From an uncultured Candidatus Saccharibacteria bacterium (lineage in GTDB: Bacteria > Patescibacteriota > Minisyncoccia > Phycocordibacterales > WO2-35-19), in NCBI GenBank assembly GCA_964630525.1, contig CAZVUY010000001.1, positions 114,901 to 178,900 on the forward strand: a DNA stretch of 64,000 bases. The letters run 5' to 3'. Positions 1-64,000 of the stretch are shown one piece after another. Made by a program: the position numbers and the translations under genes. The notes beneath the pieces are model-generated. The model did no database searches. It was given only the letters and a program-made list of their open reading frames with translations, and was not told the DNA's origin. Positions within the stretch are counted from its first letter, which is position 1; each line of letters opens with the position of its first letter.

Positions 1-308
1 CTAGTATTATCAGTGTGATAATAGCCACGATAGTATCTGTCCTTATTGCTGGGGGAATTTTCATACTATCACCTTTCAAAAAAGAACCACATCACCATTA
101 GGAGCACTGCAGCAACAATGCCCAGCACGGTGGTATATTTTATCTGCGGATCTTCCTGGATTTTCATTCAAATACCAACCCTTTCTTGACGCATTATATC
201 ATAAAAATTAGCAAAAACAATGACGTGTATTTATTATTGTTTGCCCAATTAAAACATTCAGTATATTGATGCTAAAAATCTTGTTTATGTTATAATTGGG
301 TCATGAGT

Positions 309-379
309 CCCGTAGTGAATTTTGGCTATAATTCCTACGGAATCAGTTACAAAATAACTTAGCCAAAATCTACTACGGG
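309..379 (+). repeat. ~70-bp miniature element with ~18-bp terminal inverted repeats (copy 1), ending directly at the ATG of the downstream gene
   Basis: The left arm cccgtagtgaattttggc and the right arm gccaaaatctactacggg are reverse complements with 2 mismatches. An inner palindrome attcctacggaat is present. A near-identical copy lies at 11843-11909. Confidence 0.6.
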
Positions 380-745
380 ATGAGAAACGATATAGATACA
401 AACTATTTCAAGGGGAAGCTCGAGGAGGAGTTGGTTTTGGTAGAAAAAGAGCTCAACGATGTTGGACGTAAAAACCCCGACAACGCCAAAGACTGGGAAG
501 CGGAACCGGCAGACTTAGACACCAGCACCGCTGATGATAGTGAAACCGCCGACAAAATAGAAGAGTTCGAGGGAAATACCGCCATTCTAAAAGAGCTCGA
601 AATCAGATACAACGATATCAAAGACGCTCTCGCTAAAATAGAAAAAGAGGAATATGGTTTTTGCGAAGTTTGCGGTGCGCCAATCGAAGAAGATCGTCTC
701 AAAGCCAATCAGGCCGCCCGCACTTGCAAAACTCATATGCAATAA
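380..745 (+). CDS. DksA/TraR-family C4 zinc-finger protein
   Basis: The C-terminal motif CEVCGAPIEEDRLKANQAARTCKTHMQ (CxxC...C) and an acidic coiled-coil N-terminus are typical of DksA/TraR. Confidence 0.6.
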   Translation: MRNDIDTNYFKGKLEEELVLVEKELNDVGRKNPDNAKDWEAEPADLDTSTADDSETADKIEEFEGNTAILKELEIRYNDIKDALAKIEKEEYGFCEVCGAPIEEDRLKANQAARTCKTHMQ

Positions 746-766
746 TGATTAAAAGATTGAACTATC

Positions 767-2302
767 ATGTCCTACGCGAAAGTTCACAGCGCTCAGGCAC
801 ACCTACTAAAACCTTATATTGTTGACGTGGAAGCAGACCTCTCGCGGGGTCTGAATTCGTTTTCGATCGTTGGGTTGGGGGACAAGGCAGTCGATGAGGC
901 TAAAGACCGGATCAGTGCTGCAGTCAAAAATACCGGCTTCGAATCTCCCAAGTCCAAAAATCACAAGGTAGTGATTTCTCTAGCGCCAGCTGAGATCAGG
1001 AAGGAGGGCTCGGGTTTGGATGTAGCCATCGCCCTCTCTTATCTTCTAGCCAGCGGCGAGGTGGTTTTTGATCCAACTGACAAAATATTTTTGGGCGAAC
1101 TCTCACTCGACGGATCGCTGCGATCAGTGAGAGGTGCTTTGGCCTTTGCTCGCAAAGCCAAAGAGGCCGGCTTTAAAGAAGTCTACTTGCCAGTGGAAAA
1201 TACGACTGAAGCCGCGCTGGTGCATGGGATTCGTATTTTTGGAGCGGGCACCCTACAAGAAATAATCAACCATATCGCTCGAGACGCCGATGTGAAGCAA
1301 AAAATAAAACCAGAAAAACCGAGAGAGATTAGAAACACTCAGGAAATAATTTCAGACCTCGCTGATATCAAAGGTCAGGAGGCAGCCAAGCGCGCACTGG
1401 AGATCGCCGCGGCTGGTGGCCACAACATTGCTCTCTACGGCCCACCAGGGACAGGGAAGACCATGCTCGCTCGAGCCTTATCGAGCATTTTGCCCCCACT
1501 TTCGGCAGAGGAAATTTTTGAAGTAACAGAGATTCATTCGATGATCGGTGCACTGGATTATGATCTGCTCTCGGTCCGACCTTTTCGTTCACCACACCAC
1601 ACCGCTTCTCATGTAGCGATCATTGGGGGTGGCAGCAATCCGCGCCCCGGCGAAGTGACTCTGGCTCACAAAGGAGTTCTGTTCTTGGATGAATTTCCTG
1701 AATTTGAAAACAAAGCGATCGAAGCGTTAAGAGAGCCGTTGGAAGAAAGAGTGGTCTCGGTTTCTCGAGCCAAAGGCACGGTCAAATTTCCCGCTCACTT
1801 TATTTTGGTCGCCGCCATGAACCCTTGCCCTTGCGGCAACTTCGGCATCAAAGGCAAACCTTGCACCTGTTCGCCTCTCCAAATAGAAAGATACAAGCGC
1901 AAAATATCGGGACCTATTATTGACCGCATTGACATCTGGACCGAAGTTTCCAAAGTCGATCACGACAAGCTTACTGAAAAATCGGAGAAGAGTGAAAGTT
2001 TGCTGGCACGCGCGAGAGTTCTGCGAGCGAGAGATATCCAAAGCAAGAGATTTAAATTGGCAGGTCGCCAGATCGACACCAACGCAGAGATGAACGCTCG
2101 CGATATCGCCTCGATTTTAGAAATATCAGAAGAAGTCAAAGATATTTTGAACCGCTCCGCCAAGACTCTCGACCTCTCCGCCCGCTCCTATCATAAAATA
2201 ATCAAGCTCGCCCGCACCATCGCCGACCTGCAATCTAGTGCCGAAATCGCCCCTGCCCACCTCCTCGAAGCCATCTCTTATCGGCCTAAACAAAATCGCT
2301 AA
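767..2302 (+). CDS. comM: ComM/YifB Mg-chelatase-like AAA+ ATPase (competence-associated)
   Basis: An N-terminal Lon-like domain, the Walker A GPPGTGKT, the Walker B LFLDEF, a CxxC zinc ribbon and the C-terminal Mg-chelatase subunit ChlI-like region are all present. Confidence 0.8.
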   Translation: MSYAKVHSAQAHLLKPYIVDVEADLSRGLNSFSIVGLGDKAVDEAKDRISAAVKNTGFESPKSKNHKVVISLAPAEIRKEGSGLDVAIALSYLLASGEVVFDPTDKIFLGELSLDGSLRSVRGALAFARKAKEAGFKEVYLPVENTTEAALVHGIRIFGAGTLQEIINHIARDADVKQKIKPEKPREIRNTQEIISDLADIKGQEAAKRALEIAAAGGHNIALYGPPGTGKTMLARALSSILPPLSAEEIFEVTEIHSMIGALDYDLLSVRPFRSPHHTASHVAIIGGGSNPRPGEVTLAHKGVLFLDEFPEFENKAIEALREPLEERVVSVSRAKGTVKFPAHFILVAAMNPCPCGNFGIKGKPCTCSPLQIERYKRKISGPIIDRIDIWTEVSKVDHDKLTEKSEKSESLLARARVLRARDIQSKRFKLAGRQIDTNAEMNARDIASILEISEEVKDILNRSAKTLDLSARSYHKIIKLARTIADLQSSAEIAPAHLLEAISYRPKQNR

Positions 2303-2342
2303 TAAAATTTACTTTTCACCCAAAAACGATACTATGTATTGA

Positions 2343-3266
2343 ATGAGGAAATTTTTTATACTGATCGGTGTTATTGTGGGTTTAACACTTTTATATTTCA
2401 TCTCCCCCAAACAAGAATCTAAAATCTTTTTTGTCGGAGATATGTTTTTTGATAGACATATCAGAAAGGCAATGTACGCCAAAGGGGAAGACTACATTTT
2501 TTCTTGCATTGGTGATTTTTTGAAAGAGGCTGATTTGGTGGTCGGCAATTTGGAAGGTCCGGTCACCGAAAATGCTTCGGTCAGTCTCTTGAGCCAAGTG
2601 GGAGCACCAGACAATTTTACTTTTACTTTCCCGACCAATGTTCCAAAGCTTTTGGCCAAAAATAATATAAAAGTGGTTAGCCTTGGCAACAACCACATCG
2701 GCAATTTTGGCAAAGAAGGAATATTGTCGACCAGAAAGTTTTTGGCGGAAGCTGGGGTGGAATATTTTGGCGGTCTCTCTGGTGATGAACCAATACATCA
2801 AACCAAGATTGGGGGGCAGCAGATCAGTTTCATTGCTTACAACGAATTTGGCGGCGAAAGCAAGGAGAAAGTAGCAGAAAAAATAAAAAGTGAAAAAGCC
2901 GCTGGCCAAAAAGTGATCGTTTTTGCCCACTGGGGCGAAGAATACACATCACCTCCACAGCGAGTTAAAGATGCAGCCAGACTTTTTGCGGAAAATGGGG
3001 CTGATTTTATCGTCGGCGCTCATCCTCATGTTGTTTTAAATTCTGAAATCATTCCAATAGGATTTGAAGTCTCACCGACCGCAACTGGAGTCAGAAATGT
3101 CCCCGTTTACTATTCGCTCGGCAACTTCATTTTTGACCAATATTGGAATAAAGAAGTTTCGACAGGTTTGGTTTTGGAAGTAAAAATAAAGGGAAATGAT
3201 TTAGATATCACAGAACATGAAGTTTCAATAGGAAAGGATGGGAGAACGTGCCTGCTGAGAAACTAG
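2343..3266 (+). CDS. CapA/PgsA-family metallophosphatase-like protein (poly-gamma-glutamate capsule synthesis family)
   Basis: An N-terminal TM segment and the motifs GDMFFDRH, GNLEGP and GNNH match a CapA-type calcineurin-like fold. Confidence 0.55.
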   Translation: MRKFFILIGVIVGLTLLYFISPKQESKIFFVGDMFFDRHIRKAMYAKGEDYIFSCIGDFLKEADLVVGNLEGPVTENASVSLLSQVGAPDNFTFTFPTNVPKLLAKNNIKVVSLGNNHIGNFGKEGILSTRKFLAEAGVEYFGGLSGDEPIHQTKIGGQQISFIAYNEFGGESKEKVAEKIKSEKAAGQKVIVFAHWGEEYTSPPQRVKDAARLFAENGADFIVGAHPHVVLNSEIIPIGFEVSPTATGVRNVPVYYSLGNFIFDQYWNKEVSTGLVLEVKIKGNDLDITEHEVSIGKDGRTCLLRN

Positions 3267-3347
3267 GATTTTAAATATTCGACTTAATTATATTTATGTT
3301 TTGAGCTATTGATTTTTTGATGATTATTATGTACAATAATAATCATT

Positions 3348-4481
3348 ATGAAGATAGCCACAAACATCAAGAGGGAATTGGTCGGCGGTATAACCAACAC
3401 CGTACTTAGCCTTGTTAATCATTTGCACAAATTTGATGACCAATTTATAGGTATCGAGGTTGCTACTCAAATGTGCATGAAGGGACCGACCATGTTTAGA
3501 GTACTATCACCCGAATGGTTTGAGCACCATATAGTAAATATTCACCACCTTCCATTATCAGGGACCATAATCAAATCTAAAACTTTAAAAGAGATTGAGG
3601 ATTGTTATAAAGAACCGATTTTGGCGATTCGAAGAATTTTACGAGAAACAAAGCCGGATGTTTTGCTACTTAGTGGCACATACCATCTGCCTTGGCTCAT
3701 ATCTATAGCGGCCAAAAAAGAAAAGGTTCCGATTGTACTATGGTACGCTGGTATATACACACGAGAAACAAGCCACCATAAACCAGAAATCAGTAAAATA
3801 TACTCTCAAATGGAAAAATCAATAGTAAAAAGAGCAAAAAAAATAATTTTTCCATCAAAATTGTGTCGAACGGTGGTCGAAAAAGAGGTGGTTGGTAGAA
3901 AATTAAAAAAGAGTTTCGTCATCCCAAATCCAATATCAAGCGTTTTTACTGATTTAAACGTGGTTGGCAATTCTCTGGAAAGAAGAATCGCGGCTGTTGG
4001 ACGTTACTCAAAAATAAAAAATTTTCAGGCGTTTTTTGACTTACACAAAAAACTTAAGCAAAAAAAGTGGTATCATACTGCCTCTTTTGTTACTAACCAT
4101 AGTCAAAAAATTAAAGGTTTGCCTAAAGATGTAAACGTACTACCACCAATGCATCACGAGGGTCTAAAAGAATTTTATCTTACTCAAGGTCTCGTGATCT
4201 GCCCGTCTACTTTTGAAACCTTTGGCAACGTTCCAATGGAAGCCGCTTGTCTTGGGATACCAGTACTTGTGAGCGAAAATATGGGCTGCTCTGAAATACT
4301 AAAACAAGTTGGGTTGGACAACATGATAATTTCTTTTAGCGATATAGACAAAGTGACTGATCGCGTCATTCAGCTTTGTGGTCAACATATATTACCAAAA
4401 CAGTTAAACGCTTTGAAAAAAATTCTTGATTACCATTTTATAGGAGAAGAAATAAAAGCTGTTTTACAATCTGCAATTTAG
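3348..4481 (+). CDS. Glycosyltransferase family 1 (GT4-like)
   Basis: The C-terminal FETFGNVPMEAACLGIPVLVSE motif matches the EX7E region of GT1 enzymes. Confidence 0.65.
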   Translation: MKIATNIKRELVGGITNTVLSLVNHLHKFDDQFIGIEVATQMCMKGPTMFRVLSPEWFEHHIVNIHHLPLSGTIIKSKTLKEIEDCYKEPILAIRRILRETKPDVLLLSGTYHLPWLISIAAKKEKVPIVLWYAGIYTRETSHHKPEISKIYSQMEKSIVKRAKKIIFPSKLCRTVVEKEVVGRKLKKSFVIPNPISSVFTDLNVVGNSLERRIAAVGRYSKIKNFQAFFDLHKKLKQKKWYHTASFVTNHSQKIKGLPKDVNVLPPMHHEGLKEFYLTQGLVICPSTFETFGNVPMEAACLGIPVLVSENMGCSEILKQVGLDNMIISFSDIDKVTDRVIQLCGQHILPKQLNALKKILDYHFIGEEIKAVLQSAI

Positions 4482-4687
4482 CTATAGTAAAAAGCGAAGT
4501 GGCGCTCGCACCGCGTAGCTTTGGAGCGTAGCGGAGGAGTGAAGTGGTGGAGATGTTCGATACGCCTACCTCGCAATGCCAAAGCTTCAGCGAAGGATTG
4601 GCGAACTTTGGTTGAGGAGGTATATAAATCATTAGTGATAGGGGAATTGGAAATTTAAATAAAAAGAAAGCCACCCCGATCGTACAA

Positions 4688-5380
4688 TCAAAAGAGGTGA
4701 CTTATAAATCCAACGATAGACCGCAGAGCTTTGACTAGATATGGTTGCAAGAACTTTTCAGGTTCACCGACAATTCGCAAGCTAAACGAGTGGTAGATTA
4801 TAATTACCGAAACAGCAACCATCCCAATCAAAGCAAGAAGCGTCAAACACCGATGCAAATAACTAAGCTTAGAGATTTGAGACGGGGTAACAACTGCGCG
4901 GATCAATTTTCTGCCATCGTTGTTTATTCCCCAGACGCTAAGTAGATTACTCAACTCCAGGAAAGCGGCGAGGCAAGCCCCGATGATCACGTCCTCGTAT
5001 TTCCCAAACTCTCCACACGAAAAGATTAGGAGGCTAAACGCAAGACCAAACACGGGTCCCGTAGCGGTGGAAAAATTTCCTGATTCCCAGTTTCTAATTC
5101 TGGTCTTGTAAACGCAGAGCCCTCCAAACCACGGGAACAAGTAAATTCCACGAACCGGGATACCTTTTTGGTTTGCGCCAACCGCGTGGCCTATTTCGTG
5201 CATCCAGAGTCCCAAGAAAATAAGCAAGGCTATGGGGGCCCTGAAAACCAACCAATATGAGGCAAGGCATGTTGCTGCGAGAAAAATCTTGCCACAAGGG
5301 ATCTTGTCAACAAGTCTGCAGGTAAACTCTTGAATTTTGGTCACCTTACACCACCTTTCTTCTAAGGTAGATAGAATCAA
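4688..5380 (-). CDS. Polytopic membrane zinc metalloprotease-like protein (HExxH in a TM segment, M50/site-2 protease-like)
   Basis: It has the motif MHEIGHAVGA and several hydrophobic helices. Confidence 0.45.
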   Translation of the reverse strand: MILSTLEERWCKVTKIQEFTCRLVDKIPCGKIFLAATCLASYWLVFRAPIALLIFLGLWMHEIGHAVGANQKGIPVRGIYLFPWFGGLCVYKTRIRNWESGNFSTATGPVFGLAFSLLIFSCGEFGKYEDVIIGACLAAFLELSNLLSVWGINNDGRKLIRAVVTPSQISKLSYLHRCLTLLALIGMVAVSVIIIYHSFSLRIVGEPEKFLQPYLVKALRSIVGFISHLF

Positions 5381-5545
5381 AAAAATGGATAAATGTCAAT
5401 ATTAGAGATTACGGGATAAAGGCAAACTCACAATAGGTCTAAAAATAGGCGTATTTTAGAATGTTTGAAATTCAATTAAATATTGGAAAACAAAGGCGAA
5501 AGGAAAAACCCTTCGATAAACTCAGGGTCCTACAAAAATATAGTC

Positions 5546-5570
5546 GCAAAAAATCCGCCTAACGGCGGAC
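5546..5570 (-). terminator. Rho-independent terminator downstream of tmRNA
   Basis: The minus strand reads AGTCCGCC-GTTA-GGCGGA followed by TTTTTT. Confidence 0.6.
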
Positions 5571-5588
5571 TTTTACTCCTTATTTTTG

Positions 5589-6013
5589 TGGAGAAGGGGG
5601 CATTGAAGCCCCATCCAGATAAGTTTTAACAATGTTTCTACGCGATATATTCAACTTTGTTTCCGCCGATGAGACGGAAAATTCGACGCTTGTTCTTTAA
5701 AATTGAAGAAACAAACAAACGTCTAGTTTTTTAGTTCAAACATAGAGTAAACACTTTCCATGTCCTAAGTCCGATTTATTACAATTATTTCTTCCTCCGG
5801 ACGAAGAAAGAATAACCGTCGTTTAGGCCTGAACTTAATTAAGCTCGAGCGTAAGCGAAAGCAAAGTCATTGACTCCAAAGTATGGAGAAACAACGCCTT
5901 TTGCTTTTGCAACAATGTTTTCAGCATTTATTGCTTTCTCACCTTTTTAAGAGTTATGAGAGCTCTACCGCGCACATTGTCAAAGATCCTACCTGTCTAA
6001 ACCTTTCATCCCC
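5589..6013 (-). ncRNA. ssrA: tmRNA (ssrA)
   Basis: The minus strand begins GGGGAUGAAAGGUUUAGACAGG, matching the tmRNA 5' consensus GGGG.UG....GGUUU.GACAGG. The 3' end is a T-arm GGGGC-UUCAAU-GCCCC followed by the acceptor CUUCUCC and discriminator A, giving G3:U70 alanine identity. CCA is not encoded. The internal reading frame runs ...GUC AAU GAC UUU GCU UUC GCU UAC GCU CGA GCU UAA. The gene lies directly downstream of smpB on the same strand. Confidence 0.8.
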
Positions 6014-6117
6014 AAACTATTTTTTTAATTACATTTATTAAAAAAATAATTTGGGGCCCGAGGAGCACATGACGAGGGCCTGCTCTCAGGAACTTTTGAT
6101 TTTTACCTCTATACTAG

Positions 6118-6561
6118 CTACTTGCTACTAGATTCTCTTCTCATTTCTCTCTCCGTATCCCTTTTCTTGATCGTCTCGCGCTTATCAAACTTCTTCTTGC
6201 CGCGGACGATCGCGATCTCGAGTTTCAATTTTCTCCCCTTATTATACACCGAGATTGGCACTATTGTCAATCCTTTCTGAGCTTCCTCTTTGCTTAGGTG
6301 CTCTATTTCTTTTTTGGTGAGAAGGAGTCGCCGAGTCCGGAGGGGGTCGTATTCCTTAGGGGTGTTGGCTGGTTGGTAGGGAGGGATCTGCATATTGAGG
6401 ATAAAGGCTTCATTGCCGCGCACCGTTACGTGAGCGCCCTCGAGAGAACCTTGGCTATTTTTGAGAGATTTCACCTCAAAACCAAGCAGCTCAATACCAG
6501 CCTCGATTTTTTCGAGAATTTCGTAGTTAAAATGGGCTTTTTTGCTTTGAATAAGGGGCAT
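6118..6561 (-). CDS. smpB: SsrA-binding protein SmpB
   Basis: The whole-length sequence is characteristic of SmpB (KKAHFNYEILEKIEAGIELLGFEVKS...). Its C-terminal basic tail reads KKKFDKRETIKKR. Confidence 0.9.
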   Translation of the reverse strand: MPLIQSKKAHFNYEILEKIEAGIELLGFEVKSLKNSQGSLEGAHVTVRGNEAFILNMQIPPYQPANTPKEYDPLRTRRLLLTKKEIEHLSKEEAQKGLTIVPISVYNKGRKLKLEIAIVRGKKKFDKRETIKKRDTEREMRRESSSK

Positions 6562-6601
6562 GCTCGTAATATTAGCATTTTCGTGCTATGATTGCCCCAA
6601 C

Positions 6602-8521
6602 ATGGCTAAAAACCAAAAATCTAATACGCCACCCAAGGACCCGTTAGAGGGCGCTGGCGGCGGTTTCGGTAGTTCCTTTTTTGGTAATTTCCTGATTGGA
6701 ATTTTAATCATATTTCTTGTCATTTCCATTTATTCAGTTATTTCGGACAATAAACAAAAGGAGGAGATCAGCATTTCCGAATTGGCTAGAGCGGTGAAGG
6801 TGGGTGAGGTGAAAGAACTGCAAATAAAAAACGGCGCTGTGGAAGCTATTTTCAAAGATGAGAGCACCAAAAAATCAACCAAAGAAGACAACGCCAGTAT
6901 CGCTGAGACCCTCTCCGCTTACGGAGTGACTCCGGAAGAACTGGGTGCAATCAAGGTCAACGTCAACCAAGAAGAAGGATTCCTTTATTGGCTCGTCAAC
7001 CTTTCACCGATCCTTTTCCCGATTCTTTTCATCGCTGTCTTCATCTGGCTTATGACCAGACAAATAAAAGGGGCGGGGATGCAAGCGTTTTCTTTCGGTC
7101 AGTCACGAGCTCGACTCACTACTCCAGATGATCAGAAGCAAAAAGTTACCTTCAAAGACGTAGCTGGTTGTAAAGAAGCCAAGGAAGAACTTTCCGAAAT
7201 CGTCGATTTTCTAAAAAACCCTAAAAAGTTTTTTGAGATTGGCGCCAGAATCCCAAAAGGTATATTGCTCATGGGTGCACCTGGTACTGGTAAAACCTTG
7301 CTAGCGAGGGCGGTCGCTGGCGAAGCTGGTGTTTCTTTCTTCTCGATCTCTGGTTCGGAATTTGTCGAAATGTTTGTCGGAGTAGGAGCGAGCCGAGTGC
7401 GCGACCTTTTCTTGATCGCCAAAAAGGCGGCACCCGCTATCATTTTCATGGATGAGATTGATGCGGTCGGCCGAGTGAGAGGTGGGGGCTTAGGTGGCGG
7501 CAATGACGAGAGGGAGCAGACCCTCAACCAGATTTTGGTAGAAATGGACGGTTTTGAACCAACCGAAAAAGTGGTAGTGATGGCGGCCACCAACCGCCCA
7601 GACGTACTCGATCCAGCTCTTTTGCGACCAGGCCGATTTGATCGCAGAGTCACCATAGATCTACCGGACCGCAATGATAGGGAGGAGATCCTTAAAATCC
7701 ATGCGAAATCAAAACCGTTAGCCGAAGATGTAAACCTCTCAGTTATCGCCGAAAGAACACCTGGTTTTTCTGGGGCCGATCTTTATTCCCTGATGAATGA
7801 AGGTGCGATCCTGACAGCGAGGGAAAACAGAGGCAAAATATCTCAGTTTGACCTGATCCGCTCTATTGAGAAAGTAATGCTCGGTCCAGAACGCAGAAGT
7901 CACATCCTTTCGAAAAAAGAAAAAGAGATCACTGCTTATCATGAAGCCGGTCATGCCCTAGTCGCGAGCGCCCTACCTTATGCTGATCCGGTCCACAAAA
8001 TATCAATCATTAGCCGCGGCCGAGCTGCTGGCTACACCTTGAAACTGCCGATAGAAGACAGAAAGTTGCAATCCAAAAAAGAATTCCTGGACGATATCGC
8101 CATGTCACTTGGTGGTTATGTGACCGAAAAAATAGTTTTTGGCGATCTGACCACCGGCCCTTCCAACGATCTACAAGTTTCGACTGCCATGGCGAGAGAC
8201 ATGGTGACCAAATACGGTATGTCCGAAAATATTGGGCCCGTAGCCCTAGAAGAGGCGAGTGGCAAAGCCATCTTTGGCAAAGGAGTCAATGAGAAAGATT
8301 ATTCTGAACAGGTCGGCGCCCTTATCGATACTGAAGTCTCTAAAATTATGAAGGAGGCTTACAATAAAGCAGAGCAAATCATTACCGAGCACCGACCACT
8401 ACTCGACATTATCGCCAAAAGATTGATCGAGACAGAAACCATCGAAAGAGACGAGTTTGAAAAAATACTCATCGCAAACGGTATCCAACCAAAAAAGAAA
8501 GAGGAGGTTTCTGGCCAATAA
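6602..8521 (+). CDS. ftsH: ATP-dependent zinc metalloprotease FtsH
   Basis: It has an N-terminal TM segment, the AAA+ Walker A GAPGTGKT, the SRH region and the HEAGHAL zinc motif. The likely start is MAKNQ at 6602; the track ORF begins at 6560. Confidence 0.95.
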
Positions 8522-8592
8522 TCCAGATCTAGATTTGCTTGAGTTCAAAACTACTATAAGATTATAGTACTTGTTTAATTAAACAAAAATTA

Positions 8593-9075
8593 ATGATAAA
8601 AAACAAAAAAACTAAAGCTGGTTTTACCCTGATCGAACTTTTGGTAGTGATCGCTATTATCGGTATCCTCTCTTCCGTAGTACTCGCGAGCCTCAATATC
8701 GCAAGAAGTAGGGGGGCAGATGCAAAAGTGAAAGCTCAGATCGCAAACATTCGTTCATCGGCCGAAATTTATTCCGACACAAACAGTGGTTATAACGGCA
8801 GTGCCGGAGATATAGACGGAACAATTCTCACTTGCACTACTGCAGATTCAATGTTTCAAGATACTGATTCTGGCATGATCCAATACACTGATTTAAACAA
8901 TTATCCAGCCCCAACTACTATCAGATGCTCTTCTACCGCTGACTCTTTTGTGGTCAGTGCCTCGCTTAGTACCGCCGGCGAATTTTGGTGCGTTGATGGT
9001 AGCGGCAACTCCACTCTCATCACCGGTGTAGACCATCTCACTGCCCATCCTGACGGCGCCACCTCTTGTAGCTAA
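8593..9075 (+). CDS. Type IV pilin / pseudopilin with prepilin-type N-terminal cleavage-methylation domain
   Basis: The leader MIKNKKTKAG|FTLIELLVVIAIIGIL is a classic G|FTLIE prepilin signature. Confidence 0.8.
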   Translation: MIKNKKTKAGFTLIELLVVIAIIGILSSVVLASLNIARSRGADAKVKAQIANIRSSAEIYSDTNSGYNGSAGDIDGTILTCTTADSMFQDTDSGMIQYTDLNNYPAPTTIRCSSTADSFVVSASLSTAGEFWCVDGSGNSTLITGVDHLTAHPDGATSCS

Positions 9076-9138
9076 ATCAAATATTTGGCTAACCAAAAAT
9101 TGAAATTAGAGCTTAAAAAGGCTAGTATTTGATTACTT

Positions 9139-9215
9139 CCGCCCTTAGCTCAGTTGGTTAGAGCACAGAGCTTATACCTCTGGGGTCCCACGTTCGAATC
9201 GTGGAGGGCGGACCA
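9139..9215 (+). tRNA. tRNA, anticodon loop CUUAUAC gives anticodon UAU (Ile, AUA-decoding type)
   Basis: The cloverleaf has acceptor CCGCCCU/AGGGCGG, D-arm GCUC-AGUUGGUUA-GAGC, anticodon stem CAGAG/CUCUG, T-arm CCACG-UUCGAAU-CGUGG, discriminator A and an encoded CCA. The 1:72 pair is C:G, which is unusual. Confidence 0.6.
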
Positions 9216-9216
9216 G

Positions 9217-9291
9217 GCCGCCGTAGCTCAATGGATAGAGCAGTCCCGTCCTAAGGGAAAGATATGGGTTCGATTCCTGTCGGTGGCACCA
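9217..9291 (+). tRNA. tRNA-Arg (anticodon CCU)
   Basis: Acceptor GCCGCCG/CGGUGGC, D-arm GCUC-AAUGGAUA-GAGC, anticodon loop GUCCUAA, T-loop UUCGAUU and an encoded CCA. The overall sequence resembles known tRNA-Arg(CCU). Confidence 0.8.
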
Positions 9292-9346
9292 TGTAAAATT
9301 TGAACCATTAATTATATAATAATATTTATTATTATAATCTAATAAT

Positions 9347-9892
9347 ATGAGGCAACTTGATCCTAAAGCGGTTTGGTTATTTTTTCTCAGTTTTGTTTTA
9401 AGATGGGTATTCTTCGTGGCAATAATTGGGAGTCTTTGGGGAATATCGGTACTCCAAAACAGTCTTGTGGCTACCGGATACGATGAGGGTATGCCAGTTC
9501 CAATTAATTTTATCGGGTGGCTAATATCATTTACCCTGTTATTCTTTGTTATTTGCTTTATTTGGGCCAAACTTAGTTACAAATTTTACCGATATGAACT
9601 GACCGATCTTGGATTTAGAAAAGAATCTGGGGTAATTTATAAAAAATATGTGACAATACCTTACAATCGGATTCAGAACGTGGATATTTATAGAGGAATA
9701 CTGGCCCGACTTTTAGGGTTATCGGATCTCAACATTCAAACCGCTGGGTCAAGTGCTGTCATGGCTCAATATGGAGCTTACGGTATGGGTGCCGAAGGTA
9801 GACTCCCGGCCTTATCCAGAGAAGTGGCCGAGCAGTTGCGTGATGAGCTTATAAGGCGAGCATCAGAATCTCGAGGGAGTCAGGGATTATAA
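9347..9892 (+). CDS. Membrane protein with bacterial PH domain (bPH_2 / YdbS-YdbT-like)
   Basis: Two N-terminal TM helices are followed by the motif YRYELTDLGFRKESGVIYKKYVTIPYNRIQNVDIYRGILARLLGLSDL, typical of DUF304/bPH_2. Confidence 0.6.
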   Translation: MRQLDPKAVWLFFLSFVLRWVFFVAIIGSLWGISVLQNSLVATGYDEGMPVPINFIGWLISFTLLFFVICFIWAKLSYKFYRYELTDLGFRKESGVIYKKYVTIPYNRIQNVDIYRGILARLLGLSDLNIQTAGSSAVMAQYGAYGMGAEGRLPALSREVAEQLRDELIRRASESRGSQGL

Positions 9893-9996
9893 ACAAATTT
9901 CCCCGACTTCTAACTATCGCAGATCGGCGATTTTTGAGATCTCTCAATGTAAACAACTTTACTAGCCCACCAAATCGAGGGTGGTAGAATGGGGTT

Positions 9997-10755
9997 ATGA
10001 AAAATAAAAAAATTCTCACTTTTGGTATTATTTTAGTAATCATCGTCGCTATAATTATAAGTTTGGATTTTCCTTCAGAACCAAATCAACCTAACGAGTC
10101 CCAAGAAGAGGTAGCGGGTAAAGCGGGGGACAAAACAAACCCAACCGCCACAAATAAAGTTTCTACTCAGAGCAAAATTAACCAAACAGCACCCAGGGTG
10201 AGCTACCCTGAAATTGAATTCCTAGACAAGAGAACAGTCTTCAGTCTGAAAGATTTTCCAGGAGCCAAATTTACCATCGAAAAAGTGGTTTTCGGGAGAG
10301 GAAACTCGGTTATTTCTCCAGAATGCCAAGGGGTTCCAAATACCAATTTTACCACCTATCTCTACCCGGGTAGTCGAGCTTGCATAAAAGAATCTGCTGT
10401 AGACGGAAGTCCGGTGGGGATATTGGCCTTCCATCTCCTCGTAGAAAACAACAGCAATGTTGCTATCGGAGGTACAGATATTTTAAAACTTCACTATTTA
10501 AGGTCTGATCCTGCCGGATCACCTCAATTTAGATTTGCTACTCCACTCATAGATTTGCGTTCTTATTACATCAATGGATACTCTTCTAAAAATATTATTC
10601 TTTCTTATCTTGTCCCAGAAGATCAGTTAGTCTACAACCTAGTAGCCGGGTACAAGGAACCAAGTGTCGAGAATAGGACTTTGAACATCTATGACTTTTC
10701 GAAAAATGGCATCCTGATCGACTTTAAATCTAAAAACTTGACTGTTGTGAAGTGA
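9997..10755 (+). CDS. Hypothetical membrane-anchored/secreted protein
   Basis: The ORF has an N-terminal TM helix and no motif I recognise. A clean terminator follows it. Confidence 0.45.
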   Translation: MKNKKILTFGIILVIIVAIIISLDFPSEPNQPNESQEEVAGKAGDKTNPTATNKVSTQSKINQTAPRVSYPEIEFLDKRTVFSLKDFPGAKFTIEKVVFGRGNSVISPECQGVPNTNFTTYLYPGSRACIKESAVDGSPVGILAFHLLVENNSNVAIGGTDILKLHYLRSDPAGSPQFRFATPLIDLRSYYINGYSSKNIILSYLVPEDQLVYNLVAGYKEPSVENRTLNIYDFSKNGILIDFKSKNLTVVK

Positions 10756-10763
10756 TCCAAATC

Positions 10764-10788
10764 AAAACCCCCCTTACGGGGGATTTTG
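10764..10788 (+). terminator. Rho-independent terminator
   Basis: The sequence AAAACCCCCC-TTAC-GGGGG-ATTTTGAT lies right after the stop at 10755. Confidence 0.6.
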
Positions 10789-10843
10789 ATAAGTGAGAAC
10801 AAGATTTTTATATCCTGTTTTATTTAAAATAATAGCTTCGCTA

Positions 10844-11116
10844 TTATTTTACGGCATCCTTCAGGGCTTTTGAGGCTCTGAATTTTGGCACCCTCATGGC
10901 TGGTACACTGACTGAAGCACCAGTCCTTGGGTTCCTAGCGGTCCTCGCAGCTCTAGTTTTGGTAGAGAAGATGCCTAAGCCGGCAATCGAAACTTCACCA
11001 CCTTTTTTAAGAGCACCTACGATCTCACTTACAATAGTCTCAACCACTTCTTCGGCTTGCACCTTGGTACCACCAATCTTCTGGTGAACCACGTTGGCCA
11101 AATCTGCTTTATTCAT
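10844..11116 (-). CDS. hup: DNA-binding protein HU
   Basis: It is 90 aa and carries the HU/IHF signature ...GLGIFSTKTRAARTARNPRTGASVSVPAMRVPKFRASKALKDAV. Confidence 0.9.
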   Translation of the reverse strand: MNKADLANVVHQKIGGTKVQAEEVVETIVSEIVGALKKGGEVSIAGLGIFSTKTRAARTARNPRTGASVSVPAMRVPKFRASKALKDAVK

Positions 11117-11148
11117 TTTTTATAAAATTAAAAAGTTGTTAAATTCGA

Positions 11149-11184
11149 CCCGCCCGCAACGCTCTCGCTAGCGAGGCGGGCGGG
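11149..11184. repeat. GC-rich perfect hairpin element (CCCGCCCGC...GCGGGCGGG), copy 1
   Basis: It is 36 nt with a 9-bp GC stem and an inner CTCGCTAGCGAG palindrome. An exact reverse-complement copy lies at 22147-22182. A second hairpin (GACGGAC...GTCCGTC) follows at 11197-11223. Confidence 0.6.
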
Positions 11185-11296
11185 CCCTAGTTTTGCGACG
11201 GACAGTCTCGAGAGCCGTCCGTCAACCCTCCACAATCAAGTATATATTTAAGGAGTTTTTGGAGCAATATCTTGACCAAATAACAAAAAAATTTTG

Positions 11297-11641
11297 TTAT
11301 TTTACGTGAGAGATTATTTTTTTGATGATTTCTGGCTTATCAGCTGCAATTTCCGATAGCATCTTGCGATTCAAAACAACATTTTTCTTTTTGAGAGCCC
11401 CCATAAAAACACTGTAAGAAACTCCGCTCTGGTCGAGTAAAGCGTTTAAGCGCACATTCCAAATACGACGAAAGTCACCTTTCTTGTCTCGGCGGTGAGC
11501 AAAAGCGTAGCTACCGGCGTGAGAGATGGCTTCATACGCCTGGCGTTCCTTTTTTGAGCGTCCAAAACGATATCCTTTTACTTGTTTTAAAACATTCCTT
11601 CTGGTTTTGAGTGCATTGACTCCTTTTTTGACTCTGGTCAT
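11297..11641 (-). CDS. rplT: 50S ribosomal protein L20
   Basis: The full-length sequence matches L20 (MTRVKKGVNALKTRRNVLKQVKGYRFGRSK...). Confidence 0.95.
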   Translation of the reverse strand: MTRVKKGVNALKTRRNVLKQVKGYRFGRSKKERQAYEAISHAGSYAFAHRRDKKGDFRRIWNVRLNALLDQSGVSYSVFMGALKKKNVVLNRKMLSEIAADKPEIIKKIISHVK

Positions 11642-11656
11642 ATGTTTGTTGAAAAA

Positions 11657-11842
11657 TTAGAGATTGTTCAAGAAGCGGCCCCTTTCTTTATTAGACATAT
11701 CAATCAAAACTGATCGGCGTTTGCCGAGGGTAGTCCTGGTTCTGTTTTTTGCATTAAAATGGTTCTGGCCAATCTTGCGAGTTACCAATTTGCCATTTTT
11801 AGTGACTTTTATGCGTTTAGCGAAAGACTTGTTAGTTTTCAT
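11657..11842 (-). CDS. rpmI: 50S ribosomal protein L35
   Basis: The L35-like sequence is MKTNKSFAKRIKVTKNGKLVTRKIGQNHFNAKNR.... The track ORF extends 18 codons upstream via a TTG into the inserted repeat element. The ATG at 11842 abuts the element end. Confidence 0.8.
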   Translation of the reverse strand: MKTNKSFAKRIKVTKNGKLVTRKIGQNHFNAKNRTRTTLGKRRSVLIDMSNKERGRFLNNL

Positions 11843-11909
11843 CCCGTAGTAGATTTTGGCAATTTTTAAAAACGATTCCGTAGGAATTATTGCCAAAATT
11901 CACTACGGG
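11843..11909. repeat. ~67-bp miniature element with terminal inverted repeats (copy 2, inverted relative to copy 1), inserted between infC and rpmI
   Basis: The sequence cccgtagtagattttggc...gccaaaattcactacggg reverse-complements to about 85% identity with 309-379. In both copies the ...ACTACGGG end is followed directly by a gene ATG. Confidence 0.6.
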
Positions 11910-11923
11910 ATTCATGGGCTACT

Positions 11924-12439
11924 CTATTTTGCACGTTCTATTATAGATGTCAAGCCTTTAATGCTTTTTTTGGGCGCCTCGGCAATCCGGAAATCTTCAG
12001 ATATTAGCTTGAAAACTCGGTCGAGTCTTTCCTTCAAAAAAGCCTCATTCATATATTTGGTGCGGCCCGGTAGAAATAGGTCTATCTTGACCCTGTGACC
12101 CTCTTTTAGCCATTCCGACGCTTTCCTGGCCTTCAAGCCCAGATCGTGATCACCAGTACCAACCTTGATCTGTAAACTTTTGACTTCTACCGTCTTGCTT
12201 TTACTTTTGATTGACTTTTGTTTCTTATTTTCAGCATAGAGAAACTTGCCATAATCAACTATTTTAGCGATCGGGGGATTGGCGTTTGGAGATATTTCCA
12301 CCAGATCAAGACCAAATTCCATCGCCTTGTCCATCGCTTCCTTAAAGGGGGTAATACCGAAATTTTCTCCTTGCGGCCCGATCAAACGAACGTTTTCCGC
12401 CCTAATGAAGTTATTGATTCTGTGTTTTTCGTTGGCCAA
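11924..12439 (-). CDS. infC: Translation initiation factor IF-3
   Basis: It carries RINNFIRAENVRLIG and the ...DLVEISPNANPPIAKIVDYGKFLY... core. The start is non-ATG (TTG in the track), as is common for infC. Confidence 0.9.
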   Translation of the reverse strand: MANEKHRINNFIRAENVRLIGPQGENFGITPFKEAMDKAMEFGLDLVEISPNANPPIAKIVDYGKFLYAENKKQKSIKSKSKTVEVKSLQIKVGTGDHDLGLKARKASEWLKEGHRVKIDLFLPGRTKYMNEAFLKERLDRVFKLISEDFRIAEAPKKSIKGLTSIIERAK

Positions 12440-12515
12440 AAAAAGTTTCAGTTAAATTCTAAACAAGGGAAGCTTAGCATGTTTTTGAGTAATTGCCTAG
12501 ATGGTAGCCCGGCTA

Positions 12516-13499
12516 CTAAAAAGGGTTTTTGGCGCCACGAATCTCAAAGTGGAGATGTGGGCCTGTAGCTTTGCCGGTAGCCCCAATAAAGCCGATGATG
12601 TCTCCCTGTTTGACAGTATCGCCCACCGCAACAGCATTCTTACTATTGTGAGAATAGAGAGTTTGAGTACCGTTTGAGTGGCGGATAACCACATAATTGC
12701 CGTATCCACCATTCCAACCACCGCTTCTGCTTATGATCACCTCTCCATCAGCTGATGCATAGATCGGTGTACCGACCGGGGCTCCTATATCAACTCCGTT
12801 ATAGCCGTGAATACCTTGTGTTTTCTTACCACCAGCAACCGGCCTCATATAGTAGCCAGCATATTCTTTAAGACCACTCGATGAACTACCAGGGGGACGG
12901 GTCCCAGAACCAGAAGTGGATGAAGGGGCAGGCAAAACTTCACCGTCAGGAATAATGATCACCGAACCAACGGCCAGAGAATCCCCTTTATTTAGGTTAT
13001 TGTAAGCCAAGATTTCCTCCACATCTCCTTTGTATTTTTTGGCCAAAGAATTAACACTGTCACCCTTCTTGACGGTATGCTTAACCCCAGAAATAGGGAG
13101 GATGACCAACACCTCTCCCGCTTTTAAAGTATTGGAAGATAGATCGTTGCCCCATTTGATAGTGTTTACCGTCACATTGAACATCTCGGCTATCTGAGAA
13201 AGAGTATCGCCTTCCCGGACAACATAAACACTGATTTGATCGCTAGTCGCTTTATGAGCTATCGCCTCAGAAACAAGTCCGGCTGGTCCGGTTTCTGAGA
13301 CAAGGGCGTTGTGTTCAACCGTCGGTATGTGCTGACCAGAACCATTACTAAAAGGGGCGGCGCTCGCAACCAGTAAATTCATCTTGTGAATACTTTCCTG
13401 GTTTAACAAAATTTCATCACTTGTACCTTTAAAAATGCTGCTCAGGAAATTACCAACTGGACCAGCATAAACAGATATTGGCAACAGGAGTACAGCCAA
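12516..13499 (-). CDS. LysM-domain M23 family peptidoglycan endopeptidase
   Basis: Two LysM repeats (GDTLSQIAEMFNV...; VKKGDSVNSLAKKY...) are present. The C-terminal M23 domain reads HGYNGVDIGAPVGTPIYASADGEV...HSNGTQTLYSH...GATGKATGPHLHFEIR. Confidence 0.85.
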   Translation of the reverse strand: MAVLLLPISVYAGPVGNFLSSIFKGTSDEILLNQESIHKMNLLVASAAPFSNGSGQHIPTVEHNALVSETGPAGLVSEAIAHKATSDQISVYVVREGDTLSQIAEMFNVTVNTIKWGNDLSSNTLKAGEVLVILPISGVKHTVKKGDSVNSLAKKYKGDVEEILAYNNLNKGDSLAVGSVIIIPDGEVLPAPSSTSGSGTRPPGSSSSGLKEYAGYYMRPVAGGKKTQGIHGYNGVDIGAPVGTPIYASADGEVIISRSGGWNGGYGNYVVIRHSNGTQTLYSHNSKNAVAVGDTVKQGDIIGFIGATGKATGPHLHFEIRGAKNPF

Positions 13500-13783
13500 C
13501 AGAACAGCTACCTTCCTGGTACTGAAAAGTTTTATTAGCTTATTATTTCGCCTGATTTTTGTTGGAAAATAACGTTTTTTCGAATCAGGGTCATTAAGAG
13601 AGGTTAAAATAGCCTTTGGATTAATGATAATTCGGCTTTTTCTGTAAAAAATGGCTTAACTGAGCCATTTGGTGGAAATGCGGAAAAATCAAACCACGAG
13701 TCAAATTTTAACAAACAGAGCTAAGAGGTCAACCTTGCTTTCCCCAACGATCTTTACTCTAAATTTTCTGGTAAGATAGACGG

Positions 13784-15724
13784 GTGGAAATATTTAATTC
13801 ACTCAATGGGGCCCAAAAAGGGGCAGTTCTAAAAACCGATGGGCCAGTATTGGTGCTTGCCGGGGCGGGGGCCGGTAAAACCAAGACTGTTACTTATCGG
13901 ATTTTAAATTTAGTTCACCAAGGGGTCGCCCCAGAATCGATCCTGGCCGTTACCTTTACCAACAAAGCGGCCAAGGAAATGAAGGAGCGAGTGCTAAAAC
14001 TATTTTCCGAAACAAAGGAGCTTAACAGACCCATTTCGCCAGACACTCTACCTTTTGTTGCCACCTTCCATTCTCTTGGTGCTTATATCATCAAGGAAAA
14101 TTTGGACAAAGTGGGTTTAAAAAAACATTTTAGTATCTACGACCGAGAAGATTCCAAAAAAGCGATCAAGGAAGCTTTGGAAAAAAATAGCTTCAATCCA
14201 AAAGAGTTCGATCCAAACAAAATACTCTCGATCATCTCCAGAGAAAAAGGAGCCTTCGTTGGAGTAGATGAATACCTAGAAAGGGGGGCGGATAGTTTCT
14301 TTGGTGAAGTGGTAGGTAAGGTTTGGCAAGAGTATGAGACGATCCTACGCCATGAAAACGCCTTGGATTTCGATGATCTATTGCTAGTCACCGGTAAATT
14401 GCTGCAACAAGAAGAGGTTCGAAAAAAGTACAGCGAGAGGTGGCGGTATGTCCATATAGACGAATACCAAGACACCAACAAAGTACAGTATGCGATCACC
14501 GCAGCGATCGTCCAAGATCACCACAATATTTGCGCGGTCGGCGATATCGACCAAAATATTTATAGCTGGCGAGGGGCCAATATTCGCAACATTATGAATT
14601 TTGAGCGCGATTTTCCGGGCGCCGAACTGATCGTACTCGAGGAAAATTATCGGTCCACCAAAACCATTTTGGCAGTAGCCAACAAGGCTATCGAGAAAAA
14701 TAAATACCGTCGCGAAAAAACTTTGGTTACCAAAAACGGTGCCGGCGAAAACGTAAGTGTGTTTGAAGCACTGACCGAGGAACACGAGGCTCAATTTGTC
14801 GTAGAAAAAATAAAAGAATTGAGAAACCAGGGAATTCCCCTTGGGGAAATAGCGGTGCTTTATCGAGCCAACTTCCAATCTCGAGTATTGGAGGAACAGT
14901 TCTTAAAAAAAGAAGTTCCTTACCAAATACTTGGCACCAGATTTTTCGATCGCAAGGAAATCAAAGATATTTTGGCTTTTATGCGGCTTTCGCTCAACAG
15001 AGAGAGTATTGCTGATTTGAAAAGAGTGATCAACGTACCACCGAGAGGTATCGGCAAAACCACCTTGCTTAAAATAGTAGAGGGTAAGGAAGCTTTGCTG
15101 CCTGCTAGCATGAGAATAAGGATAGCTTCTTTTCGAAACCTGTTGGAGCGCATCAAAAATTTTGGTTTGCACAATCCACCATCAAAAACAGTTTTTTTCG
15201 TAGCCGAAGAAGTTGGTCTCAACCAAAACTTGGAAAAAACCGAAGAGGGAGTGGAGCGAATCGAAAACATCAAGGAGTTGGGAGCACTCGCTTCGATGTA
15301 CGACCATTTGCCCCCAGAAGAGGGTTTGGGTAAATTGCTTGAAGATACTTCTTTGGTTTCTGATCAGGATAGTGATCAAAAAGAAAAAGACGGGGTAAGG
15401 CTGATGACGGTCCATGCCAGCAAAGGATTGGAATTTGCCTATGTTTTCGTGACCGGCCTTGAAGAAGGGCTCTTCCCTCACAACAAAGATGGGGCTAACC
15501 TGAGTGAGGATGAGGCCGAGGAGGAGAGGCGGCTCTTCTATGTTGCCGTCACCAGAGCCAAGAAAAAACTTTTCCTCACTTACGCCCAGACTCGCACCAT
15601 TTTCGGCAGCCGAGGAGTGAATATCCCATCCGAATTTGTACTTGAGTTGCCAGATGAATACATCGATAAAGAATTCTTAGACTACACCCCAAAAAGAAAG
15701 CCGCTTCTGCATATTGAATTTTAA
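13784..15724 (+). CDS. pcrA: UvrD/PcrA-type ATP-dependent DNA helicase
   Basis: The Walker A AGAGAGKTKTVTYR, TFTNKAAKEMKERV, DEYQDTN and the UvrD C-terminal motifs VTRAKKKLFLTYA are present. Confidence 0.9.
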   Translation: MEIFNSLNGAQKGAVLKTDGPVLVLAGAGAGKTKTVTYRILNLVHQGVAPESILAVTFTNKAAKEMKERVLKLFSETKELNRPISPDTLPFVATFHSLGAYIIKENLDKVGLKKHFSIYDREDSKKAIKEALEKNSFNPKEFDPNKILSIISREKGAFVGVDEYLERGADSFFGEVVGKVWQEYETILRHENALDFDDLLLVTGKLLQQEEVRKKYSERWRYVHIDEYQDTNKVQYAITAAIVQDHHNICAVGDIDQNIYSWRGANIRNIMNFERDFPGAELIVLEENYRSTKTILAVANKAIEKNKYRREKTLVTKNGAGENVSVFEALTEEHEAQFVVEKIKELRNQGIPLGEIAVLYRANFQSRVLEEQFLKKEVPYQILGTRFFDRKEIKDILAFMRLSLNRESIADLKRVINVPPRGIGKTTLLKIVEGKEALLPASMRIRIASFRNLLERIKNFGLHNPPSKTVFFVAEEVGLNQNLEKTEEGVERIENIKELGALASMYDHLPPEEGLGKLLEDTSLVSDQDSDQKEKDGVRLMTVHASKGLEFAYVFVTGLEEGLFPHNKDGANLSEDEAEEERRLFYVAVTRAKKKLFLTYAQTRTIFGSRGVNIPSEFVLELPDEYIDKEFLDYTPKRKPLLHIEF

Positions 15725-15738
15725 TATACGAAAATTTT

Positions 15739-16743
15739 ATGAAAAATAAAAAGACCTCACCCCAAAGAAAACTAGGTCCCAAAAAATCATTGGGGCAAAA
15801 TTTTTTGAGAGATCCGAAAATTTTGAAAAAAATAGTTGATTTCGCTCAAATCGAAAAAGGTGACACTGTGGTAGAGGTTGGACCAGGCGAAGGAGGCTTG
15901 ACGGAAGAGTTGTTAAAACAAGCAAAAAAAGTAATCGCGATCGAAAAAGATGAGGAGCTAGCAAAAAAGCTGGAAGATAAATTTCGGGATCAAATTCTAA
16001 ACTCAAGACTGAAGATTTTGGTGGGAGATATATTGGAGCTGAGAGCTGAGAGCTTAGAGCTTGAAGGAAGAAATCAGAAAAACAAAAACTCTGAGCTCTT
16101 AGCTCCAAGCTATAAGCTTGTCGGCAATATTCCGTACTACATTACCGGCGCTTTGTTTAAAAAATTTTTGGAAACAGAGCAACAACCAAAATCGATCACC
16201 TTTGTTGTCCAAAAAGAAGTGGCGGAGAGGATAGTGGCCCGAAACCCCAACTCCGCTAAAGCTTCGCGGGGCAAGCAAAAGGAAAGTATTTTGAGTATAT
16301 CGGTCAAGGTATATGGGGAACCAAAATTTGGCGGAGTCATCAAGGCTGGTAGCTTCTTTCCTAAACCAAAAGTTGATTCGGCTATTTTAAGTATTAGGAA
16401 TATCAGCAAAGAAAGATTCAATGATCTAATCCCCCCAACCCCCTTTACTTTAAAGGGGGAGGAGGCTCGAATAGAAAATAATTTTTTTGAAGAAATAACT
16501 CCCCCAACCACTCTTACAACAAGAGGGGAGTTGGAAAATAAATTTTTTGAAATATTAAAGACTGGCTTTGCTCACAAAAGAAAGCTGCTACTCCGCAACC
16601 TCCTCGACGCAAAAGTGTCAAAGGGCACCTTTGACACTTTTGCGATTAAAGAGGTTTTTGGAGTTTGTGGGCTGGATGAGAAAGCGCGGGCTGAAGATTT
16701 GAGAGTGGAAGACTGGCTAGCGCTTACACAAAAACTGGCCTAA
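15739..16743 (+). CDS. rsmA: 16S rRNA adenine dimethyltransferase RsmA/KsgA carrying two in-frame insertions
   Basis: It has LGQNFLRDPKIL...VVEVGPGEGGLTEEL and NIPYYIT. It is about 334 aa against about 260-290 typical. The first insert is the palindromic AGCT element at 16035-16119. The second is a ~65-bp x2 tandem duplication at 16431-16560. Confidence 0.85.
   Translation: MKNKKTSPQRKLGPKKSLGQNFLRDPKILKKIVDFAQIEKGDTVVEVGPGEGGLTEELLKQAKKVIAIEKDEELAKKLEDKFRDQILNSRLKILVGDILELRAESLELEGRNQKNKNSELLAPSYKLVGNIPYYITGALFKKFLETEQQPKSITFVVQKEVAERIVARNPNSAKASRGKQKESILSISVKVYGEPKFGGVIKAGSFFPKPKVDSAILSIRNISKERFNDLIPPTPFTLKGEEARIENNFFEEITPPTTLTTRGELENKFFEILKTGFAHKRKLLLRNLLDAKVSKGTFDTFAIKEVFGVCGLDEKARAEDLRVEDWLALTQKLA
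16035..16119. repeat. AGCT-rich palindromic miniature element inside the rsmA reading frame
   Basis: The left arm is ggagctgagagctgagagcttagagcttgaagg, an A-rich loop follows, and the right arm is ctctgagctcttagctccaagctataagctt. The same family occurs at 22327-22420, 22831/23247, 23857-23925, 53065-53115 and 55205-55280. Confidence 0.65.
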
Positions 16744-16833
16744 TTATTCTAATTTACCTAAACAATCTCAAAACCGAGTCTTGATTTAGAATAATTAGAG
16801 TACTTGAAATCATTCCTGTGTTACAATTAGATT

Positions 16834-17151
16834 ATGGTTTTAAGATTTTCATCTGTTTTGTTTCTGGTATTCGTTGTTAGCCTGTTTTTCTACCAGAAAA
16901 GTTACGCATTTATTGGTTTTGGTGGCAACATTATTGCTGTTACTCCTTGTAGCGTTGGAGTATTGTTAGTTGTTGGTCCTCCACGAGGGGGAGTTTTTTT
17001 GTTGCCACCAGGAGCAAAAATTTATCCGTTCTTTAGTATAAAACCTGGATCTTGGGTTTTGGGTGCCTATGCCCCAGTTGGAACTTGTGTTGTGGGCTTT
17101 ATTCCCGTACCGGTACAAGGGACCATTCTCATGCTTGGAACTTCTGGGTAG
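16834..17151 (+). CDS. Hypothetical small secreted Gly/Pro/Val-rich protein (first gene of co-directional secretion-like cluster)
   Basis: It has an N-terminal signal-like hydrophobic segment and no motif I recognise. Confidence 0.35.
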   Translation: MVLRFSSVLFLVFVVSLFFYQKSYAFIGFGGNIIAVTPCSVGVLLVVGPPRGGVFLLPPGAKIYPFFSIKPGSWVLGAYAPVGTCVVGFIPVPVQGTILMLGTSG

Positions 17152-17192
17152 TAACCTTGGTTATTAAGACAAATTGTTGATATAATTTTGGT

Positions 17193-18032
17193 ATGGTTTT
17201 GCCTAGCCGAAAAGTTTTGAGTTTGATGGTGCTCACCATCGCTTTGGTCGCTTCGATCATTATTGTTTTTGGTAAAGAAAAATCCGGCCAAGCGATCAAT
17301 TTTGCCAACAACTTAGTGGCAGGGGAGAAGTTTAATATCCCAGAAAATGACGGCTGGCAAACAGAGGTCAACCAAGTAGCCAAGCCAATCGACGTCCCCG
17401 AGCTTGAAGCTGAAGAGCAGACGGTCACTGATACCGTCTCCACCACCATCCTCTCCAACTACCTGGCTCTAAAACAAAATGACGCTCTCACCCAGGAGTC
17501 GGCACAAGAACTTATCGATCAGGCATCTGATTATATAAAACAAAACACCCCAACCAAGACACAGTTGGCAGATTTGAAAATAGTGGAAAGCAGTAAAGAG
17601 TCTATAGCCACCTATGGAGAAACCCTCGGTGAAATATTAAGAAGGAACAAACCAAAAAATTTTATAGACGAGATCTCAGTCATAGAAAAAATTGTTGGTG
17701 GGACAAACAACAAATCTATAAATAACGAACTTGAGATAGTGATAAAAAATTACCAGTCACTGGCAACAGAAATAAAAAAAATGCCAGTTCCTAAAATACT
17801 TGCCAAAACAAATCTGGAAATGATCAGTGGCCTAGAGGGAATAACCTATGGTCTTGAAGAAATAAAGAAAATCTCAAATGACCCTTTGCTAGGATTGGAG
17901 GGAATAAAGGTCTATAAGTTGGGAGGAAACTTGTTTATACAAGCACTCAAAACGGCAACCGAATTTATAAAACAAAGTAATATTGACTATAAACAGGGTA
18001 GTGGTGGTTATTACCTTTTTTACGGCATATAA
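17193..18032 (+). CDS. Hypothetical bitopic membrane protein (N-terminal TM, helical ectodomain)
   Basis: It has the TM segment LSLMVLTIALVASIIIVF. Its topology is compatible with a VirB8/VirB10-like accessory protein, but no motif supports that. Confidence 0.4.
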   Translation: MVLPSRKVLSLMVLTIALVASIIIVFGKEKSGQAINFANNLVAGEKFNIPENDGWQTEVNQVAKPIDVPELEAEEQTVTDTVSTTILSNYLALKQNDALTQESAQELIDQASDYIKQNTPTKTQLADLKIVESSKESIATYGETLGEILRRNKPKNFIDEISVIEKIVGGTNNKSINNELEIVIKNYQSLATEIKKMPVPKILAKTNLEMISGLEGITYGLEEIKKISNDPLLGLEGIKVYKLGGNLFIQALKTATEFIKQSNIDYKQGSGGYYLFYGI

Positions 18033-18041
18033 TTAAATAAA

Positions 18042-19331
18042 ATGCCAGAAAAAAATAGAAAAAAATTCAATAAATACTTTGGGTTTTTATCCATAGTTTT
18101 AATTTCTCTGTTTATTTTTTCTCCAATAGTGGTCCATAGAGCTAGCGCTCAACTTTTTGTACCAGTCTGGGATCCTGCCAACTTATCCGCCAACACAGTT
18201 ACCGCATCGAATGCCACCAGTCTCTCAATAAAGGAGCATATTTTAGACGCCATTGTTTACAAGGTATTGGATCTTATAATACAAAAAATGGCCGCAAGTA
18301 CCGTTAATTGGATAAACAGCGGGTTTAAAGGAAAACCCACTTTCATCACAAACCCTGGAGCCTTTTTTCAAGACGTTGGTGATAAAGTAGCGGGTCAATA
18401 TATATACGCCAACCCAAATCTAAACTTCCTCTGTGGACCAATCAGTGGTCGAATAAAAATTGCCCTTTCAAACAAATACCGTGGCAACGATATTAGGTGG
18501 CAGTGTACCCTTACTGACGTGGCGGGCAATATGGAAGATTTCATAAATGATTTTGACAAGGGTGGCTGGGATAAATTTTTCAGATTGACTCAAGATCCTC
18601 AGAACAACCCAATCGGTGCCTACATTCAAGCCGAAGGGGAACTGGCAAGACGAATTGCCAAAGAAACGGATGAGAAAAATAAAGAACTTAGTTGGGGTAA
18701 AGGTTTTTTTTCTACAACAAAATGTCCGGCTGGTCGCAGTATAACTAACGTAGTAGATAATCCAGAAGGTGGGAAGACGGTTACTTATGAGGACGGATCA
18801 ACCATAAACCAAATGCCTGACCCGAGCCTAAAGGTTGGAGGATGCGGAGTTAAAGAAAACATAGTTACACCAGGGTCAGTTGTTGAGGGACAACTGGGAG
18901 AGGTTCTCAGTATTGGCGGTAAAAAACTAGCTGTTGCCGATGAGATAAATGAAATAATAAGTGCACTACTTAACCAACTGGTCAGCAAAGCTTTTAGTGG
19001 ACTTGCGAGTCTGAGTCAACGCAACCCGACAAACGAAGGGGGGCGTTCATTTACAGAGTTATTGCACAGCTCCACAACCGATTCGGTTATTGATAACTAT
19101 ATAGAGTCGTCAACAGAAACCCTTCAACAGGCTATCCAAAATTCTATTGACAATCCTTACAATCCTTACGCCTGCAGAGATAATCCAAACCTCCCAGAGT
19201 GTCAAGTGCCTCAAGGACAGGTTGGTGGTAGTGGAGGAATAGATGGTAGTGGCGGAACAAGGTCATCCTGTGATCCAACCATAGAAACTTGCGAAGCCCA
19301 AGGAGCGCCAGGTGGTGGGCGAGGGAGATAA
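18042..19331 (+). CDS. Hypothetical secreted/anchored protein
   Basis: It has an N-terminal TM/signal (FGFLSIVLISLFIFSPIVV), several Cys and a Gly-rich tail. Confidence 0.45.
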   Translation: MPEKNRKKFNKYFGFLSIVLISLFIFSPIVVHRASAQLFVPVWDPANLSANTVTASNATSLSIKEHILDAIVYKVLDLIIQKMAASTVNWINSGFKGKPTFITNPGAFFQDVGDKVAGQYIYANPNLNFLCGPISGRIKIALSNKYRGNDIRWQCTLTDVAGNMEDFINDFDKGGWDKFFRLTQDPQNNPIGAYIQAEGELARRIAKETDEKNKELSWGKGFFSTTKCPAGRSITNVVDNPEGGKTVTYEDGSTINQMPDPSLKVGGCGVKENIVTPGSVVEGQLGEVLSIGGKKLAVADEINEIISALLNQLVSKAFSGLASLSQRNPTNEGGRSFTELLHSSTTDSVIDNYIESSTETLQQAIQNSIDNPYNPYACRDNPNLPECQVPQGQVGGSGGIDGSGGTRSSCDPTIETCEAQGAPGGGRGR

Positions 19332-19342
19332 AATTTTTAAAC

Positions 19343-21748
19343 ATGGATATTTTAAAAAATACCAAAAAACCGACGATTAAAAAGATATTAACGATTATTG
19401 TTATAGTCACTATAACAATAGGGGTTTTGGGATTTCCTGATAAAACTGTTCTGGCAGATGTAAGTTTGCTTCAAGCAGCATTGGGACCGGGTGCCATAGG
19501 GTTGGGCATGATGGGTGTAGATGTTTTTGAGGTTATGGCAAAAGGTACAGCAGAAATGCTAATTAAAATTTCAGGTTTATTTCTAACAATAACAGGAAAG
19601 ATGTTTGACTATGTTGTTGATTTTACAATCCTCAATATGGCCCAGAGAGTTGGTAATTCCGAGGGAGGATTAGGGGCTAGCATTAGCGCGTCTTGGGCAT
19701 CTTTGCGTGATATAGCAAACATGTTGTTTATTTTTGTACTTTTGTACGTAGCCTTTAAAGCGATATTTGATTTAGACTTTGGTAGCGTAAGTAAGTCAAT
19801 CAGAAATATTATTATTGTTGCCCTACTAATTAACTTTAGTCTCTTTTTCTCGAAAGTAGTGATAGACGCCTCAAATATTGTGTCCATTGGATTCTATAAC
19901 TCTATAGTAACGGCTAACACCAGGAGTGTACAAGGAGAGGGTGCGGTGGTTGGTAACCAAACTATTTCAACTGGTTATATGCGGTTACTTGGACTAACAA
20001 AGTGGTTTGATTCAAAAATACTGGAAAAAACAAAAATGACTGACGCAAAACAAATACTGGCTTATGGAATTTTAACATTCATATTTATGATGGTGGTAAC
20101 AGTGGTTTTGCTTATCGCCACAATAATGCTGTTGGCTAGATTTGTCATGCTTATATTTATCATGATCCTTTCGCCACTTGCCCTAATTGCCATTATAGTT
20201 CCAGGTATGAGAGGTTATTTTGATAAGTGGTTTCATGCCCTAATAGACCAATCCTTTTTTGCCCCAGTTTTCCTTGCCTTAACTTGGGTAGTATTCAAAA
20301 TAGCCTCCACTCCCGGTTTTATAGTCGGTGGTACAACAATAATCGCTTCGCAGGGTGCCTCATACACCGATCTGATGTCCGAGGCACCATCTGGTGGAGT
20401 GCTAGCCCTTGTGCTTAATTACGCATTGATAATAGGATTTACAATCGCGTCTCTGGTGATCTCCAAACAAATGGCGAGCAGGACCGCCGGGTTTACAGCC
20501 ATCAGTGGTGGTATAGGTGCCGGTGCTATTGGTGGCGCGGCGATACTAGGAAGACAAACTATTGGGAGGGGGGCAAAAATGCTCGCCGAATCAAGCAAAC
20601 TTCGAGATGCGGCTTCTGCTGGCAAATGGTATTCGGGAGCTGCCCGAGCAGGCCTTTGGACGGCTGACAAGGGGGCAGGTGGTAGTTTTGATTTGAGAGC
20701 AACCGACACTTTAAAAAAGGTTCCGGGGCTTGGTAAGGAACTAGATCTGTTGGGCAAAGCGGGTGGTAAGGGTGGTTTTGTTAAAGCGGTTGAACAAAAA
20801 GCAGATGATAAAGCTAAATACGCTAAGCGTGTTTATGGTCAAACTGCGACTGAAACTGAAAAAGCGCGGGAATTGGAGATAGATTATAACAAGCAAAAAT
20901 CTTTAGATGAAATTAGGATTAAAACAGAAAGAGAAAAGATGGCTCGCGAGAAAGAAACTATTCATAATAGAAACATTATCAATAGAGATAGGTACTTCAA
21001 TGACTCAAGGGTGGCTGGAGACCAAAGACTTATAGATATTCAAAATGATTTTGAGTTTAAAAAAGACGAGTATGAAAAGGCAAAGAAATCAGGAACAAAA
21101 ACCAAGGAAGAGTTGGAAGAGCTAATGAAAGCCAGGGATGAAAGTAGAGAAAACATGGAAAAAACTCAGACATCTATCGCTGATGAGGTATTCAAAGGGG
21201 ATGTTGATTATGTGAACACTAGGGAAGCAGCCAAGTCAAGCAAAGAAGAGCTACGGAAAGCGAAAGAGAGGTTGAAAATGAACAAAGAAAATAAGTTTGA
21301 TGATAATGAATATTTGGATGAAGTGCAAAACCTAAAGAAAGAATGGGTAGCCAAAAAAGAAGCGGGTAAAAGGAGGATGATAGAATTTGCGGATAGAGTA
21401 GAAAAAGGTTCACCGGTTTCAACGATGGTGGGAGGGTTGGCTGGTGGCGCCTTAGGAACAATATTTGGGGGACCTATTGGGACGCTGATTGGAGCTGGAG
21501 CTGGTGCGGGAGGTGGCAGCTGGGCGGGCGGCAAGCTACCTAAGCGAGCTAACTGGGCAGGAAACACAGAGGCGGGAAGAAAAATAAGAGCGGCAGCCGA
21601 AGGAAGAGATAAAAAAGATCCTAAGAAACTTAAGAAAGAGATAGATGATTTGTTTGGTATAAAAAATGAAGAAGGGGATGGTCAAAGTGGTGACGAAGGA
21701 AATAAAAAAGAAGGCGAGGAAGATAAAGATAAGAAAAAAGAATCGTAA
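19343..21748 (+). CDS. Polytopic membrane protein with long charged coiled-coil C-terminus (VirB6/TrbL-like architecture)
   Basis: The first ~400 aa hold at least 6 hydrophobic helices. A K/E-rich region and GGxGG repeats follow. The likely start is MDILKNTKKP at 19343. Confidence 0.5.
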   Translation: MDILKNTKKPTIKKILTIIVIVTITIGVLGFPDKTVLADVSLLQAALGPGAIGLGMMGVDVFEVMAKGTAEMLIKISGLFLTITGKMFDYVVDFTILNMAQRVGNSEGGLGASISASWASLRDIANMLFIFVLLYVAFKAIFDLDFGSVSKSIRNIIIVALLINFSLFFSKVVIDASNIVSIGFYNSIVTANTRSVQGEGAVVGNQTISTGYMRLLGLTKWFDSKILEKTKMTDAKQILAYGILTFIFMMVVTVVLLIATIMLLARFVMLIFIMILSPLALIAIIVPGMRGYFDKWFHALIDQSFFAPVFLALTWVVFKIASTPGFIVGGTTIIASQGASYTDLMSEAPSGGVLALVLNYALIIGFTIASLVISKQMASRTAGFTAISGGIGAGAIGGAAILGRQTIGRGAKMLAESSKLRDAASAGKWYSGAARAGLWTADKGAGGSFDLRATDTLKKVPGLGKELDLLGKAGGKGGFVKAVEQKADDKAKYAKRVYGQTATETEKARELEIDYNKQKSLDEIRIKTEREKMAREKETIHNRNIINRDRYFNDSRVAGDQRLIDIQNDFEFKKDEYEKAKKSGTKTKEELEELMKARDESRENMEKTQTSIADEVFKGDVDYVNTREAAKSSKEELRKAKERLKMNKENKFDDNEYLDEVQNLKKEWVAKKEAGKRRMIEFADRVEKGSPVSTMVGGLAGGALGTIFGGPIGTLIGAGAGAGGGSWAGGKLPKRANWAGNTEAGRKIRAAAEGRDKKDPKKLKKEIDDLFGIKNEEGDGQSGDEGNKKEGEEDKDKKKES

Positions 21749-21753
21749 ATAAT

Positions 21754-22326
21754 ATGGAGGAGAGTAATAAAATATTAAAAGAACAGATAGAAAAATTGCC
21801 AACAGCGCTTAAAAATTTTGTGCTTAGCAATGAGTGGACAAAAAAATTGAGAGTATACCTGGATAGTCTTCAGCTGGAAGAGTGGCAGAAAGTTTCGGTA
21901 GAAAACGAAGTGTTTTTGATCTTGATGGGTTTCGAAGAGTATGCAAATTTACCAGGCAACATATCCGAAAATACCGAAATGGATTTTGAGGTAGCCGAAA
22001 AAATATCGGAGTTTGTAATAAAAGATATTTTGAAACCAGTAGCAGATTTGGTAGTAAAAGAATTTGAAAAATCGGAACAACCGCCATCCAGTTCAATCGG
22101 CAACTCATTCGAACGTATCATCTTAAACCAAGCGAGGGCGATGCAGCCCGCCCGCCTCGCTAGCGAGAGCGTTGCGGGCGGGCCAGCCCGCGAAGCGGGT
22201 AGTGGTAGCCAGCAACCAGCACCTAGCAGCCGGGTTCCGGACAATCTGCCGACTGAAGATTTGAAACCAAAACCTACAACACCAAATTATTCTGGGCAGG
22301 ATCCGTATAGAGAACCGGTGGAGTAG
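21754..22326 (+). CDS. Hypothetical acidic cytoplasmic protein with REP-hairpin-encoded low-complexity C-terminus
   Basis: The C-terminal residues ...ARAMQPARLASESVAGGPAREAGSG... are encoded by the GC hairpin copy at 22147-22182. Confidence 0.45.
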   Translation: MEESNKILKEQIEKLPTALKNFVLSNEWTKKLRVYLDSLQLEEWQKVSVENEVFLILMGFEEYANLPGNISENTEMDFEVAEKISEFVIKDILKPVADLVVKEFEKSEQPPSSSIGNSFERIILNQARAMQPARLASESVAGGPAREAGSGSQQPAPSSRVPDNLPTEDLKPKPTTPNYSGQDPYREPVE

Positions 22327-22420
22327 GGAGCTTGGAGCTAAAAGCTTAGAGCTTAGAGGAGAAAAATAAAAAATGATATAATTTTGAAAGCTTACAGCTC
22401 TAAGCTCTAAGCTCTAAGCT
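22327..22420. repeat. AGCT-rich palindromic miniature element filling the intergenic spacer exactly (stop-to-start)
   Basis: The sequence is ggagcttggagctaaaagcttagagcttagagg, an A/T loop, then aagcttacagctctaagctctaagctctaagct. Confidence 0.65.
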
Positions 22421-22423
22421 AAA

Positions 22424-22843
22424 ATGCGTTTTCAAATCCCACAATTCATCGACGTTGAAGATAAAATATTTGGTCCTTTTACCTTGAAGCAATTTATCTA
22501 CTTAGCCGGGGGGGCCAGTATCGCCCTCGCCTGCGTTACTATTTTCGGCTTAGTTTTGGGGCTCATGATCGCCTCACCGATCATCATCCTCGCCGCCGCG
22601 CTCGCTTTTTATAAGGTCAACAACAGACCGTTCATCAACATGCTCGAGTCTGCTTTCAAATATCTCACCAAAGACAAGCTTTATATTTGGCAAAAAAGCG
22701 AAAAAACTGAAGCTGAGATGGTGGCGGAAGAGAAAAAGTATAGCTCGGTCATTGTACCCAATCTTGGTGATAGCAAACTCAAAGACATGAACTGGCAATT
22801 GGATGTGAAGAAAAAGGAAGATGATCTATTAGCTAAGAGCTGA
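22424..22843 (+). CDS. Small two-TM membrane protein (VirB3-like position and topology)
   Basis: It is 139 aa with a hydrophobic hairpin LAGGASIALACVTIFGLVLGLMIASPIIILAAALAF. It lies upstream of the VirB4-like ATPase, as in Gram-positive T4SS operons. Confidence 0.4.
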   Translation: MRFQIPQFIDVEDKIFGPFTLKQFIYLAGGASIALACVTIFGLVLGLMIASPIIILAAALAFYKVNNRPFINMLESAFKYLTKDKLYIWQKSEKTEAEMVAEEKKYSSVIVPNLGDSKLKDMNWQLDVKKKEDDLLAKS

Positions 22844-22863
22844 GAGCTTGGAGCTTAGAGTAG
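22831..22863. repeat. Left half-arm of AGCT palindromic element
   Basis: The sequence agctaagagctgagagcttggagcttagagtag supplies the stop codon of the upstream gene. Confidence 0.55.
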
Positions 22864-22866
22864 AAA

Positions 22867-23235
22867 ATGCTAAAAACTTATAGAGATTTACTCATATGGA
22901 AAAGGTCGATAGATTTGGCAACAAAAGTATATAAAGTTACAGAAATTTTTCCAAAATCAGAAATATACGGGATTGTATCCCAAATGAGAAGATCGGCTGT
23001 TTCTATATCTTCAAACATAGCAGAGGGAAGGAACAGGGGCACAAGAAAAGATTTTGCTCAATTTTTGAGAATAGCGTTGGGTTCTACAGCGGAACTAGAA
23101 TCTCAGACAGAGATATCAAAAAATTTGAATTTTATAAACCAGATTGAATATTCACAGATAATCTCTGAGACAAATGAAATAGGAATGATGTTGCGTGCTA
23201 TAATTAGAAAGCTGGACTCTAAGCTCCAAGCTTAA
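22867..23235 (+). CDS. Four-helix-bundle protein of the '23S rRNA intervening-sequence protein' family
   Basis: It is 122 aa with YRDLLIWKRSIDLATKVYKVTEIFPKSEIYGIVSQMRRSAVSISSNIAEG, typical of the TIGR02436-like family. Half-arms of the AGCT element flank it on both sides. Confidence 0.75.
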   Translation: MLKTYRDLLIWKRSIDLATKVYKVTEIFPKSEIYGIVSQMRRSAVSISSNIAEGRNRGTRKDFAQFLRIALGSTAELESQTEISKNLNFINQIEYSQIISETNEIGMMLRAIIRKLDSKLQA

Positions 23236-23247
23236 AGCTCTAAGCTT
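23212..23247. repeat. Right half-arm of AGCT palindromic element
   Basis: The sequence ctggactctaagctccaagcttaaagctctaagctt encodes the last residues and the stop of the four-helix-bundle gene. Confidence 0.55.
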
Positions 23248-23250
23248 TTT

Positions 23251-23871
23251 ATGAAAAATGCTACTCAAGAATTTGTACCGATAGACGATGTGCGCGATGG
23301 GATAGCCATCCTCAAAAGCGGTGGGATGCGCGGCGTACTCATGGCTTCAAGCGTAAACTTCTCCCTCAAGTCAGAAGAGGAGAGGCAGGCTATCCTATTC
23401 CAATTCCAAGATTTCTTAAACTCTCTGGATTTTTCGGTCCAGATCATCGTCCAATCAAGAAAGCTCGATATCAGACCCTATATCGCCCTTTTGGAGAACA
23501 GGCACAAAGAGCAAACCAACGACCTGATGAAAATCCAGATCGAACAATACATTGCTTTCATTAGAAGTTTTACCGAATCGACCAACATCATGACCAAAAA
23601 CTTCTTCATTGTGGTCCCATATGATGCCGCCATCATCTCTACCAAAACAGGGTTGTTGGACAATTTGCGAGGCAATAGGAACAAAGAGACAAAGGAAGAA
23701 GATTTCGAAGAAAGGCGCAATCAGCTCGAGCAGCGAATGGGAGTGGTAGAGCAGGGCTTGGTGCGCTCCGGCGTCAGGGTAGCCAAGCTCGGTACCGACG
23801 AAGTGGTCGAGTTGTTTTATAAGATATTTAATCCGGGAGAAACGGAGAAACCAATCAAGCTTGGAGCTTGA
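23251..23871 (+). CDS. VirB4/TrbE/CagE N-terminal-domain-like protein (separate ORF)
   Basis: The motif IDDVRDGIAILKSGGMRGVLMASSVNFSLKSEEERQAILFQFQDFLNSL resembles the N-terminal domain of VirB4-family ATPases. Its stop codon lies inside a palindromic element. Confidence 0.5.
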   Translation: MKNATQEFVPIDDVRDGIAILKSGGMRGVLMASSVNFSLKSEEERQAILFQFQDFLNSLDFSVQIIVQSRKLDIRPYIALLENRHKEQTNDLMKIQIEQYIAFIRSFTESTNIMTKNFFIVVPYDAAIISTKTGLLDNLRGNRNKETKEEDFEERRNQLEQRMGVVEQGLVRSGVRVAKLGTDEVVELFYKIFNPGETEKPIKLGA

Positions 23872-23925
23872 AGCTAATAGCTTAGAGGAAAAAACTTTAA
23901 ACTCCAAGCTCTTAGCTCTAAGCTT
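23857..23925. repeat. AGCT-rich palindromic miniature element separating the two VirB4-like ORFs
   Basis: The sequence is aagcttggagcttgaagctaatagcttagagg, then aaaaaactttaaa, then ctccaagctcttagctctaagctt. Confidence 0.65.
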
Positions 23926-23933
23926 TCAAAAAT

Positions 23934-25727
23934 ATGTTCGACTTTTTAAAGAAAAAACCAAAAGAAAATCTGACCACCGTTTCGATCTTGCCCAAATCGA
24001 TCACCGAGAGCTCCGAGCTTGAGCTGCGCGATATCTTGGCCCCGAGCGCCCTCAAGGTCAATGTTAAAGAACTGAATTTGGGCGAGAAAGTAGTGAGAAC
24101 TTTTTTCGTCATCTCTTATCCTAGGTTTTTGTCCGAAGATTGGTTCGCACCGGTCATCAACATGGACAAAATGTTTGATATTTCTATCTTCATCCACCCA
24201 GTTGAGACCGCGACCGTCCTACGTGGTTTTCAAAAAAAGGTAGCCGAAGTACAAAGCCAGATCAGGATCAGGGAAGAGAAGGGGTTGGTCCGCGACCCGA
24301 TTTTAGACACCGCCTATCAAGATTTGGAGAATTTGCGCGACCAACTCCAACAAGCCCAAGAGAAAATGTTTGAGGTCGGTCTCTATGTATCCATCTACGC
24401 CAACAATACCGACGAGCTCGACAAGGCCGAATCCGAGATCAAATCGATCCTCGAATCAAAGCTAGTCTATATGAAGCCAGCCCTCTTCCAGCAAGAGCAA
24501 GGCTTTCGCAGCATCCTACCAATCGGTGAGGACGAACTCGCTGTCCACTCGAAAATAAACTCTTCGCCGCTTTCAAGTATTTTCCCTTTTATCTCCTTCG
24601 ACCTCACTTCCGACAAGGGTATCCTCTACGGTATCAACCGACACAACTCCTCTCTGGTACTTTTCGACCGTTTCTCGCTTGAGAACTACAATTCCGTCAC
24701 CTTCGCCAAATCCGGTTCTGGTAAATCATACGCTACCAAACTCGAGATTCTTCGTACTTTGATGTTCGATACCGAAGTAATTGTGATGGATCCGGAAAAC
24801 GAGTACCAATATATGGCTGAAGCGGTGGGTGGTCGTTATTTCAATATTTCTCTCAATTCCGACCATCATATCAATCCGTTTGAGCTGCCGGTGCCCGGAG
24901 AAGATGAGTCGAGCGCCTCGGTCTTGCGCTCCCAAATCATCAACTTGGTAGGTCTTTTCCGGATCATGATGGGTGGCCTCACCGCTGAAGAAGACGCGAT
25001 CATCGACCGAGCTATCACTGAGACTTACGCCCTCAAAGACATCACCGCTGATTCTGATTTTAAAAATGTTGAACCACCACTTCTCTCCGACTTCGAGCTC
25101 GTGCTAGGTGGGATGGAGGGAGGGGAGTCACTCGCTCAACGCCTTTCCAAATACACCCGCGGCACCTGGTCCAACTTCATCAACAAACCTTCCAATATCG
25201 ACATCAATAAAAAGTTTGTCGTCTTCTCGATTCGCGACATGGAAGACGAGCTCAAACCGGTCGCTATGTACATCGTCATGCACTACATCTGGAATGCTAT
25301 TAGGCGGGAGATCAGGAAGCGTCTCTTGGTGATCGACGAGGCCTGGTGGATGATGAAATCTGAAGACACCGCCTCCTTTCTCCTGTCGCTCGCCAAACGT
25401 GGCCGCAAATATTATCTCGGGCTCGCCACCATCACTCAAGACGTCGACGACTTTTTGAAATCACCTTATGGCATGCCGATCGTCACCAACTCTTCAATCC
25501 AAATACTACTCAAACAGTCGCCAACCACCATCGACCGACTGCAGGAAGTTTTCAACCTGACCAACGAAGAGAAATACTTGCTCATCGAGTCGGGGGTAGG
25601 TGAGGGAATATTTTTCGCCGGCCTCAAACACGTAGCGATCAAGATCATTGCCTCCTACACCGAAGACCAGATCATCACCTCCGATCCGTCTCAAATCTTG
25701 GCGATCAAAAAACAAAATGCAAAATAA
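23934..25727 (+). CDS. VirB4/TraC/CagE-family type IV secretion ATPase (ATPase domain)
   Basis: It has the Walker A FAKSGSGKSY, the Walker B LLVIDEAWWMM, and the C-terminal LGLATITQDVDDF and KQSPTTIDRL motifs. Confidence 0.8.
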   Translation: MFDFLKKKPKENLTTVSILPKSITESSELELRDILAPSALKVNVKELNLGEKVVRTFFVISYPRFLSEDWFAPVINMDKMFDISIFIHPVETATVLRGFQKKVAEVQSQIRIREEKGLVRDPILDTAYQDLENLRDQLQQAQEKMFEVGLYVSIYANNTDELDKAESEIKSILESKLVYMKPALFQQEQGFRSILPIGEDELAVHSKINSSPLSSIFPFISFDLTSDKGILYGINRHNSSLVLFDRFSLENYNSVTFAKSGSGKSYATKLEILRTLMFDTEVIVMDPENEYQYMAEAVGGRYFNISLNSDHHINPFELPVPGEDESSASVLRSQIINLVGLFRIMMGGLTAEEDAIIDRAITETYALKDITADSDFKNVEPPLLSDFELVLGGMEGGESLAQRLSKYTRGTWSNFINKPSNIDINKKFVVFSIRDMEDELKPVAMYIVMHYIWNAIRREIRKRLLVIDEAWWMMKSEDTASFLLSLAKRGRKYYLGLATITQDVDDFLKSPYGMPIVTNSSIQILLKQSPTTIDRLQEVFNLTNEEKYLLIESGVGEGIFFAGLKHVAIKIIASYTEDQIITSDPSQILAIKKQNAK

Positions 25728-25728
25728 C

Positions 25729-25802
25729 ACCCCTCCCAACCCTCCCCAAAAGAGAGGGTTCCAAACCCCCTTCCCCTTCGGGGAAGGGTTGAGGATGGGG
25801 TG
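25729..25802. repeat. GC-rich hairpin cluster (CCCTTCCCC-TTCG-GGGAAGGG etc.)
   Basis: It sits directly after the VirB4 stop. It is terminator-like and related in style to the other GC-rich REP-like hairpins. Confidence 0.45.
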
Positions 25803-25825
25803 GAAATGATATAATCAAGTGAAAT

Positions 25826-26263
25826 ATGGAAGAAGAAGTCCAACCAAAACAAAAACTAATTAGAAGGTCAGTGCCGCAACCTGCCCAACCAGAACAAAAA
25901 AAAGAGCGAATAAAAGTTTGGGTTGGTTTTATGTTAGCAGCCATTGTTTTGTTTATTGATGGGTTCCAAGCTTTGTTGGGCACCTTTGCCATAGGTATTG
26001 CCATAAATTCGGTTATAACAGCTGTGGCTTACTTTGCTTTCTGGGTCATATTTATGATCCTGGGAGTGTCTTTTATGGGAAATCCGAAAAGTTTTGCCGC
26101 CATAGGAGTGTCCGGGTTGGCAGAATTAATTCCAGCATTAAACATGCTGCCGGCATTGAGCGCTGGAGTCATATCTGTGATCTTGATCACTATGGCCGAA
26201 GACAAAGGTGGTATAATTGGTGAAGCTGCCGGCTTAATGCAAGGTAAATTCAAACAAGGATGA
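25826..26263 (+). CDS. Small polytopic membrane protein
   Basis: Three hydrophobic helices follow a basic N-terminus. Confidence 0.45.
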   Translation: MEEEVQPKQKLIRRSVPQPAQPEQKKERIKVWVGFMLAAIVLFIDGFQALLGTFAIGIAINSVITAVAYFAFWVIFMILGVSFMGNPKSFAAIGVSGLAELIPALNMLPALSAGVISVILITMAEDKGGIIGEAAGLMQGKFKQG

Positions 26264-27252
26264 GAATTTTTAGTAAAATCACAATATTATTTTTTGGTTT
26301 CTTATTGGTGCCAGCACTCTCTTTTGCCCAAACATTTGGCGCTTCTACCTTTGCAAATGAACTCGGTGTAGAGATCATCCCCACCTATCCCAAACCAAAC
26401 CAAAACGTTTCAATCAACCTTACTCTTTACAGTGGGGATCTGAATTCTGCAGATATCACTTGGTATCAAAACGGTAAAAATGTTTTGAGCGGCAAAGGGG
26501 AGAAACGCTACTCCTTCAAAATGGGTCCGGCTGGTACAGAAACAGATATAGAAATCAGAATAAAGCTCATGGGCGGCAGCTCCTTTACCAAAACTTTTAC
26601 TTTAGGCGGAGCCGGTGTGGATCTGGTCTGGGAAGCTAGCACTTACACTCCTCCATTTTACAAAGGCAAAGCGATGCATGGGTTCCAGGGCTATCTGAAA
26701 GTGGTAGCCATGCCTGATTTTATAAGGAATGGCAATCGAATCTCACCTAAAAACCTAATTTATGAATGGTCAAACAGTACCAGTGTTTACGAGGATCAGT
26801 CTGGCTATGGTCGAGACACTTTGGTCTTAAATGGTTCGTTGCTTGGCCGAGAAGAGCAGGTCGACGTTTTGGTCACCGATCCAACTACCAACCTGGTTGC
26901 TACTAACTTTATTATTATAAATCCGATTGAGCCGGAAATTATTTTCTATGAGAACAGTCCTTACTATGGACCCATTTTCGATAAGGCCATCAGGAGTTTG
27001 GAATTGGAAGCTGAAGAAACTCAAATTTTAGCTGCCCCTTACAACCTCTCAAAAGAGCCTTTGGGCAAATTGGTGTACGATTGGCGACTCAACGGTGTCT
27101 CGGTGCCAGAGCTCAAAAATTCTCGCACTGCTATCTTCAAAAAACCAGAAGAAGGGAGCGGTCAATCAGCGATCTCTCTCAGTATTGAAAATTTGAATCG
27201 CATTCTCCAGCAAGGGAGCGGCCAAGTAAATATCCAATTCAAAAATGATTAA
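26260..27252 (+). CDS. Secreted protein (signal peptide, beta-rich)
   Basis: It has the signal peptide ILFFGFLLVPALSFA. Its start overlaps the previous stop (ATGA). Confidence 0.5.
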   Translation: MRIFSKITILFFGFLLVPALSFAQTFGASTFANELGVEIIPTYPKPNQNVSINLTLYSGDLNSADITWYQNGKNVLSGKGEKRYSFKMGPAGTETDIEIRIKLMGGSSFTKTFTLGGAGVDLVWEASTYTPPFYKGKAMHGFQGYLKVVAMPDFIRNGNRISPKNLIYEWSNSTSVYEDQSGYGRDTLVLNGSLLGREEQVDVLVTDPTTNLVATNFIIINPIEPEIIFYENSPYYGPIFDKAIRSLELEAEETQILAAPYNLSKEPLGKLVYDWRLNGVSVPELKNSRTAIFKKPEEGSGQSAISLSIENLNRILQQGSGQVNIQFKND

Positions 27253-28168
27253 AAGATTTTATTTTTCAGTTATTTTGTTCGTTGTCTTGCTGGGTTTTAT
27301 GGCTCCGGTTTTGACTGCAGTCGCCCAAACAGCAGCGGATCGTGAATATACCGTACTAGCCCCACTGCCTGGCACCACTCTTGAAAATTGCGTATCTGGT
27401 CCAGAATGTAAAACAACCTTAGCAAAGTACCTACCCAGCCTCTTCAAATTATTGGTTGGTTTGGCAGCAGCAGGAGCGGTTTTGCGGATCGTTTTCGGTG
27501 GTTTCCTTTACATATCTTCAGATGCTCTCCAAGGCAAAGAAGATGGCCGGACCATGATCTGGAATTCGGTCAAAGGCTTGGTCTTGATAATCGGCGCCTG
27601 GCTCATTCTCTACACTATCAACCCCGGACTGCTTGAACTGCGACTCAACATAGAAACAGTCGAAATCAGCGGTCCACCCTCAAGTGCTAATGGTGGGGTA
27701 TTGTCTGGTGGTGGCACTCCAGGTAGAGCGATGACTCAAGCAGAAATAGATGAGAGCAATGCAATAAGAGAGGCTTTAGAAAAAGTGGGAGTTTACACCT
27801 ACACCGGCCCTTGCACCAAGGGACAGACCAGAGGTTGCGTAAATTTAAACGGATTAACCCAGACAACTCAAAGTGGGCTGGATGCATTAACTAAAATGTT
27901 AGCCGAAAATGGAGCGGCACGATTTATAACATTGACTGGAGGCACAGAAGGTGGGCATTCGAGTACTGGAGGGCACCCCGCTGGGGACTCTGTAGATATA
28001 GGAAGATCGGCTAACAGTGCTAGTTATACAGCGCTGAGTAATTTTATAATCTCCCGTGGTGGCACCCCAGTTCCAACTTCTTATGGGAACCTTTATACCA
28101 TCCAAATCAACGGCCGACCAGTAACATTTTTGGATGAAAATGATCATTGGCACGTAACTTTCAAATAA
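27245..28168 (+). CDS. Secreted protein with TrbC/VirB2-pilin-like hydrophobic hairpin plus Gly/Thr-rich C-terminal domain
   Basis: A signal peptide is followed by LPSLFKLLVGLAAAGAVLRIVFGGFLYISSD...GLVLIIGAWLILYTI, two hydrophobic helices separated by a short polar loop as in TrbC/VirB2. Confidence 0.45.
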   Translation: MIKRFYFSVILFVVLLGFMAPVLTAVAQTAADREYTVLAPLPGTTLENCVSGPECKTTLAKYLPSLFKLLVGLAAAGAVLRIVFGGFLYISSDALQGKEDGRTMIWNSVKGLVLIIGAWLILYTINPGLLELRLNIETVEISGPPSSANGGVLSGGGTPGRAMTQAEIDESNAIREALEKVGVYTYTGPCTKGQTRGCVNLNGLTQTTQSGLDALTKMLAENGAARFITLTGGTEGGHSSTGGHPAGDSVDIGRSANSASYTALSNFIISRGGTPVPTSYGNLYTIQINGRPVTFLDENDHWHVTFK

Positions 28169-28169
28169 A

Positions 28170-29408
28170 ATGTCAAAGAAAATATTATTGATTGTTGGAA
28201 TAATCTTGATCCTCGCCGTAGCCGCCTTCTTTATTTTCCGAGGCCAACCTCAAAACGGGGAAGAGGGTTTCGGTTTTTCTTTTGGTGACTTTTTACCCTT
28301 TGGTAGTAGCGGGAATATCGGCAGTGAGGCTGTTGTTGATACCACACCCAAAAAAGAAGAGAAGCCAAACCAGGCCGTTTCTGGTGTGGTGCCGAAACTC
28401 CGAAAAATATCGAGTGGACCAGTGGCTGGAGCAGCGATTTTCAACATTGGTAGCACCACCTACGTCAGGTTTGTCGAGAAGGGTACTGGCAATGTTTATG
28501 AAGCGAGATCTGATTCTTCGGAGGTAAAAAGGTTGACCAACACCACCATCCCTAAAATAATTCGTGCTTTTTGGTTGGGAGACGGCTCCGGTTTCCTAGC
28601 TCAAACACTGGTACCTGATACCGAGATAATCGAAACCACTTTTGTAAAACTTGGCAAAAATACAGCGACCAGCTCGACCGAAAGCCTGACCCCATTTACT
28701 ACCACTTTAAGCAAATTGCCGACCGGTATAGCTGAGCTCAGTATTAGGCCTGATGGAACAAAAATATTCTATTACACTCTCTCTCAAAATGGTTCCAATT
28801 GGTACACCAGCAATCCAGATGGTACTGGTGCCACTCTAGTCAATAACCATCCGCTCTCTGAATGGTTGCCGGCTTGGGTTTCTAACAATCTGATCACTAT
28901 GCAAACAAAAGGAAGTGTCGGAGTCACTGGCCACCTCTATCATTTTGATCCAACTACCAAAGGACTTAGAAAAGTGGGGGTACAAACTTTTGGCTTATCC
29001 ACCAAATCAAAAGATGGGAACATCACTCTTTTCTCAAAAGGTGGCAGTATCCCTCGTTTATTCGTCTTTAATAGCAAAGAAAACAATACTACTGATAGCA
29101 CCAGGGACACTCTGGCCGAAAAGTGTGTTTGGTCTGCCAAGGACAGTCTTTCGGTCTATTGTGGAGTGCCTGACAGCTTTGGTCCTGGCCTTTATCCAGA
29201 CAGTTGGTACAAGGGACTCACTAATACCGAGGATTCGATTCGCAAAATAGACCTGAATAACCTGGTTGACTACACCGTTTCCTATCTTTCTGACGAATCA
29301 GGCGAAAAAATAGACGTGGTAGACCCAAGGATCTCAAAAGATGAGTCTCATCTTGTGTTTAACAACAAAATCGATGGTTATTTGTGGGTTTTGAGAATAG
29401 GGGAATAG
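28170..29408 (+). CDS. Secreted/anchored protein, beta-rich
   Basis: It has the N-terminal TM segment ILLIVGIILILAVAAFFIF. Confidence 0.5.
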   Translation: MSKKILLIVGIILILAVAAFFIFRGQPQNGEEGFGFSFGDFLPFGSSGNIGSEAVVDTTPKKEEKPNQAVSGVVPKLRKISSGPVAGAAIFNIGSTTYVRFVEKGTGNVYEARSDSSEVKRLTNTTIPKIIRAFWLGDGSGFLAQTLVPDTEIIETTFVKLGKNTATSSTESLTPFTTTLSKLPTGIAELSIRPDGTKIFYYTLSQNGSNWYTSNPDGTGATLVNNHPLSEWLPAWVSNNLITMQTKGSVGVTGHLYHFDPTTKGLRKVGVQTFGLSTKSKDGNITLFSKGGSIPRLFVFNSKENNTTDSTRDTLAEKCVWSAKDSLSVYCGVPDSFGPGLYPDSWYKGLTNTEDSIRKIDLNNLVDYTVSYLSDESGEKIDVVDPRISKDESHLVFNNKIDGYLWVLRIGE

Positions 29409-29461
29409 TGTTGTATTATTTATATAGTGATTGTGTCTTTTATAAGAGTCATCATTAAAAA

Positions 29462-30538
29462 ATGAAAAAAAATATTATTGGCGGACTTATCGGACTGGCT
29501 TTATTGCTCCCAGGTGTGGCCTCTGCGACAGTAAATGAGCTTGAGGAATTGCGCGCTCGGATCAACAGTTTGCTTGCTATAGTGGCCCAACTTCAATCCC
29601 AGCTTGCGTCCCAAACAGGGGCATCCGAAGGGGCTTTTTGTTTTACTTTTAATACAGATCTAAAAATAGGGGATAGGGGTAGTGGGACAGGATACCTACA
29701 CAAAGCTCTTGAAAGAGAAGGGTTTTCTATACCAGACAGCGAGAAGCCACAAAAGGATGGGGAGACTATTAACGATAGCTTTTTTGGTGAAGCGACCGCT
29801 TCAAGAGTGAGTGCTTTTCAAGAAAAATATAGAAGTGAAATTTTGACTCCGGCTGGTCTTTCCAACGGTACTGGCTATCTCGGCGCTAGGACCAGAGCAA
29901 AATTAAATCAACTTTATGGGTGCAACCAAACACCTTGCACAGACGTAACCGGATCAAGGTGTGCTTACATAGAAAACCCAAATTGGTATCCAAAACCCAT
30001 AGCCATGTGCGACTATCCTGCTCCTCCGGAAAATTGCAAATACGTAGATGGGCCAAATTTTAATCCGACCACTCAGTGTGGCAAAATACTGAGCTGTTCT
30101 ACCACCATAAACCCAATCGCTTGCACCCTGGAGGCCAAACTTTGTTCTGACGGTAAAACTTATGTTGGCCGCACCGGCCCAAAATGTGAGTTTTCTGCTT
30201 GTCCTAATACAACAAATACACTTAAAATTGTTTCCCCAAACGGAGGGGAAAGATGGGAAACAGGTAACATCTACACCATTTCATGGGCAGGAACTAGTGC
30301 CAGCCCCGATTATTATGTTGGTAGAGTAGCACTTTACAAAGGCAATGATTTTGTGATCGACTTAGTGCCTTTTATGAAGCGCTCACTCCTAAATGGGTTT
30401 GTTCAGTATAAAGTACCGGCAACCAATGTACTGGGTCATGATTTTAGAGTTCAAGCTATTCTTTACAAAGGCGATTCAGAAATAATTCAGGATTGGAGCG
30501 ATGGTTATTTTAGTATAATCTCCCCAACAACAGACTAG
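29462..30538 (+). CDS. Secreted protein with peptidoglycan-binding-like domain and Cys-rich C-terminal region
   Basis: A signal peptide is followed by GDRGSGTGYLHKALEREGF...ASRVSAFQEKY, a PG_binding_1-like region, then about 14 Cys. Confidence 0.55.
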   Translation: MKKNIIGGLIGLALLLPGVASATVNELEELRARINSLLAIVAQLQSQLASQTGASEGAFCFTFNTDLKIGDRGSGTGYLHKALEREGFSIPDSEKPQKDGETINDSFFGEATASRVSAFQEKYRSEILTPAGLSNGTGYLGARTRAKLNQLYGCNQTPCTDVTGSRCAYIENPNWYPKPIAMCDYPAPPENCKYVDGPNFNPTTQCGKILSCSTTINPIACTLEAKLCSDGKTYVGRTGPKCEFSACPNTTNTLKIVSPNGGERWETGNIYTISWAGTSASPDYYVGRVALYKGNDFVIDLVPFMKRSLLNGFVQYKVPATNVLGHDFRVQAILYKGDSEIIQDWSDGYFSIISPTTD

Positions 30539-31251
30539 ATTGTTTGCTTGGTTAAACTTTTCTTTATATACAAATCTTGGGCAATACCTACCAAGTTGCT
30601 GACAAACCAATAAAGAGATACCACGGCGGATATTTTCCAAGAAACCAGAAAAACCACGACTGGCATGGTGTATTTCATTTGTTTGGCCATCATTTTAGCA
30701 AAATCTTCAGTGTTTCCAGGTTTGTTATTTGTTGGTGTGTTTGGAGAAGAGAGGTGCATTTGCCAAAAAGTACTGATCGCGGCAAATAGAGCCAAAATAA
30801 TACTTTTCTGGGACACATCGATAAAACCAAAAAGAGTCATCGAAACTGAGGCTGGCGCCTTGATAAACGAGTAGAGCAGGTTGGTGTCGATCACGGGCAG
30901 CCCGGACCTGAAAAATACGTAATAAAGCGAAAAGACGATCGGTATCTGGAGCAGGATAGTAAAAATACTTGAGAAAGGATTGATATTGTTTGTTTTGTAA
31001 AACTCCATCACTTTTAGGGCCTGCTCTTCACGGCTTTTGTATTTCTCCTTGATTGCCAAAAGCTCGCCTTCCTTTTCCTTCATTTTAAGTTGAGTAATGG
31101 TTGCTTTTTTAGAGAGGGGGTAGAGGAGTAGCTTCACCAAAACCGTGAGGATTATCGCCGCGAGCCCTACATCGACCCATTCTACATTCAAGATAAGGAT
31201 CAATATGTTGTATAAAGGGGTATAGATAATTGTTTTGAAAAAATTTATCAT
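30535..31251 (-). CDS. yidC: Membrane protein insertase YidC (short form)
   Basis: It carries ...LLYPLSKKATITQLKMKE...FYKTNNINPFSSIFTILLQIPIVFSLY.... The conserved rpmH-rnpA-yidC order supports the call. Confidence 0.85.
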   Translation of the reverse strand: MINFFKTIIYTPLYNILILILNVEWVDVGLAAIILTVLVKLLLYPLSKKATITQLKMKEKEGELLAIKEKYKSREEQALKVMEFYKTNNINPFSSIFTILLQIPIVFSLYYVFFRSGLPVIDTNLLYSFIKAPASVSMTLFGFIDVSQKSIILALFAAISTFWQMHLSSPNTPTNNKPGNTEDFAKMMAKQMKYTMPVVVFLVSWKISAVVSLYWFVSNLVGIAQDLYIKKSLTKQTI

Positions 31252-31263
31252 CTTATTTAAAAA

Positions 31264-31593
31264 TTACATTAGATTTGCTCTTTTAAAGACTTCTTTGAAA
31301 GCCACTTCGATTGAAATTTTGTCTGTCGGTATTTTTTTAAAAGAAAGGAGGGCTATTATATCTTTTTTGATATTTGGAATGTTTTTGGCAATAAGAGCAT
31401 ACCCCGATCTCCTTAGTTTGTTCCTTGTAACTGCTTTTTTGGCCACCTTCTTAGACACCGACACCCCAAAACGACTGCCTAGGTGTTGATTTCGATTAAA
31501 CCTTAACAAAAACAAGTCGTTTCCGAAAAACTTAGCCTGCTTCAAAAGAAGACTAAACATTTTCCTTGGGATTCGACTTTTTTTAGGCAACAT
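31264..31593 (-). CDS. rnpA: RNase P protein component
   Basis: It is a basic 109-aa protein with ...VSVSKKVAKKAVTRNKLRR... and sits downstream of rpmH. Confidence 0.85.
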   Translation of the reverse strand: MLPKKSRIPRKMFSLLLKQAKFFGNDLFLLRFNRNQHLGSRFGVSVSKKVAKKAVTRNKLRRSGYALIAKNIPNIKKDIIALLSFKKIPTDKISIEVAFKEVFKRANLM

Positions 31594-31606
31594 CTTGATC
31601 CGCTCC

Positions 31607-31741
31607 TTAAGGGGTCAGCTTTTTGCGCCCCTTGCGACGCCTACCTCTCAAAACTTTTGACCCAGAAGTTGTCTTGCTGCGCTTCAAAAATCCATGAGTT
31701 TTTGATCTTTTTCTTTTTTTGGGCTGGTATGTGATTGACAT
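31607..31741 (-). CDS. rpmH: 50S ribosomal protein L34
   Basis: The 44-aa [47 protein letters not shown] is not in the track because it is under 60 aa. I translated it by hand. Confidence 0.85.
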
Positions 31742-31909
31742 ATTAATACTTTATTCTTCCTTTTTAAGAAAATAGGGTTATAAACACATTATAAACACAT
31801 TTGGTTACAAACACAAGTTCCCGAAATTATTTTTAAATATATAATAGGCTCATAAAAATGGTTAGGTTTGAGTTTAAACGATAAGCATTACGATTAATTT
31901 CTAAAATAA
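31742..31909. promoter_or_regulatory. AT-rich spacer upstream of dnaA with tandem 11-mers TTATAAACACA x2 and TTACAAACACA (candidate oriC/DnaA-box-like part)
   Basis: The repeats are seen at about 31777-31814. The region is divergent between rpmH and dnaA. Confidence 0.4.
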
Positions 31910-33253
31910 ATGGATATCCATGAACTTTGGAAAGATGTCTTACCTAAAATAGAAGCTTCTGTTTCAAAAGCTAACTTCTCCACTTGGTTTAAAGATACTA
32001 AGGTAGCCGGTTTTGAGGGTGGCATAATATACCTAAGTGTCCCAAACACCTTTGTTCAAGAATGGCTATTAAAGAAATTTCATCAGCTTATTTTGCGATT
32101 CCTTAGGGAGTCCTCTGAATCAATCCATGCATTAGAATACGTAATCAAAGAAGAGGTTGAAACAAAAAACCAATACATCCCAACCAAAAACACTTCGGCT
32201 ACCAAGGAGTTGCCACTCTCTGAACATTATGTGAATAAGGACGATAATCTAAACCCACGCTATACTTTTGAATCTTTCGTAGTTGGTCCATTTAATGAGC
32301 TGGCTCACTCTGCTGCCCAAGCGGTCATTCGCAACCCAGGCATCGCCTATAACCCACTGTTTATCTACGGTAATACGGGGCACGGAAAGACCCATTTGAT
32401 CCAAGCAATCGGTAATGCCATAAAAGCTGTCGACGCATCCAAAAAAGTTTACTATTTCAACTCGGAAAAGTTCATCAACGATTATGTAAACTCTGTTCAA
32501 TCAAACAAGGTTAGCCAATTCAAAGAAAAATATCGAAAATACGATATGTTAATAATGGACGATGTCCAGTTCCTTTCTGGTAAAGAAAAAACCCAGGAGG
32601 AGCTTTTCCATCTATTTAACATCATGAAAGAGAGTAACAAACATATTGTCTTCTCTTGCGATAAGCACCCCAATTTCGTCACCGGCCTAGAAGATAGATT
32701 AAAATCCAGATTCTCAGCTGGTATGGTTATCGATATTCCAGCCCCAGATCACGAATCAAGAGTGGCGATTATAAAATCAAAATGTGCCAGCATCAACCTC
32801 TTTATAGAAGATGATGTTATAAATTATTTGGCTGATGCCATAAAGGGTAACATTCGAGATCTAGAAGGGGCGATCAATTTGATTGTTTGCCAGTCAGAAA
32901 CAAAAAACAAAGTTCTTAACTTAAACGAAATTAAAGATTTAGTTAAAAACAGTATAAAACAAAAGAAATTATTGTCTTACAAAGAAGTTGTGAAGATAAT
33001 ATCTGATTTTTATAAAATAGAAGAAGGTTCAATATACGAAAAAACCAGAAGAAAGGAAATAATAAAACCGAGACAAATTATTATGTATATTCTCCGAGAA
33101 GATTTCAGTATCTCTTACCCTTCGATAGGAGAAAAACTTGGTGGTAGAGACCACACTACAGTTATCCACTCTTGTGAAAAGATAAAAAAAGAAATAAAGG
33201 TCGATTCTTTATTATTAAAAGAAATTCAGGAAATCCGATCAATGATTGGATGA
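31910..33253 (+). CDS. dnaA: Chromosomal replication initiator DnaA
   Basis: It has the Walker A GNTGHGKTHL, the sensor motifs and the C-terminal DNA-binding domain ...GGRDHTTVIHSCEKI. Confidence 0.95.
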   Translation: MDIHELWKDVLPKIEASVSKANFSTWFKDTKVAGFEGGIIYLSVPNTFVQEWLLKKFHQLILRFLRESSESIHALEYVIKEEVETKNQYIPTKNTSATKELPLSEHYVNKDDNLNPRYTFESFVVGPFNELAHSAAQAVIRNPGIAYNPLFIYGNTGHGKTHLIQAIGNAIKAVDASKKVYYFNSEKFINDYVNSVQSNKVSQFKEKYRKYDMLIMDDVQFLSGKEKTQEELFHLFNIMKESNKHIVFSCDKHPNFVTGLEDRLKSRFSAGMVIDIPAPDHESRVAIIKSKCASINLFIEDDVINYLADAIKGNIRDLEGAINLIVCQSETKNKVLNLNEIKDLVKNSIKQKKLLSYKEVVKIISDFYKIEEGSIYEKTRRKEIIKPRQIIMYILREDFSISYPSIGEKLGGRDHTTVIHSCEKIKKEIKVDSLLLKEIQEIRSMIG

Positions 33254-33463
33254 TAATTTGTTATTTAACTGTTAATAACTTGTTCCCAAACCAAGTTGAT
33301 TTAGTGGATAAGTTTAGAGTGGTCGTAGGGTTGTTGATTTGATCAATAGACTATGCACAATTGATTATAGGAAAATTATCAACAAAACATTGATTAATAA
33401 ATACTTTATTGAGATATCCACAAATCCACAGTAATAATAAGAGTTTGTTTCTTTAAATAAAAA
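33254..33463. promoter_or_regulatory. dnaA-dnaN intergenic region with DnaA-box-like 9-mers (candidate oriC)
   Basis: GTGGATAAG, TTATCAACA, ATATCCACA and AATCCACAG all lie within an AT-rich spacer. Confidence 0.55.
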
Positions 33464-34573
33464 ATGAAATTTAAATCAGAAAAAATAAAAGTTGAAAATG
33501 TTTTTCAGAAGGCCGTCCGATTTTCAGGAAAACACCTAACTCTACCAGTATTGGCGTGTGTTTATTTGGAAACCATTGGCAATAACAAGGTTTTAGTCAA
33601 GGCAACTAATCTTGATGTTGGTATTGAGATTGAATTCAAATCAGAAGTCTTGGAGCCTGGATCGATGGCGGTACCAGCAAATATTATTCTAAATACAATC
33701 TCTTCAATGAGAGAAGGGGAGATCTCTTTTGAAACAATAGACAACAACCTGAAGATTTCTTCTGGTAAGAATTCTGTATTGATAAAATCAATGTCTCACG
33801 AAGATTTCCCGGTTATTCCAAGATTAAATCCGGATAATAATTCAAAATTTGTAAAAATCAGCAGTCATGATCTGGTTCTTGGTTTCAAGTCTGTTTGGTA
33901 TAGCGCCTCAAATTCAAATATCAAACCAGAATTAGGAAGTGTTTTTGTTTATCATAATGACAATAATCTAGTTTTTGTTTCCACTGATTCTTTTAGGTTG
34001 GCTGAGAAAAAAATAACAACAAAATCTGATTTGGAATTTCCACCAGTTTTGATTCCCTATAAAAACGCGGTTGAAATAATAAAACTTTTTGAGGATTATA
34101 AAGGGGATATAGAGATCATTTTTGAGAAAAACCAAGCGGCCTTTATGGTAGATGGGTTATACCTCATCTCTCGTTTGGTAGACGGCTCATTTCCTGATTA
34201 TAAACAAATAATACCAAAATCATTTGTCGCCAAAGCAACTGTTTTAAAAAACGATCTTCTAAACTCCATCAAAGTTTCAAATATTTTTTCTGACAACCTT
34301 AATCAGGTAAAATTAAAAATAAATATTAAAGATAAAATTATTAACCTCGAATCAAAAAATAATGATGTTGGGGAATATAAAGAGTCAATCAAAGCAACTC
34401 TTTCTGGTGATGATTTGGAGTTAAATTTCAACAACAAATATCTGACGGACTGTTTTCAATCTATACCAAGTGAGAGTGTTGATCTGGATTTTGGTGGTTT
34501 GGGTAAGCCGCTTATAATCACAGGACACAATGATAAAAGTTTTATGTATTTAGTGATGTCTATGAATAGATAA
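33464..34573 (+). CDS. dnaN: DNA polymerase III beta sliding clamp
   Basis: It is 369 aa and sits directly downstream of dnaA. Confidence 0.9.
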   Translation: MKFKSEKIKVENVFQKAVRFSGKHLTLPVLACVYLETIGNNKVLVKATNLDVGIEIEFKSEVLEPGSMAVPANIILNTISSMREGEISFETIDNNLKISSGKNSVLIKSMSHEDFPVIPRLNPDNNSKFVKISSHDLVLGFKSVWYSASNSNIKPELGSVFVYHNDNNLVFVSTDSFRLAEKKITTKSDLEFPPVLIPYKNAVEIIKLFEDYKGDIEIIFEKNQAAFMVDGLYLISRLVDGSFPDYKQIIPKSFVAKATVLKNDLLNSIKVSNIFSDNLNQVKLKINIKDKIINLESKNNDVGEYKESIKATLSGDDLELNFNNKYLTDCFQSIPSESVDLDFGGLGKPLIITGHNDKSFMYLVMSMNR

Positions 34574-34814
34574 AATGATCAATATCTCCGGTTTTTTAAA
34601 TAAATTCTTAAAGCTAGACAAGGACAATGAATCCAAAAAGAGTGTTGCTATCAGCATCATTAAGTCTTTTGTTGGTGTAGATCTGCCGGTAGATAGGTTG
34701 GAGATAAAAGGGGATAAACTTTTTATCAAATGTAACCCGAGTATTAGGAACGAGATTTTTATGCACCAAGAATCAATCAAGAACAGTCTTGTTTCCCAGA
34801 ATATATTTTTAGAT

Positions 34815-36968
34815 TTAATTTAGAATAACCGGCTTGTCTTCGTGTAGGTTGTTTTGTTGAGCCCAGATTCTGACACCGTACTCCCAACGTTCATATTGAG
34901 AGTCGTCACTAGGGTTTTCTGGGACCGACCCCCTCGGGTCGTCTTTGTTTACCCAGTTTAAGATTGTGTGGATACCGCCCACAACCATTTTCTCATTCCT
35001 GGTTGAGGTGGCGTATTCTCCACCTTGCCAAATACCTCTCAAAACTGGTTTTAACGATTCAACATCTTCTATTAATGGAGCCTCAAATTGACTGTCTGGT
35101 ATTTTGGCTAAAGCTTGGTCCATAAAAGCCCGCCACATTGGGGCAACGATAAAACCAGCCACCTTCTTTTCCATAGGAGTGTTGTCGTTGTTGCCGGCCC
35201 AGGCCCCAACAGCGATGTCGGGTGTATAACCCATAATCCAAGCGTCTTTGTAGTCGTTGGTGGTACCGGTTTTTACTGCTACGTCTCTATTGGCGAAATA
35301 AAGAACAGAGGTTTGGCCAAAAGCTGGTGCCCTCGCTACATTATCGGAGAGAATATCTGATATTTTTAAAGCGACTTCTTTTGGTAAAACCTGATTTTCA
35401 ATTGGATTTATCTTTTCCAAAACTTCGCCACTCTTATTTTTTATTTCAATGATTGGGGTTAAGTTTACTTTTGCTCCGTTGTTAGCAAAAACACCATAAG
35501 CACCAGTGAGCTCTAGGGGAGTAACTTCGCCACCTCCAAGAACCAAGGTCAGCCCATAGTCACCCTTGTTGCTCAGCGACTCTATGCCCATGTCTCTAGC
35601 TAGTCTGATAGACTCGTTTAAACCAGCCAAATATAAAACCTTAACAGAGGGAATGTTTAAAGATTGGGCCAAGGCGTTTCTTAAGGTTATTGGCCCCCTG
35701 AAAAGGTTGTCGTAATTTTCTGGCGAGTAGCAGCCGTTTCCGGTGGTGAGGTTGTTGGCGGCGCACGACGTAGAAAACTGGGTTTTAAGATCGAACACCA
35801 CTGTTTCCGGGGTGTAGCCCTTAATGAAGGCTTGAGAATAAACAAATGGTTTGAAAGTTGAACCAGGCTGTCTTTTGGCGGTAGTAACATTGAACGCCCC
35901 GTCTATTTCTTGGTCAAAATAATTTCTGGAACCAACCATTGTTAAGATCCCTCCCGTTTTCGGATCGGTGGCCACAATGGCACCATTTTCTGCGTTAAAA
36001 TTTTTTTTATTTTGGAGAGCGTAGTCGTGAGCGATCTTTTCGGCAATTGATTGGAGATCATAATCGAGGGTGGTTGTTACTCTCAGGCCACCAGTATTTA
36101 CAATATCTTCGCCGTATTTATTTTTGATGTACTCTAAAACATAGAAGACAAAGTGGGGCGCCTTAACACTCTGGTCTCCCTTTTCCAAAAAAGAAACTTT
36201 CTCTTGTTTTGCCGCCTCATATTCTTCCTCGGTTATAAAATTGTTACTTAACATTTCTCGTAAAACCAAGTTCTTTCTCTCCTCAAGCTTATCTTTATTT
36301 TTACCATAAGGAGAATAAAAAGAGGGGGCTTTTGGTAGGGCCGCCAAATAGGCAGCTTCAGCCAAAGTAACTTCCCCAGATTTTTTACCAAAAAAAGCCT
36401 CGCTTGCCTCTTCTACTCCATAAATCACACCCCCGTAAGGTATCTCATTTAGGTACATGGAAAGAATCTCTTCTTTTGAGGCCATCTGCTCTAGCTTTAT
36501 AGCCAGCACCCATTCTTTCATTTTGCGGGAGATCAACTTCTCATTAGTTAGAATAGAATTTTTTACTACCTGTTGGGTGATGGTTGATCCGCCCTGGCTA
36601 AAATCTAAAGAAAGCAGATTTACCAAGATTGCTCTCAAAAAAGCAGTTGGTCTAACTCCGATGTGGTTGTAAAACTCAGTATCTTCAATGGCGATGGTAG
36701 CGTTTTTTATGTGTCTAGAGATTTCTTCGATTGGCACAATACTTCTCCTTACGTTACCACCGGTATCATAAAGCAAAACTTTACCAGTTTTGTCGTATAT
36801 TTTGGTTGACTCAGTAACCCTTCTTTCCCTAATTGACTCAGAGGTTGGCACCTTAAAAGTGCTAATCCAAATCAAAACAAAGGCGCTAACGATAAGACCT
36901 ATAGAAATACCAAGTATTAGTAGGGTTTTTAAGAGGTGGCCGTGTGTTTTTAAAGATATTTTAACCAT
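34815..36968 (-). CDS. Class A penicillin-binding protein (transglycosylase + transpeptidase)
   Basis: It has the GT51 motifs EDTEFYNHIGV and GGSTITQQVVKN, and the TP motifs STFKPF and KTGTT. Confidence 0.9.
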   Translation of the reverse strand: MVKISLKTHGHLLKTLLILGISIGLIVSAFVLIWISTFKVPTSESIRERRVTESTKIYDKTGKVLLYDTGGNVRRSIVPIEEISRHIKNATIAIEDTEFYNHIGVRPTAFLRAILVNLLSLDFSQGGSTITQQVVKNSILTNEKLISRKMKEWVLAIKLEQMASKEEILSMYLNEIPYGGVIYGVEEASEAFFGKKSGEVTLAEAAYLAALPKAPSFYSPYGKNKDKLEERKNLVLREMLSNNFITEEEYEAAKQEKVSFLEKGDQSVKAPHFVFYVLEYIKNKYGEDIVNTGGLRVTTTLDYDLQSIAEKIAHDYALQNKKNFNAENGAIVATDPKTGGILTMVGSRNYFDQEIDGAFNVTTAKRQPGSTFKPFVYSQAFIKGYTPETVVFDLKTQFSTSCAANNLTTGNGCYSPENYDNLFRGPITLRNALAQSLNIPSVKVLYLAGLNESIRLARDMGIESLSNKGDYGLTLVLGGGEVTPLELTGAYGVFANNGAKVNLTPIIEIKNKSGEVLEKINPIENQVLPKEVALKISDILSDNVARAPAFGQTSVLYFANRDVAVKTGTTNDYKDAWIMGYTPDIAVGAWAGNNDNTPMEKKVAGFIVAPMWRAFMDQALAKIPDSQFEAPLIEDVESLKPVLRGIWQGGEYATSTRNEKMVVGGIHTILNWVNKDDPRGSVPENPSDDSQYERWEYGVRIWAQQNNLHEDKPVILN

Positions 36969-37012
36969 TCTAATATTATGCCAAAAATTTCAAATTATGG
37001 TAGCATTCTTCT

Positions 37013-38227
37013 ATGTTTTGGAATGAACCTAAAGTTTCAATAGATGAGAAAAAAATCGACAACCTTTTGAGTAGGGGGGTAGACAGGATTTACCCTTCAA
37101 GAGAAGCTTTAAAACAACTACTCATGTCTGGCAAGAGGTTGAGGCTTTATCAAGGCTTTGATCCGACCGGTAAAGACCTTCATATTGGTCATATGGTTGG
37201 TTTGCGTAAACATCGCGAATGGCAGGAGCTCGGCCATGAGGTCATTTTTTTGATCGGTGACGGTACTGGTACCGCTGGTGATCCGAGTGGCAAAAAAAAG
37301 ACCAGGGATAAATTTTTTACCAAAAAAGAATTACGGGAAAATGCTCATGGTTATCTCAATCAAGCTGGCAAGCTGGTGCGTTTTGACGGGCCAAACCCAG
37401 TAAAAGTAATGTACAACGGTGACTGGTTAGACAAACTCACTAAAGAAGATATTTTAAACATAGCCCAAAATTTTTCGGTGCAACAACTTATTGAGCGTGA
37501 CATGTTTCAAGAAAGGTTAAAACTCGGGGAGTCTATCAATATGCGAGAATTTCTATACCCACTCCTCCAAGGCTATGATTCTGTAGCAATGGATGTGGAT
37601 TTGGAAATCGGCGGTACCGACCAGACATTCAACATGTTGGCGGGCCGAACTCTAATGAGGGCCATGAAGGGTAAAGAGAAATTTGTTATGACAACCCCAC
37701 TCCTGGTTGATGCCAAAGGGGTAAAAATAGGCAAGAGCGAGGGGAATGTAATCGCTCTTAACGATGAACCAAGTGTGTTGTTTGGTAAAATAATGTCCCT
37801 TGGGGACGACGCCATTGTTCCAATGTTAAACTTGCTTTCCGATATCTCCTCCGAAGAAATAGCTACCTTTGATATTCAAAAAAATGCCATGTCCCTCAAG
37901 AAGATGGTCGCGGAAATCATTATAAAACAACTGTATGGGGTAGAATTGGCGAGTCAAGCTAGGGCCAAATTTGAAAATACTTTTGGTCGAGGAGAGTTCC
38001 CAACGGACGCCCTGGAAATCAAAGCTCCAAAAGAATCTAAATTGGTAGATGTTTTGGTTTCAGAAAAAATAATTGAATCAAAGTCGGAATTTCGTAGATT
38101 GATTGAGGCTGGAGCAATTTCTGATTTTCCTGATCAAAAAATTTCTGACCCAAATGAAGTGGTGGGGGAGTCAAAGAGAAAAATAAAAGTTGGTAAAAAA
38201 ACTTTTGTATTCGTTATTCCTCTATAA
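37013..38227 (+). CDS. tyrS: Tyrosyl-tRNA synthetase
   Basis: It has HIGH (GKDLHIGHMVG), KIGKSEGN (KMSKS-like) and a C-terminal S4-like domain. Confidence 0.8.
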   Translation: MFWNEPKVSIDEKKIDNLLSRGVDRIYPSREALKQLLMSGKRLRLYQGFDPTGKDLHIGHMVGLRKHREWQELGHEVIFLIGDGTGTAGDPSGKKKTRDKFFTKKELRENAHGYLNQAGKLVRFDGPNPVKVMYNGDWLDKLTKEDILNIAQNFSVQQLIERDMFQERLKLGESINMREFLYPLLQGYDSVAMDVDLEIGGTDQTFNMLAGRTLMRAMKGKEKFVMTTPLLVDAKGVKIGKSEGNVIALNDEPSVLFGKIMSLGDDAIVPMLNLLSDISSEEIATFDIQKNAMSLKKMVAEIIIKQLYGVELASQARAKFENTFGRGEFPTDALEIKAPKESKLVDVLVSEKIIESKSEFRRLIEAGAISDFPDQKISDPNEVVGESKRKIKVGKKTFVFVIPL

Positions 38228-38484
38228 TAAAAACAGACCCTCTAAATTTGGATCTGTTTTTATTGTTTCTATTCTTCCCTCTCCTCTCCTTCTTCGTCGG
38301 TTTCGTCTTCCTCTTCGTCAACCTCATCCCCAGTATCTTCTCCCACACCTTCTGTATCTTCCACTTCTTCTTCTAAAACATCTTTTTGTGGATCAAAATC
38401 ATCACTCATGATTTTAAAATTATCTTTCTAATTATCCGCTGGCGCGGCTAATACTTTTTAGCATACCAAAAACTTTTTGCAACA

Positions 38485-39000
38485 CTAATTAAGCGGAATT
38501 GTGGATTGGGTGATAGAAGCGCAAGTGATGGCTACCGCTATGGCGTCGTACTCATCATCATAACGTTTTTTTTCTTTTATTTTTAATAATCGCTCTACCA
38601 TGTTTATGACCTGGTTTTTATCACTCTTACCATAACCGGTAACTGCCAGCTTGATTTGATTAGGGTTGAACTCCCTTATTTTCAAGTTGTTTTTAGCGGC
38701 TGCAGCTAAAATCACCCCTCTGGCTTCGGCCACTAACAAAGCGGTCTTTTTGTTTTTACTCCAAAGAAGGGTTTCGAGAGCGAATTGATCAGGGTTGAAT
38801 TCTTTTATTATTTCTTCAATCTTGCAGCCCAATTTAAATAACCTTAGTGAATGGGGTAGCTTCACCTCGGTTTCAAAGCATTCCGAATAGATAAGCTTTT
38901 GATCGGGACCTTTTGTTTTTAGGATGGCAATACCCATTCGACCGTAGCCTGGATCAATGCCAATAATAGTCGAACAAGGGTCTTTGATTTTTTTATTCAT
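38485..39000 (-). CDS. ruvC: Holliday junction resolvase RuvC
   Basis: IIGIDPGYGRMGIAIL is the RuvC N-terminal catalytic motif. Confidence 0.9.
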   Translation of the reverse strand: MNKKIKDPCSTIIGIDPGYGRMGIAILKTKGPDQKLIYSECFETEVKLPHSLRLFKLGCKIEEIIKEFNPDQFALETLLWSKNKKTALLVAEARGVILAAAAKNNLKIREFNPNQIKLAVTGYGKSDKNQVINMVERLLKIKEKKRYDDEYDAIAVAITCASITQSTIPLN

Positions 39001-39006
39001 GATTTG

Positions 39007-39543
39007 CTATTCCGCGTTGGTGTAAACTTCTCTCACCTCGTCGTTTTCTTCAAGCTCCTCAATTAGCTTATCGAGAATTAACCCATCTGATTCGCTGACT
39101 GATACTTTCAAATTGGGTTCCCAAGAACTGTCGGCCGATTTGGTAAAAGCCCAAGAAGCTGAACCAGGGGCGGCCAGTTCGAAACCATTTTTAGAAAGAA
39201 TATGCTTGATCTCCTGAGCTGCTTTATTTCGGTTGTCTGTGAGAGCATCAATGATAAGAGCACACCCCCCCGGACCGTAAGCTTCATAAGTTATCTGCTC
39301 CAAGTTTCCGCCCTCGCTACCGCTTTTGCCTTTGCTGACTGCCCGTTCAATGTTGTCATTTGGTACATTGGCGGCTCGAGCTTTTTCAATCGCACTTCGT
39401 AGGCTGGGCGAATTTATATCCCCACCACTCTTTTTTGACTCGATTGTAATAAAACGGACTAGTTTGCCAAAAATCTTACTCTTCTGGGCATCGGTGACCG
39501 CTTTTTTATTCTTTATTTTTGACCATTTATTGTGTCCGGACAT
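39007..39543 (-). CDS. YebC/PmpR-family transcriptional regulator (short form)
   Basis: The N-terminus MSGHNKWSKIKNKKAVTDAQKSKIFGKL matches the YebC family. Confidence 0.8.
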   Translation of the reverse strand: MSGHNKWSKIKNKKAVTDAQKSKIFGKLVRFITIESKKSGGDINSPSLRSAIEKARAANVPNDNIERAVSKGKSGSEGGNLEQITYEAYGPGGCALIIDALTDNRNKAAQEIKHILSKNGFELAAPGSASWAFTKSADSSWEPNLKVSVSESDGLILDKLIEELEENDEVREVYTNAE

Positions 39544-39567
39544 ATAACGAATATATCATAATTTTTA

Positions 39568-39618
39568 AAACCCCACCCGGCTTTTCAGCCACCCTCCCCT
39601 TGTTCAGGGGAGGGAAGG
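39568..39618. repeat. GC-rich REP-like element (ccccaccc...ccaccctcccctt-gttcagg-ggagggaagg), left copy flanking DUF559 gene
   Basis: An inverted copy lies at 40002-40049 and a direct copy at 46317-46362. Confidence 0.6.
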
Positions 39619-39626
39619 CACCACAT

Positions 39627-39977
39627 TCACGCTAAATGGTTTTGTATGGTACTCAACACTTCGTTTATATTTTGTTCAATTTGAGCATTGGAAAATCTCA
39701 AAACTTTATAATCTAAATCTGTTAAAAACTTGTCCCGTACCTCATCATACCCTTTGGCCTCTCTGGTATTATGTATTTTACCGTCAAGTTCAATGATTAG
39801 TTTCTTTTCCTTGCAATAAAAATCAAGAATATAACCACTTACACTGTGTTGTCTTCTAAACTTAATTCCCAATCTTTTATCTTTCAAATACCACCATAAT
39901 TTTTCTTCTTGAGAAGTTTGGTTTTTTCTTAATTCTTTTCGACGATCAACAAGTTTATGAATATTATGAATTTTCAC
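39627..39977 (-). CDS. DUF559 / Vsr-like endonuclease-domain protein
   Basis: KLWWYLKDKRLGIKFRRQHSVSGYILDFYCKEKKLIIELDGKIH is typical of DUF559. A ~48-bp inverted REP pair flanks it. Confidence 0.7.
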   Translation of the reverse strand: MKIHNIHKLVDRRKELRKNQTSQEEKLWWYLKDKRLGIKFRRQHSVSGYILDFYCKEKKLIIELDGKIHNTREAKGYDEVRDKFLTDLDYKVLRFSNAQIEQNINEVLSTIQNHLA

Positions 39978-40001
39978 TACACTCTAAATTATCGCGGTTT
40001 T

Positions 40002-40049
40002 CCCTCACCTGAACAAGGGGAGGGCTACGCGAAGCGAGGGGTGGGGTTT
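40002..40049. repeat. GC-rich REP-like element, right (inverted) copy flanking DUF559 gene
   Basis: ccctcacctgaacaaggggagggc...cgaggggtggggttt is the reverse complement of the left copy, with a few mismatches. Confidence 0.6.
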
Positions 40050-40111
40050 GCATTGGTTTGAAAAATAATAAGAGTGGAGTATGATTTAGGTATTAAAATT
40101 AATATAAACAT

Positions 40112-40438
40112 ATGGGAATGGAATCATTTGGCGGAGTACCTTCTAAAAAAGAAATTGAGGAACAGATTACCCCAGAAGTAATGAATGAATCGCATGATAA
40201 ATTTTTAGAGGAAGCCAGAAGGCAAGCTGAGTATTGGAACGAGGCCATAAAAGGATACCAAGCCAAAATTGAGGAATACGAAAAAGCTACTGAAGACGAG
40301 AATGGAAATATTGTCGATAAAACAGTAGGCCACACTACTACAAAAAGAGAAGGTATCCAAGGAGTGAAGAAATTAATAGAAGAGGCCGAAATAGCAAAGG
40401 AAAAAGAGGAAACTAAATTTATGTCTAAACTAGAGTAA
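40112..40438 (+). CDS. Hypothetical coiled-coil protein
   Basis: It is an E/K-rich 108-aa ORF with no motif I recognise. Confidence 0.35.
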   Translation: MGMESFGGVPSKKEIEEQITPEVMNESHDKFLEEARRQAEYWNEAIKGYQAKIEEYEKATEDENGNIVDKTVGHTTTKREGIQGVKKLIEEAEIAKEKEETKFMSKLE

Positions 40439-41461
40439 TTTCTCTCTTCTCTCCCCCGGAAAAAATAATCCTAAATGTTCATATCCTAATTTGGTCAACA
40501 CTCTACCACGAGGGGTGCGTTCGATAAATCCAATTTGGATCAGATAAGGCTCATTGAATTCTTCAATCGTAGCCTCTTCTTCGGCGAGAGAGGTGGCCAA
40601 AGTATTGAGGCCGACTGGGCCGCCATTAAATTTTTGAGCGATTGTTGTTAATAAATTTCTGTCAGACAGGTTTAGGCCAACCTCGTCTATACCAAGTAGG
40701 GCGAAAGCCTGGTTTACCACCTCTTCATCTATTTTTCTTTTTTCCATTTGGGCGTAGTCGCGAGCCCGCTTCAGCAGATAGTTGGCGGTTCTGGGGGTGA
40801 AGCGGCTGCGGCTAGCGATCGCTTTTTGAGCCGGTGTATCCAACTCGATTCCCAAAATATCAGCCGATCTTTTTACTATCTCCATTATTTCTGCTGGTGT
40901 GTAAAATTCGAGCTTGAAAATACCACCAGAAAAACGGCTCCGAAGTGGGGAAGAGATCATCGCTACTTTAGTTGTCGCTCCGATCAGGGTGAATTTGGGC
41001 AACTCTAGCTGGATAGTTCTGGCACTCGGACCCTTGCCAAGAATTATATCCAACGAACCAGATTCCATGGCGGGGTAGAGAACCTCTTCGATGTTTTTGT
41101 TGAGCCGATGAATTTCGTCTATAAACAAAATATCCTGAGCAGAAAGATTGGTTAATATCGAAGCGAGATCACCGACCTTTTCGATAGCTGGGCCAGAGGT
41201 TGAGCGCATTTGACTACCAGACTCTTTGGCGATAAGGTGGGCCAGGGTTGTTTTGCCTAAACCTGGTGGTCCATAAAAAAGCAGGTGCTCGGGAGGGTGG
41301 TTGCGTTCTTTGGCTGCTGAGAGCAGAATATGGAGGTTTTTCTTGATGTTTTCTTGGCCGATATAATCTGACCAGCGAGATGGGCGTAAGGTTTGGTCCA
41401 AAAAATCATAATCTCGCCCCTCATCTGACTGATCAGCAGGGTTTTTTGTTTTCCTTGACAT
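40430..41461 (-). CDS. ruvB: Holliday junction branch-migration helicase RuvB
   Basis: It has the Walker A LLFYGPPGLGKTTLA and a winged-helix C-terminus. Confidence 0.95.
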   Translation of the reverse strand: MSRKTKNPADQSDEGRDYDFLDQTLRPSRWSDYIGQENIKKNLHILLSAAKERNHPPEHLLFYGPPGLGKTTLAHLIAKESGSQMRSTSGPAIEKVGDLASILTNLSAQDILFIDEIHRLNKNIEEVLYPAMESGSLDIILGKGPSARTIQLELPKFTLIGATTKVAMISSPLRSRFSGGIFKLEFYTPAEIMEIVKRSADILGIELDTPAQKAIASRSRFTPRTANYLLKRARDYAQMEKRKIDEEVVNQAFALLGIDEVGLNLSDRNLLTTIAQKFNGGPVGLNTLATSLAEEEATIEEFNEPYLIQIGFIERTPRGRVLTKLGYEHLGLFFPGERREKLL

Positions 41462-41524
41462 ATTTTATGCTACATGATATACTTCTCCAGAATTTGCATT
41501 GTGGCAAAATTGGCGGCGGTTGGA

Positions 41525-41684
41525 GGTACAAATCTCTAAGCGGCGGTTCACCTTGGGTGGATTTTGACATTAAATCAAGGAAGTGCCGGTGCCATCTTTC
41601 TAAGAGGGATTGCTAGCGCTCTCCTCAGAGTAATGTTTTGCTTTCGATATAAAAATTGAAAGTGCCGCTTAGAGATTTGTATCC
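41525..41684. other. ~160-nt element closed by a 20-bp perfect long-range inverted repeat (ggtacaaatctctaagcggc / gccgcttagagatttgtatcc); candidate structured RNA or miniature element
   Basis: The arms lie at 41525-41546 and 41664-41684 in the pilB-ruvB intergenic region. The interior contains GAAGUGCCGG and GAAAGUGCCGC motifs. Confidence 0.3.
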
Positions 41685-41747
41685 CTAATTCCCATTATTC
41701 ATAAAAGGTTGCCTCGGGCAATTTTTTATGTGAATAACTTTTCATTC

Positions 41748-43427
41748 TTAAGACTCTATATCGATGACCCTGCTCAGTTCATCCAAAGAAGTGATTCCTT
41801 TTAGAATTTTTATTACCCCATCTTGGAGCATGTTCGGTATGCCTTGATCTTCAGCGGCCTTATTTATCTCTCTTTCGCTCGGGTTTTGGATGACCGCAGC
41901 CTCTATTCTTTCGTCAGTAACGATCGCTTCATAGATACCGGTTCTACCTCGATAGCCGGTGAAATTGCACAGGGCACAACCGACCGCTTCATGAATGTTG
42001 TTTGGGTCAATTTCTTTCAAGAAATCCTTGTCTTTGATTTCACTCAAAACTTTTTTGATCAGGGCCGCGTCTCTCTCGTTTGGTAGTGATTTTTTCTTGC
42101 ATTTATCACAAAGTTTTCTTACCAATCTTTGAGCCATAGCCAAATTGATAGCGGAAGTAATAACTTTTGGGTTTACCCCGAGATCAATCAATCTGGGGAA
42201 TGTGCCAGCGGCGTTGTTAGTGTGTAAGGTAGAGAAAACCAAGTGTCCAGTCAAAGCCGAGTTTACGGCTATCTCAGCTGTTTCTTCGTCGCGAATTTCT
42301 CCAACCATGATAATGTCCGGATCTTGGCGTAAAGCACTCCTGAGGCCTTCCAGAAAAGTGTAACCTTTTTCTTCCTCTGTTTGGGTTTGGACGATTCCCT
42401 TGAGATGGTACTCGATCGGGTTTTCAATAGTGATAATTTTGACTTCTGGCGAGTGGATCTTTCTCAAGAAAGCATAAAGGGTGGTGGTTTTACCCGAACC
42501 AGTCGGCCCGGTATTGAGAATCATTCCGTTGGGTTTCTTTAGTTCTTTCAGAAGGATGTTTAACAGCTTATTGTTGATACCCAAATCTTCCAAAGAGACA
42601 GCGATGGCGTTTGGGTTGAGGACTCGCAGCACCACGGAGTCGCCATAATTACCAGGGAGTAGGGAAGTACGGATCTCTATTTCGGTATCGCCAATTTTTA
42701 TACTAAACCTACCGTCTTGAGCCTTACCTTTAATGTTGAGCTTAAGGTTTGAAATGAGCTTGATTCGGGAGAGTAACAGACTGTAAATATTGTGATCAAG
42801 CTCTAAGATATCGTTTAGTACTCCGTCTAGTCGGTAACGCAGTCGGACCGAAGCCTCTTCTGGTTCGATGTGGATATCCGAGGCGTTTATGGAGATGGCG
42901 CCCGCTAGGATGATCTCTAAGATTCTGGTTATTCGATAACTCTTTTTTTGGGCCAAGACTTGGTCAATAGAATTTTTGATATCGGAAACACTTTTGACGT
43001 TTTTCACTAAGTCCTGGATTTCTTCATTCGCAATATCCAAAGCACCTCCCTTGGTTTCCATCGAATAAGATAAGTCCTTGTAGCGCTCCCAAACTTTTTG
43101 GAGACTTTGGTGAGAGACCATAAAAAGATTGACCAAGTAGCCTCTACTTTTCAAATCATCTATTATTTCAATCGTTTTCGGGTTGTTGGGGGAAATAATC
43201 GCCAAGGAAACCTTTTTGTTTATTATATTGAAGGGGGCGACTTCCGCTGCCTTTGCCACCTCTTCTTTTACAAGACGTAGAGCATCAATATTGATCGGGT
43301 TTACGCCCAGGTCAATATAGGAGAGACCGTATTTTTGAGACATTATCTTTGCCAACCCCTCTTCTTCCTCTTCTCGTAGGGTTTCTAATTTTCTTTTCTG
43401 CTTTCCTTCGTTGAATTGGATAACCAT
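41748..43427 (-). CDS. pilB: Type IV pilus assembly ATPase PilB (GspE family)
   Basis: It has the Walker A LNTGPTGSGKTTTL, an Asp box, His box and a tetracysteine motif. Confidence 0.9.
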   Translation of the reverse strand: MVIQFNEGKQKRKLETLREEEEEGLAKIMSQKYGLSYIDLGVNPINIDALRLVKEEVAKAAEVAPFNIINKKVSLAIISPNNPKTIEIIDDLKSRGYLVNLFMVSHQSLQKVWERYKDLSYSMETKGGALDIANEEIQDLVKNVKSVSDIKNSIDQVLAQKKSYRITRILEIILAGAISINASDIHIEPEEASVRLRYRLDGVLNDILELDHNIYSLLLSRIKLISNLKLNIKGKAQDGRFSIKIGDTEIEIRTSLLPGNYGDSVVLRVLNPNAIAVSLEDLGINNKLLNILLKELKKPNGMILNTGPTGSGKTTTLYAFLRKIHSPEVKIITIENPIEYHLKGIVQTQTEEEKGYTFLEGLRSALRQDPDIIMVGEIRDEETAEIAVNSALTGHLVFSTLHTNNAAGTFPRLIDLGVNPKVITSAINLAMAQRLVRKLCDKCKKKSLPNERDAALIKKVLSEIKDKDFLKEIDPNNIHEAVGCALCNFTGYRGRTGIYEAIVTDERIEAAVIQNPSEREINKAAEDQGIPNMLQDGVIKILKGITSLDELSRVIDIES

Positions 43428-43558
43428 GAATTAAATTGTACCATAAGACCTCACCCCCGACCCCTCTCCCCCCGCTTCGCCAAGGCTTCGCTGGGCGAGT
43501 AGAATTAGGAGAGGGGAGAAATAGAAGCTTGTAGTTTTATGGTAGTATAGAAAATTAT

Positions 43559-43999
43559 ATGGAAATTATTTCTAAAAATACAGAAGAAACCAAACAGGCA
43601 GCTTTCGATTTTGCCGCTAATTTAAAGCCGAGAGGTACCGGCGCGACCATAGTCGGTCTTTATGGCGAGCTTGGTGCTGGCAAGACCACTTTTATGAAAT
43701 ATTTAGCCGAACATTTTGGAGTAAAAGAAACAGTACAGAGTCCAACTTTTGTGATTATGAAATCTTTCAATCTTTCGACCCCTCCTTTTTTTAATAAGCT
43801 GATCCATATTGACGCCTATCGCCTAGAAGACCCGTCAGAGATGCTCAAATTGGGTTGGCAAGAAATGATTGGTTACCCCAAAAATCTGATTTGTATCGAA
43901 TGGCCGGAAAAAATAGAAAACATCTTACCACCCCATATTGTGGTAAGATTTGAGCATGTTAAAGACGGGGAAAGTCAAAGAAAGATTAGTTTTGCTTGA
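43559..43999 (+). CDS. tsaE: tRNA threonylcarbamoyladenosine biosynthesis protein TsaE
   Basis: It has the P-loop GELGAGKTTFMKYLAEHFG and QSPTF. Confidence 0.8.
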   Translation: MEIISKNTEETKQAAFDFAANLKPRGTGATIVGLYGELGAGKTTFMKYLAEHFGVKETVQSPTFVIMKSFNLSTPPFFNKLIHIDAYRLEDPSEMLKLGWQEMIGYPKNLICIEWPEKIENILPPHIVVRFEHVKDGESQRKISFA

Positions 44000-46316
44000 T
44001 GCCCACGCCATCATTCACCGGGCGTATCACGCTTTGCCGGATTTTGCGACTAGCCGAGGGGAACCGACCGGGGCTCTCTACGGCCTTACTTTGATGGTTT
44101 TGAAGATCGCTTCCGAACTGAAACCCGATTTCCTGATCGCTTGTTTTGATCTGCCCAAACCCACTTATCGACACGAGGTTTACGAGGGCTACAAAGCTGG
44201 TCGGCAGAAGACTGACGACGACCTGGCAATCCAGCTTGAGAAGTCGAAATCGATCTGCGAGGCGCTCAACATCCCGATCTACTCCAAAGAAGGATTCGAA
44301 GCCGATGATATGCTTGGGACCATTGTGGAAAGGTTGAAAAATGAAGATTTAGAAATCATTATCGCTTCTGGTGATATGGACACTCTCCAGCTTGTCGACG
44401 GCCAGGTGAAAGTCTATACCCTTAAAAAGGGAATCAAAGACACGATCCTTTATGATGAAAAAGCTGTTAAAGAAAGATTTGGTTTTGAACCCCGACTTCT
44501 GCCCGATTATAAAGGTTTGCGGGGCGACCCCTCAGACAACATTATTGGAATTCCCGGTATTGGTGAGAAAAGTGCGACCGAACTCATCACCAACTTTGGT
44601 AGTCTGGAAAACATATACAAAAAATTAAAAGCCAAAAACTCAGAACTTCAGGAAAAAATAAAACCAAGAACTCTGGAATTGTTGAAAGAGGGAGAAGAGG
44701 AAGCCAAATTTAGCAAAATGCTCGCTACCATTAGAAGGGATGCCTCGATAGATTTTGAACTACCTAAAAAACGTTGGTCTGATGGACTAGACTTAAAAAG
44801 AGCTGAAGAGATATTTACCGCCTTTGAATTTAGAACAATGGGCCAAAAACTCAGGGAGGCTTTAAATAAAAATGGGACAGCAACAGTAGAAAAACAAAAA
44901 CAAACAGAAGATATAAATCCTACCGAACTAGAAGAGACTCTCTTGGCTTTGTGGGTGGTGGATTCGAATATCACTAACCCGAAAATCGAAGATCTTTTCA
45001 GATTTGCTCAGACTGAGGATTTCCGTGTGGCTAGAGACAAAGTTTTCTTGGAGCTTAAAAAGAGAGAAAGCGAATCTGTTTTTGCCGAAATAGAAAAGCC
45101 GCTAATCCCGATCCTGAAGGAAACCGAGCGCTATGGTATTTTGGTCGATAAAGTTTTTTTGGGTAAACTCAAAGAAGAATATTCCAAAGAATTGAAAGAG
45201 GTTGAAGAAAAGATCTGGCAACTGGCTGGTGCCACTAAATTCAATATCGCTTCACCAAAGCAACTCTCAGAGATTCTTTTTGATAAGCTTGGACTCCAGG
45301 TTAAAAATCACAAGAAGACTGGATCTGGTGCCAAGTCGACCCGCGAATCAGAATTGGAGAAGATGAAAGGAATGCACCCGATCGTACCGTTGGTGCTGGA
45401 GTATCGGGAAATCAGCAAACTTCTCTCTACTTATATCGAACCGATCCCAAAAGCACTTGACCAAAATTCAAGACTTCATTCTCACTTTGTCCAAGCCGGA
45501 GCAGCGACAGGTAGAATGTCTTCGGAAAATCCAAATTTGCAAAATATTCCGATTGGGAGTGAGAGGGGTAGAAGAATAAGACATGCTTTCTTGGCATCAA
45601 CAGGCCACCAGCTGCTGGCTCTCGACTATTCCCAGATTGAACTAAGGATCGCCGCTATCTTATCCAGAGAAGATAGTCTGATTGATATTTTTAAGAGCGG
45701 CAAGGATGTGCACACCGCGGTTGCGGCAGAAGTGTTTGGTGTTTCTCTGGAATCGGTGACCAAAGAGATGCGTCGCCAAGCGAAGGTGATAAATTTCGGT
45801 ATTCTCTATGGTATGGGAGTGAACGCTCTTCAGGTTAATCTGGGTACTGACCGGAAAACTGCCCAACAATTTTTGAATGCTTATTTTGCTAATTTCCCGA
45901 AATTGTCAGAGTATTTGGATCAGTCAAAACTGAGGGCGGAGCGTGATGGTTATACAAAAACCATCTTTGGCCGGCGCCGCTATTTTGAAGGGATCAAATC
46001 AAAAATCCCTTACATCAAGGCAGCGGCGGAGAGGATGGCGATCAACGCGCCAATTCAGGGTACCAACGCTGACATTGTCAAAATAGCAATGAAAAGAATT
46101 GATGAGATGCTACAGCAAGAGGGGTGGTCAAAAGAAGTACATCTGCTCATGCAAATACATGACGAATTGGTGTACGAAGTGAATGACCGGCTTATCGACC
46201 CTTTTAGTAGGGTGGCAAAAGAGATCATGGAACAAGTGTTGACCAAGGAGCAGACTCTCGGGGTGCCGATCGTTGTCAATCATTCAGTTGGGCCAAATTG
46301 GGGGGAGATGAAATGA
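43950..46316 (+). CDS. polA: DNA polymerase I (5'-3' exonuclease + polymerase domains)
   Basis: It has the 5'-nuclease N-terminus, motif A DYSQIELRIAA, motif B RRQAKVINFGILYGMG and motif C QIHDELVYEV. Confidence 0.95.
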   Translation: MSMLKTGKVKERLVLLDAHAIIHRAYHALPDFATSRGEPTGALYGLTLMVLKIASELKPDFLIACFDLPKPTYRHEVYEGYKAGRQKTDDDLAIQLEKSKSICEALNIPIYSKEGFEADDMLGTIVERLKNEDLEIIIASGDMDTLQLVDGQVKVYTLKKGIKDTILYDEKAVKERFGFEPRLLPDYKGLRGDPSDNIIGIPGIGEKSATELITNFGSLENIYKKLKAKNSELQEKIKPRTLELLKEGEEEAKFSKMLATIRRDASIDFELPKKRWSDGLDLKRAEEIFTAFEFRTMGQKLREALNKNGTATVEKQKQTEDINPTELEETLLALWVVDSNITNPKIEDLFRFAQTEDFRVARDKVFLELKKRESESVFAEIEKPLIPILKETERYGILVDKVFLGKLKEEYSKELKEVEEKIWQLAGATKFNIASPKQLSEILFDKLGLQVKNHKKTGSGAKSTRESELEKMKGMHPIVPLVLEYREISKLLSTYIEPIPKALDQNSRLHSHFVQAGAATGRMSSENPNLQNIPIGSERGRRIRHAFLASTGHQLLALDYSQIELRIAAILSREDSLIDIFKSGKDVHTAVAAEVFGVSLESVTKEMRRQAKVINFGILYGMGVNALQVNLGTDRKTAQQFLNAYFANFPKLSEYLDQSKLRAERDGYTKTIFGRRRYFEGIKSKIPYIKAAAERMAINAPIQGTNADIVKIAMKRIDEMLQQEGWSKEVHLLMQIHDELVYEVNDRLIDPFSRVAKEIMEQVLTKEQTLGVPIVVNHSVGPNWGEMK

Positions 46317-46362
46317 CCCCACCCAGCCTTTGGCCACCCTCCCCTTGGTAAGGGGAGGGAAG
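46317..46362. repeat. GC-rich REP-like element, third copy
   Basis: ccccacccagcctttggccaccctccccttggtaaggggagggaag lies immediately after the polA stop. Confidence 0.55.
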
Positions 46363-46370
46363 ACAAAAAC

Positions 46371-46799
46371 ATGGAAAATCAAAGTTTATTTAAAGAATAC
46401 AAAGGAGTTTTTGAAGAAGAAGTCGAAACTCCAAAAGAAAAGAAAGAGCTTGAATATACGTATTCTCCTTTTGCCCTACAAGATGCGATTGGGGAGCGGA
46501 ATGTTAAAAATATTTGGATACAATACAACAAACTCATCTTCCAAGGTGTTGAACCCGAAGAGTTGGTCCATAAAATTGTTGGCAAAGTGAGAGATATGGT
46601 GGCGATCGGTGCTGGGGCTAGTGCGCTAGACTTGGGTATCAAAGATTATCCATTCAATAAATCAAAAAAAGATTTGAAAAATTGGAAAACAGACGATTTG
46701 AAAAATTTTTATACCAAACTAATCACTCTTTATCACGAATCAAGAATGGGTGGTGATGAGCTAGGGATTGCTTTAGAGAAAGCACTGCTAAGTTTATAA
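46371..46799 (+). CDS. Hypothetical protein; its last ~25 codons are duplicated at 48122-48199
   Basis: The C-terminus is ...HESRMGGDELGIALEKALLSL. Confidence 0.5.
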   Translation: MENQSLFKEYKGVFEEEVETPKEKKELEYTYSPFALQDAIGERNVKNIWIQYNKLIFQGVEPEELVHKIVGKVRDMVAIGAGASALDLGIKDYPFNKSKKDLKNWKTDDLKNFYTKLITLYHESRMGGDELGIALEKALLSL

Positions 46800-46842
46800 T
46801 TACACCGAATTATAGTATGGAGATAAAGTAACGAATAAGTGC

Positions 46843-48108
46843 TTACCCAGCAAAACCTATAAAAGCGACGTATCTCCCAATTACAGCTCCAACTATCACA
46901 ATAATAATACACACGGAAAGAGTGATCATCAGATGAGATGGAGTGGCGTTAGTCGCTATTCCAGATAATTTCTTTTTATTGTTAAACTTGTAAGCCATTA
47001 CGGTAAAAATTATTGCGGAAATCCAGTAAAAAAAGATTGGGTCTGTTGTTTGTCCCACTACTTCACCCAAACGGGCAACAAAAATATTCCTGTAGGCGCT
47101 GTTTAGGAAACCATATTCCGAAGTTAGGGTAGACAATAAAGCGAGAATACTTGTAAAAAACCCTGCAAAAGAATAAACGTTTATTTTTACAAAATCATTC
47201 GTATTGTTTTTATAAATTAAAAATCCAATAAAGATGATTAGTAGAATTCGCATGATGTTTGTAAAAACCCCAGTCTCTAAGCCGGGAGTAATTTTTACAT
47301 CATCAATCATTGTGGGAAAATTTGTTGTCGTGTAATCCAACCACTGGCCCCTCTCTTTTTGTAACTGCTCTAATGTTGCAATATCGCTGATTTTTCTTAC
47401 CTGACTGTAAGAATTGTATGCTACATGGGGGTAAACGCTCCTATAAATTCCTGGCGAGATTTCCCCTTCATAACCTATTCCACCCGGACTGTATTTAACG
47501 GTATAATCCGCGGCGGGGACACTTATTATGTAATCATTATATTCTGCTGCTAATGCGTATATGTCGGTCACATCTACGTTGTCAAAATACTTTGTAATTT
47601 TAAAATAATGAGTACATGAACCATTACCACATAAGAAATTTATAATTTCTGTATCAGGGGCTTGGCCACTTGTTACAGGAAGACCATTACTTTGGGGGAA
47701 AGGCGTCTGGTCATCAGTGGTTACAGTAGGAATTGTTATTCCAAATTTATTACTAATTTCTAAACTCCCAGGAGCAATAATATATATCTTAAAACCATAG
47801 CCAGAACCATAAATGTCTGGAACAATCAAACTATATGAACCATTATTTGGTACTCCGGAAGCAATTTCATATACATAATTTCTGTCAGGGTTGTCGTTAT
47901 TCGGTACTTCTAGCTTAATATCAACAGTAGGAGAATTGGTGAAAGTGTTCCACTTTATATCAAAACTTGAACCTTGGACCAAATTTTCATTACCACTAGG
48001 GGCAAGAATAAAAGAGCTTGGGCTCGGTGTAGTAACTTGCGCGTAGATATGGAATGGGAATAAGACTAAAAACTCAAAAATAGCTATAAACGCTATTATC
48101 CTTCTCAT
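46843..48108 (-). CDS. Hypothetical surface protein: signal peptide, extracellular domain, C-terminal multi-TM anchor
   Basis: It is 421 aa with at least 4 C-terminal hydrophobic helices. Direct repeats at 46732-46765 and 48132-48165 bracket it. Confidence 0.55.
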   Translation of the reverse strand: MRRIIAFIAIFEFLVLFPFHIYAQVTTPSPSSFILAPSGNENLVQGSSFDIKWNTFTNSPTVDIKLEVPNNDNPDRNYVYEIASGVPNNGSYSLIVPDIYGSGYGFKIYIIAPGSLEISNKFGITIPTVTTDDQTPFPQSNGLPVTSGQAPDTEIINFLCGNGSCTHYFKITKYFDNVDVTDIYALAAEYNDYIISVPAADYTVKYSPGGIGYEGEISPGIYRSVYPHVAYNSYSQVRKISDIATLEQLQKERGQWLDYTTTNFPTMIDDVKITPGLETGVFTNIMRILLIIFIGFLIYKNNTNDFVKINVYSFAGFFTSILALLSTLTSEYGFLNSAYRNIFVARLGEVVGQTTDPIFFYWISAIIFTVMAYKFNNKKKLSGIATNATPSHLMITLSVCIIIVIVGAVIGRYVAFIGFAG

Positions 48109-48239
48109 TCTGAAATATTACATGAACCAACATCACGAATCAAGAATGGGTGGTGATGAGCTAGGTCTTGACCTCGAAAAGGCGATTCTCAAACTTTGAT
48201 TTATTATAATTTTATAGTATATTTGCTCTTGTATTTATT

Positions 48240-48315
48240 GCGCCCGTAGCTCAGTCGGTAGAGCAGCTCCCTTTTAAGGAGATGGTCGTAGGTTCGATTC
48301 CTACCGGGCGCACCA
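48240..48315 (+). tRNA. tRNA-Lys (anticodon UUU)
   Basis: Acceptor GCGCCCG/CGGGCGC, D-arm GCUC-AGUCGGUA-GAGC, anticodon loop CUUUUAA, T-arm GUAGG-UUCGAUU-CCUAC and an encoded CCA. Confidence 0.85.
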
Positions 48316-49779
48316 GAAAGGAAATTGCAAGTCAGAGCTCGCCGCCTCGCTCTGCTCGGCGGCTCGCGCGTATTGTATTTTCGGCTCAAAACGGAATTCG
48401 CGATTTCGCAAAACATGGTTCGCGCCGATGTTTTTTAGAAATGCTGTCATTTTGGCAAAATCATTTTCGTTAGTCAGATTCGCGGCTTGATTCAAGGATA
48501 AAACAAATTCACGAGCCGGTTCGAGCCAAGACGCTCCTTTTTGCTCGATGTCGGTAATTTTCTCCTCCAATCGCACTTTTTCATACACGAGAGAGTTCTT
48601 TTTGGCGGCGTATTCGTCTGTGGATAGCGCGTCAGAAAGATAAAGGTTGAGAAGTTTTTCGAGCTTTGCCTCAATCTGCGCGAGTTCTCTTTTTAGAGTT
48701 TCCGCTTCTGTTCGCGCTTCCTCCTTTGCTTGCTCCTCGTCTTGTTCCAACGCCGCCAAAACTTTCTTGGTGTCTTGGCCCGATAAAGAAACTTTTTGAA
48801 GATAAGTTTTGATTTGCGCGGCAAGCATAGTTTCGCTGATGTAGCGTTCCGGGCACGCGCCTCGTTTTTTGGTACAGCGATAGTAGGTATAAGAGCCACC
48901 ATTGCCTTTTGCATATTGCGCGGTAATAGAACAACCGCACGAGGCGCATTTGAGTAGTCCGAGGAACGCGAAACTGTGTTTGCGGTCTGGTCGCACCTTG
49001 CCGCGCTTTTGCATAACTTCTTGGCATTTATCAAAAAGTTTCTTTGAAATTAACGGCTCGTGTTTTCCCTCAAAAGTTTCCGACTTGTACCTCATCAAAC
49101 CAGTGTAGAAAGGATTTTGGAGTATGGACTGAACATTGCTTAATGATATTTTCTTGCCTTTGTTGCCGAGCAGTTTCTTTTTCTCACACCAATTTGCGAG
49201 AGCAGAAAGTGGATATGCTCCGGTGGCGTAGAGTTCAAACATTTTTCTCACTTTCGGTGCTTTGTCGGGGTCAATATCAATTATTCTCGTCTTGGGATTG
49301 TTGAGATAGCCCACCGGAGCCCAGCCGGGCCATACTCCATTTCGTATCTTTTGCCGCAAACCTCTTTTTACATTCTCTCTCAAATTGTCTACGAAATATT
49401 TACTCTGTCCGAAAGCAATGTTCAACATAAACAAGCCTTGTGGTGTCGGTTCAAACCAAAAAGTCGGAAACTTGAGGGAACGAATCAAGCCGCGATCAAT
49501 CAGATGTATGATTTTGCCTCCGTCCACCGAATTTCGGGCAAGGCGGTCGGGGTGCCACGCGATAATGCCGTCTGCTTTTTGTCGTTCAATCAATGACAGC
49601 ATTTCTGCGAACTTCGTTCGCCCGGGCTCTTTTGCGGTTTTCGCCTCCTCAAAGGAGGCGACAATTTCAAGTTTTTCTTTGACGGCGAATGCGCGCAACT
49701 CTTCAAGTTGCGCCTGAATAGAAAGCACCTGTCTGTCCTCTTCCTCTGTACTTTTTCTTGCGTAGAGTATGTATCTCAT
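48301..49779 (-). CDS. Large serine recombinase (resolvase/invertase catalytic domain + recombinase domain + zinc ribbon)
   Basis: It carries YARKST and the active-site Ser region, ...VGYLNNPKT..., CxxC...C, and a coiled-coil C-terminus. The ORF reads through IR-A into the tRNA, so the true 3' end is uncertain. GC content is visibly higher than in flanking genes. Confidence 0.8.
   Translation of the reverse strand: MRYILYARKSTEEEDRQVLSIQAQLEELRAFAVKEKLEIVASFEEAKTAKEPGRTKFAEMLSLIERQKADGIIAWHPDRLARNSVDGGKIIHLIDRGLIRSLKFPTFWFEPTPQGLFMLNIAFGQSKYFVDNLRENVKRGLRQKIRNGVWPGWAPVGYLNNPKTRIIDIDPDKAPKVRKMFELYATGAYPLSALANWCEKKKLLGNKGKKISLSNVQSILQNPFYTGLMRYKSETFEGKHEPLISKKLFDKCQEVMQKRGKVRPDRKHSFAFLGLLKCASCGCSITAQYAKGNGGSYTYYRCTKKRGACPERYISETMLAAQIKTYLQKVSLSGQDTKKVLAALEQDEEQAKEEARTEAETLKRELAQIEAKLEKLLNLYLSDALSTDEYAAKKNSLVYEKVRLEEKITDIEQKGASWLEPAREFVLSLNQAANLTNENDFAKMTAFLKNIGANHVLRNREFRFEPKIQYARAAEQSEAASSDLQFPFWCAR
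48309..48408. repeat. ~100-bp perfect inverted repeat IR-A (partner 49826-49925) bracketing the serine recombinase; begins inside the tRNA-Lys 3' end
   Basis: gcaccagaaaggaaattgcaagtcagagctcgcc...cggaattcgcgatttcg has an exact reverse complement at 49826-49925. Confidence 0.7.
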
Positions 49780-49825
49780 GTTGTTTTGATTGAATTAAGG
49801 ATTAAAAATTTTTCTTCCCCTCAAA

Positions 49826-49925
49826 CGAAATCGCGAATTCCGTTTTGAGCCGAAAATACAATACGCGCGAGCCGCCGAGCAGAGCGAGGCGGCGAGCTCT
49901 GACTTGCAATTTCCTTTCTGGTGCA
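49826..49925. repeat. IR-A' (inverted copy of 48309-48408)
   Basis: It is an exact reverse complement of IR-A. The 26-bp IR-C ggattaaaaatttttcttcccctcaa (49799-49824) precedes it, and its partner is at 50061-50086. Confidence 0.7.
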
Positions 49926-50012
49926 GGATACTTGAATTAGTGCGAACCCACCGCGCCTTCGGCGCGGCACAACCCCCGCCAAAAATGCAGGCGGCGAAGC
50001 CGCACCGCTCAA
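49921..50012. repeat. ~92-bp perfect inverted repeat IR-B (partner 51006-51097) bracketing a membrane-protein gene
   Basis: gtgcaggatacttgaattagtgcgaacccaccgcgccttcggcgcggcacaacccccgccaaaaatgcaggcggcgaagccgcaccgctcaa has an exact reverse complement at 51006-51097. Confidence 0.7.
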
Positions 50013-50257
50013 AACCGCAAAAGAGCCCGGAAAAAACATCGGCGCGAACCATGTTTTGAATTGAGGGGAAGAAAAATTTTTAATCCAATAAATTCCCAAG
50101 GAAGAAGCCGCAATCGTGCGGATTTTTCGTTGCCCTTGACGTAAGGTACGGAATATGCTATGCTTATTTGCGAAAGATTGAGCCATGGTGGCTTGGTCGC
50201 AATAGCACATTTTCAACTCAAAAAACGGAGGTGCAGCTTGAGCGCAGAAACGATTGG

Positions 50258-50849
50258 CATGGTTTCTGGGCTGTTGGTGGTGGCGAGCGTCATCCCTTAC
50301 AGCATCAGAACCCACCAGGGCAAGGTGCAGCCGAACCTGACGAGCTGGTCGCTCTGGACGCTGATCGGCCTCGCCCTCTTGCTCACTTACAAGAGTTCGG
50401 GTGCCGAAGCGAACGTCTGGCCAGCGGTGTTCGGGTTCACTAACCCGCTCCTCATCACCTTGCTTGTTCTCAAACAGCATGGTGGGTGGACGAAGCCAAA
50501 CCGAGTCGAGGTCGCTTGTCTCGTGTTTGGCCTGTTGTCTCTCGGCCTGTGGCTGGGAGTTCGCGAAAACAAGGAGATGGCCCAATGGGCTCTCTATCTG
50601 GCAATTGTCGCGGACTTGTTCGCGGCGATTCCCACGATTGTGTTCGTGTGGACGCAACCGAATGGCGACCGACCGTTTGCTTGGGCGTTCTTCGCCGTCG
50701 GCTATGGTCTGGCAATCTTCGCCATTACCGAACACACCTTCGCGAACTACGTTCTCCCGCTCTACATGTTCTTCGGAGCGTTGAGCGTTACTCTCCCACT
50801 CGTTCTGTATCGGTGGCGACACAAAGTCCCGTTGTCGGAGTGGGTATGA
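50258..50849 (+). CDS. Hypothetical polytopic membrane protein (about 6 TM) inside IR-B/IR-B' segment
   Basis: The sequence from MVSGLLVVASVIPYS... onward is GC-rich. The track ORF starts at 50160. The antisense ORF 49821-50975 is an alternative that I judge spurious. Confidence 0.45.
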
Positions 50850-51005
50850 GTCAGAGACGAATAGCAAATCCGAGGCCCCTTGTGGTAGCAACATCACCAC
50901 TTGGGGCCTTTCTTCTTTTTGATTTGTTTGGTTATTTTTCATACAATACATTTGGTGTTTGCTTCGCAAACTCACATTTATTCGCCGTCAAAGAAAAACT
51001 TGAAA

Positions 51006-51097
51006 TTGAGCGGTGCGGCTTCGCCGCCTGCATTTTTGGCGGGGGTTGTGCCGCGCCGAAGGCGCGGTGGGTTCGCACTAATTCAAGTATCCTGCAC
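51006..51097. repeat. IR-B' (inverted copy of 49921-50012)
   Basis: It is an exact reverse complement of IR-B. Confidence 0.7.
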
Positions 51098-51280
51098 AAA
51101 ATAGCGGAGCAATTTTGTGCGCCCGAGCAAGCAAACTGCTTTGCTTGCGGGTAGGAATCGAACGGCGGAATGTGAAATTTGGAGCACCAAATTTCCATGA
51201 GCCGGTGCCCAGACCAAAAATTTGTGACTGACAAATTTTTGAGTCGAGGGAGATATTCCTACCGAGATTTTATTATTATC

Positions 51281-51309
51281 TTGACAAATCCTTCCCAAAG
51301 AGGTAATTT
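51281..51309 (+). promoter_or_regulatory. Sigma70-like promoter (TTGACA-17-TAATTT) with strong SD AAGGAGG before 51387
   Basis: ttgacaaatccttcccaaagaggtaattt is followed by ggctaaggaggtcgcATG. Confidence 0.45.
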
Positions 51310-51386
51310 TGTGGTGGAACCGACTCAGACTTTTCCTATATGGGATTGCTCTGAAATCTACAAGCCTATATGGCTAAGGAGGTCGC

Positions 51387-51923
51387 ATGATAACACAAAG
51401 AGCCTTCAAAAAGCTCGCTGAACAGAACCGTTGGTTGGTTGGTGCCTTGGAAAATCTGAAGCATCCCGACGACGACAGACCGTTTGAACGACGGGTCAAG
51501 GAGAGCATTGCCTTTATCGCTTTTCGCCCATTTGAGAAGCTGAGTCCAAACTGGCTGGCAAAGGGTGAATTTTACCCAATCTTCCACAAATCTCGGATGG
51601 CTGGAAGTGACGGAGCAATGTGTAGCTCCTATCCGCTTATTGTTTTTCATAAAGAGGGTTGGGAAGGCTTCAAGTATGTCCAACTCTCTCCACTCAACAC
51701 GGGTCTGACGATCGGGAAATGTATGGAGTGGTATGTAGACACTGCAAAGAAGAATGGATATCCAAAATGTATTGCCTTTGATGCAGTTATTATCCCGCTT
51801 CAAGTTCGCATCAACCCACACCGAATGATCGCCGAGTGTTACGAGATTTACCGATTTCCCGAGCCACTTGATTTTAAGTTTGACGACTTCAAGAAGTGGC
51901 TGGTAACCGCACCGCAGGAGTAA
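51387..51923 (+). CDS. Hypothetical protein (island cargo)
   Basis: It is 178 aa with no motif I recognise. It has a strong RBS and promoter. Confidence 0.5.
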   Translation: MITQRAFKKLAEQNRWLVGALENLKHPDDDRPFERRVKESIAFIAFRPFEKLSPNWLAKGEFYPIFHKSRMAGSDGAMCSSYPLIVFHKEGWEGFKYVQLSPLNTGLTIGKCMEWYVDTAKKNGYPKCIAFDAVIIPLQVRINPHRMIAECYEIYRFPEPLDFKFDDFKKWLVTAPQE

Positions 51924-52202
51924 TCAGAGGCTCGCCTAGTAGTGGAGACACGAACGGCGAGTCTTCTTCGTTTTTATATTGACAATTCGTGCACAAAACA
52001 ATATTCTTCCGTCTAAGTCAGGTTCCTTGCGGAATGGAATGGGTAGAACGCGGTCAAGTCTGAACTGCAAGCTAGTATAGAGTTCGTGCCATTCTTCACT
52101 TGCTCCAACGTATAAGTGAGCGAGGCTTCTCTTGGGTTGGAAATCTGACAAGTGCCCGGGCGTTCACGCGTCCGGGCTATAATTTATACAAATAAGTATT
52201 TT

Positions 52203-52607
52203 CTACAACGGTAAATCGACAGCGAAGGCGCCGGCGCCGGAGAGGAGAAGGGAGAGTAGGATTGATAAAATCAAAATATAGAAGACAAAGTTTCTTTTGA
52301 GAATGCTCGGGTCTTTATATTCCACATAAGCTTCGGCAAAGGTGAGGAGGGCGAGCACTAGGGCAATGATTTGGGTATAAAATCCAACTAGCAACATAAG
52401 TCCTCCGATCACCTCGACGGTACCCAGTATTTTGACTGCCAATTCTGGTCTCGGTATTCGGAGGGCGGAACAGGAAACTATCCAACACCTCTTTTCGTTT
52501 TTGAAGGCGAGAGCGCCCAAATTTACGAATATCAAACCCACCACCACCCGGATAATAAAAGGCGAAAGAAGCGAGAAGGCGAGCAGGTCTGGAAATGGAT
52601 TTAACAT
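52203..52607 (-). CDS. DoxX-family membrane protein
   Basis: It has four hydrophobic helices and LLSPFIIRVVVGLIFVNLGALAF...GTVEVIGGLMLLVGFYTQIIALV. Confidence 0.7.
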   Translation of the reverse strand: MLNPFPDLLAFSLLSPFIIRVVVGLIFVNLGALAFKNEKRCWIVSCSALRIPRPELAVKILGTVEVIGGLMLLVGFYTQIIALVLALLTFAEAYVEYKDPSILKRNFVFYILILSILLSLLLSGAGAFAVDLPL

Positions 52608-52655
52608 TGGGGTAAATTATTCTAATTAACCTAATTATTCTAATTATACTAAACA

Positions 52656-53264
52656 ATGACTAAAACCCAAAACCCCAATATCGTCGTTGTTTTAAATGAT
52701 ATAAGGAGTAACGAAAATGTCGGCTCGATTTTTCGTACCTGCGATGCGGCTGGCGTCTCCAAGATTTTTTTATGTGGCTACACTCCAGCTCCGGTTGACC
52801 GATTTGGCCGGGAAAACAAGGGGTTGACCAAAGCGTCTTTGGGAGCCGAGAGGTGGGTTCTGTGGGAAAAAGTAGAAAGTTTGCAGGGGGCTATTGAAAA
52901 AATTAAGCAGCTTCCTTCGGGGAATTCTCAAAAATGCACGGATATTTTCTTGCTAGAAAATTCCTCGTGCTCGGCTCAGTCAGCCTCGCAAGGCATTTTT
53001 GATAACACCCACTCAGGAAGCTGCTTAGTGGTTGGAGTCGAACAATCAGAAAATTCGATTGATTACCGCGAGCTCAAAAAATCTACGCTCCTAGCTTCTA
53101 GCTCTCAGCTTGCTCTTGTTTTTGGAAATGAGGTAGGTGGTTTGTCTCAGGAAGACTTAAAACTTTGTGATCTGGTGGCCGAAATTCCAATGCATGGTCG
53201 CAAAGAGTCCCTCAATGTGGCCGTCTCAGTGGGTGTCGTCCTGTTTTCGTTAGTAGCTGACTGA
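52656..53264 (+). CDS. SpoU/TrmH-family RNA 2'-O-methyltransferase with in-frame insertion
   Basis: It has NVGSIFRTCDAAG, LVFGNEVGGLSQEDL and a C-terminal SPOUT knot. An inserted segment at about 52900-53115 ends in an AGCT-element arm (53088-53115). Confidence 0.8.
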   Translation: MTKTQNPNIVVVLNDIRSNENVGSIFRTCDAAGVSKIFLCGYTPAPVDRFGRENKGLTKASLGAERWVLWEKVESLQGAIEKIKQLPSGNSQKCTDIFLLENSSCSAQSASQGIFDNTHSGSCLVVGVEQSENSIDYRELKKSTLLASSSQLALVFGNEVGGLSQEDLKLCDLVAEIPMHGRKESLNVAVSVGVVLFSLVAD

Positions 53265-54179
53265 GTCGACGATCAGACCGTTGCGATCGTGGAGGTTGAG
53301 TTTTTCACGTTCTTTGCGCCAGAGAGGGCCAAATTTGTTGAGGTAGACACGGTACTGGTTGCCGGGGAAATCGGTGTCGCCAAAATGGAGGGCGACACAG
53401 GAGTTGTAGTTGATCTGGGTTTTCAAATAATTTTTGCAAGAAGTAGGCACGGTATCTGGCAATTTTCGGATAAATTCATTGCCGACGGTGGTGCAACGGG
53501 GGATCCGTTCTATGAGATCTATACATTCATCCTGACGGTCTAGATCGGTTGAAAATCTGGGCAATTTTTCATCTTCTGGTTCAGGGCACTGGCGGGGTAG
53601 GCCAGGAGTGAAGCGCCGATTTTCTTCAAAGAAGCCGGTACACTTGTTGGTGCGGAAGGAAATACCGATCGGAGAGAAACCTTTGGTGATGATGGCGCGG
53701 TCACCTCTTTGTAGCACTACATCACTTTCGGTTTTGGTGAAGGGGAAGGGGAGGAGAGAGGCTTTGCCGATAGTTGCGTAATAGCCGGTCACTTCGCTTT
53801 TAAAATACCAACCAGTGATGTTGACGGTCTCGTTTTTTTCTAGATTAGTAGAAAGTTCAATAAATTCTCTATTTGGATCATCGCCATAAATCCCAGAGAC
53901 TCCGGACATTCTGATTTTGTTGTAATAAGGTGATCTTTTGGTTTCGGCGATTTGTTTTTGAATATTTTTTTCCAATCTCTCAATGTCGTCCTCAACATCT
54001 CTGATATTTTCTGCCAATTCTTTGTTGGATGAATAACCCAGGCTTTGAGTTCCGTTACCAATGCTCGATCCACCTCTCGGAGTGTTGCTGGTCGTACGGT
54101 CAGCGTTTTTGATCGGCTCATAAGCCAACCCTAAAATAATGATGAGGATTATTAATATTGGTAGGGGGCTGTCCTTCAT
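53250..54179 (-). CDS. Hypothetical secreted protein with lamin-tail-domain-like segment and Cys-rich C-terminus
   Basis: It has an N-terminal TM segment, an NITGWYFKSEVTGYYATIGK...LQRGDRAIITKG LTD-like pattern and 8 Cys. Confidence 0.45.
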   Translation of the reverse strand: MKDSPLPILIILIIILGLAYEPIKNADRTTSNTPRGGSSIGNGTQSLGYSSNKELAENIRDVEDDIERLEKNIQKQIAETKRSPYYNKIRMSGVSGIYGDDPNREFIELSTNLEKNETVNITGWYFKSEVTGYYATIGKASLLPFPFTKTESDVVLQRGDRAIITKGFSPIGISFRTNKCTGFFEENRRFTPGLPRQCPEPEDEKLPRFSTDLDRQDECIDLIERIPRCTTVGNEFIRKLPDTVPTSCKNYLKTQINYNSCVALHFGDTDFPGNQYRVYLNKFGPLWRKEREKLNLHDRNGLIVDSVSY

Positions 54180-54324
54180 CCTGTTAGTGAAAAAATGGCA
54201 TAGCTTTCTGAAAGCCTCCCATTTTATTTATTAAATTTGTAATGAAATAAACCATCGACATTTTAATTTAATCTGATCGAAAAAGCTCTTCAATGCCATT
54301 TTATACTACAGGATTCATTTTGTT

Positions 54325-55200
54325 CTATAGATAAATTTTTTGATGTTTGGGGCAGAAATGAGCACTACGTCCTCTAACCACCGTTCTTTCTATTATACCG
54401 CTACAACTCTTTTTCTGACACCTCTCTTTTTTCTTACCATATACCTGATGAAAATTTTGGAAGCCACCCTTTTCTCCAAAGGCATTGCGATAATCTGATT
54501 TGGAGTCGCCACCGTGTTTGATTGAAAATTTTAGTATCCGCTGCATGTTTTTGAATATCTCATCAAATTTTTTCTTCGGAACTTTATCGGCTCTCGAAAG
54601 TGGGTGAATACCGCTTGCCCAGAGGATTTCATCAGAATAGATATTGCCAATGCCGGCAATTATTTTTTGGTCCAACAAGGCTGATTTGATAGGTGTGTTT
54701 TTGCGTTCACCGACCATTTCAAAAAGTTTTTTGGCACTCAGCTTGGGGTCAAGAGCGTCTGGTCCTAGTTTTGCTGCATCATGGCTCCCGAGGTCGTTTG
54801 TTTCGACGATCGAAACGGAAGCAAATTTCCGCAGGTCTGACAAAAGTAGAAAATCACCACTTTTAAAAGAGAGTACAAAATGGACGTACTTTTCTGTCTT
54901 ACTTTTTTTGTACATCAAGCAGCCAGTCATTTTCATGTGGACTATTATAGTGAAAGCCCCGCCTCCTGCCGGAGGATTGAGGTGGATCAAGATGTGTTTG
55001 CCACGCCTTTCCAGATTGTTGATTGTAGAACCAATGACTAGTTTTTTGAATCTTTCAAAATATTTTTTGTTTTTTATTGTCTGGCGGTCGCCATGAGCGC
55101 TGCCAATATGAAAATCCGACCAAGCATCCGTTATTGTTTTGCCTATGATCACCGTCTTTAGACCCTCGACGGTAGTATGGACTTCTGGTAGTTCTGGCAT
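54325..55200 (-). CDS. mutM: Formamidopyrimidine-DNA glycosylase (Fpg/Nei family)
   Basis: It has the N-terminus MPELPEV, an H2TH region and the C-terminal zinc finger CQKKSCSGIIERTVVRGRSAHFCPKHQ. Confidence 0.85.
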   Translation of the reverse strand: MPELPEVHTTVEGLKTVIIGKTITDAWSDFHIGSAHGDRQTIKNKKYFERFKKLVIGSTINNLERRGKHILIHLNPPAGGGAFTIIVHMKMTGCLMYKKSKTEKYVHFVLSFKSGDFLLLSDLRKFASVSIVETNDLGSHDAAKLGPDALDPKLSAKKLFEMVGERKNTPIKSALLDQKIIAGIGNIYSDEILWASGIHPLSRADKVPKKKFDEIFKNMQRILKFSIKHGGDSKSDYRNAFGEKGGFQNFHQVYGKKKERCQKKSCSGIIERTVVRGRSAHFCPKHQKIYL

Positions 55201-55204
55201 ATTG

Positions 55205-55280
55205 AAAGCTTAAAACTAAGAGCTTTTAGCTTAGAGTGTAAGGGAATAAACTTCAAGCTCCTAGCTCTCAGCTCTAAGCC
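55205..55280. repeat. AGCT-rich palindromic miniature element between mutM and murE; encodes the last residues and stop of the Mur ligase
   Basis: The sequence is aagcttaaaactaagagcttttagcttagagtg, then taagggaataaact, then tcaagctcctagctctcagctctaagcc. Confidence 0.6.
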
Positions 55281-56640
55281 TTTGCAATTCTTCTCTGGCC
55301 ACACTGGCGTCATCCCACTCCTCTTTGCTTCCATTTGGCCCCATGATGTAAGGGTCAGTACCTTTGCCAGTGATGAGTACGGCTACGTTTTCGGATTGTT
55401 TATCGTAAGCGAGCTCCTTAGCTTTAGAGAGAGCGAGTCGGATAGCCTCTCTTCTGTCCATTATTATTTCCACTTTATTTTTTTCTGTTATACCGCCAAC
55501 CATCTCCTCAACTATTTTTTTCGGATCTTCATCGTAAGGGTCTTCGTTGGTCAGTATTATCTGATCGCAATATTGGTCAGCTACTTTGCCCATCTCTGGT
55601 CTTTTCCAAGTATCGCGGCCACCGCCAGTGTTGCCCAGTACACAAATCAATTTATGCTTGATTCCGGATTTTTCTTGAGACTTGTATGTTTCGTAAACTG
55701 CTTTTAGTGAGTCTGGAGTGTGGGCATAATCGACTATCACCTCAAAGTTTTGTCCGACCGCTATCTTTTCCATTCGACCTCGCACCAACTCTATTTTTTC
55801 GAGGGCGGTTTTTATTTTCTGATCTTGGATACCGGCAAATTTGGCGAAGGCGATGGCTCCTAGCATGTTGTAGATACTGAAAACGCCAGGCAAATGGCTA
55901 TGGATCACGATTTTGCCGACTTGGAACGAAGAACCATTGTTGTCTGTCTTTACATTGACCGCATCGCGCAAAGAATAGGGGATTTTGTTTTTAATATTGA
56001 GGGCCAAAAATTTCTGACCCTCTTTGTCATCGGTGTTGGCGATAATTACCGGTTCAAAATAATGGGAAGAAAAATTTTGAGAAGCGTGGGAACCATTTAA
56101 GGAGGAGCTTTCAAAATTTTTCTTCCCATTATTTTCTAGTTCTTTAGCAATAGACAGCTTGGCTTCAAGATACTTTTGATACGAACCATGAGATTCTACA
56201 TGTTCCGGTGCCAAGTTGGTGAAGATCAAAGCGTCGGGGTAGGTAAATTTGTGGCGGAACTGTTTCGCACCCTCACTCGTCATCTCAATGACGGCGTGGC
56301 TGCAACCTTTTTTGATAGCGTCAGAGAGGAATTTTTGGATGAAGAAACGGCCGGGCATGCTCATCTTGAACAAGTTTCTTTCTGACCGCCTACCAATTTT
56401 AAATCGCAAAGTATTCATGAGAGCCGTTTGAAAGCCGGCTTCTTCTAGAATGGCATTTACCAGTTCGGTCACGGTGCTTTTGCCTTTGGTGCCCGTCACT
56501 CCGACGACGATTATTTTTTTACCCGGAAAGCCGTAGAGAGTAGCGCCGAGCAAAGCCAGTAGATAATGATAAATCGGCTGACCGAGTCGAAAGATTTTTT
56601 TTGGTATTATTTTTTTTGCCAATTTAAGCAAACTATTCAT
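55261..56640 (-). CDS. murE: Mur ligase family protein, MurE-like
   Basis: It has the P-loop VGVTGTKGKSTV, the central domain and the C-terminal ILTNEDPYDEDP...ITGKGTDPYIMG pattern, like MurE DNPR...AGKGHE. Confidence 0.65.
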   Translation of the reverse strand: MNSLLKLAKKIIPKKIFRLGQPIYHYLLALLGATLYGFPGKKIIVVGVTGTKGKSTVTELVNAILEEAGFQTALMNTLRFKIGRRSERNLFKMSMPGRFFIQKFLSDAIKKGCSHAVIEMTSEGAKQFRHKFTYPDALIFTNLAPEHVESHGSYQKYLEAKLSIAKELENNGKKNFESSSLNGSHASQNFSSHYFEPVIIANTDDKEGQKFLALNIKNKIPYSLRDAVNVKTDNNGSSFQVGKIVIHSHLPGVFSIYNMLGAIAFAKFAGIQDQKIKTALEKIELVRGRMEKIAVGQNFEVIVDYAHTPDSLKAVYETYKSQEKSGIKHKLICVLGNTGGGRDTWKRPEMGKVADQYCDQIILTNEDPYDEDPKKIVEEMVGGITEKNKVEIIMDRREAIRLALSKAKELAYDKQSENVAVLITGKGTDPYIMGPNGSKEEWDDASVAREELQRLRAES

Positions 56641-56660
56641 ATATTTTGATCTTATTTGGA

Positions 56661-57224
56661 TTATTTACCCAGATTTTTGAGGGCGATTTTTATTTTCTCA
56701 TTGGTGCCAGTGACTTCTTTTGGCAAGTTGCGGATCACTTCTTGGATATCTTTTTCTCGATAGCCGAGCGACTTGAGGGCGTCAAAAACATCAATATCTT
56801 CTCTGTTGTCTCGATGTTCTGATCTGGTGACTAATTTGCCATTGAGCTCTATCACTATTCGTTCGGCTGTTTTTTTGCCGATGCCGGATATTTTGGTGAG
56901 AGCTGAAATGTCTCCGGAGCCGACCGCTTCTTCGATCGCTCTTACTCCGGCTACTCCCAAAATAGCCAAGCCCGACTTTGGACCAACCCCAGAAACAGAG
57001 ATGAGAAGTTCAAAAACCCTCAATTCTTCTTCGGTTTCAAAACCGTAAAGATCGATTGAATTTTCTCGGACAGCCGTATATGTCCAGAAACTTGCTTCCA
57101 GACCAGCCCTTAGTCGTTCACTATAGGAGGGGACGATGTGGATGGTAAAGCCGATCCCACCAGTCATGACGATGACCTTGGTCGGTTTGAGATCAAATAT
57201 TTTGCCGCTGATGTAGCCAAACAT
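56661..57224 (-). CDS. ruvA: Holliday junction DNA helicase RuvA
   Basis: It has an OB-fold N-terminus MFGYISGKI and the HhH motifs VSGVGPKSGLAIL and ISGIGKKTAERI. Confidence 0.9.
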   Translation of the reverse strand: MFGYISGKIFDLKPTKVIVMTGGIGFTIHIVPSYSERLRAGLEASFWTYTAVRENSIDLYGFETEEELRVFELLISVSGVGPKSGLAILGVAGVRAIEEAVGSGDISALTKISGIGKKTAERIVIELNGKLVTRSEHRDNREDIDVFDALKSLGYREKDIQEVIRNLPKEVTGTNEKIKIALKNLGK

Positions 57225-57373
57225 AAATTAAGTGGCCAGTAGCAAGTAGCTAGTAGCTGGATATAATATAGCAAACCTAAGGTTATTTTGCCGTTGCATT
57301 TTTTAAAGCTTTCTGTTACTGTATTTAAGCCAATTTCCTAGATACTGGATACTGGCTACTAAATACTAAAATT

Positions 57374-57631
57374 ATGCCAATCACAAGTTCAGCCAAAAAA
57401 GCCCTCCGTTCTTCCAAAAGGAAGAAGGTTTTCAATTTGAAAAGAAAGAACGAAATGCAGGGGGTGATCAAGGAATACAAAAAACTCCTCGCTGGGAAGA
57501 AAGGTGAGGAAGCCAAGAAGCTTCTCCCTAAGCTCCAGCAGGCGATCGACAAAGCTAGCAAAAAAGGGGTGATCAAAAAGAACACTGCTTCTCGCAAAAA
57601 GTCTCGTTTGATGAAAAAACTGGCTAAATAA
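57374..57631 (+). CDS. rpsT: 30S ribosomal protein S20
   Basis: It begins MPITSSAKKALRSSKRKKVFNLKRKNEM.... Confidence 0.9.
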   Translation: MPITSSAKKALRSSKRKKVFNLKRKNEMQGVIKEYKKLLAGKKGEEAKKLLPKLQQAIDKASKKGVIKKNTASRKKSRLMKKLAK

Positions 57632-57762
57632 AGTTGGTCGCTCCTCAATATTTACAGGAGTGACACCAAGGCAACTTTGTTGGTATAGAGCAGGCCTCCG
57701 TCTGCCTTTTTGAAATTCCAATAGCCGGTTTTTTGTCTAGATCCAAACTGGGGATAACCCTA

Positions 57763-57790
57763 TTGACTAAATAGAAATTTTGTGTATTAT
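57763..57790 (+). promoter_or_regulatory. Sigma70-like promoter TTGACT-16-TATTAT upstream of protease gene
   Basis: The sequence is ttgactaaatagaaattttgtgtattat. Confidence 0.4.
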
Positions 57791-57856
57791 TTGGGCTAGA
57801 GTCCCATTTGGTTGGGGCCGCACTTTGAATATTTTTTGAACCCACGGGAGGAGTTT

Positions 57857-59296
57857 ATGTCCAACTGCGCTCGCATGTTGTTTGTGTTGCTCTGCGCAAC
57901 CATCTCTGTCTTTGGTCAGGTCAGCCTGATTGAAGGCAAATGGGAGGACGTAAAACCCCTTCCAAAACCGGAAACAGTTCGCTCAGCTGAAGCCGATATG
58001 CCAAATGATCCTCTGGTTCCATACCAGAATGCCATGTTTCGGCAAATCGGTTTTATTGATCTTGTGCGCGAGTATGGTATCGGTGTGTTGCGGCAGGAAT
58101 TTGATGTTCCTGTCGTAATTGTTGATACTGGCGTCTTTTCTCTCAAAGACTTTGAGGGGAGGGTTGACCCGGCCAAGAGTCGGACTTTCGCTCAAGACGG
58201 CGGAGATCCTTCGCAAGACGATGGTCCCCATGGGACTGCAGTCTCCTCGATTGGGTTTGCCACCGCTAACAACGGGACCGGGCTTGCGGGGATCAATTCC
58301 TCGAGCACCATCATATCGGTAAAGGCGCTTGGCGCTTACACCAACTCGTTCGGGCAGAAGGTTTTACGGCGGGACGACATGAATGGACTTGTTGAGTCCC
58401 TTAAGCATGTACGTTCGCTATCAGAAGAGCACCCTCTTTTGGTGGTAAACACGTCTCTTGCGGTTGACGGCATACCGGCGGAACTGCAGGAGGTGTTGGA
58501 CGACTTGCAACAGGGGAACAAAGTTCTCATTGTTGCCGCTGCGGATAACTTCCCGGGCGACTTGGCGAAACTCAAAAAGTCGTTCTGTGTCGATGAGCCG
58601 CATGTTTTATGCGTGGCCTCCCTTTCGGGCGAGGAAGGGCAGACATTCCTGTCTCTCTTCTCGGCTCACGGGTTACCGATCAACTATATCGCTCGGTGTC
58701 ACGATATCGCGGCTCAGTACACTGAGGGCTTCTATGGACGCTTCACTGGCAACAGTGGTTGTGCTCCACAGGTCTCGGCTGCTGCTTCTTTGGTCGCTAG
58801 TTATATGGCGAGCAAAGGGCGCATCCTCAAGGCATCGGAACTCAAAAATCTGATGCTACGAGGGGGGGAATTTGACCCGGGTCTCATCTCTGGAACTCGG
58901 CCAATCCGATACCCAATCACTCTCAACATGCTGCGTCTCTTTCGAGAGGCCGACAGTGTGTTGAAAAATCCAGAGTCGAACCTTCGTTCGCTTTCGGTCC
59001 TGCTGCAGGCAAATTCTCTCAAAGGAGAAGACGGCAAACCTCTCCGAGAAATCGAGAAGGGGAGGATCTATAAAGTTGAAGGTGTGGGATTTGGTGAGAA
59101 CACAACCGTGTTTCTCAATCGGATTCCGCTGGGGACAGTAGTTTTGTCCCCAAACACTTTGGAGTTTCGGGTAGGGGACGAATCATCCCTTGCTTCCGGC
59201 GAGAAGGTGGTCTATGTCGCCAACAGAGGGAATGATGGCAACATCAATCCTCTCGAGGTCGTACCAATCCTTCTCGGGTTGATAAATATTCGCTAG
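57857..59296 (+). CDS. Subtilisin-like (S8) serine peptidase, secreted
   Basis: It has a signal peptide and an Asp VVIVDTGV, His HGTAVSS and Ser GNSGCAPQVSAAASLVAS triad pattern. It is GC-rich relative to the genome. The likely start is MSNCARM at 57857, after GGGAGGAG. Confidence 0.65.
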   Translation: MSNCARMLFVLLCATISVFGQVSLIEGKWEDVKPLPKPETVRSAEADMPNDPLVPYQNAMFRQIGFIDLVREYGIGVLRQEFDVPVVIVDTGVFSLKDFEGRVDPAKSRTFAQDGGDPSQDDGPHGTAVSSIGFATANNGTGLAGINSSSTIISVKALGAYTNSFGQKVLRRDDMNGLVESLKHVRSLSEEHPLLVVNTSLAVDGIPAELQEVLDDLQQGNKVLIVAAADNFPGDLAKLKKSFCVDEPHVLCVASLSGEEGQTFLSLFSAHGLPINYIARCHDIAAQYTEGFYGRFTGNSGCAPQVSAAASLVASYMASKGRILKASELKNLMLRGGEFDPGLISGTRPIRYPITLNMLRLFREADSVLKNPESNLRSLSVLLQANSLKGEDGKPLREIEKGRIYKVEGVGFGENTTVFLNRIPLGTVVLSPNTLEFRVGDESSLASGEKVVYVANRGNDGNINPLEVVPILLGLINIR

Positions 59297-59327
59297 TCCG
59301 CCAGCGTACGGGTTACAAAGGCGGTGA

Positions 59328-59382
59328 ACGGGTTTGGTGTTTGCGAGGATGAAGAGTCCACGCAAACACCGGCCCGTTTTTT
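59328..59382 (+). terminator. Rho-independent terminator
   Basis: ACGGGTTTGGTGTTTGCG...CGCAAACACCGGCCCG is followed by TTTTTT. Confidence 0.6.
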
Positions 59383-59397
59383 GCTGTACATTTTTGC

Positions 59398-59426
59398 TTG
59401 ACAGATTTAATGAGACATGTAATAAT
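59398..59426 (+). promoter_or_regulatory. Sigma70-like promoter TTGACA-17-AATAAT
   Basis: The sequence is ttgacagatttaatgagacatgtaataat. Confidence 0.5.
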
Positions 59427-59476
59427 AGAGGGCAGAAAAACGTCGGGCACTTCGTCCCGCAAGAAAGGAGGGCGTT

Positions 59477-60139
59477 ATGAACGCTCTTGTGATGATTTTT
59501 GTCATTTTCTTCGGGGCGCTGGCCCCGGGGCAAACCATTAGTGAGATGAAAATGCTGGAAGGCGGAGTGATGGCGTCGCAAGATGGTGTGCATCTCTACC
59601 TCTCCTCCCCGGCTGGGGTGGATGTTAAGATCGGTGACATCGAACTGAAGAGTGGGGATGGTCCTCATTGGGGAGAAAAACTTTCCAATGGGATCGAAAA
59701 ATTCCCATTGAAAAATTTTGGCTTGGTGGGGGCTGGAGAGATCGTGGTTGGGATTCGGCAGCCTTCCGGCGAATTTATCAACCAAAAGGTTGAGAATATC
59801 GCTGGCAAGGTTACGTTGCTTCCGGGCGACGTGACCCTGATTGAGGGGCAGCAGCTTCGGATCGCCACACTCATTTTCGGCGCCCCGTCGGAGGTTCGCC
59901 TTATAGCCGGCTTCAAGCAATTGAAGCTTGGCATCGAAAAGAGGAAATCAACTCTTTCATCTGGCGCAGTGGCTACCGAATATCTGGAAGGATTCGAGTT
60001 GCCAGCGGGTGACTGGAAGGTTACCTTCTCTGCCCGAAACGCAAAAGGATTTTTCTCGGACACTATCCGTGTCAGGGTACTCAAAACTCTACAGATGGTC
60101 GCGTGCTCGACACGCGACTGCGACAACATCCTCAAGTGA
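59477..60139 (+). CDS. Hypothetical secreted protein (GC-rich island cargo)
   Basis: It has the signal peptide MNALVMIFVIFFGALAPG. A terminator hairpin plus TTTTCTTTT follows at about 60150-60200. Confidence 0.45.
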   Translation: MNALVMIFVIFFGALAPGQTISEMKMLEGGVMASQDGVHLYLSSPAGVDVKIGDIELKSGDGPHWGEKLSNGIEKFPLKNFGLVGAGEIVVGIRQPSGEFINQKVENIAGKVTLLPGDVTLIEGQQLRIATLIFGAPSEVRLIAGFKQLKLGIEKRKSTLSSGAVATEYLEGFELPAGDWKVTFSARNAKGFFSDTIRVRVLKTLQMVACSTRDCDNILK

Positions 60140-60302
60140 TCCGCGCGGGATGCGACGAGATCACACAACATACTGCCTTGGCGCATGACACGCCTGGGCA
60201 GTTTTCTTTTGGTAAAAATCTGTGGATAAAAAAGCTAGACAGAGGGGATGCGTGATATACTTATATTTGAATAAATATTTATTTTAGACTCCAAGCAAAT
60301 CC

Positions 60303-60758
60303 ATGAATAAACTCCAAATTTTTTTGATTGTGATCGTGGTCGCCATCCTAGCCTTTTTGGGTTTTAGGTATTATCAAGAACAAAAAGAAATATTGCCCCC
60401 GGTCGAAGAACCGAAAGTGGTGGTTGATAATGTGCCAACCGAAGAGTTGCCCCAGCGTTTCCCGGCCAATTTTCCTATAGAGAAAAACGTACCAGTGAAC
60501 GCTAACTATACCGCTCAGGCAGAGGGTGCTTTCCAGTCGACTCGGCAGTTTATCAGCACGAAAAGTGTGGCTGAAAATTTTAAAATTTATAATGATTTTC
60601 TAAAGAAAGATGGCTGGACCATACAAGCGGTGTTGGATCAGGAAAATATAAAGTCGATCTTTGCTCAAAAGAGCGAGAGATATTCGGTCACTGTTACTAT
60701 AAACAAGAGCGATTCGACCAGCGAAGTAACAGTCGACATCTCTTTTACTTATAGATAG
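60303..60758 (+). CDS. Hypothetical membrane-anchored protein
   Basis: It has the N-terminal TM segment IFLIVIVVAILAFLGF. Confidence 0.45.
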   Translation: MNKLQIFLIVIVVAILAFLGFRYYQEQKEILPPVEEPKVVVDNVPTEELPQRFPANFPIEKNVPVNANYTAQAEGAFQSTRQFISTKSVAENFKIYNDFLKKDGWTIQAVLDQENIKSIFAQKSERYSVTVTINKSDSTSEVTVDISFTYR

Positions 60759-60775
60759 AAAAATAAATTAAAATC

Positions 60776-63700
60776 ATGAAAAAATTGTTTTTTAATAAAG
60801 ACGTATCAAAAGTATTTTTTGTGGCGACTGTATTTCTGGGTTTGTTTTCTGTAACAACTAGTGTTTTTGCTGCAACACAAATAAATTTTGTTGGTATAAA
60901 TCAGGGGGCAAGTAATTGTACCGGTGGATCAGGGGGTGCCTGCCAGTCTTTGTTAACTAACAATACTACCGTAGGAATTACGTCTGACAGTAACCCGACC
61001 CAAAATAGTAACACCGCCATTATTGGTAGTGAGGGTTTAACAAATTGGCAGCCGTCAGGCGCCTTTCAGCTTCGAGGGATCAATTTTGGAGCCACTGGCA
61101 GTACTGTGCCTGGGAACGGGGTAATTCGAAATTTAGGTGGAGACCCCAGCGAATACGAGGCTCAGTATGCTTGTAGTGTTGGTGGCGGCAATACTGTGTA
61201 CCGCAACGAACCGGTTTCTTCAAACGGCACTTGGACAGCTTCCTTACCGGATGGTGCGACCTGTACTCTTCAGATTAGTCATACGGGGTTTGAACCAGAT
61301 CCGGTAAACCCAACCGCCTGTGATGGTACACCAAGTAATCCTTGTCGAATCAGTATATGTGAGACAGGACAATGTAAGGCAGTAACTAATTATCCCGATG
61401 GTACACCGGTTCAACCCGGTGCTCGAAGTCAATGCGGTCTGGAGGCAGGTACCGGAGCAGAAACAAGTTGCCTAACCCAATTTACCGTTTCTGTTTCGCC
61501 GGTCAATACGACCATCAATAAGGGCGGTGCAGCAGTTTATGCGGTGACTTTCAATTTCAATAACAACAAGCCTTATCGTTACGCGAACATAAACGTGAGT
61601 GCTCCCGGTCTTGCCAATAACAATTTTTCTTGGTCGGGCGTAGGGTATACCAACCAAACCTTAGGTTACCCTTCCTCAAATCCAAGTTTGGGTATTTTGG
61701 ATATGTATAACCCCAGCACCATGGCAATGGACCAAAGCAGAACCCTTTTCCTTACCGTCAGTAACGCCCCCGTGGGGAGTTATACATTAAATATCCGTGC
61801 TTCTACCGGAGATCCTGTGGGCGCTTTGAACGCGAACTCCCAGTTTGAATTTACCAACTGTTTCGGTGGTTGCAACCCGACAGCAGATGCGACCTTGACT
61901 GTTCAAGAAACGTCCTGTGCTTCTCTTATAACCACCAATCCAACCCCTGGACCTAATCAGTGTGGCAACACTTCTTCTACTGGCTATACGCTAGGTTGGA
62001 CCAGAGCGAACGGGACTTACCCTACTCAATATGTCAGAGTCTCCACTTCCTATGAGGGAGTAGCGAGTGGCTTGTGCGCAGTACCTGGTTCGCCGAGCTA
62101 TGATCCGGTCAATTGCCGCAACGATGTTTCAAATAGTGCCTCCACTTTTCCGGCTACCGGTTTGCAACCTGGTACGGTCTATTACAACAGGGTAGCTGCT
62201 GTCTGTACAGAAAACGGAATGGTGAAGTATAAAGATACACCGGTATGGACCTGTACTACCGGTTCGGGCGGGTCTTCCTGTGTTGATAATCCGACAATAA
62301 CTAGCATAAATGGGCAGTCTGTCCCAGTGAGCTCGGTTACTCTATCTGCAGCTACTGGCGATATTACCTTTAACTGGGCGTCTGTGGCTGGCGCTTCCGG
62401 TTATCGAGTGGAATTGTATCGAGCCGACAGCGGCTTAGTATTTCTTGAATCAAAGAATGTGTCTGGAACATCGGCGACTTTTTCAGTAACACCCGCCGCT
62501 GCGGGTACTAGATATGCTGTCGCCATCTATAGCAGTGTCACAGCTCCAGCCACCGCCTGTGTCGGTGTCAACTATTTCAATGTTATAGTTTTCCCGCCAG
62601 CCACATCTTGTCCGAGCACCCAAGGTACGGTGGTGCTTAGTAAATACACTTCATATGTGGGTGATACTAGCCCGATCAAAGCTTATTCTCCTCCTGGTTA
62701 TTCTTGCGGTGGTTTTAATAGTAGCGATAATGGAATAGTAAGTGCTCAGCCGGCTACTGGTAACCCGTCTAGCAGCGACCTTGTTTTGATGGGTGGTAAT
62801 GGTACAGCCACTATTAGCGCCAGCTCTAATTCATGTGTTTATCAGGGAGGACCAACTTGTCCGGTCAATTCTACTCAGCTTGTGGTAAATGCTGCACCGC
62901 CGCCTGCTGGTTATGATTTTACTATCACCCCTTCAGTTAGCCTTGAAGCCAAGTTGGTCAATGGATTACCAGTGATTAATCCGAGCGTGAAAGATTTTAA
63001 CATTACCAATACTGGTTCAAACTGGATGGCGGTCTGGCCAGTCTATGCTCAGACTCCAGCCAATGATAACCCCATCTTTAGTTTTGACAGGTACATATGG
63101 CGTACGGGTACTGGCCATGGCTTGAACCCCCTTCAACAATCATCGGTTACCGGGACAACTGTTTCCCCAGACGGCATATCTTTTGAGGATAGTGAATATG
63201 TGAGGAGGGTGGGGAATTATACAGAAACAATAGCTTTTGCCGGATACGACAGTACCGGTAATCCAGCTAACAAGCTTACAGCTGATAAATTCATTACAGT
63301 CAATCTTGCTGTTACGGTGGCCAACTCTTCTTATACCGTCAGTCCAGCTAATCTTACTTTTCCAGCTTCGGGATTAATGACAAGAGGAGGTACGTTACCT
63401 ACCGGTCAACCAATAACAGTTTATAACAATGGCGATGTTGATCTGAATATCAATGTTTCAGAATCTATTCCTTGGGCCACTTTGTCTGTGCCTGGAGGAG
63501 GATCAAGTTTTACTTTAAATCAGGGTGAGACCAAAGTAGTTACAGTGAATGTTACAGACAATAATCCTAGTCCGGATACTGAAACATCATACACCGGCGC
63601 TATAAACTTCACCGAAAGTTCTGCAGGGAACAAAACAGTGGGGGTAACTTACAATTTTGCTAGCGGGGGAGGTTCGTGTACTCCGGTTGATGGAGGTCCT

Positions 63701-64000
63701 TCAGGTTGGAGCGAATGTTCTTCTGGGTATAGAACACGGACATGTACTAACCCCGCACCATCTTGTGGTGGTGCGCTTTGCACAGAATCTTTAAGAGAGG
63801 CTTGCACCAATAATCCTGGTGAGGTAACGATAGAAAGGAGTGGGTGCGGTACGGTAACCAACACAAGCAACACTGGCAGTCCGGCAAACCTAAATTGCGG
63901 TCCGACCGGATCGGTCTGTCAGGCATCATTCCCACAAGATACAACAGTTCAGCTGACAGCCACACCATCTAGCCGCTGTGTCTTTATCGAATGGCAGGGC
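60776..64000 (+). CDS. Giant Cys-rich secreted surface protein (partial, continues beyond window end)
   Basis: It begins ATG at 60776 with the signal peptide VFFVATVFLGLFSVTTSVFA. I translated a stop-free frame by eye to the window end (1075 codons). The track lists only minus-strand ORFs here, which is consistent. The sequence is Thr/Ser/Gly/Asn-rich with many paired Cys, suggesting Ig-like or fibronectin-like repeats. Confidence 0.6.
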   Translation, partial: MKKLFFNKDVSKVFFVATVFLGLFSVTTSVFAATQINFVGINQGASNCTGGSGGACQSLLTNNTTVGITSDSNPTQNSNTAIIGSEGLTNWQPSGAFQLRGINFGATGSTVPGNGVIRNLGGDPSEYEAQYACSVGGGNTVYRNEPVSSNGTWTASLPDGATCTLQISHTGFEPDPVNPTACDGTPSNPCRISICETGQCKAVTNYPDGTPVQPGARSQCGLEAGTGAETSCLTQFTVSVSPVNTTINKGGAAVYAVTFNFNNNKPYRYANINVSAPGLANNNFSWSGVGYTNQTLGYPSSNPSLGILDMYNPSTMAMDQSRTLFLTVSNAPVGSYTLNIRASTGDPVGALNANSQFEFTNCFGGCNPTADATLTVQETSCASLITTNPTPGPNQCGNTSSTGYTLGWTRANGTYPTQYVRVSTSYEGVASGLCAVPGSPSYDPVNCRNDVSNSASTFPATGLQPGTVYYNRVAAVCTENGMVKYKDTPVWTCTTGSGGSSCVDNPTITSINGQSVPVSSVTLSAATGDITFNWASVAGASGYRVELYRADSGLVFLESKNVSGTSATFSVTPAAAGTRYAVAIYSSVTAPATACVGVNYFNVIVFPPATSCPSTQGTVVLSKYTSYVGDTSPIKAYSPPGYSCGGFNSSDNGIVSAQPATGNPSSSDLVLMGGNGTATISASSNSCVYQGGPTCPVNSTQLVVNAAPPPAGYDFTITPSVSLEAKLVNGLPVINPSVKDFNITNTGSNWMAVWPVYAQTPANDNPIFSFDRYIWRTGTGHGLNPLQQSSVTGTTVSPDGISFEDSEYVRRVGNYTETIAFAGYDSTGNPANKLTADKFITVNLAVTVANSSYTVSPANLTFPASGLMTRGGTLPTGQPITVYNNGDVDLNINVSESIPWATLSVPGGGSSFTLNQGETKVVTVNVTDNNPSPDTETSYTGAINFTESSAGNKTVGVTYNFASGGGSCTPVDGGPSGWSECSSGYRTRTCTNPAPSCGGALCTESLREACTNNPGEVTIERSGCGTVTNTSNTGSPANLNCGPTGSVCQASFPQDTTVQLTATPSSRCVFIEWQG

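Follow-up and report, generated by a model that had tools for sequence, protein, structure and literature searches.

In the acceptor-plus-T minihelix, the acceptor helix and the T helix are stacked on each other. RNase P, the CCA-adding enzyme and EF-Tu recognise this shape, and it recurs with other domains grafted onto it in tRNA-like domains such as the TLD of tmRNA, the viral 3' tRNA-like structures and YrlA/Y RNA; in tmRNA the body is carried between the acceptor and T arms. The primer-binding site of LTR elements is the complement of the 3' 18 nt of a tRNA, and the islands and CIMEs that occupy tRNA and tmRNA genes are marked by direct repeats from the T-loop to the 3' end and by accretion in tandem. 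In attenuators and riboswitches, a segment 2 pairs alternatively with segment 1 or segment 3. Large serine recombinases (LSRs) use att sites with a short core, as in phiC31, Bxb1 and A118 and in the tycheposons at tRNA genes (bioRxiv 10.1101/2020.12.28.424599). In Patescibacteria, which make up a large share of bacterial diversity, the non-coding repertoire is nearly unexplored. The region described here, positions 51098..51270 of a 64-kb window (the whole stretch of DNA that was analysed), is one copy of a widespread Patescibacteria module that trails tRNA and tmRNA genes. The membership of the window copy in this family is well supported, and neither Rfam 15 nor the literature that could be searched contains a description of the module.

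The module stands beside a recombinase element, and the two have to be separated before either can be read. Self-comparison of the region gives a mosaic of exact inverted blocks in which the core GCAC is common to three junctions, tRNA|A (48310-48313), A'|F (49921-49924, inverted) and F'|X (51094-51097), which we read as attL, an inverted attP-like junction and attR. The tRNA-Lys(UUU) gene lies at 48240..48315 on the plus strand (ARAGORN; Rfam tRNA, 74.1 bits), and at attL, placed by the block boundaries and the L003 overlap, its B arm passes into element arm A; the CA of its encoded CCA is contributed by the inserted element. The predicted empty site tRNA|X was recovered in Logan contig L003 (ERR14821854), which fuses window positions 48259-48313 straight to 51094-52294 with GCAC as the sole overlap. 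Because L003 joins the tRNA-Lys 3' end directly to 51094, positions 48314..51097 are an insertion; the L003 junction is attB, and the crossover is GCAC. This 2784-bp LSR element, separate from the module and absent from L003, contains on the minus strand the LSR gene (48301-49779; Pfam Resolvase, Recombinase and Zn_ribbon_recom), whose stop codon falls within the T-stem of tRNA-Lys, as well as the internal inverted attP-like junction (49826-50012, core 49921-49924), an ORF for a cargo membrane protein (50160-50849) and the P arm (51006-51097), which meets the host B' arm at attR. Positions 51098 to about 51270 are the native 3' flank of tRNA-Lys on the host (B') side of attR, and the integration of the 2.8-kb element at the last bases of the tRNA displaced this flank by 2.8 kb. 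This architecture is seen again in dozens of loci, and the recurrence of the block layout in dozens of independent MAGs rules out an assembly or MDA chimera as the origin of the exact inverted blocks.

Relatives of this LSR number more than 545 in GTDB species representatives, nearly all of which are labelled Patescibacteria MAGs, and almost all of their loci have an overlap between the 3' ends of the LSR and of a convergently oriented tRNA gene (Val, Arg, Leu, Lys, Phe, Ile, Gly, Tyr, Asn, Glu, Gln, Ala or Met). The crossover core tracks the tRNA terminus, being GCAC, CCAC or GAGC. The element-side P arm is conserved across the family (…GCGTTCGAACTAATTCAAGAATACTGCAC) and carries a T-loop-like GTTCG 27 nt from the core end, against 22 nt in the tRNA B arm; GTTCGAA is thus 5 nt farther from the core in the P arm than in the tRNA, a shift that agrees with the known offset between attP and attB half-sites. 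No similarity was found among the host-side B' arms of at least 20 related LSR insertions, most of which are without hairpins of the kind seen at attR in the window. Of 28 LSR-occupied sites, only about 5 have the module (the window, L063, L069, L070 and L078); in the last four the flank holds an inverted copy of the T-arm of its own tRNA, in some of them with a hairpin whose core is CAAACTGCTTTG. Among the matches listed, an LSR gene accompanies 3 of about 120 module loci, and all three are distant (31-47% identity). The LSR family is mostly without the module and the module mostly without an LSR, and their independence is well supported.

The first-pass annotation had marked three palindromes just beyond the inserted element, and these are present as placed, at 51094-51120 (9-9-9), 51127-51148 (9-4-9) and 51174-51195 (9-4-9); it overlooked a fourth perfect palindrome at 51215-51241 (11-5-11). 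Perfect palindromes with arms of at least 9 bp number about 17 distinct ones in the 64-kb window, and four of them are clustered within 150 bp (51094-51241). The annotation had also noted that the tRNA-Lys 3' end recurs here in inverted, disrupted form, at the far edge of the region tied to the recombinase. Both the derivation and the position hold, the attR crossover GCAC (51094-51097) being the first four bases of palindrome 1. The minus-strand sequence GTTCGATTCCTACC (51150-51163) equals tRNA-Lys 48292-48305, and this 14-mer occurs in the window at these two places alone, where 0.01 occurrences are expected, so that the alignment to the tRNA 3' half is better than chance. The second part of the copy, CGGGCGCAC (minus strand, 51117-51125), lies past an insert of 23-24 nt that consists of palindrome 2 and its linkers, and the middle palindrome does separate the two halves as had been described. 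The match is longer than first noted, since 14 nt of acceptor strand and trailer (CGGGCGCACAAAAT, in L003) pair with 51112-51125.

These parts, all on the plus strand, resolve into an ordered structure in which palindromes 1-4 are helices of the module. The 3' part of tRNA-Lys (48292-48313) is the upstream direct repeat, DR1 or T, and the template of the module arms. Palindrome 1 (51094..51120) is the apical part of a long hairpin formed by T and its inverted copy T'; in the empty site its arms reach 14 bp (CGGGCGCACAAAAT / ATTTTGTGCGCCCG) by using the acceptor 3' strand of the tRNA, and a counterpart, either a loop or a terminator hairpin, is found across the family. The first part of T' (51112..51125) is the complement of the tRNA-Lys acceptor 3' strand, the discriminator and 6 nt of trailer, and the second part (51150..51163) is the complement of the T-stem 3' strand and the T-loop (GGTAGGAATCGAAC). 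Between acceptor complement and T-stem complement, exactly, stands palindrome 2 (51127..51148), the conserved hairpin GCAAGCAAACTGCTTTGCTTGC. The body follows with two predicted helices: body helix 1 (51163..51204; RNAfold, and RNAalifold of 11 homologues) is built of CGGC/GCCG and AUG/CAU around palindrome 3 (51174-51195), which has a conserved AGCA loop, and body helix 2 (51208..51250; fold and compensatory changes) of CCC/GGG and GAC/GUC around palindrome 4 (51215-51241), with the loop GACUG. Last comes a degenerate direct repeat, DR2 (51255..51264; ATTCCTACCG = tRNA 48296-48305), which pairs with 51150-51158 and so closes the body; these nucleotides of T' have in 51255-51263 an alternative partner. 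The whole module in the window amounts to about 173 nt (51098..51270), its right boundary being set by the related contig L207, in which homology starts only at 51281. The 64-kb window contains one copy.

A scan of JGI metagenomes with the palindrome 2 pattern GCAAGCMAACTGCTTKGCTTGC matched at least 120 contigs, a sample that is biased to one hairpin variant by the use of an exact 22-mer. A covariance model gave 130 matches in 0.68 Mb of module-containing contigs, themselves selected by that hairpin, and for 91 of the 130 (about 70%) a tRNA or tmRNA gene on the same strand ends no more than 120 nt upstream; 17 amino-acid identities are represented among the tRNA neighbours, in addition to tmRNA. 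The other 39 comprise 7 matches at locus edges and 32 without a called tRNA within 120 nt upstream, some of which are plausibly explained by tandem second copies and by intron-bearing tRNA genes that ARAGORN misses. The density reaches 4 copies per 15 kb, and tandem copies occur in L095, L134, L140, L096, L174 and L201. The layout is constant across copies. It starts with the tRNA 3' end (T), which spans the T-loop through the acceptor strand and often a further 5-30 nt of trailer, and continues with a short loop that in many copies contains an intrinsic-terminator-like hairpin. T', the inverted copy of all of T including the trailer, comes next and is broken at the boundary of acceptor complement and T-stem complement, exactly, by the conserved 22-nt hairpin with the linkers RA and G, after which a near-invariant GAA complements the universal TTC of the T-loop. 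The body of 90-150 nt consists of two helices, and at least three sequence types of it can be told apart by eye. DR2, a direct repeat of T, ends the module and has its first base at a median of 127 nt from the hairpin start; an intact DR2 of 13-57 nt is found within 330 nt in 40 of 107 copies, and the window copy retains 10 nt. The module measures about 175-190 nt and encodes no protein.

Folding and covariation suggest what kind of molecule is conserved. In the empty site, the predicted fold of T, T' and palindrome 2 is a three-way junction (-60.3 kcal/mol, z = -9.95), and the T'-body-DR2 fold of the window has z = -7.1. In an RNAalifold alignment of 11 window-like copies, compensatory double changes are seen in 22 of 36 predicted pairs, including those of palindromes 3 and 4, and conservation is found in the loops (AGCA; GACG or GACUG) and in the junction strands CGAACRGCGGA, GAGCYGGTGCCCAGAC and AGTCGMGGG. 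For the palindrome 2 hairpin, an alignment of 127 distinct copies has 99.7% of cells paired and compensatory changes at 8 of 9 pairs, a covariation that was reached by 0 of 500 shuffles. In 94 of 104 copies the predicted fold is more stable for the tRNA-sense (+) strand than for the complementary one, by a mean of 7.8 kcal/mol (p = 5e-15), an asymmetry that can be inflated by G+U-rich composition. Covariation and strand asymmetry both speak for an RNA of the same sense as the tRNA, and the module probably works as RNA.

The arms tell a different part of the history. They fit the local tRNA: complementarity reaches 9 of 10 bases or more in 36-46% of their own loci against 1% for other loci. Within one genome (L102, L100), two copies have bodies that are about 97-99% identical and arms that are different. 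No excess of G-U over A-C was found among the mismatches of T':T arm pairs, so the arms look like DNA-level copies rather than selected RNA pairs, and non-tRNA trailer sequence is copied in the arms as well; together with bodies that are alike and arms that are different, these observations argue for copying at the DNA level and not for RNA-pair selection alone. Such copying could proceed by insertion with target-derived arms, or by gene conversion or palindrome correction. In L100 the T' arm is closer to DR2 than to the actual tRNA, which suggests that the T':DR2 helix is itself maintained. Sequence conservation at the tRNA-Lys locus is high. Over the 203 nt past the crossover, the window and L003 have 100% identity, compared with 95.9% for the remainder of L003, and the module of L205 has 1 mismatch to that of the window in about 150 visible nt (about 99%), compared with 87% identity in the L205 genes. 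A module-free allele at tRNA-Lys was not found, L003, L001/L002 and L205/L206 all having the module and L207 being rearranged. The window copy has a degenerate 10-nt DR2 and a T split from T' by the LSR insertion, yet it is 100% conserved, so the module may not have to adjoin the tRNA. In many copies the terminator-like hairpin lies between the tRNA and T', which speaks against the two being routinely transcribed together.

We propose, with a probability of roughly 60%, that the region is a native-flank module displaced by the LSR, expressed as RNA in the tRNA sense and acting as a minihelix mimic or 3'-trailer element at tRNA ends. T' would have two alternative partners. With the 3' half of the tRNA upstream it would form the three-way junction of -60 kcal/mol, which would compete with the cloverleaf and sequester that half, whereas with DR2 it would form a continuous coaxial helix of acceptor and T parts, a 12-bp minihelix that exactly reproduces the one in the adjacent tRNA, with the conserved hairpin in the place of the D and anticodon arms and the body in the place of the T-loop. 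As a minihelix mimic, the module may be recognised by tRNA-handling enzymes, for example RNase P or the CCA-adding enzyme; this function is a guess. Copying at the level of DNA, whether by gene conversion or by an insertion whose arms derive from the target, would spread the module among tRNA 3' ends or keep its copies there alike, and the module would have no part in LSR recombination.

The predicted T':DR2 fold, with its acceptor helix stacked on a T helix and its grafted domains, resembles the known tRNA-like domains. In contrast to these, its minihelix copies the neighbouring tRNA, whatever the identity of that tRNA, its body replaces the T-loop and not the anticodon domain, it has an alternative partner in the real tRNA 3' end, and it is without an Rfam match. 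The mutually exclusive helices of T, T' and DR2 are analogous to the alternative pairing of attenuators and riboswitches, with the difference that segment 1 is here the functional 3' half of a tRNA; mutually exclusive pairing would by itself explain why DR1 and DR2 stay alike. The complementarity to the acceptor 3' strand, T-stem and T-loop of a specific tRNA recalls a retroviral or LTR primer-binding site, but here the complement includes genomic trailer, is without the complement of CCA, is split by a hairpin and has no linked reverse transcriptase. A complement that spans the trailer and not the CCA disfavours tRNA-primed reverse transcription.

It is also possible, though we hold it clearly less probable, that the module is a small non-autonomous mobile or integrative DNA element at tRNA and tmRNA 3' ends, of a CIME-like or MITE-like kind or comparable to the single-stranded hairpins of integron attC and the CTXphi attP. 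The direct repeats would then have arisen as att-type duplications, folding of T' onto T would imitate a double-stranded target, and the conserved helices would serve as recombinase or processing signals; the origin would be shared with the minihelix-mimic reading and the role of the helices would differ. Direct repeats that begin at the T-loop and extend past the tRNA 3' end are the classical footprint of tRNA integration, and here they flank the module with at least 13 nt in 40 of 107 copies. The tandem copies, the occupation of 17 tRNA identities and tmRNA at up to 4 copies per 15 kb, the near-identical bodies with different arms within one genome (L100, L102) and the copying of even the trailer without a G-U bias all fit this account. 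Islands and CIMEs share with the module these T-loop-to-3'-end repeats, the tandem accretion and the tRNA and tmRNA targets, but the module has only about 190 nt, no integrase nearby, and an interior with an inverted repeat copy that is split by a conserved hairpin and helices that covary like RNA. Neither a cognate integrase in cis nor a related autonomous element was found, and no protein family, recombinases and reverse transcriptases included, recurs beside the module. No large autonomous version and no empty/occupied pair of the module itself turned up, and the same tRNA-Lys carries it in strains that are 4-13% diverged. The hairpin position is set by tRNA structure, the strand asymmetry favours RNA, and the module is absent from 2.9 million viral contigs. 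A MITE proper is disfavoured by inverted arms that are local tRNA copies, different at each locus, and by repeats of 13-57 nt, not of a fixed length. As a tentative possibility, the module may define a class of protein-less elements of about 190 nt in Patescibacteria that install themselves behind any tRNA or tmRNA with arms written from the local target. These arms would be one inverted and one direct copy of the 3' end together with its trailer, so that each element would mimic the acceptor/T minihelix of its own tRNA.

Two further readings keep the region in more familiar categories. The palindromes had initially been taken for crossover or accessory sites of the serine recombinase, or operators, and the inverted fragment for a degenerate att site of an inversion system, which we now regard as the least probable of the explanations considered. 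The stretch does begin exactly at the attR crossover, palindrome 1 would lie inside the B' contact of about 25 bp that known att-site sizes suggest for an LSR subunit, and the module is slightly commoner at LSR-occupied tRNAs (about 5 of 28, small numbers) than at the other tRNAs there; like other LSR att sites, the left edge is an attR with a short core, and the empty attB has been recovered. However, 51094-51300 is 100% identical in the recombinase-free empty site L003, so the palindromes predate the insertion, and palindromes 2-4 lie 30-145 bp from the crossover, outside the minimal site and past any LSR half-site. The module is missing at most sites used by the LSR family and occurs at more than 100 tRNA and tmRNA loci without a nearby LSR, and its helices covary in the fashion of RNA. 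Since the B' arms of the family share nothing, the palindromes cannot be recognition or accessory sites of this LSR. A palindromic attB with the inverted tRNA copy as its B' half-site is excluded by geometry, the symmetry centre being 12 nt from the crossover and the copy beginning 52 nt away, and again by the unconserved B' arms. What was thought to be an att remnant is instead the arm of a conserved module, matching whichever tRNA stands upstream. Only slightly better placed, and still very improbable, is a decayed tandem paralogue of tRNA-Lys (a pseudo-tRNA), or a set of ordinary terminator-like or REP-like hairpins without a particular function. The acceptor complement is identical to the 5' acceptor strand of the tRNA and the T-stem complement resembles the 5' strand of the T-stem, which would allow a tandem-duplicate ancestor, and the loop of many copies does contain a terminator-like hairpin. 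T', on the other hand, holds the complement of the T-loop and trailer and must therefore be an inverted and not a direct copy. Neither strand is called a tRNA by ARAGORN or Rfam, which also rejects a tRNA, tRNA-like gene or pseudogene on the minus strand, where the CGCC upstream of GTTCG cannot pair with CCTAC. The same hairpin and body, with compensatory changes, stand at unrelated tRNAs in many genomes. Generic terminators, the outcome that the first-pass annotation had named as evidence against its own reading, are likewise not what was found: no intrinsic terminator was called on the plus strand at palindromes 1-4, which have no U-tracts there, and the stems of palindromes 1, 3 and 4 are A+T-rich without a T-tail. 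Palindrome 2 is single in the window even with up to 3 mismatches allowed, so the palindromes are not generic genome-wide terminators. The single copy of the module in 64 kb and the 203 nt that are perfectly conserved between strains also count against ordinary hairpins.

The module is abundant, conserved in structure and tied to all kinds of tRNA and tmRNA 3' ends, and it fits no element class that could be tested here. If the arms are templated at insertion, it would represent a target-copying mobility mechanism without a described counterpart; if it is a host RNA, it would represent a new class of RNA linked to tRNAs, which may govern or make use of the 3'-end processing of tRNA in organisms whose RNA-processing machinery is minimal. 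It bears on the processing and policing of tRNA 3' ends in reduced genomes, on the biological use of RNA minihelix mimics beyond tmRNA and viruses, and on whether an element can take up a copy of its own target. In practice, short-read assemblies break at the module hairpins and the module can be mistaken for att sites of the very common LSR cassettes that target tRNA genes, as happened in the first annotation of this region.

Searches for partners and for known classes were negative within their scope. Within 3 kb on either side of 125 copies no recurrent protein family was found, the 611 clustered ORFs giving only housekeeping genes, which rejects a linked recombinase, reverse transcriptase or nuclease. 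No long "autonomous" version is present in the data, and the lack of any match in the 2.9 million contigs of IMG/VR speaks against a phage origin. The module had no match in Rfam 15 (window at E up to 10, 14 loci at E up to 1, and at the gathering threshold), and full-text literature yielded no description of it or of this LSR family in Patescibacteria. Membership of ORF178 in a larger island with the module was rejected, because the ORF is rare (2 relatives) and absent at other module loci. The junction sequences, compared by eye only, did not match hammerhead or other self-cleaving cores, and the module gave no intron match that would relate it to group I introns. Such introns have been described in the tRNA genes of Patescibacteria (PMC13011429), and the introns seen in L127 and L063 belong, as in that report, to the adjacent tRNA genes.

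The large serine recombinase (LSR) encoded in the window belongs to a family of more than 545 relatives, almost all of them in Patescibacteria, for which no description was found in the literature searched. Across the compared loci L004-L083 this family integrates at the very 3' end of tRNA genes, which represent at least 13 identities; the crossover core follows the last bases of the target tRNA, and the P arm, on the element side, carries a T-loop-like GTTCGAA whose distance from the core exceeds that in the tRNA by exactly 5 nt. Comparison with the empty site of a related strain (L003:52-60 versus window 48310-48315) revealed that the uninterrupted tRNA-Lys gene has no encoded CCA (…GCGCACAAAAT), whereas after insertion it reads …GCGCACCA, the CA being contributed by the LSR element. 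The LSR ORF in turn crosses attL, the junction of tRNA and element, and ends inside the tRNA with a TAG in the T-stem (48301-48303, within 48301-48315), as it also does at L004-L083. If the element were excised or inverted, the ORF would continue into the repeat block F and become about 50 residues longer.

Self-comparison of the LSR element (window 48310-51104) resolved a mosaic of exact inverted repeats, comprising the pairs A/A' (99 nt) and F/F' (92-99 nt), both inverted and exact, together with the inverted blocks B, C, D, E and G of 15-29 nt. Immediately upstream of the LSR gene, at 49826-50012, the attP junction (A'|F) is present as an inverted internal copy, and stretches from the N- and C-terminal coding sequence of the LSR itself are duplicated in several of the small blocks. 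The same layout, built from other sequences, recurs in dozens of MAGs (loci L004-L083), which rules out an assembly artefact as the source of the mosaic. Perfect inverted repeats flank the LSR gene and likewise the cargo gene, and in this bracketing of each of its two genes the element is reminiscent of the yeast 2-micron plasmid. Each LSR element (2.4-3.1 kb) holds a single cargo gene, which varies from element to element; judged by eye, the kinds include membrane or secreted proteins and methyltransferase-like, flavoprotein-like, radical-SAM-like and HTH-like proteins. The elements behave like one-gene cassettes. The cargo in the window (50160-50849) has a G+C content of 0.55-0.59, above that of its surroundings.

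Short-read assemblies are broken by these repeats and by the hairpins of the module, the structured protein-less unit that trails tRNA and tmRNA genes. Logan contigs from four samples terminate within its palindromes 3 or 4 (starts at window 51190 for L001/L002 and 51235 for L205/L206), and many MAG contigs stop just upstream of the LSR gene.

The module family is wider than the sample collected through its conserved hairpin (palindrome 2), as indicated by related tRNA-trailing modules that have the inverted T-arm copy and lack the CAAACTGCTTTG hairpin (…GGATTCGAACGGGAAGGGGGTCGGGGAAACGG…; L064:4776-4916 and 5761-5899, L069:4396-4625, L078:4265-4494). Group I introns adjoin or interrupt tRNA genes on module-bearing contigs (L127:245-478(-) and 714-1004(+); L063:2023-2312(-)), in agreement with PMC13011429; their host tRNA goes undetected by ARAGORN, so that some modules seem to have no upstream tRNA. 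In a variant with the same conserved hairpin (L137:2363-2440(-), L063:9099-9129(-), L076 near 2064-2083(-)), the hairpin is preceded by a copy of a tRNA 5' part, namely the acceptor strand and D-arm (…TAGCTCAGTGGG), and an intact tRNA lies downstream. In Patescibacteria, group I introns are reported to sit at anticodon-loop position 35/36, and this is where the partial copy in L137 stops.

Elsewhere in the window, a perfect 34-nt direct repeat (46732-46765 and 48132-48165) brackets a minus-strand ORF of 421 aa (46843-48108) that encodes a Kre9/KNH-like domain and is situated a short way upstream of tRNA-Lys; a tRNA-Ile with anticodon UAU lies at 9139-9215. The tmRNA at 5588-6013(-) encodes an unusually long tag (AENIVAKAKGVVSPYFGVNDFAFAYARA); in favour of the window being of Patescibacteria origin, similar tags are found on the module-bearing metagenome contigs L164 and L181.
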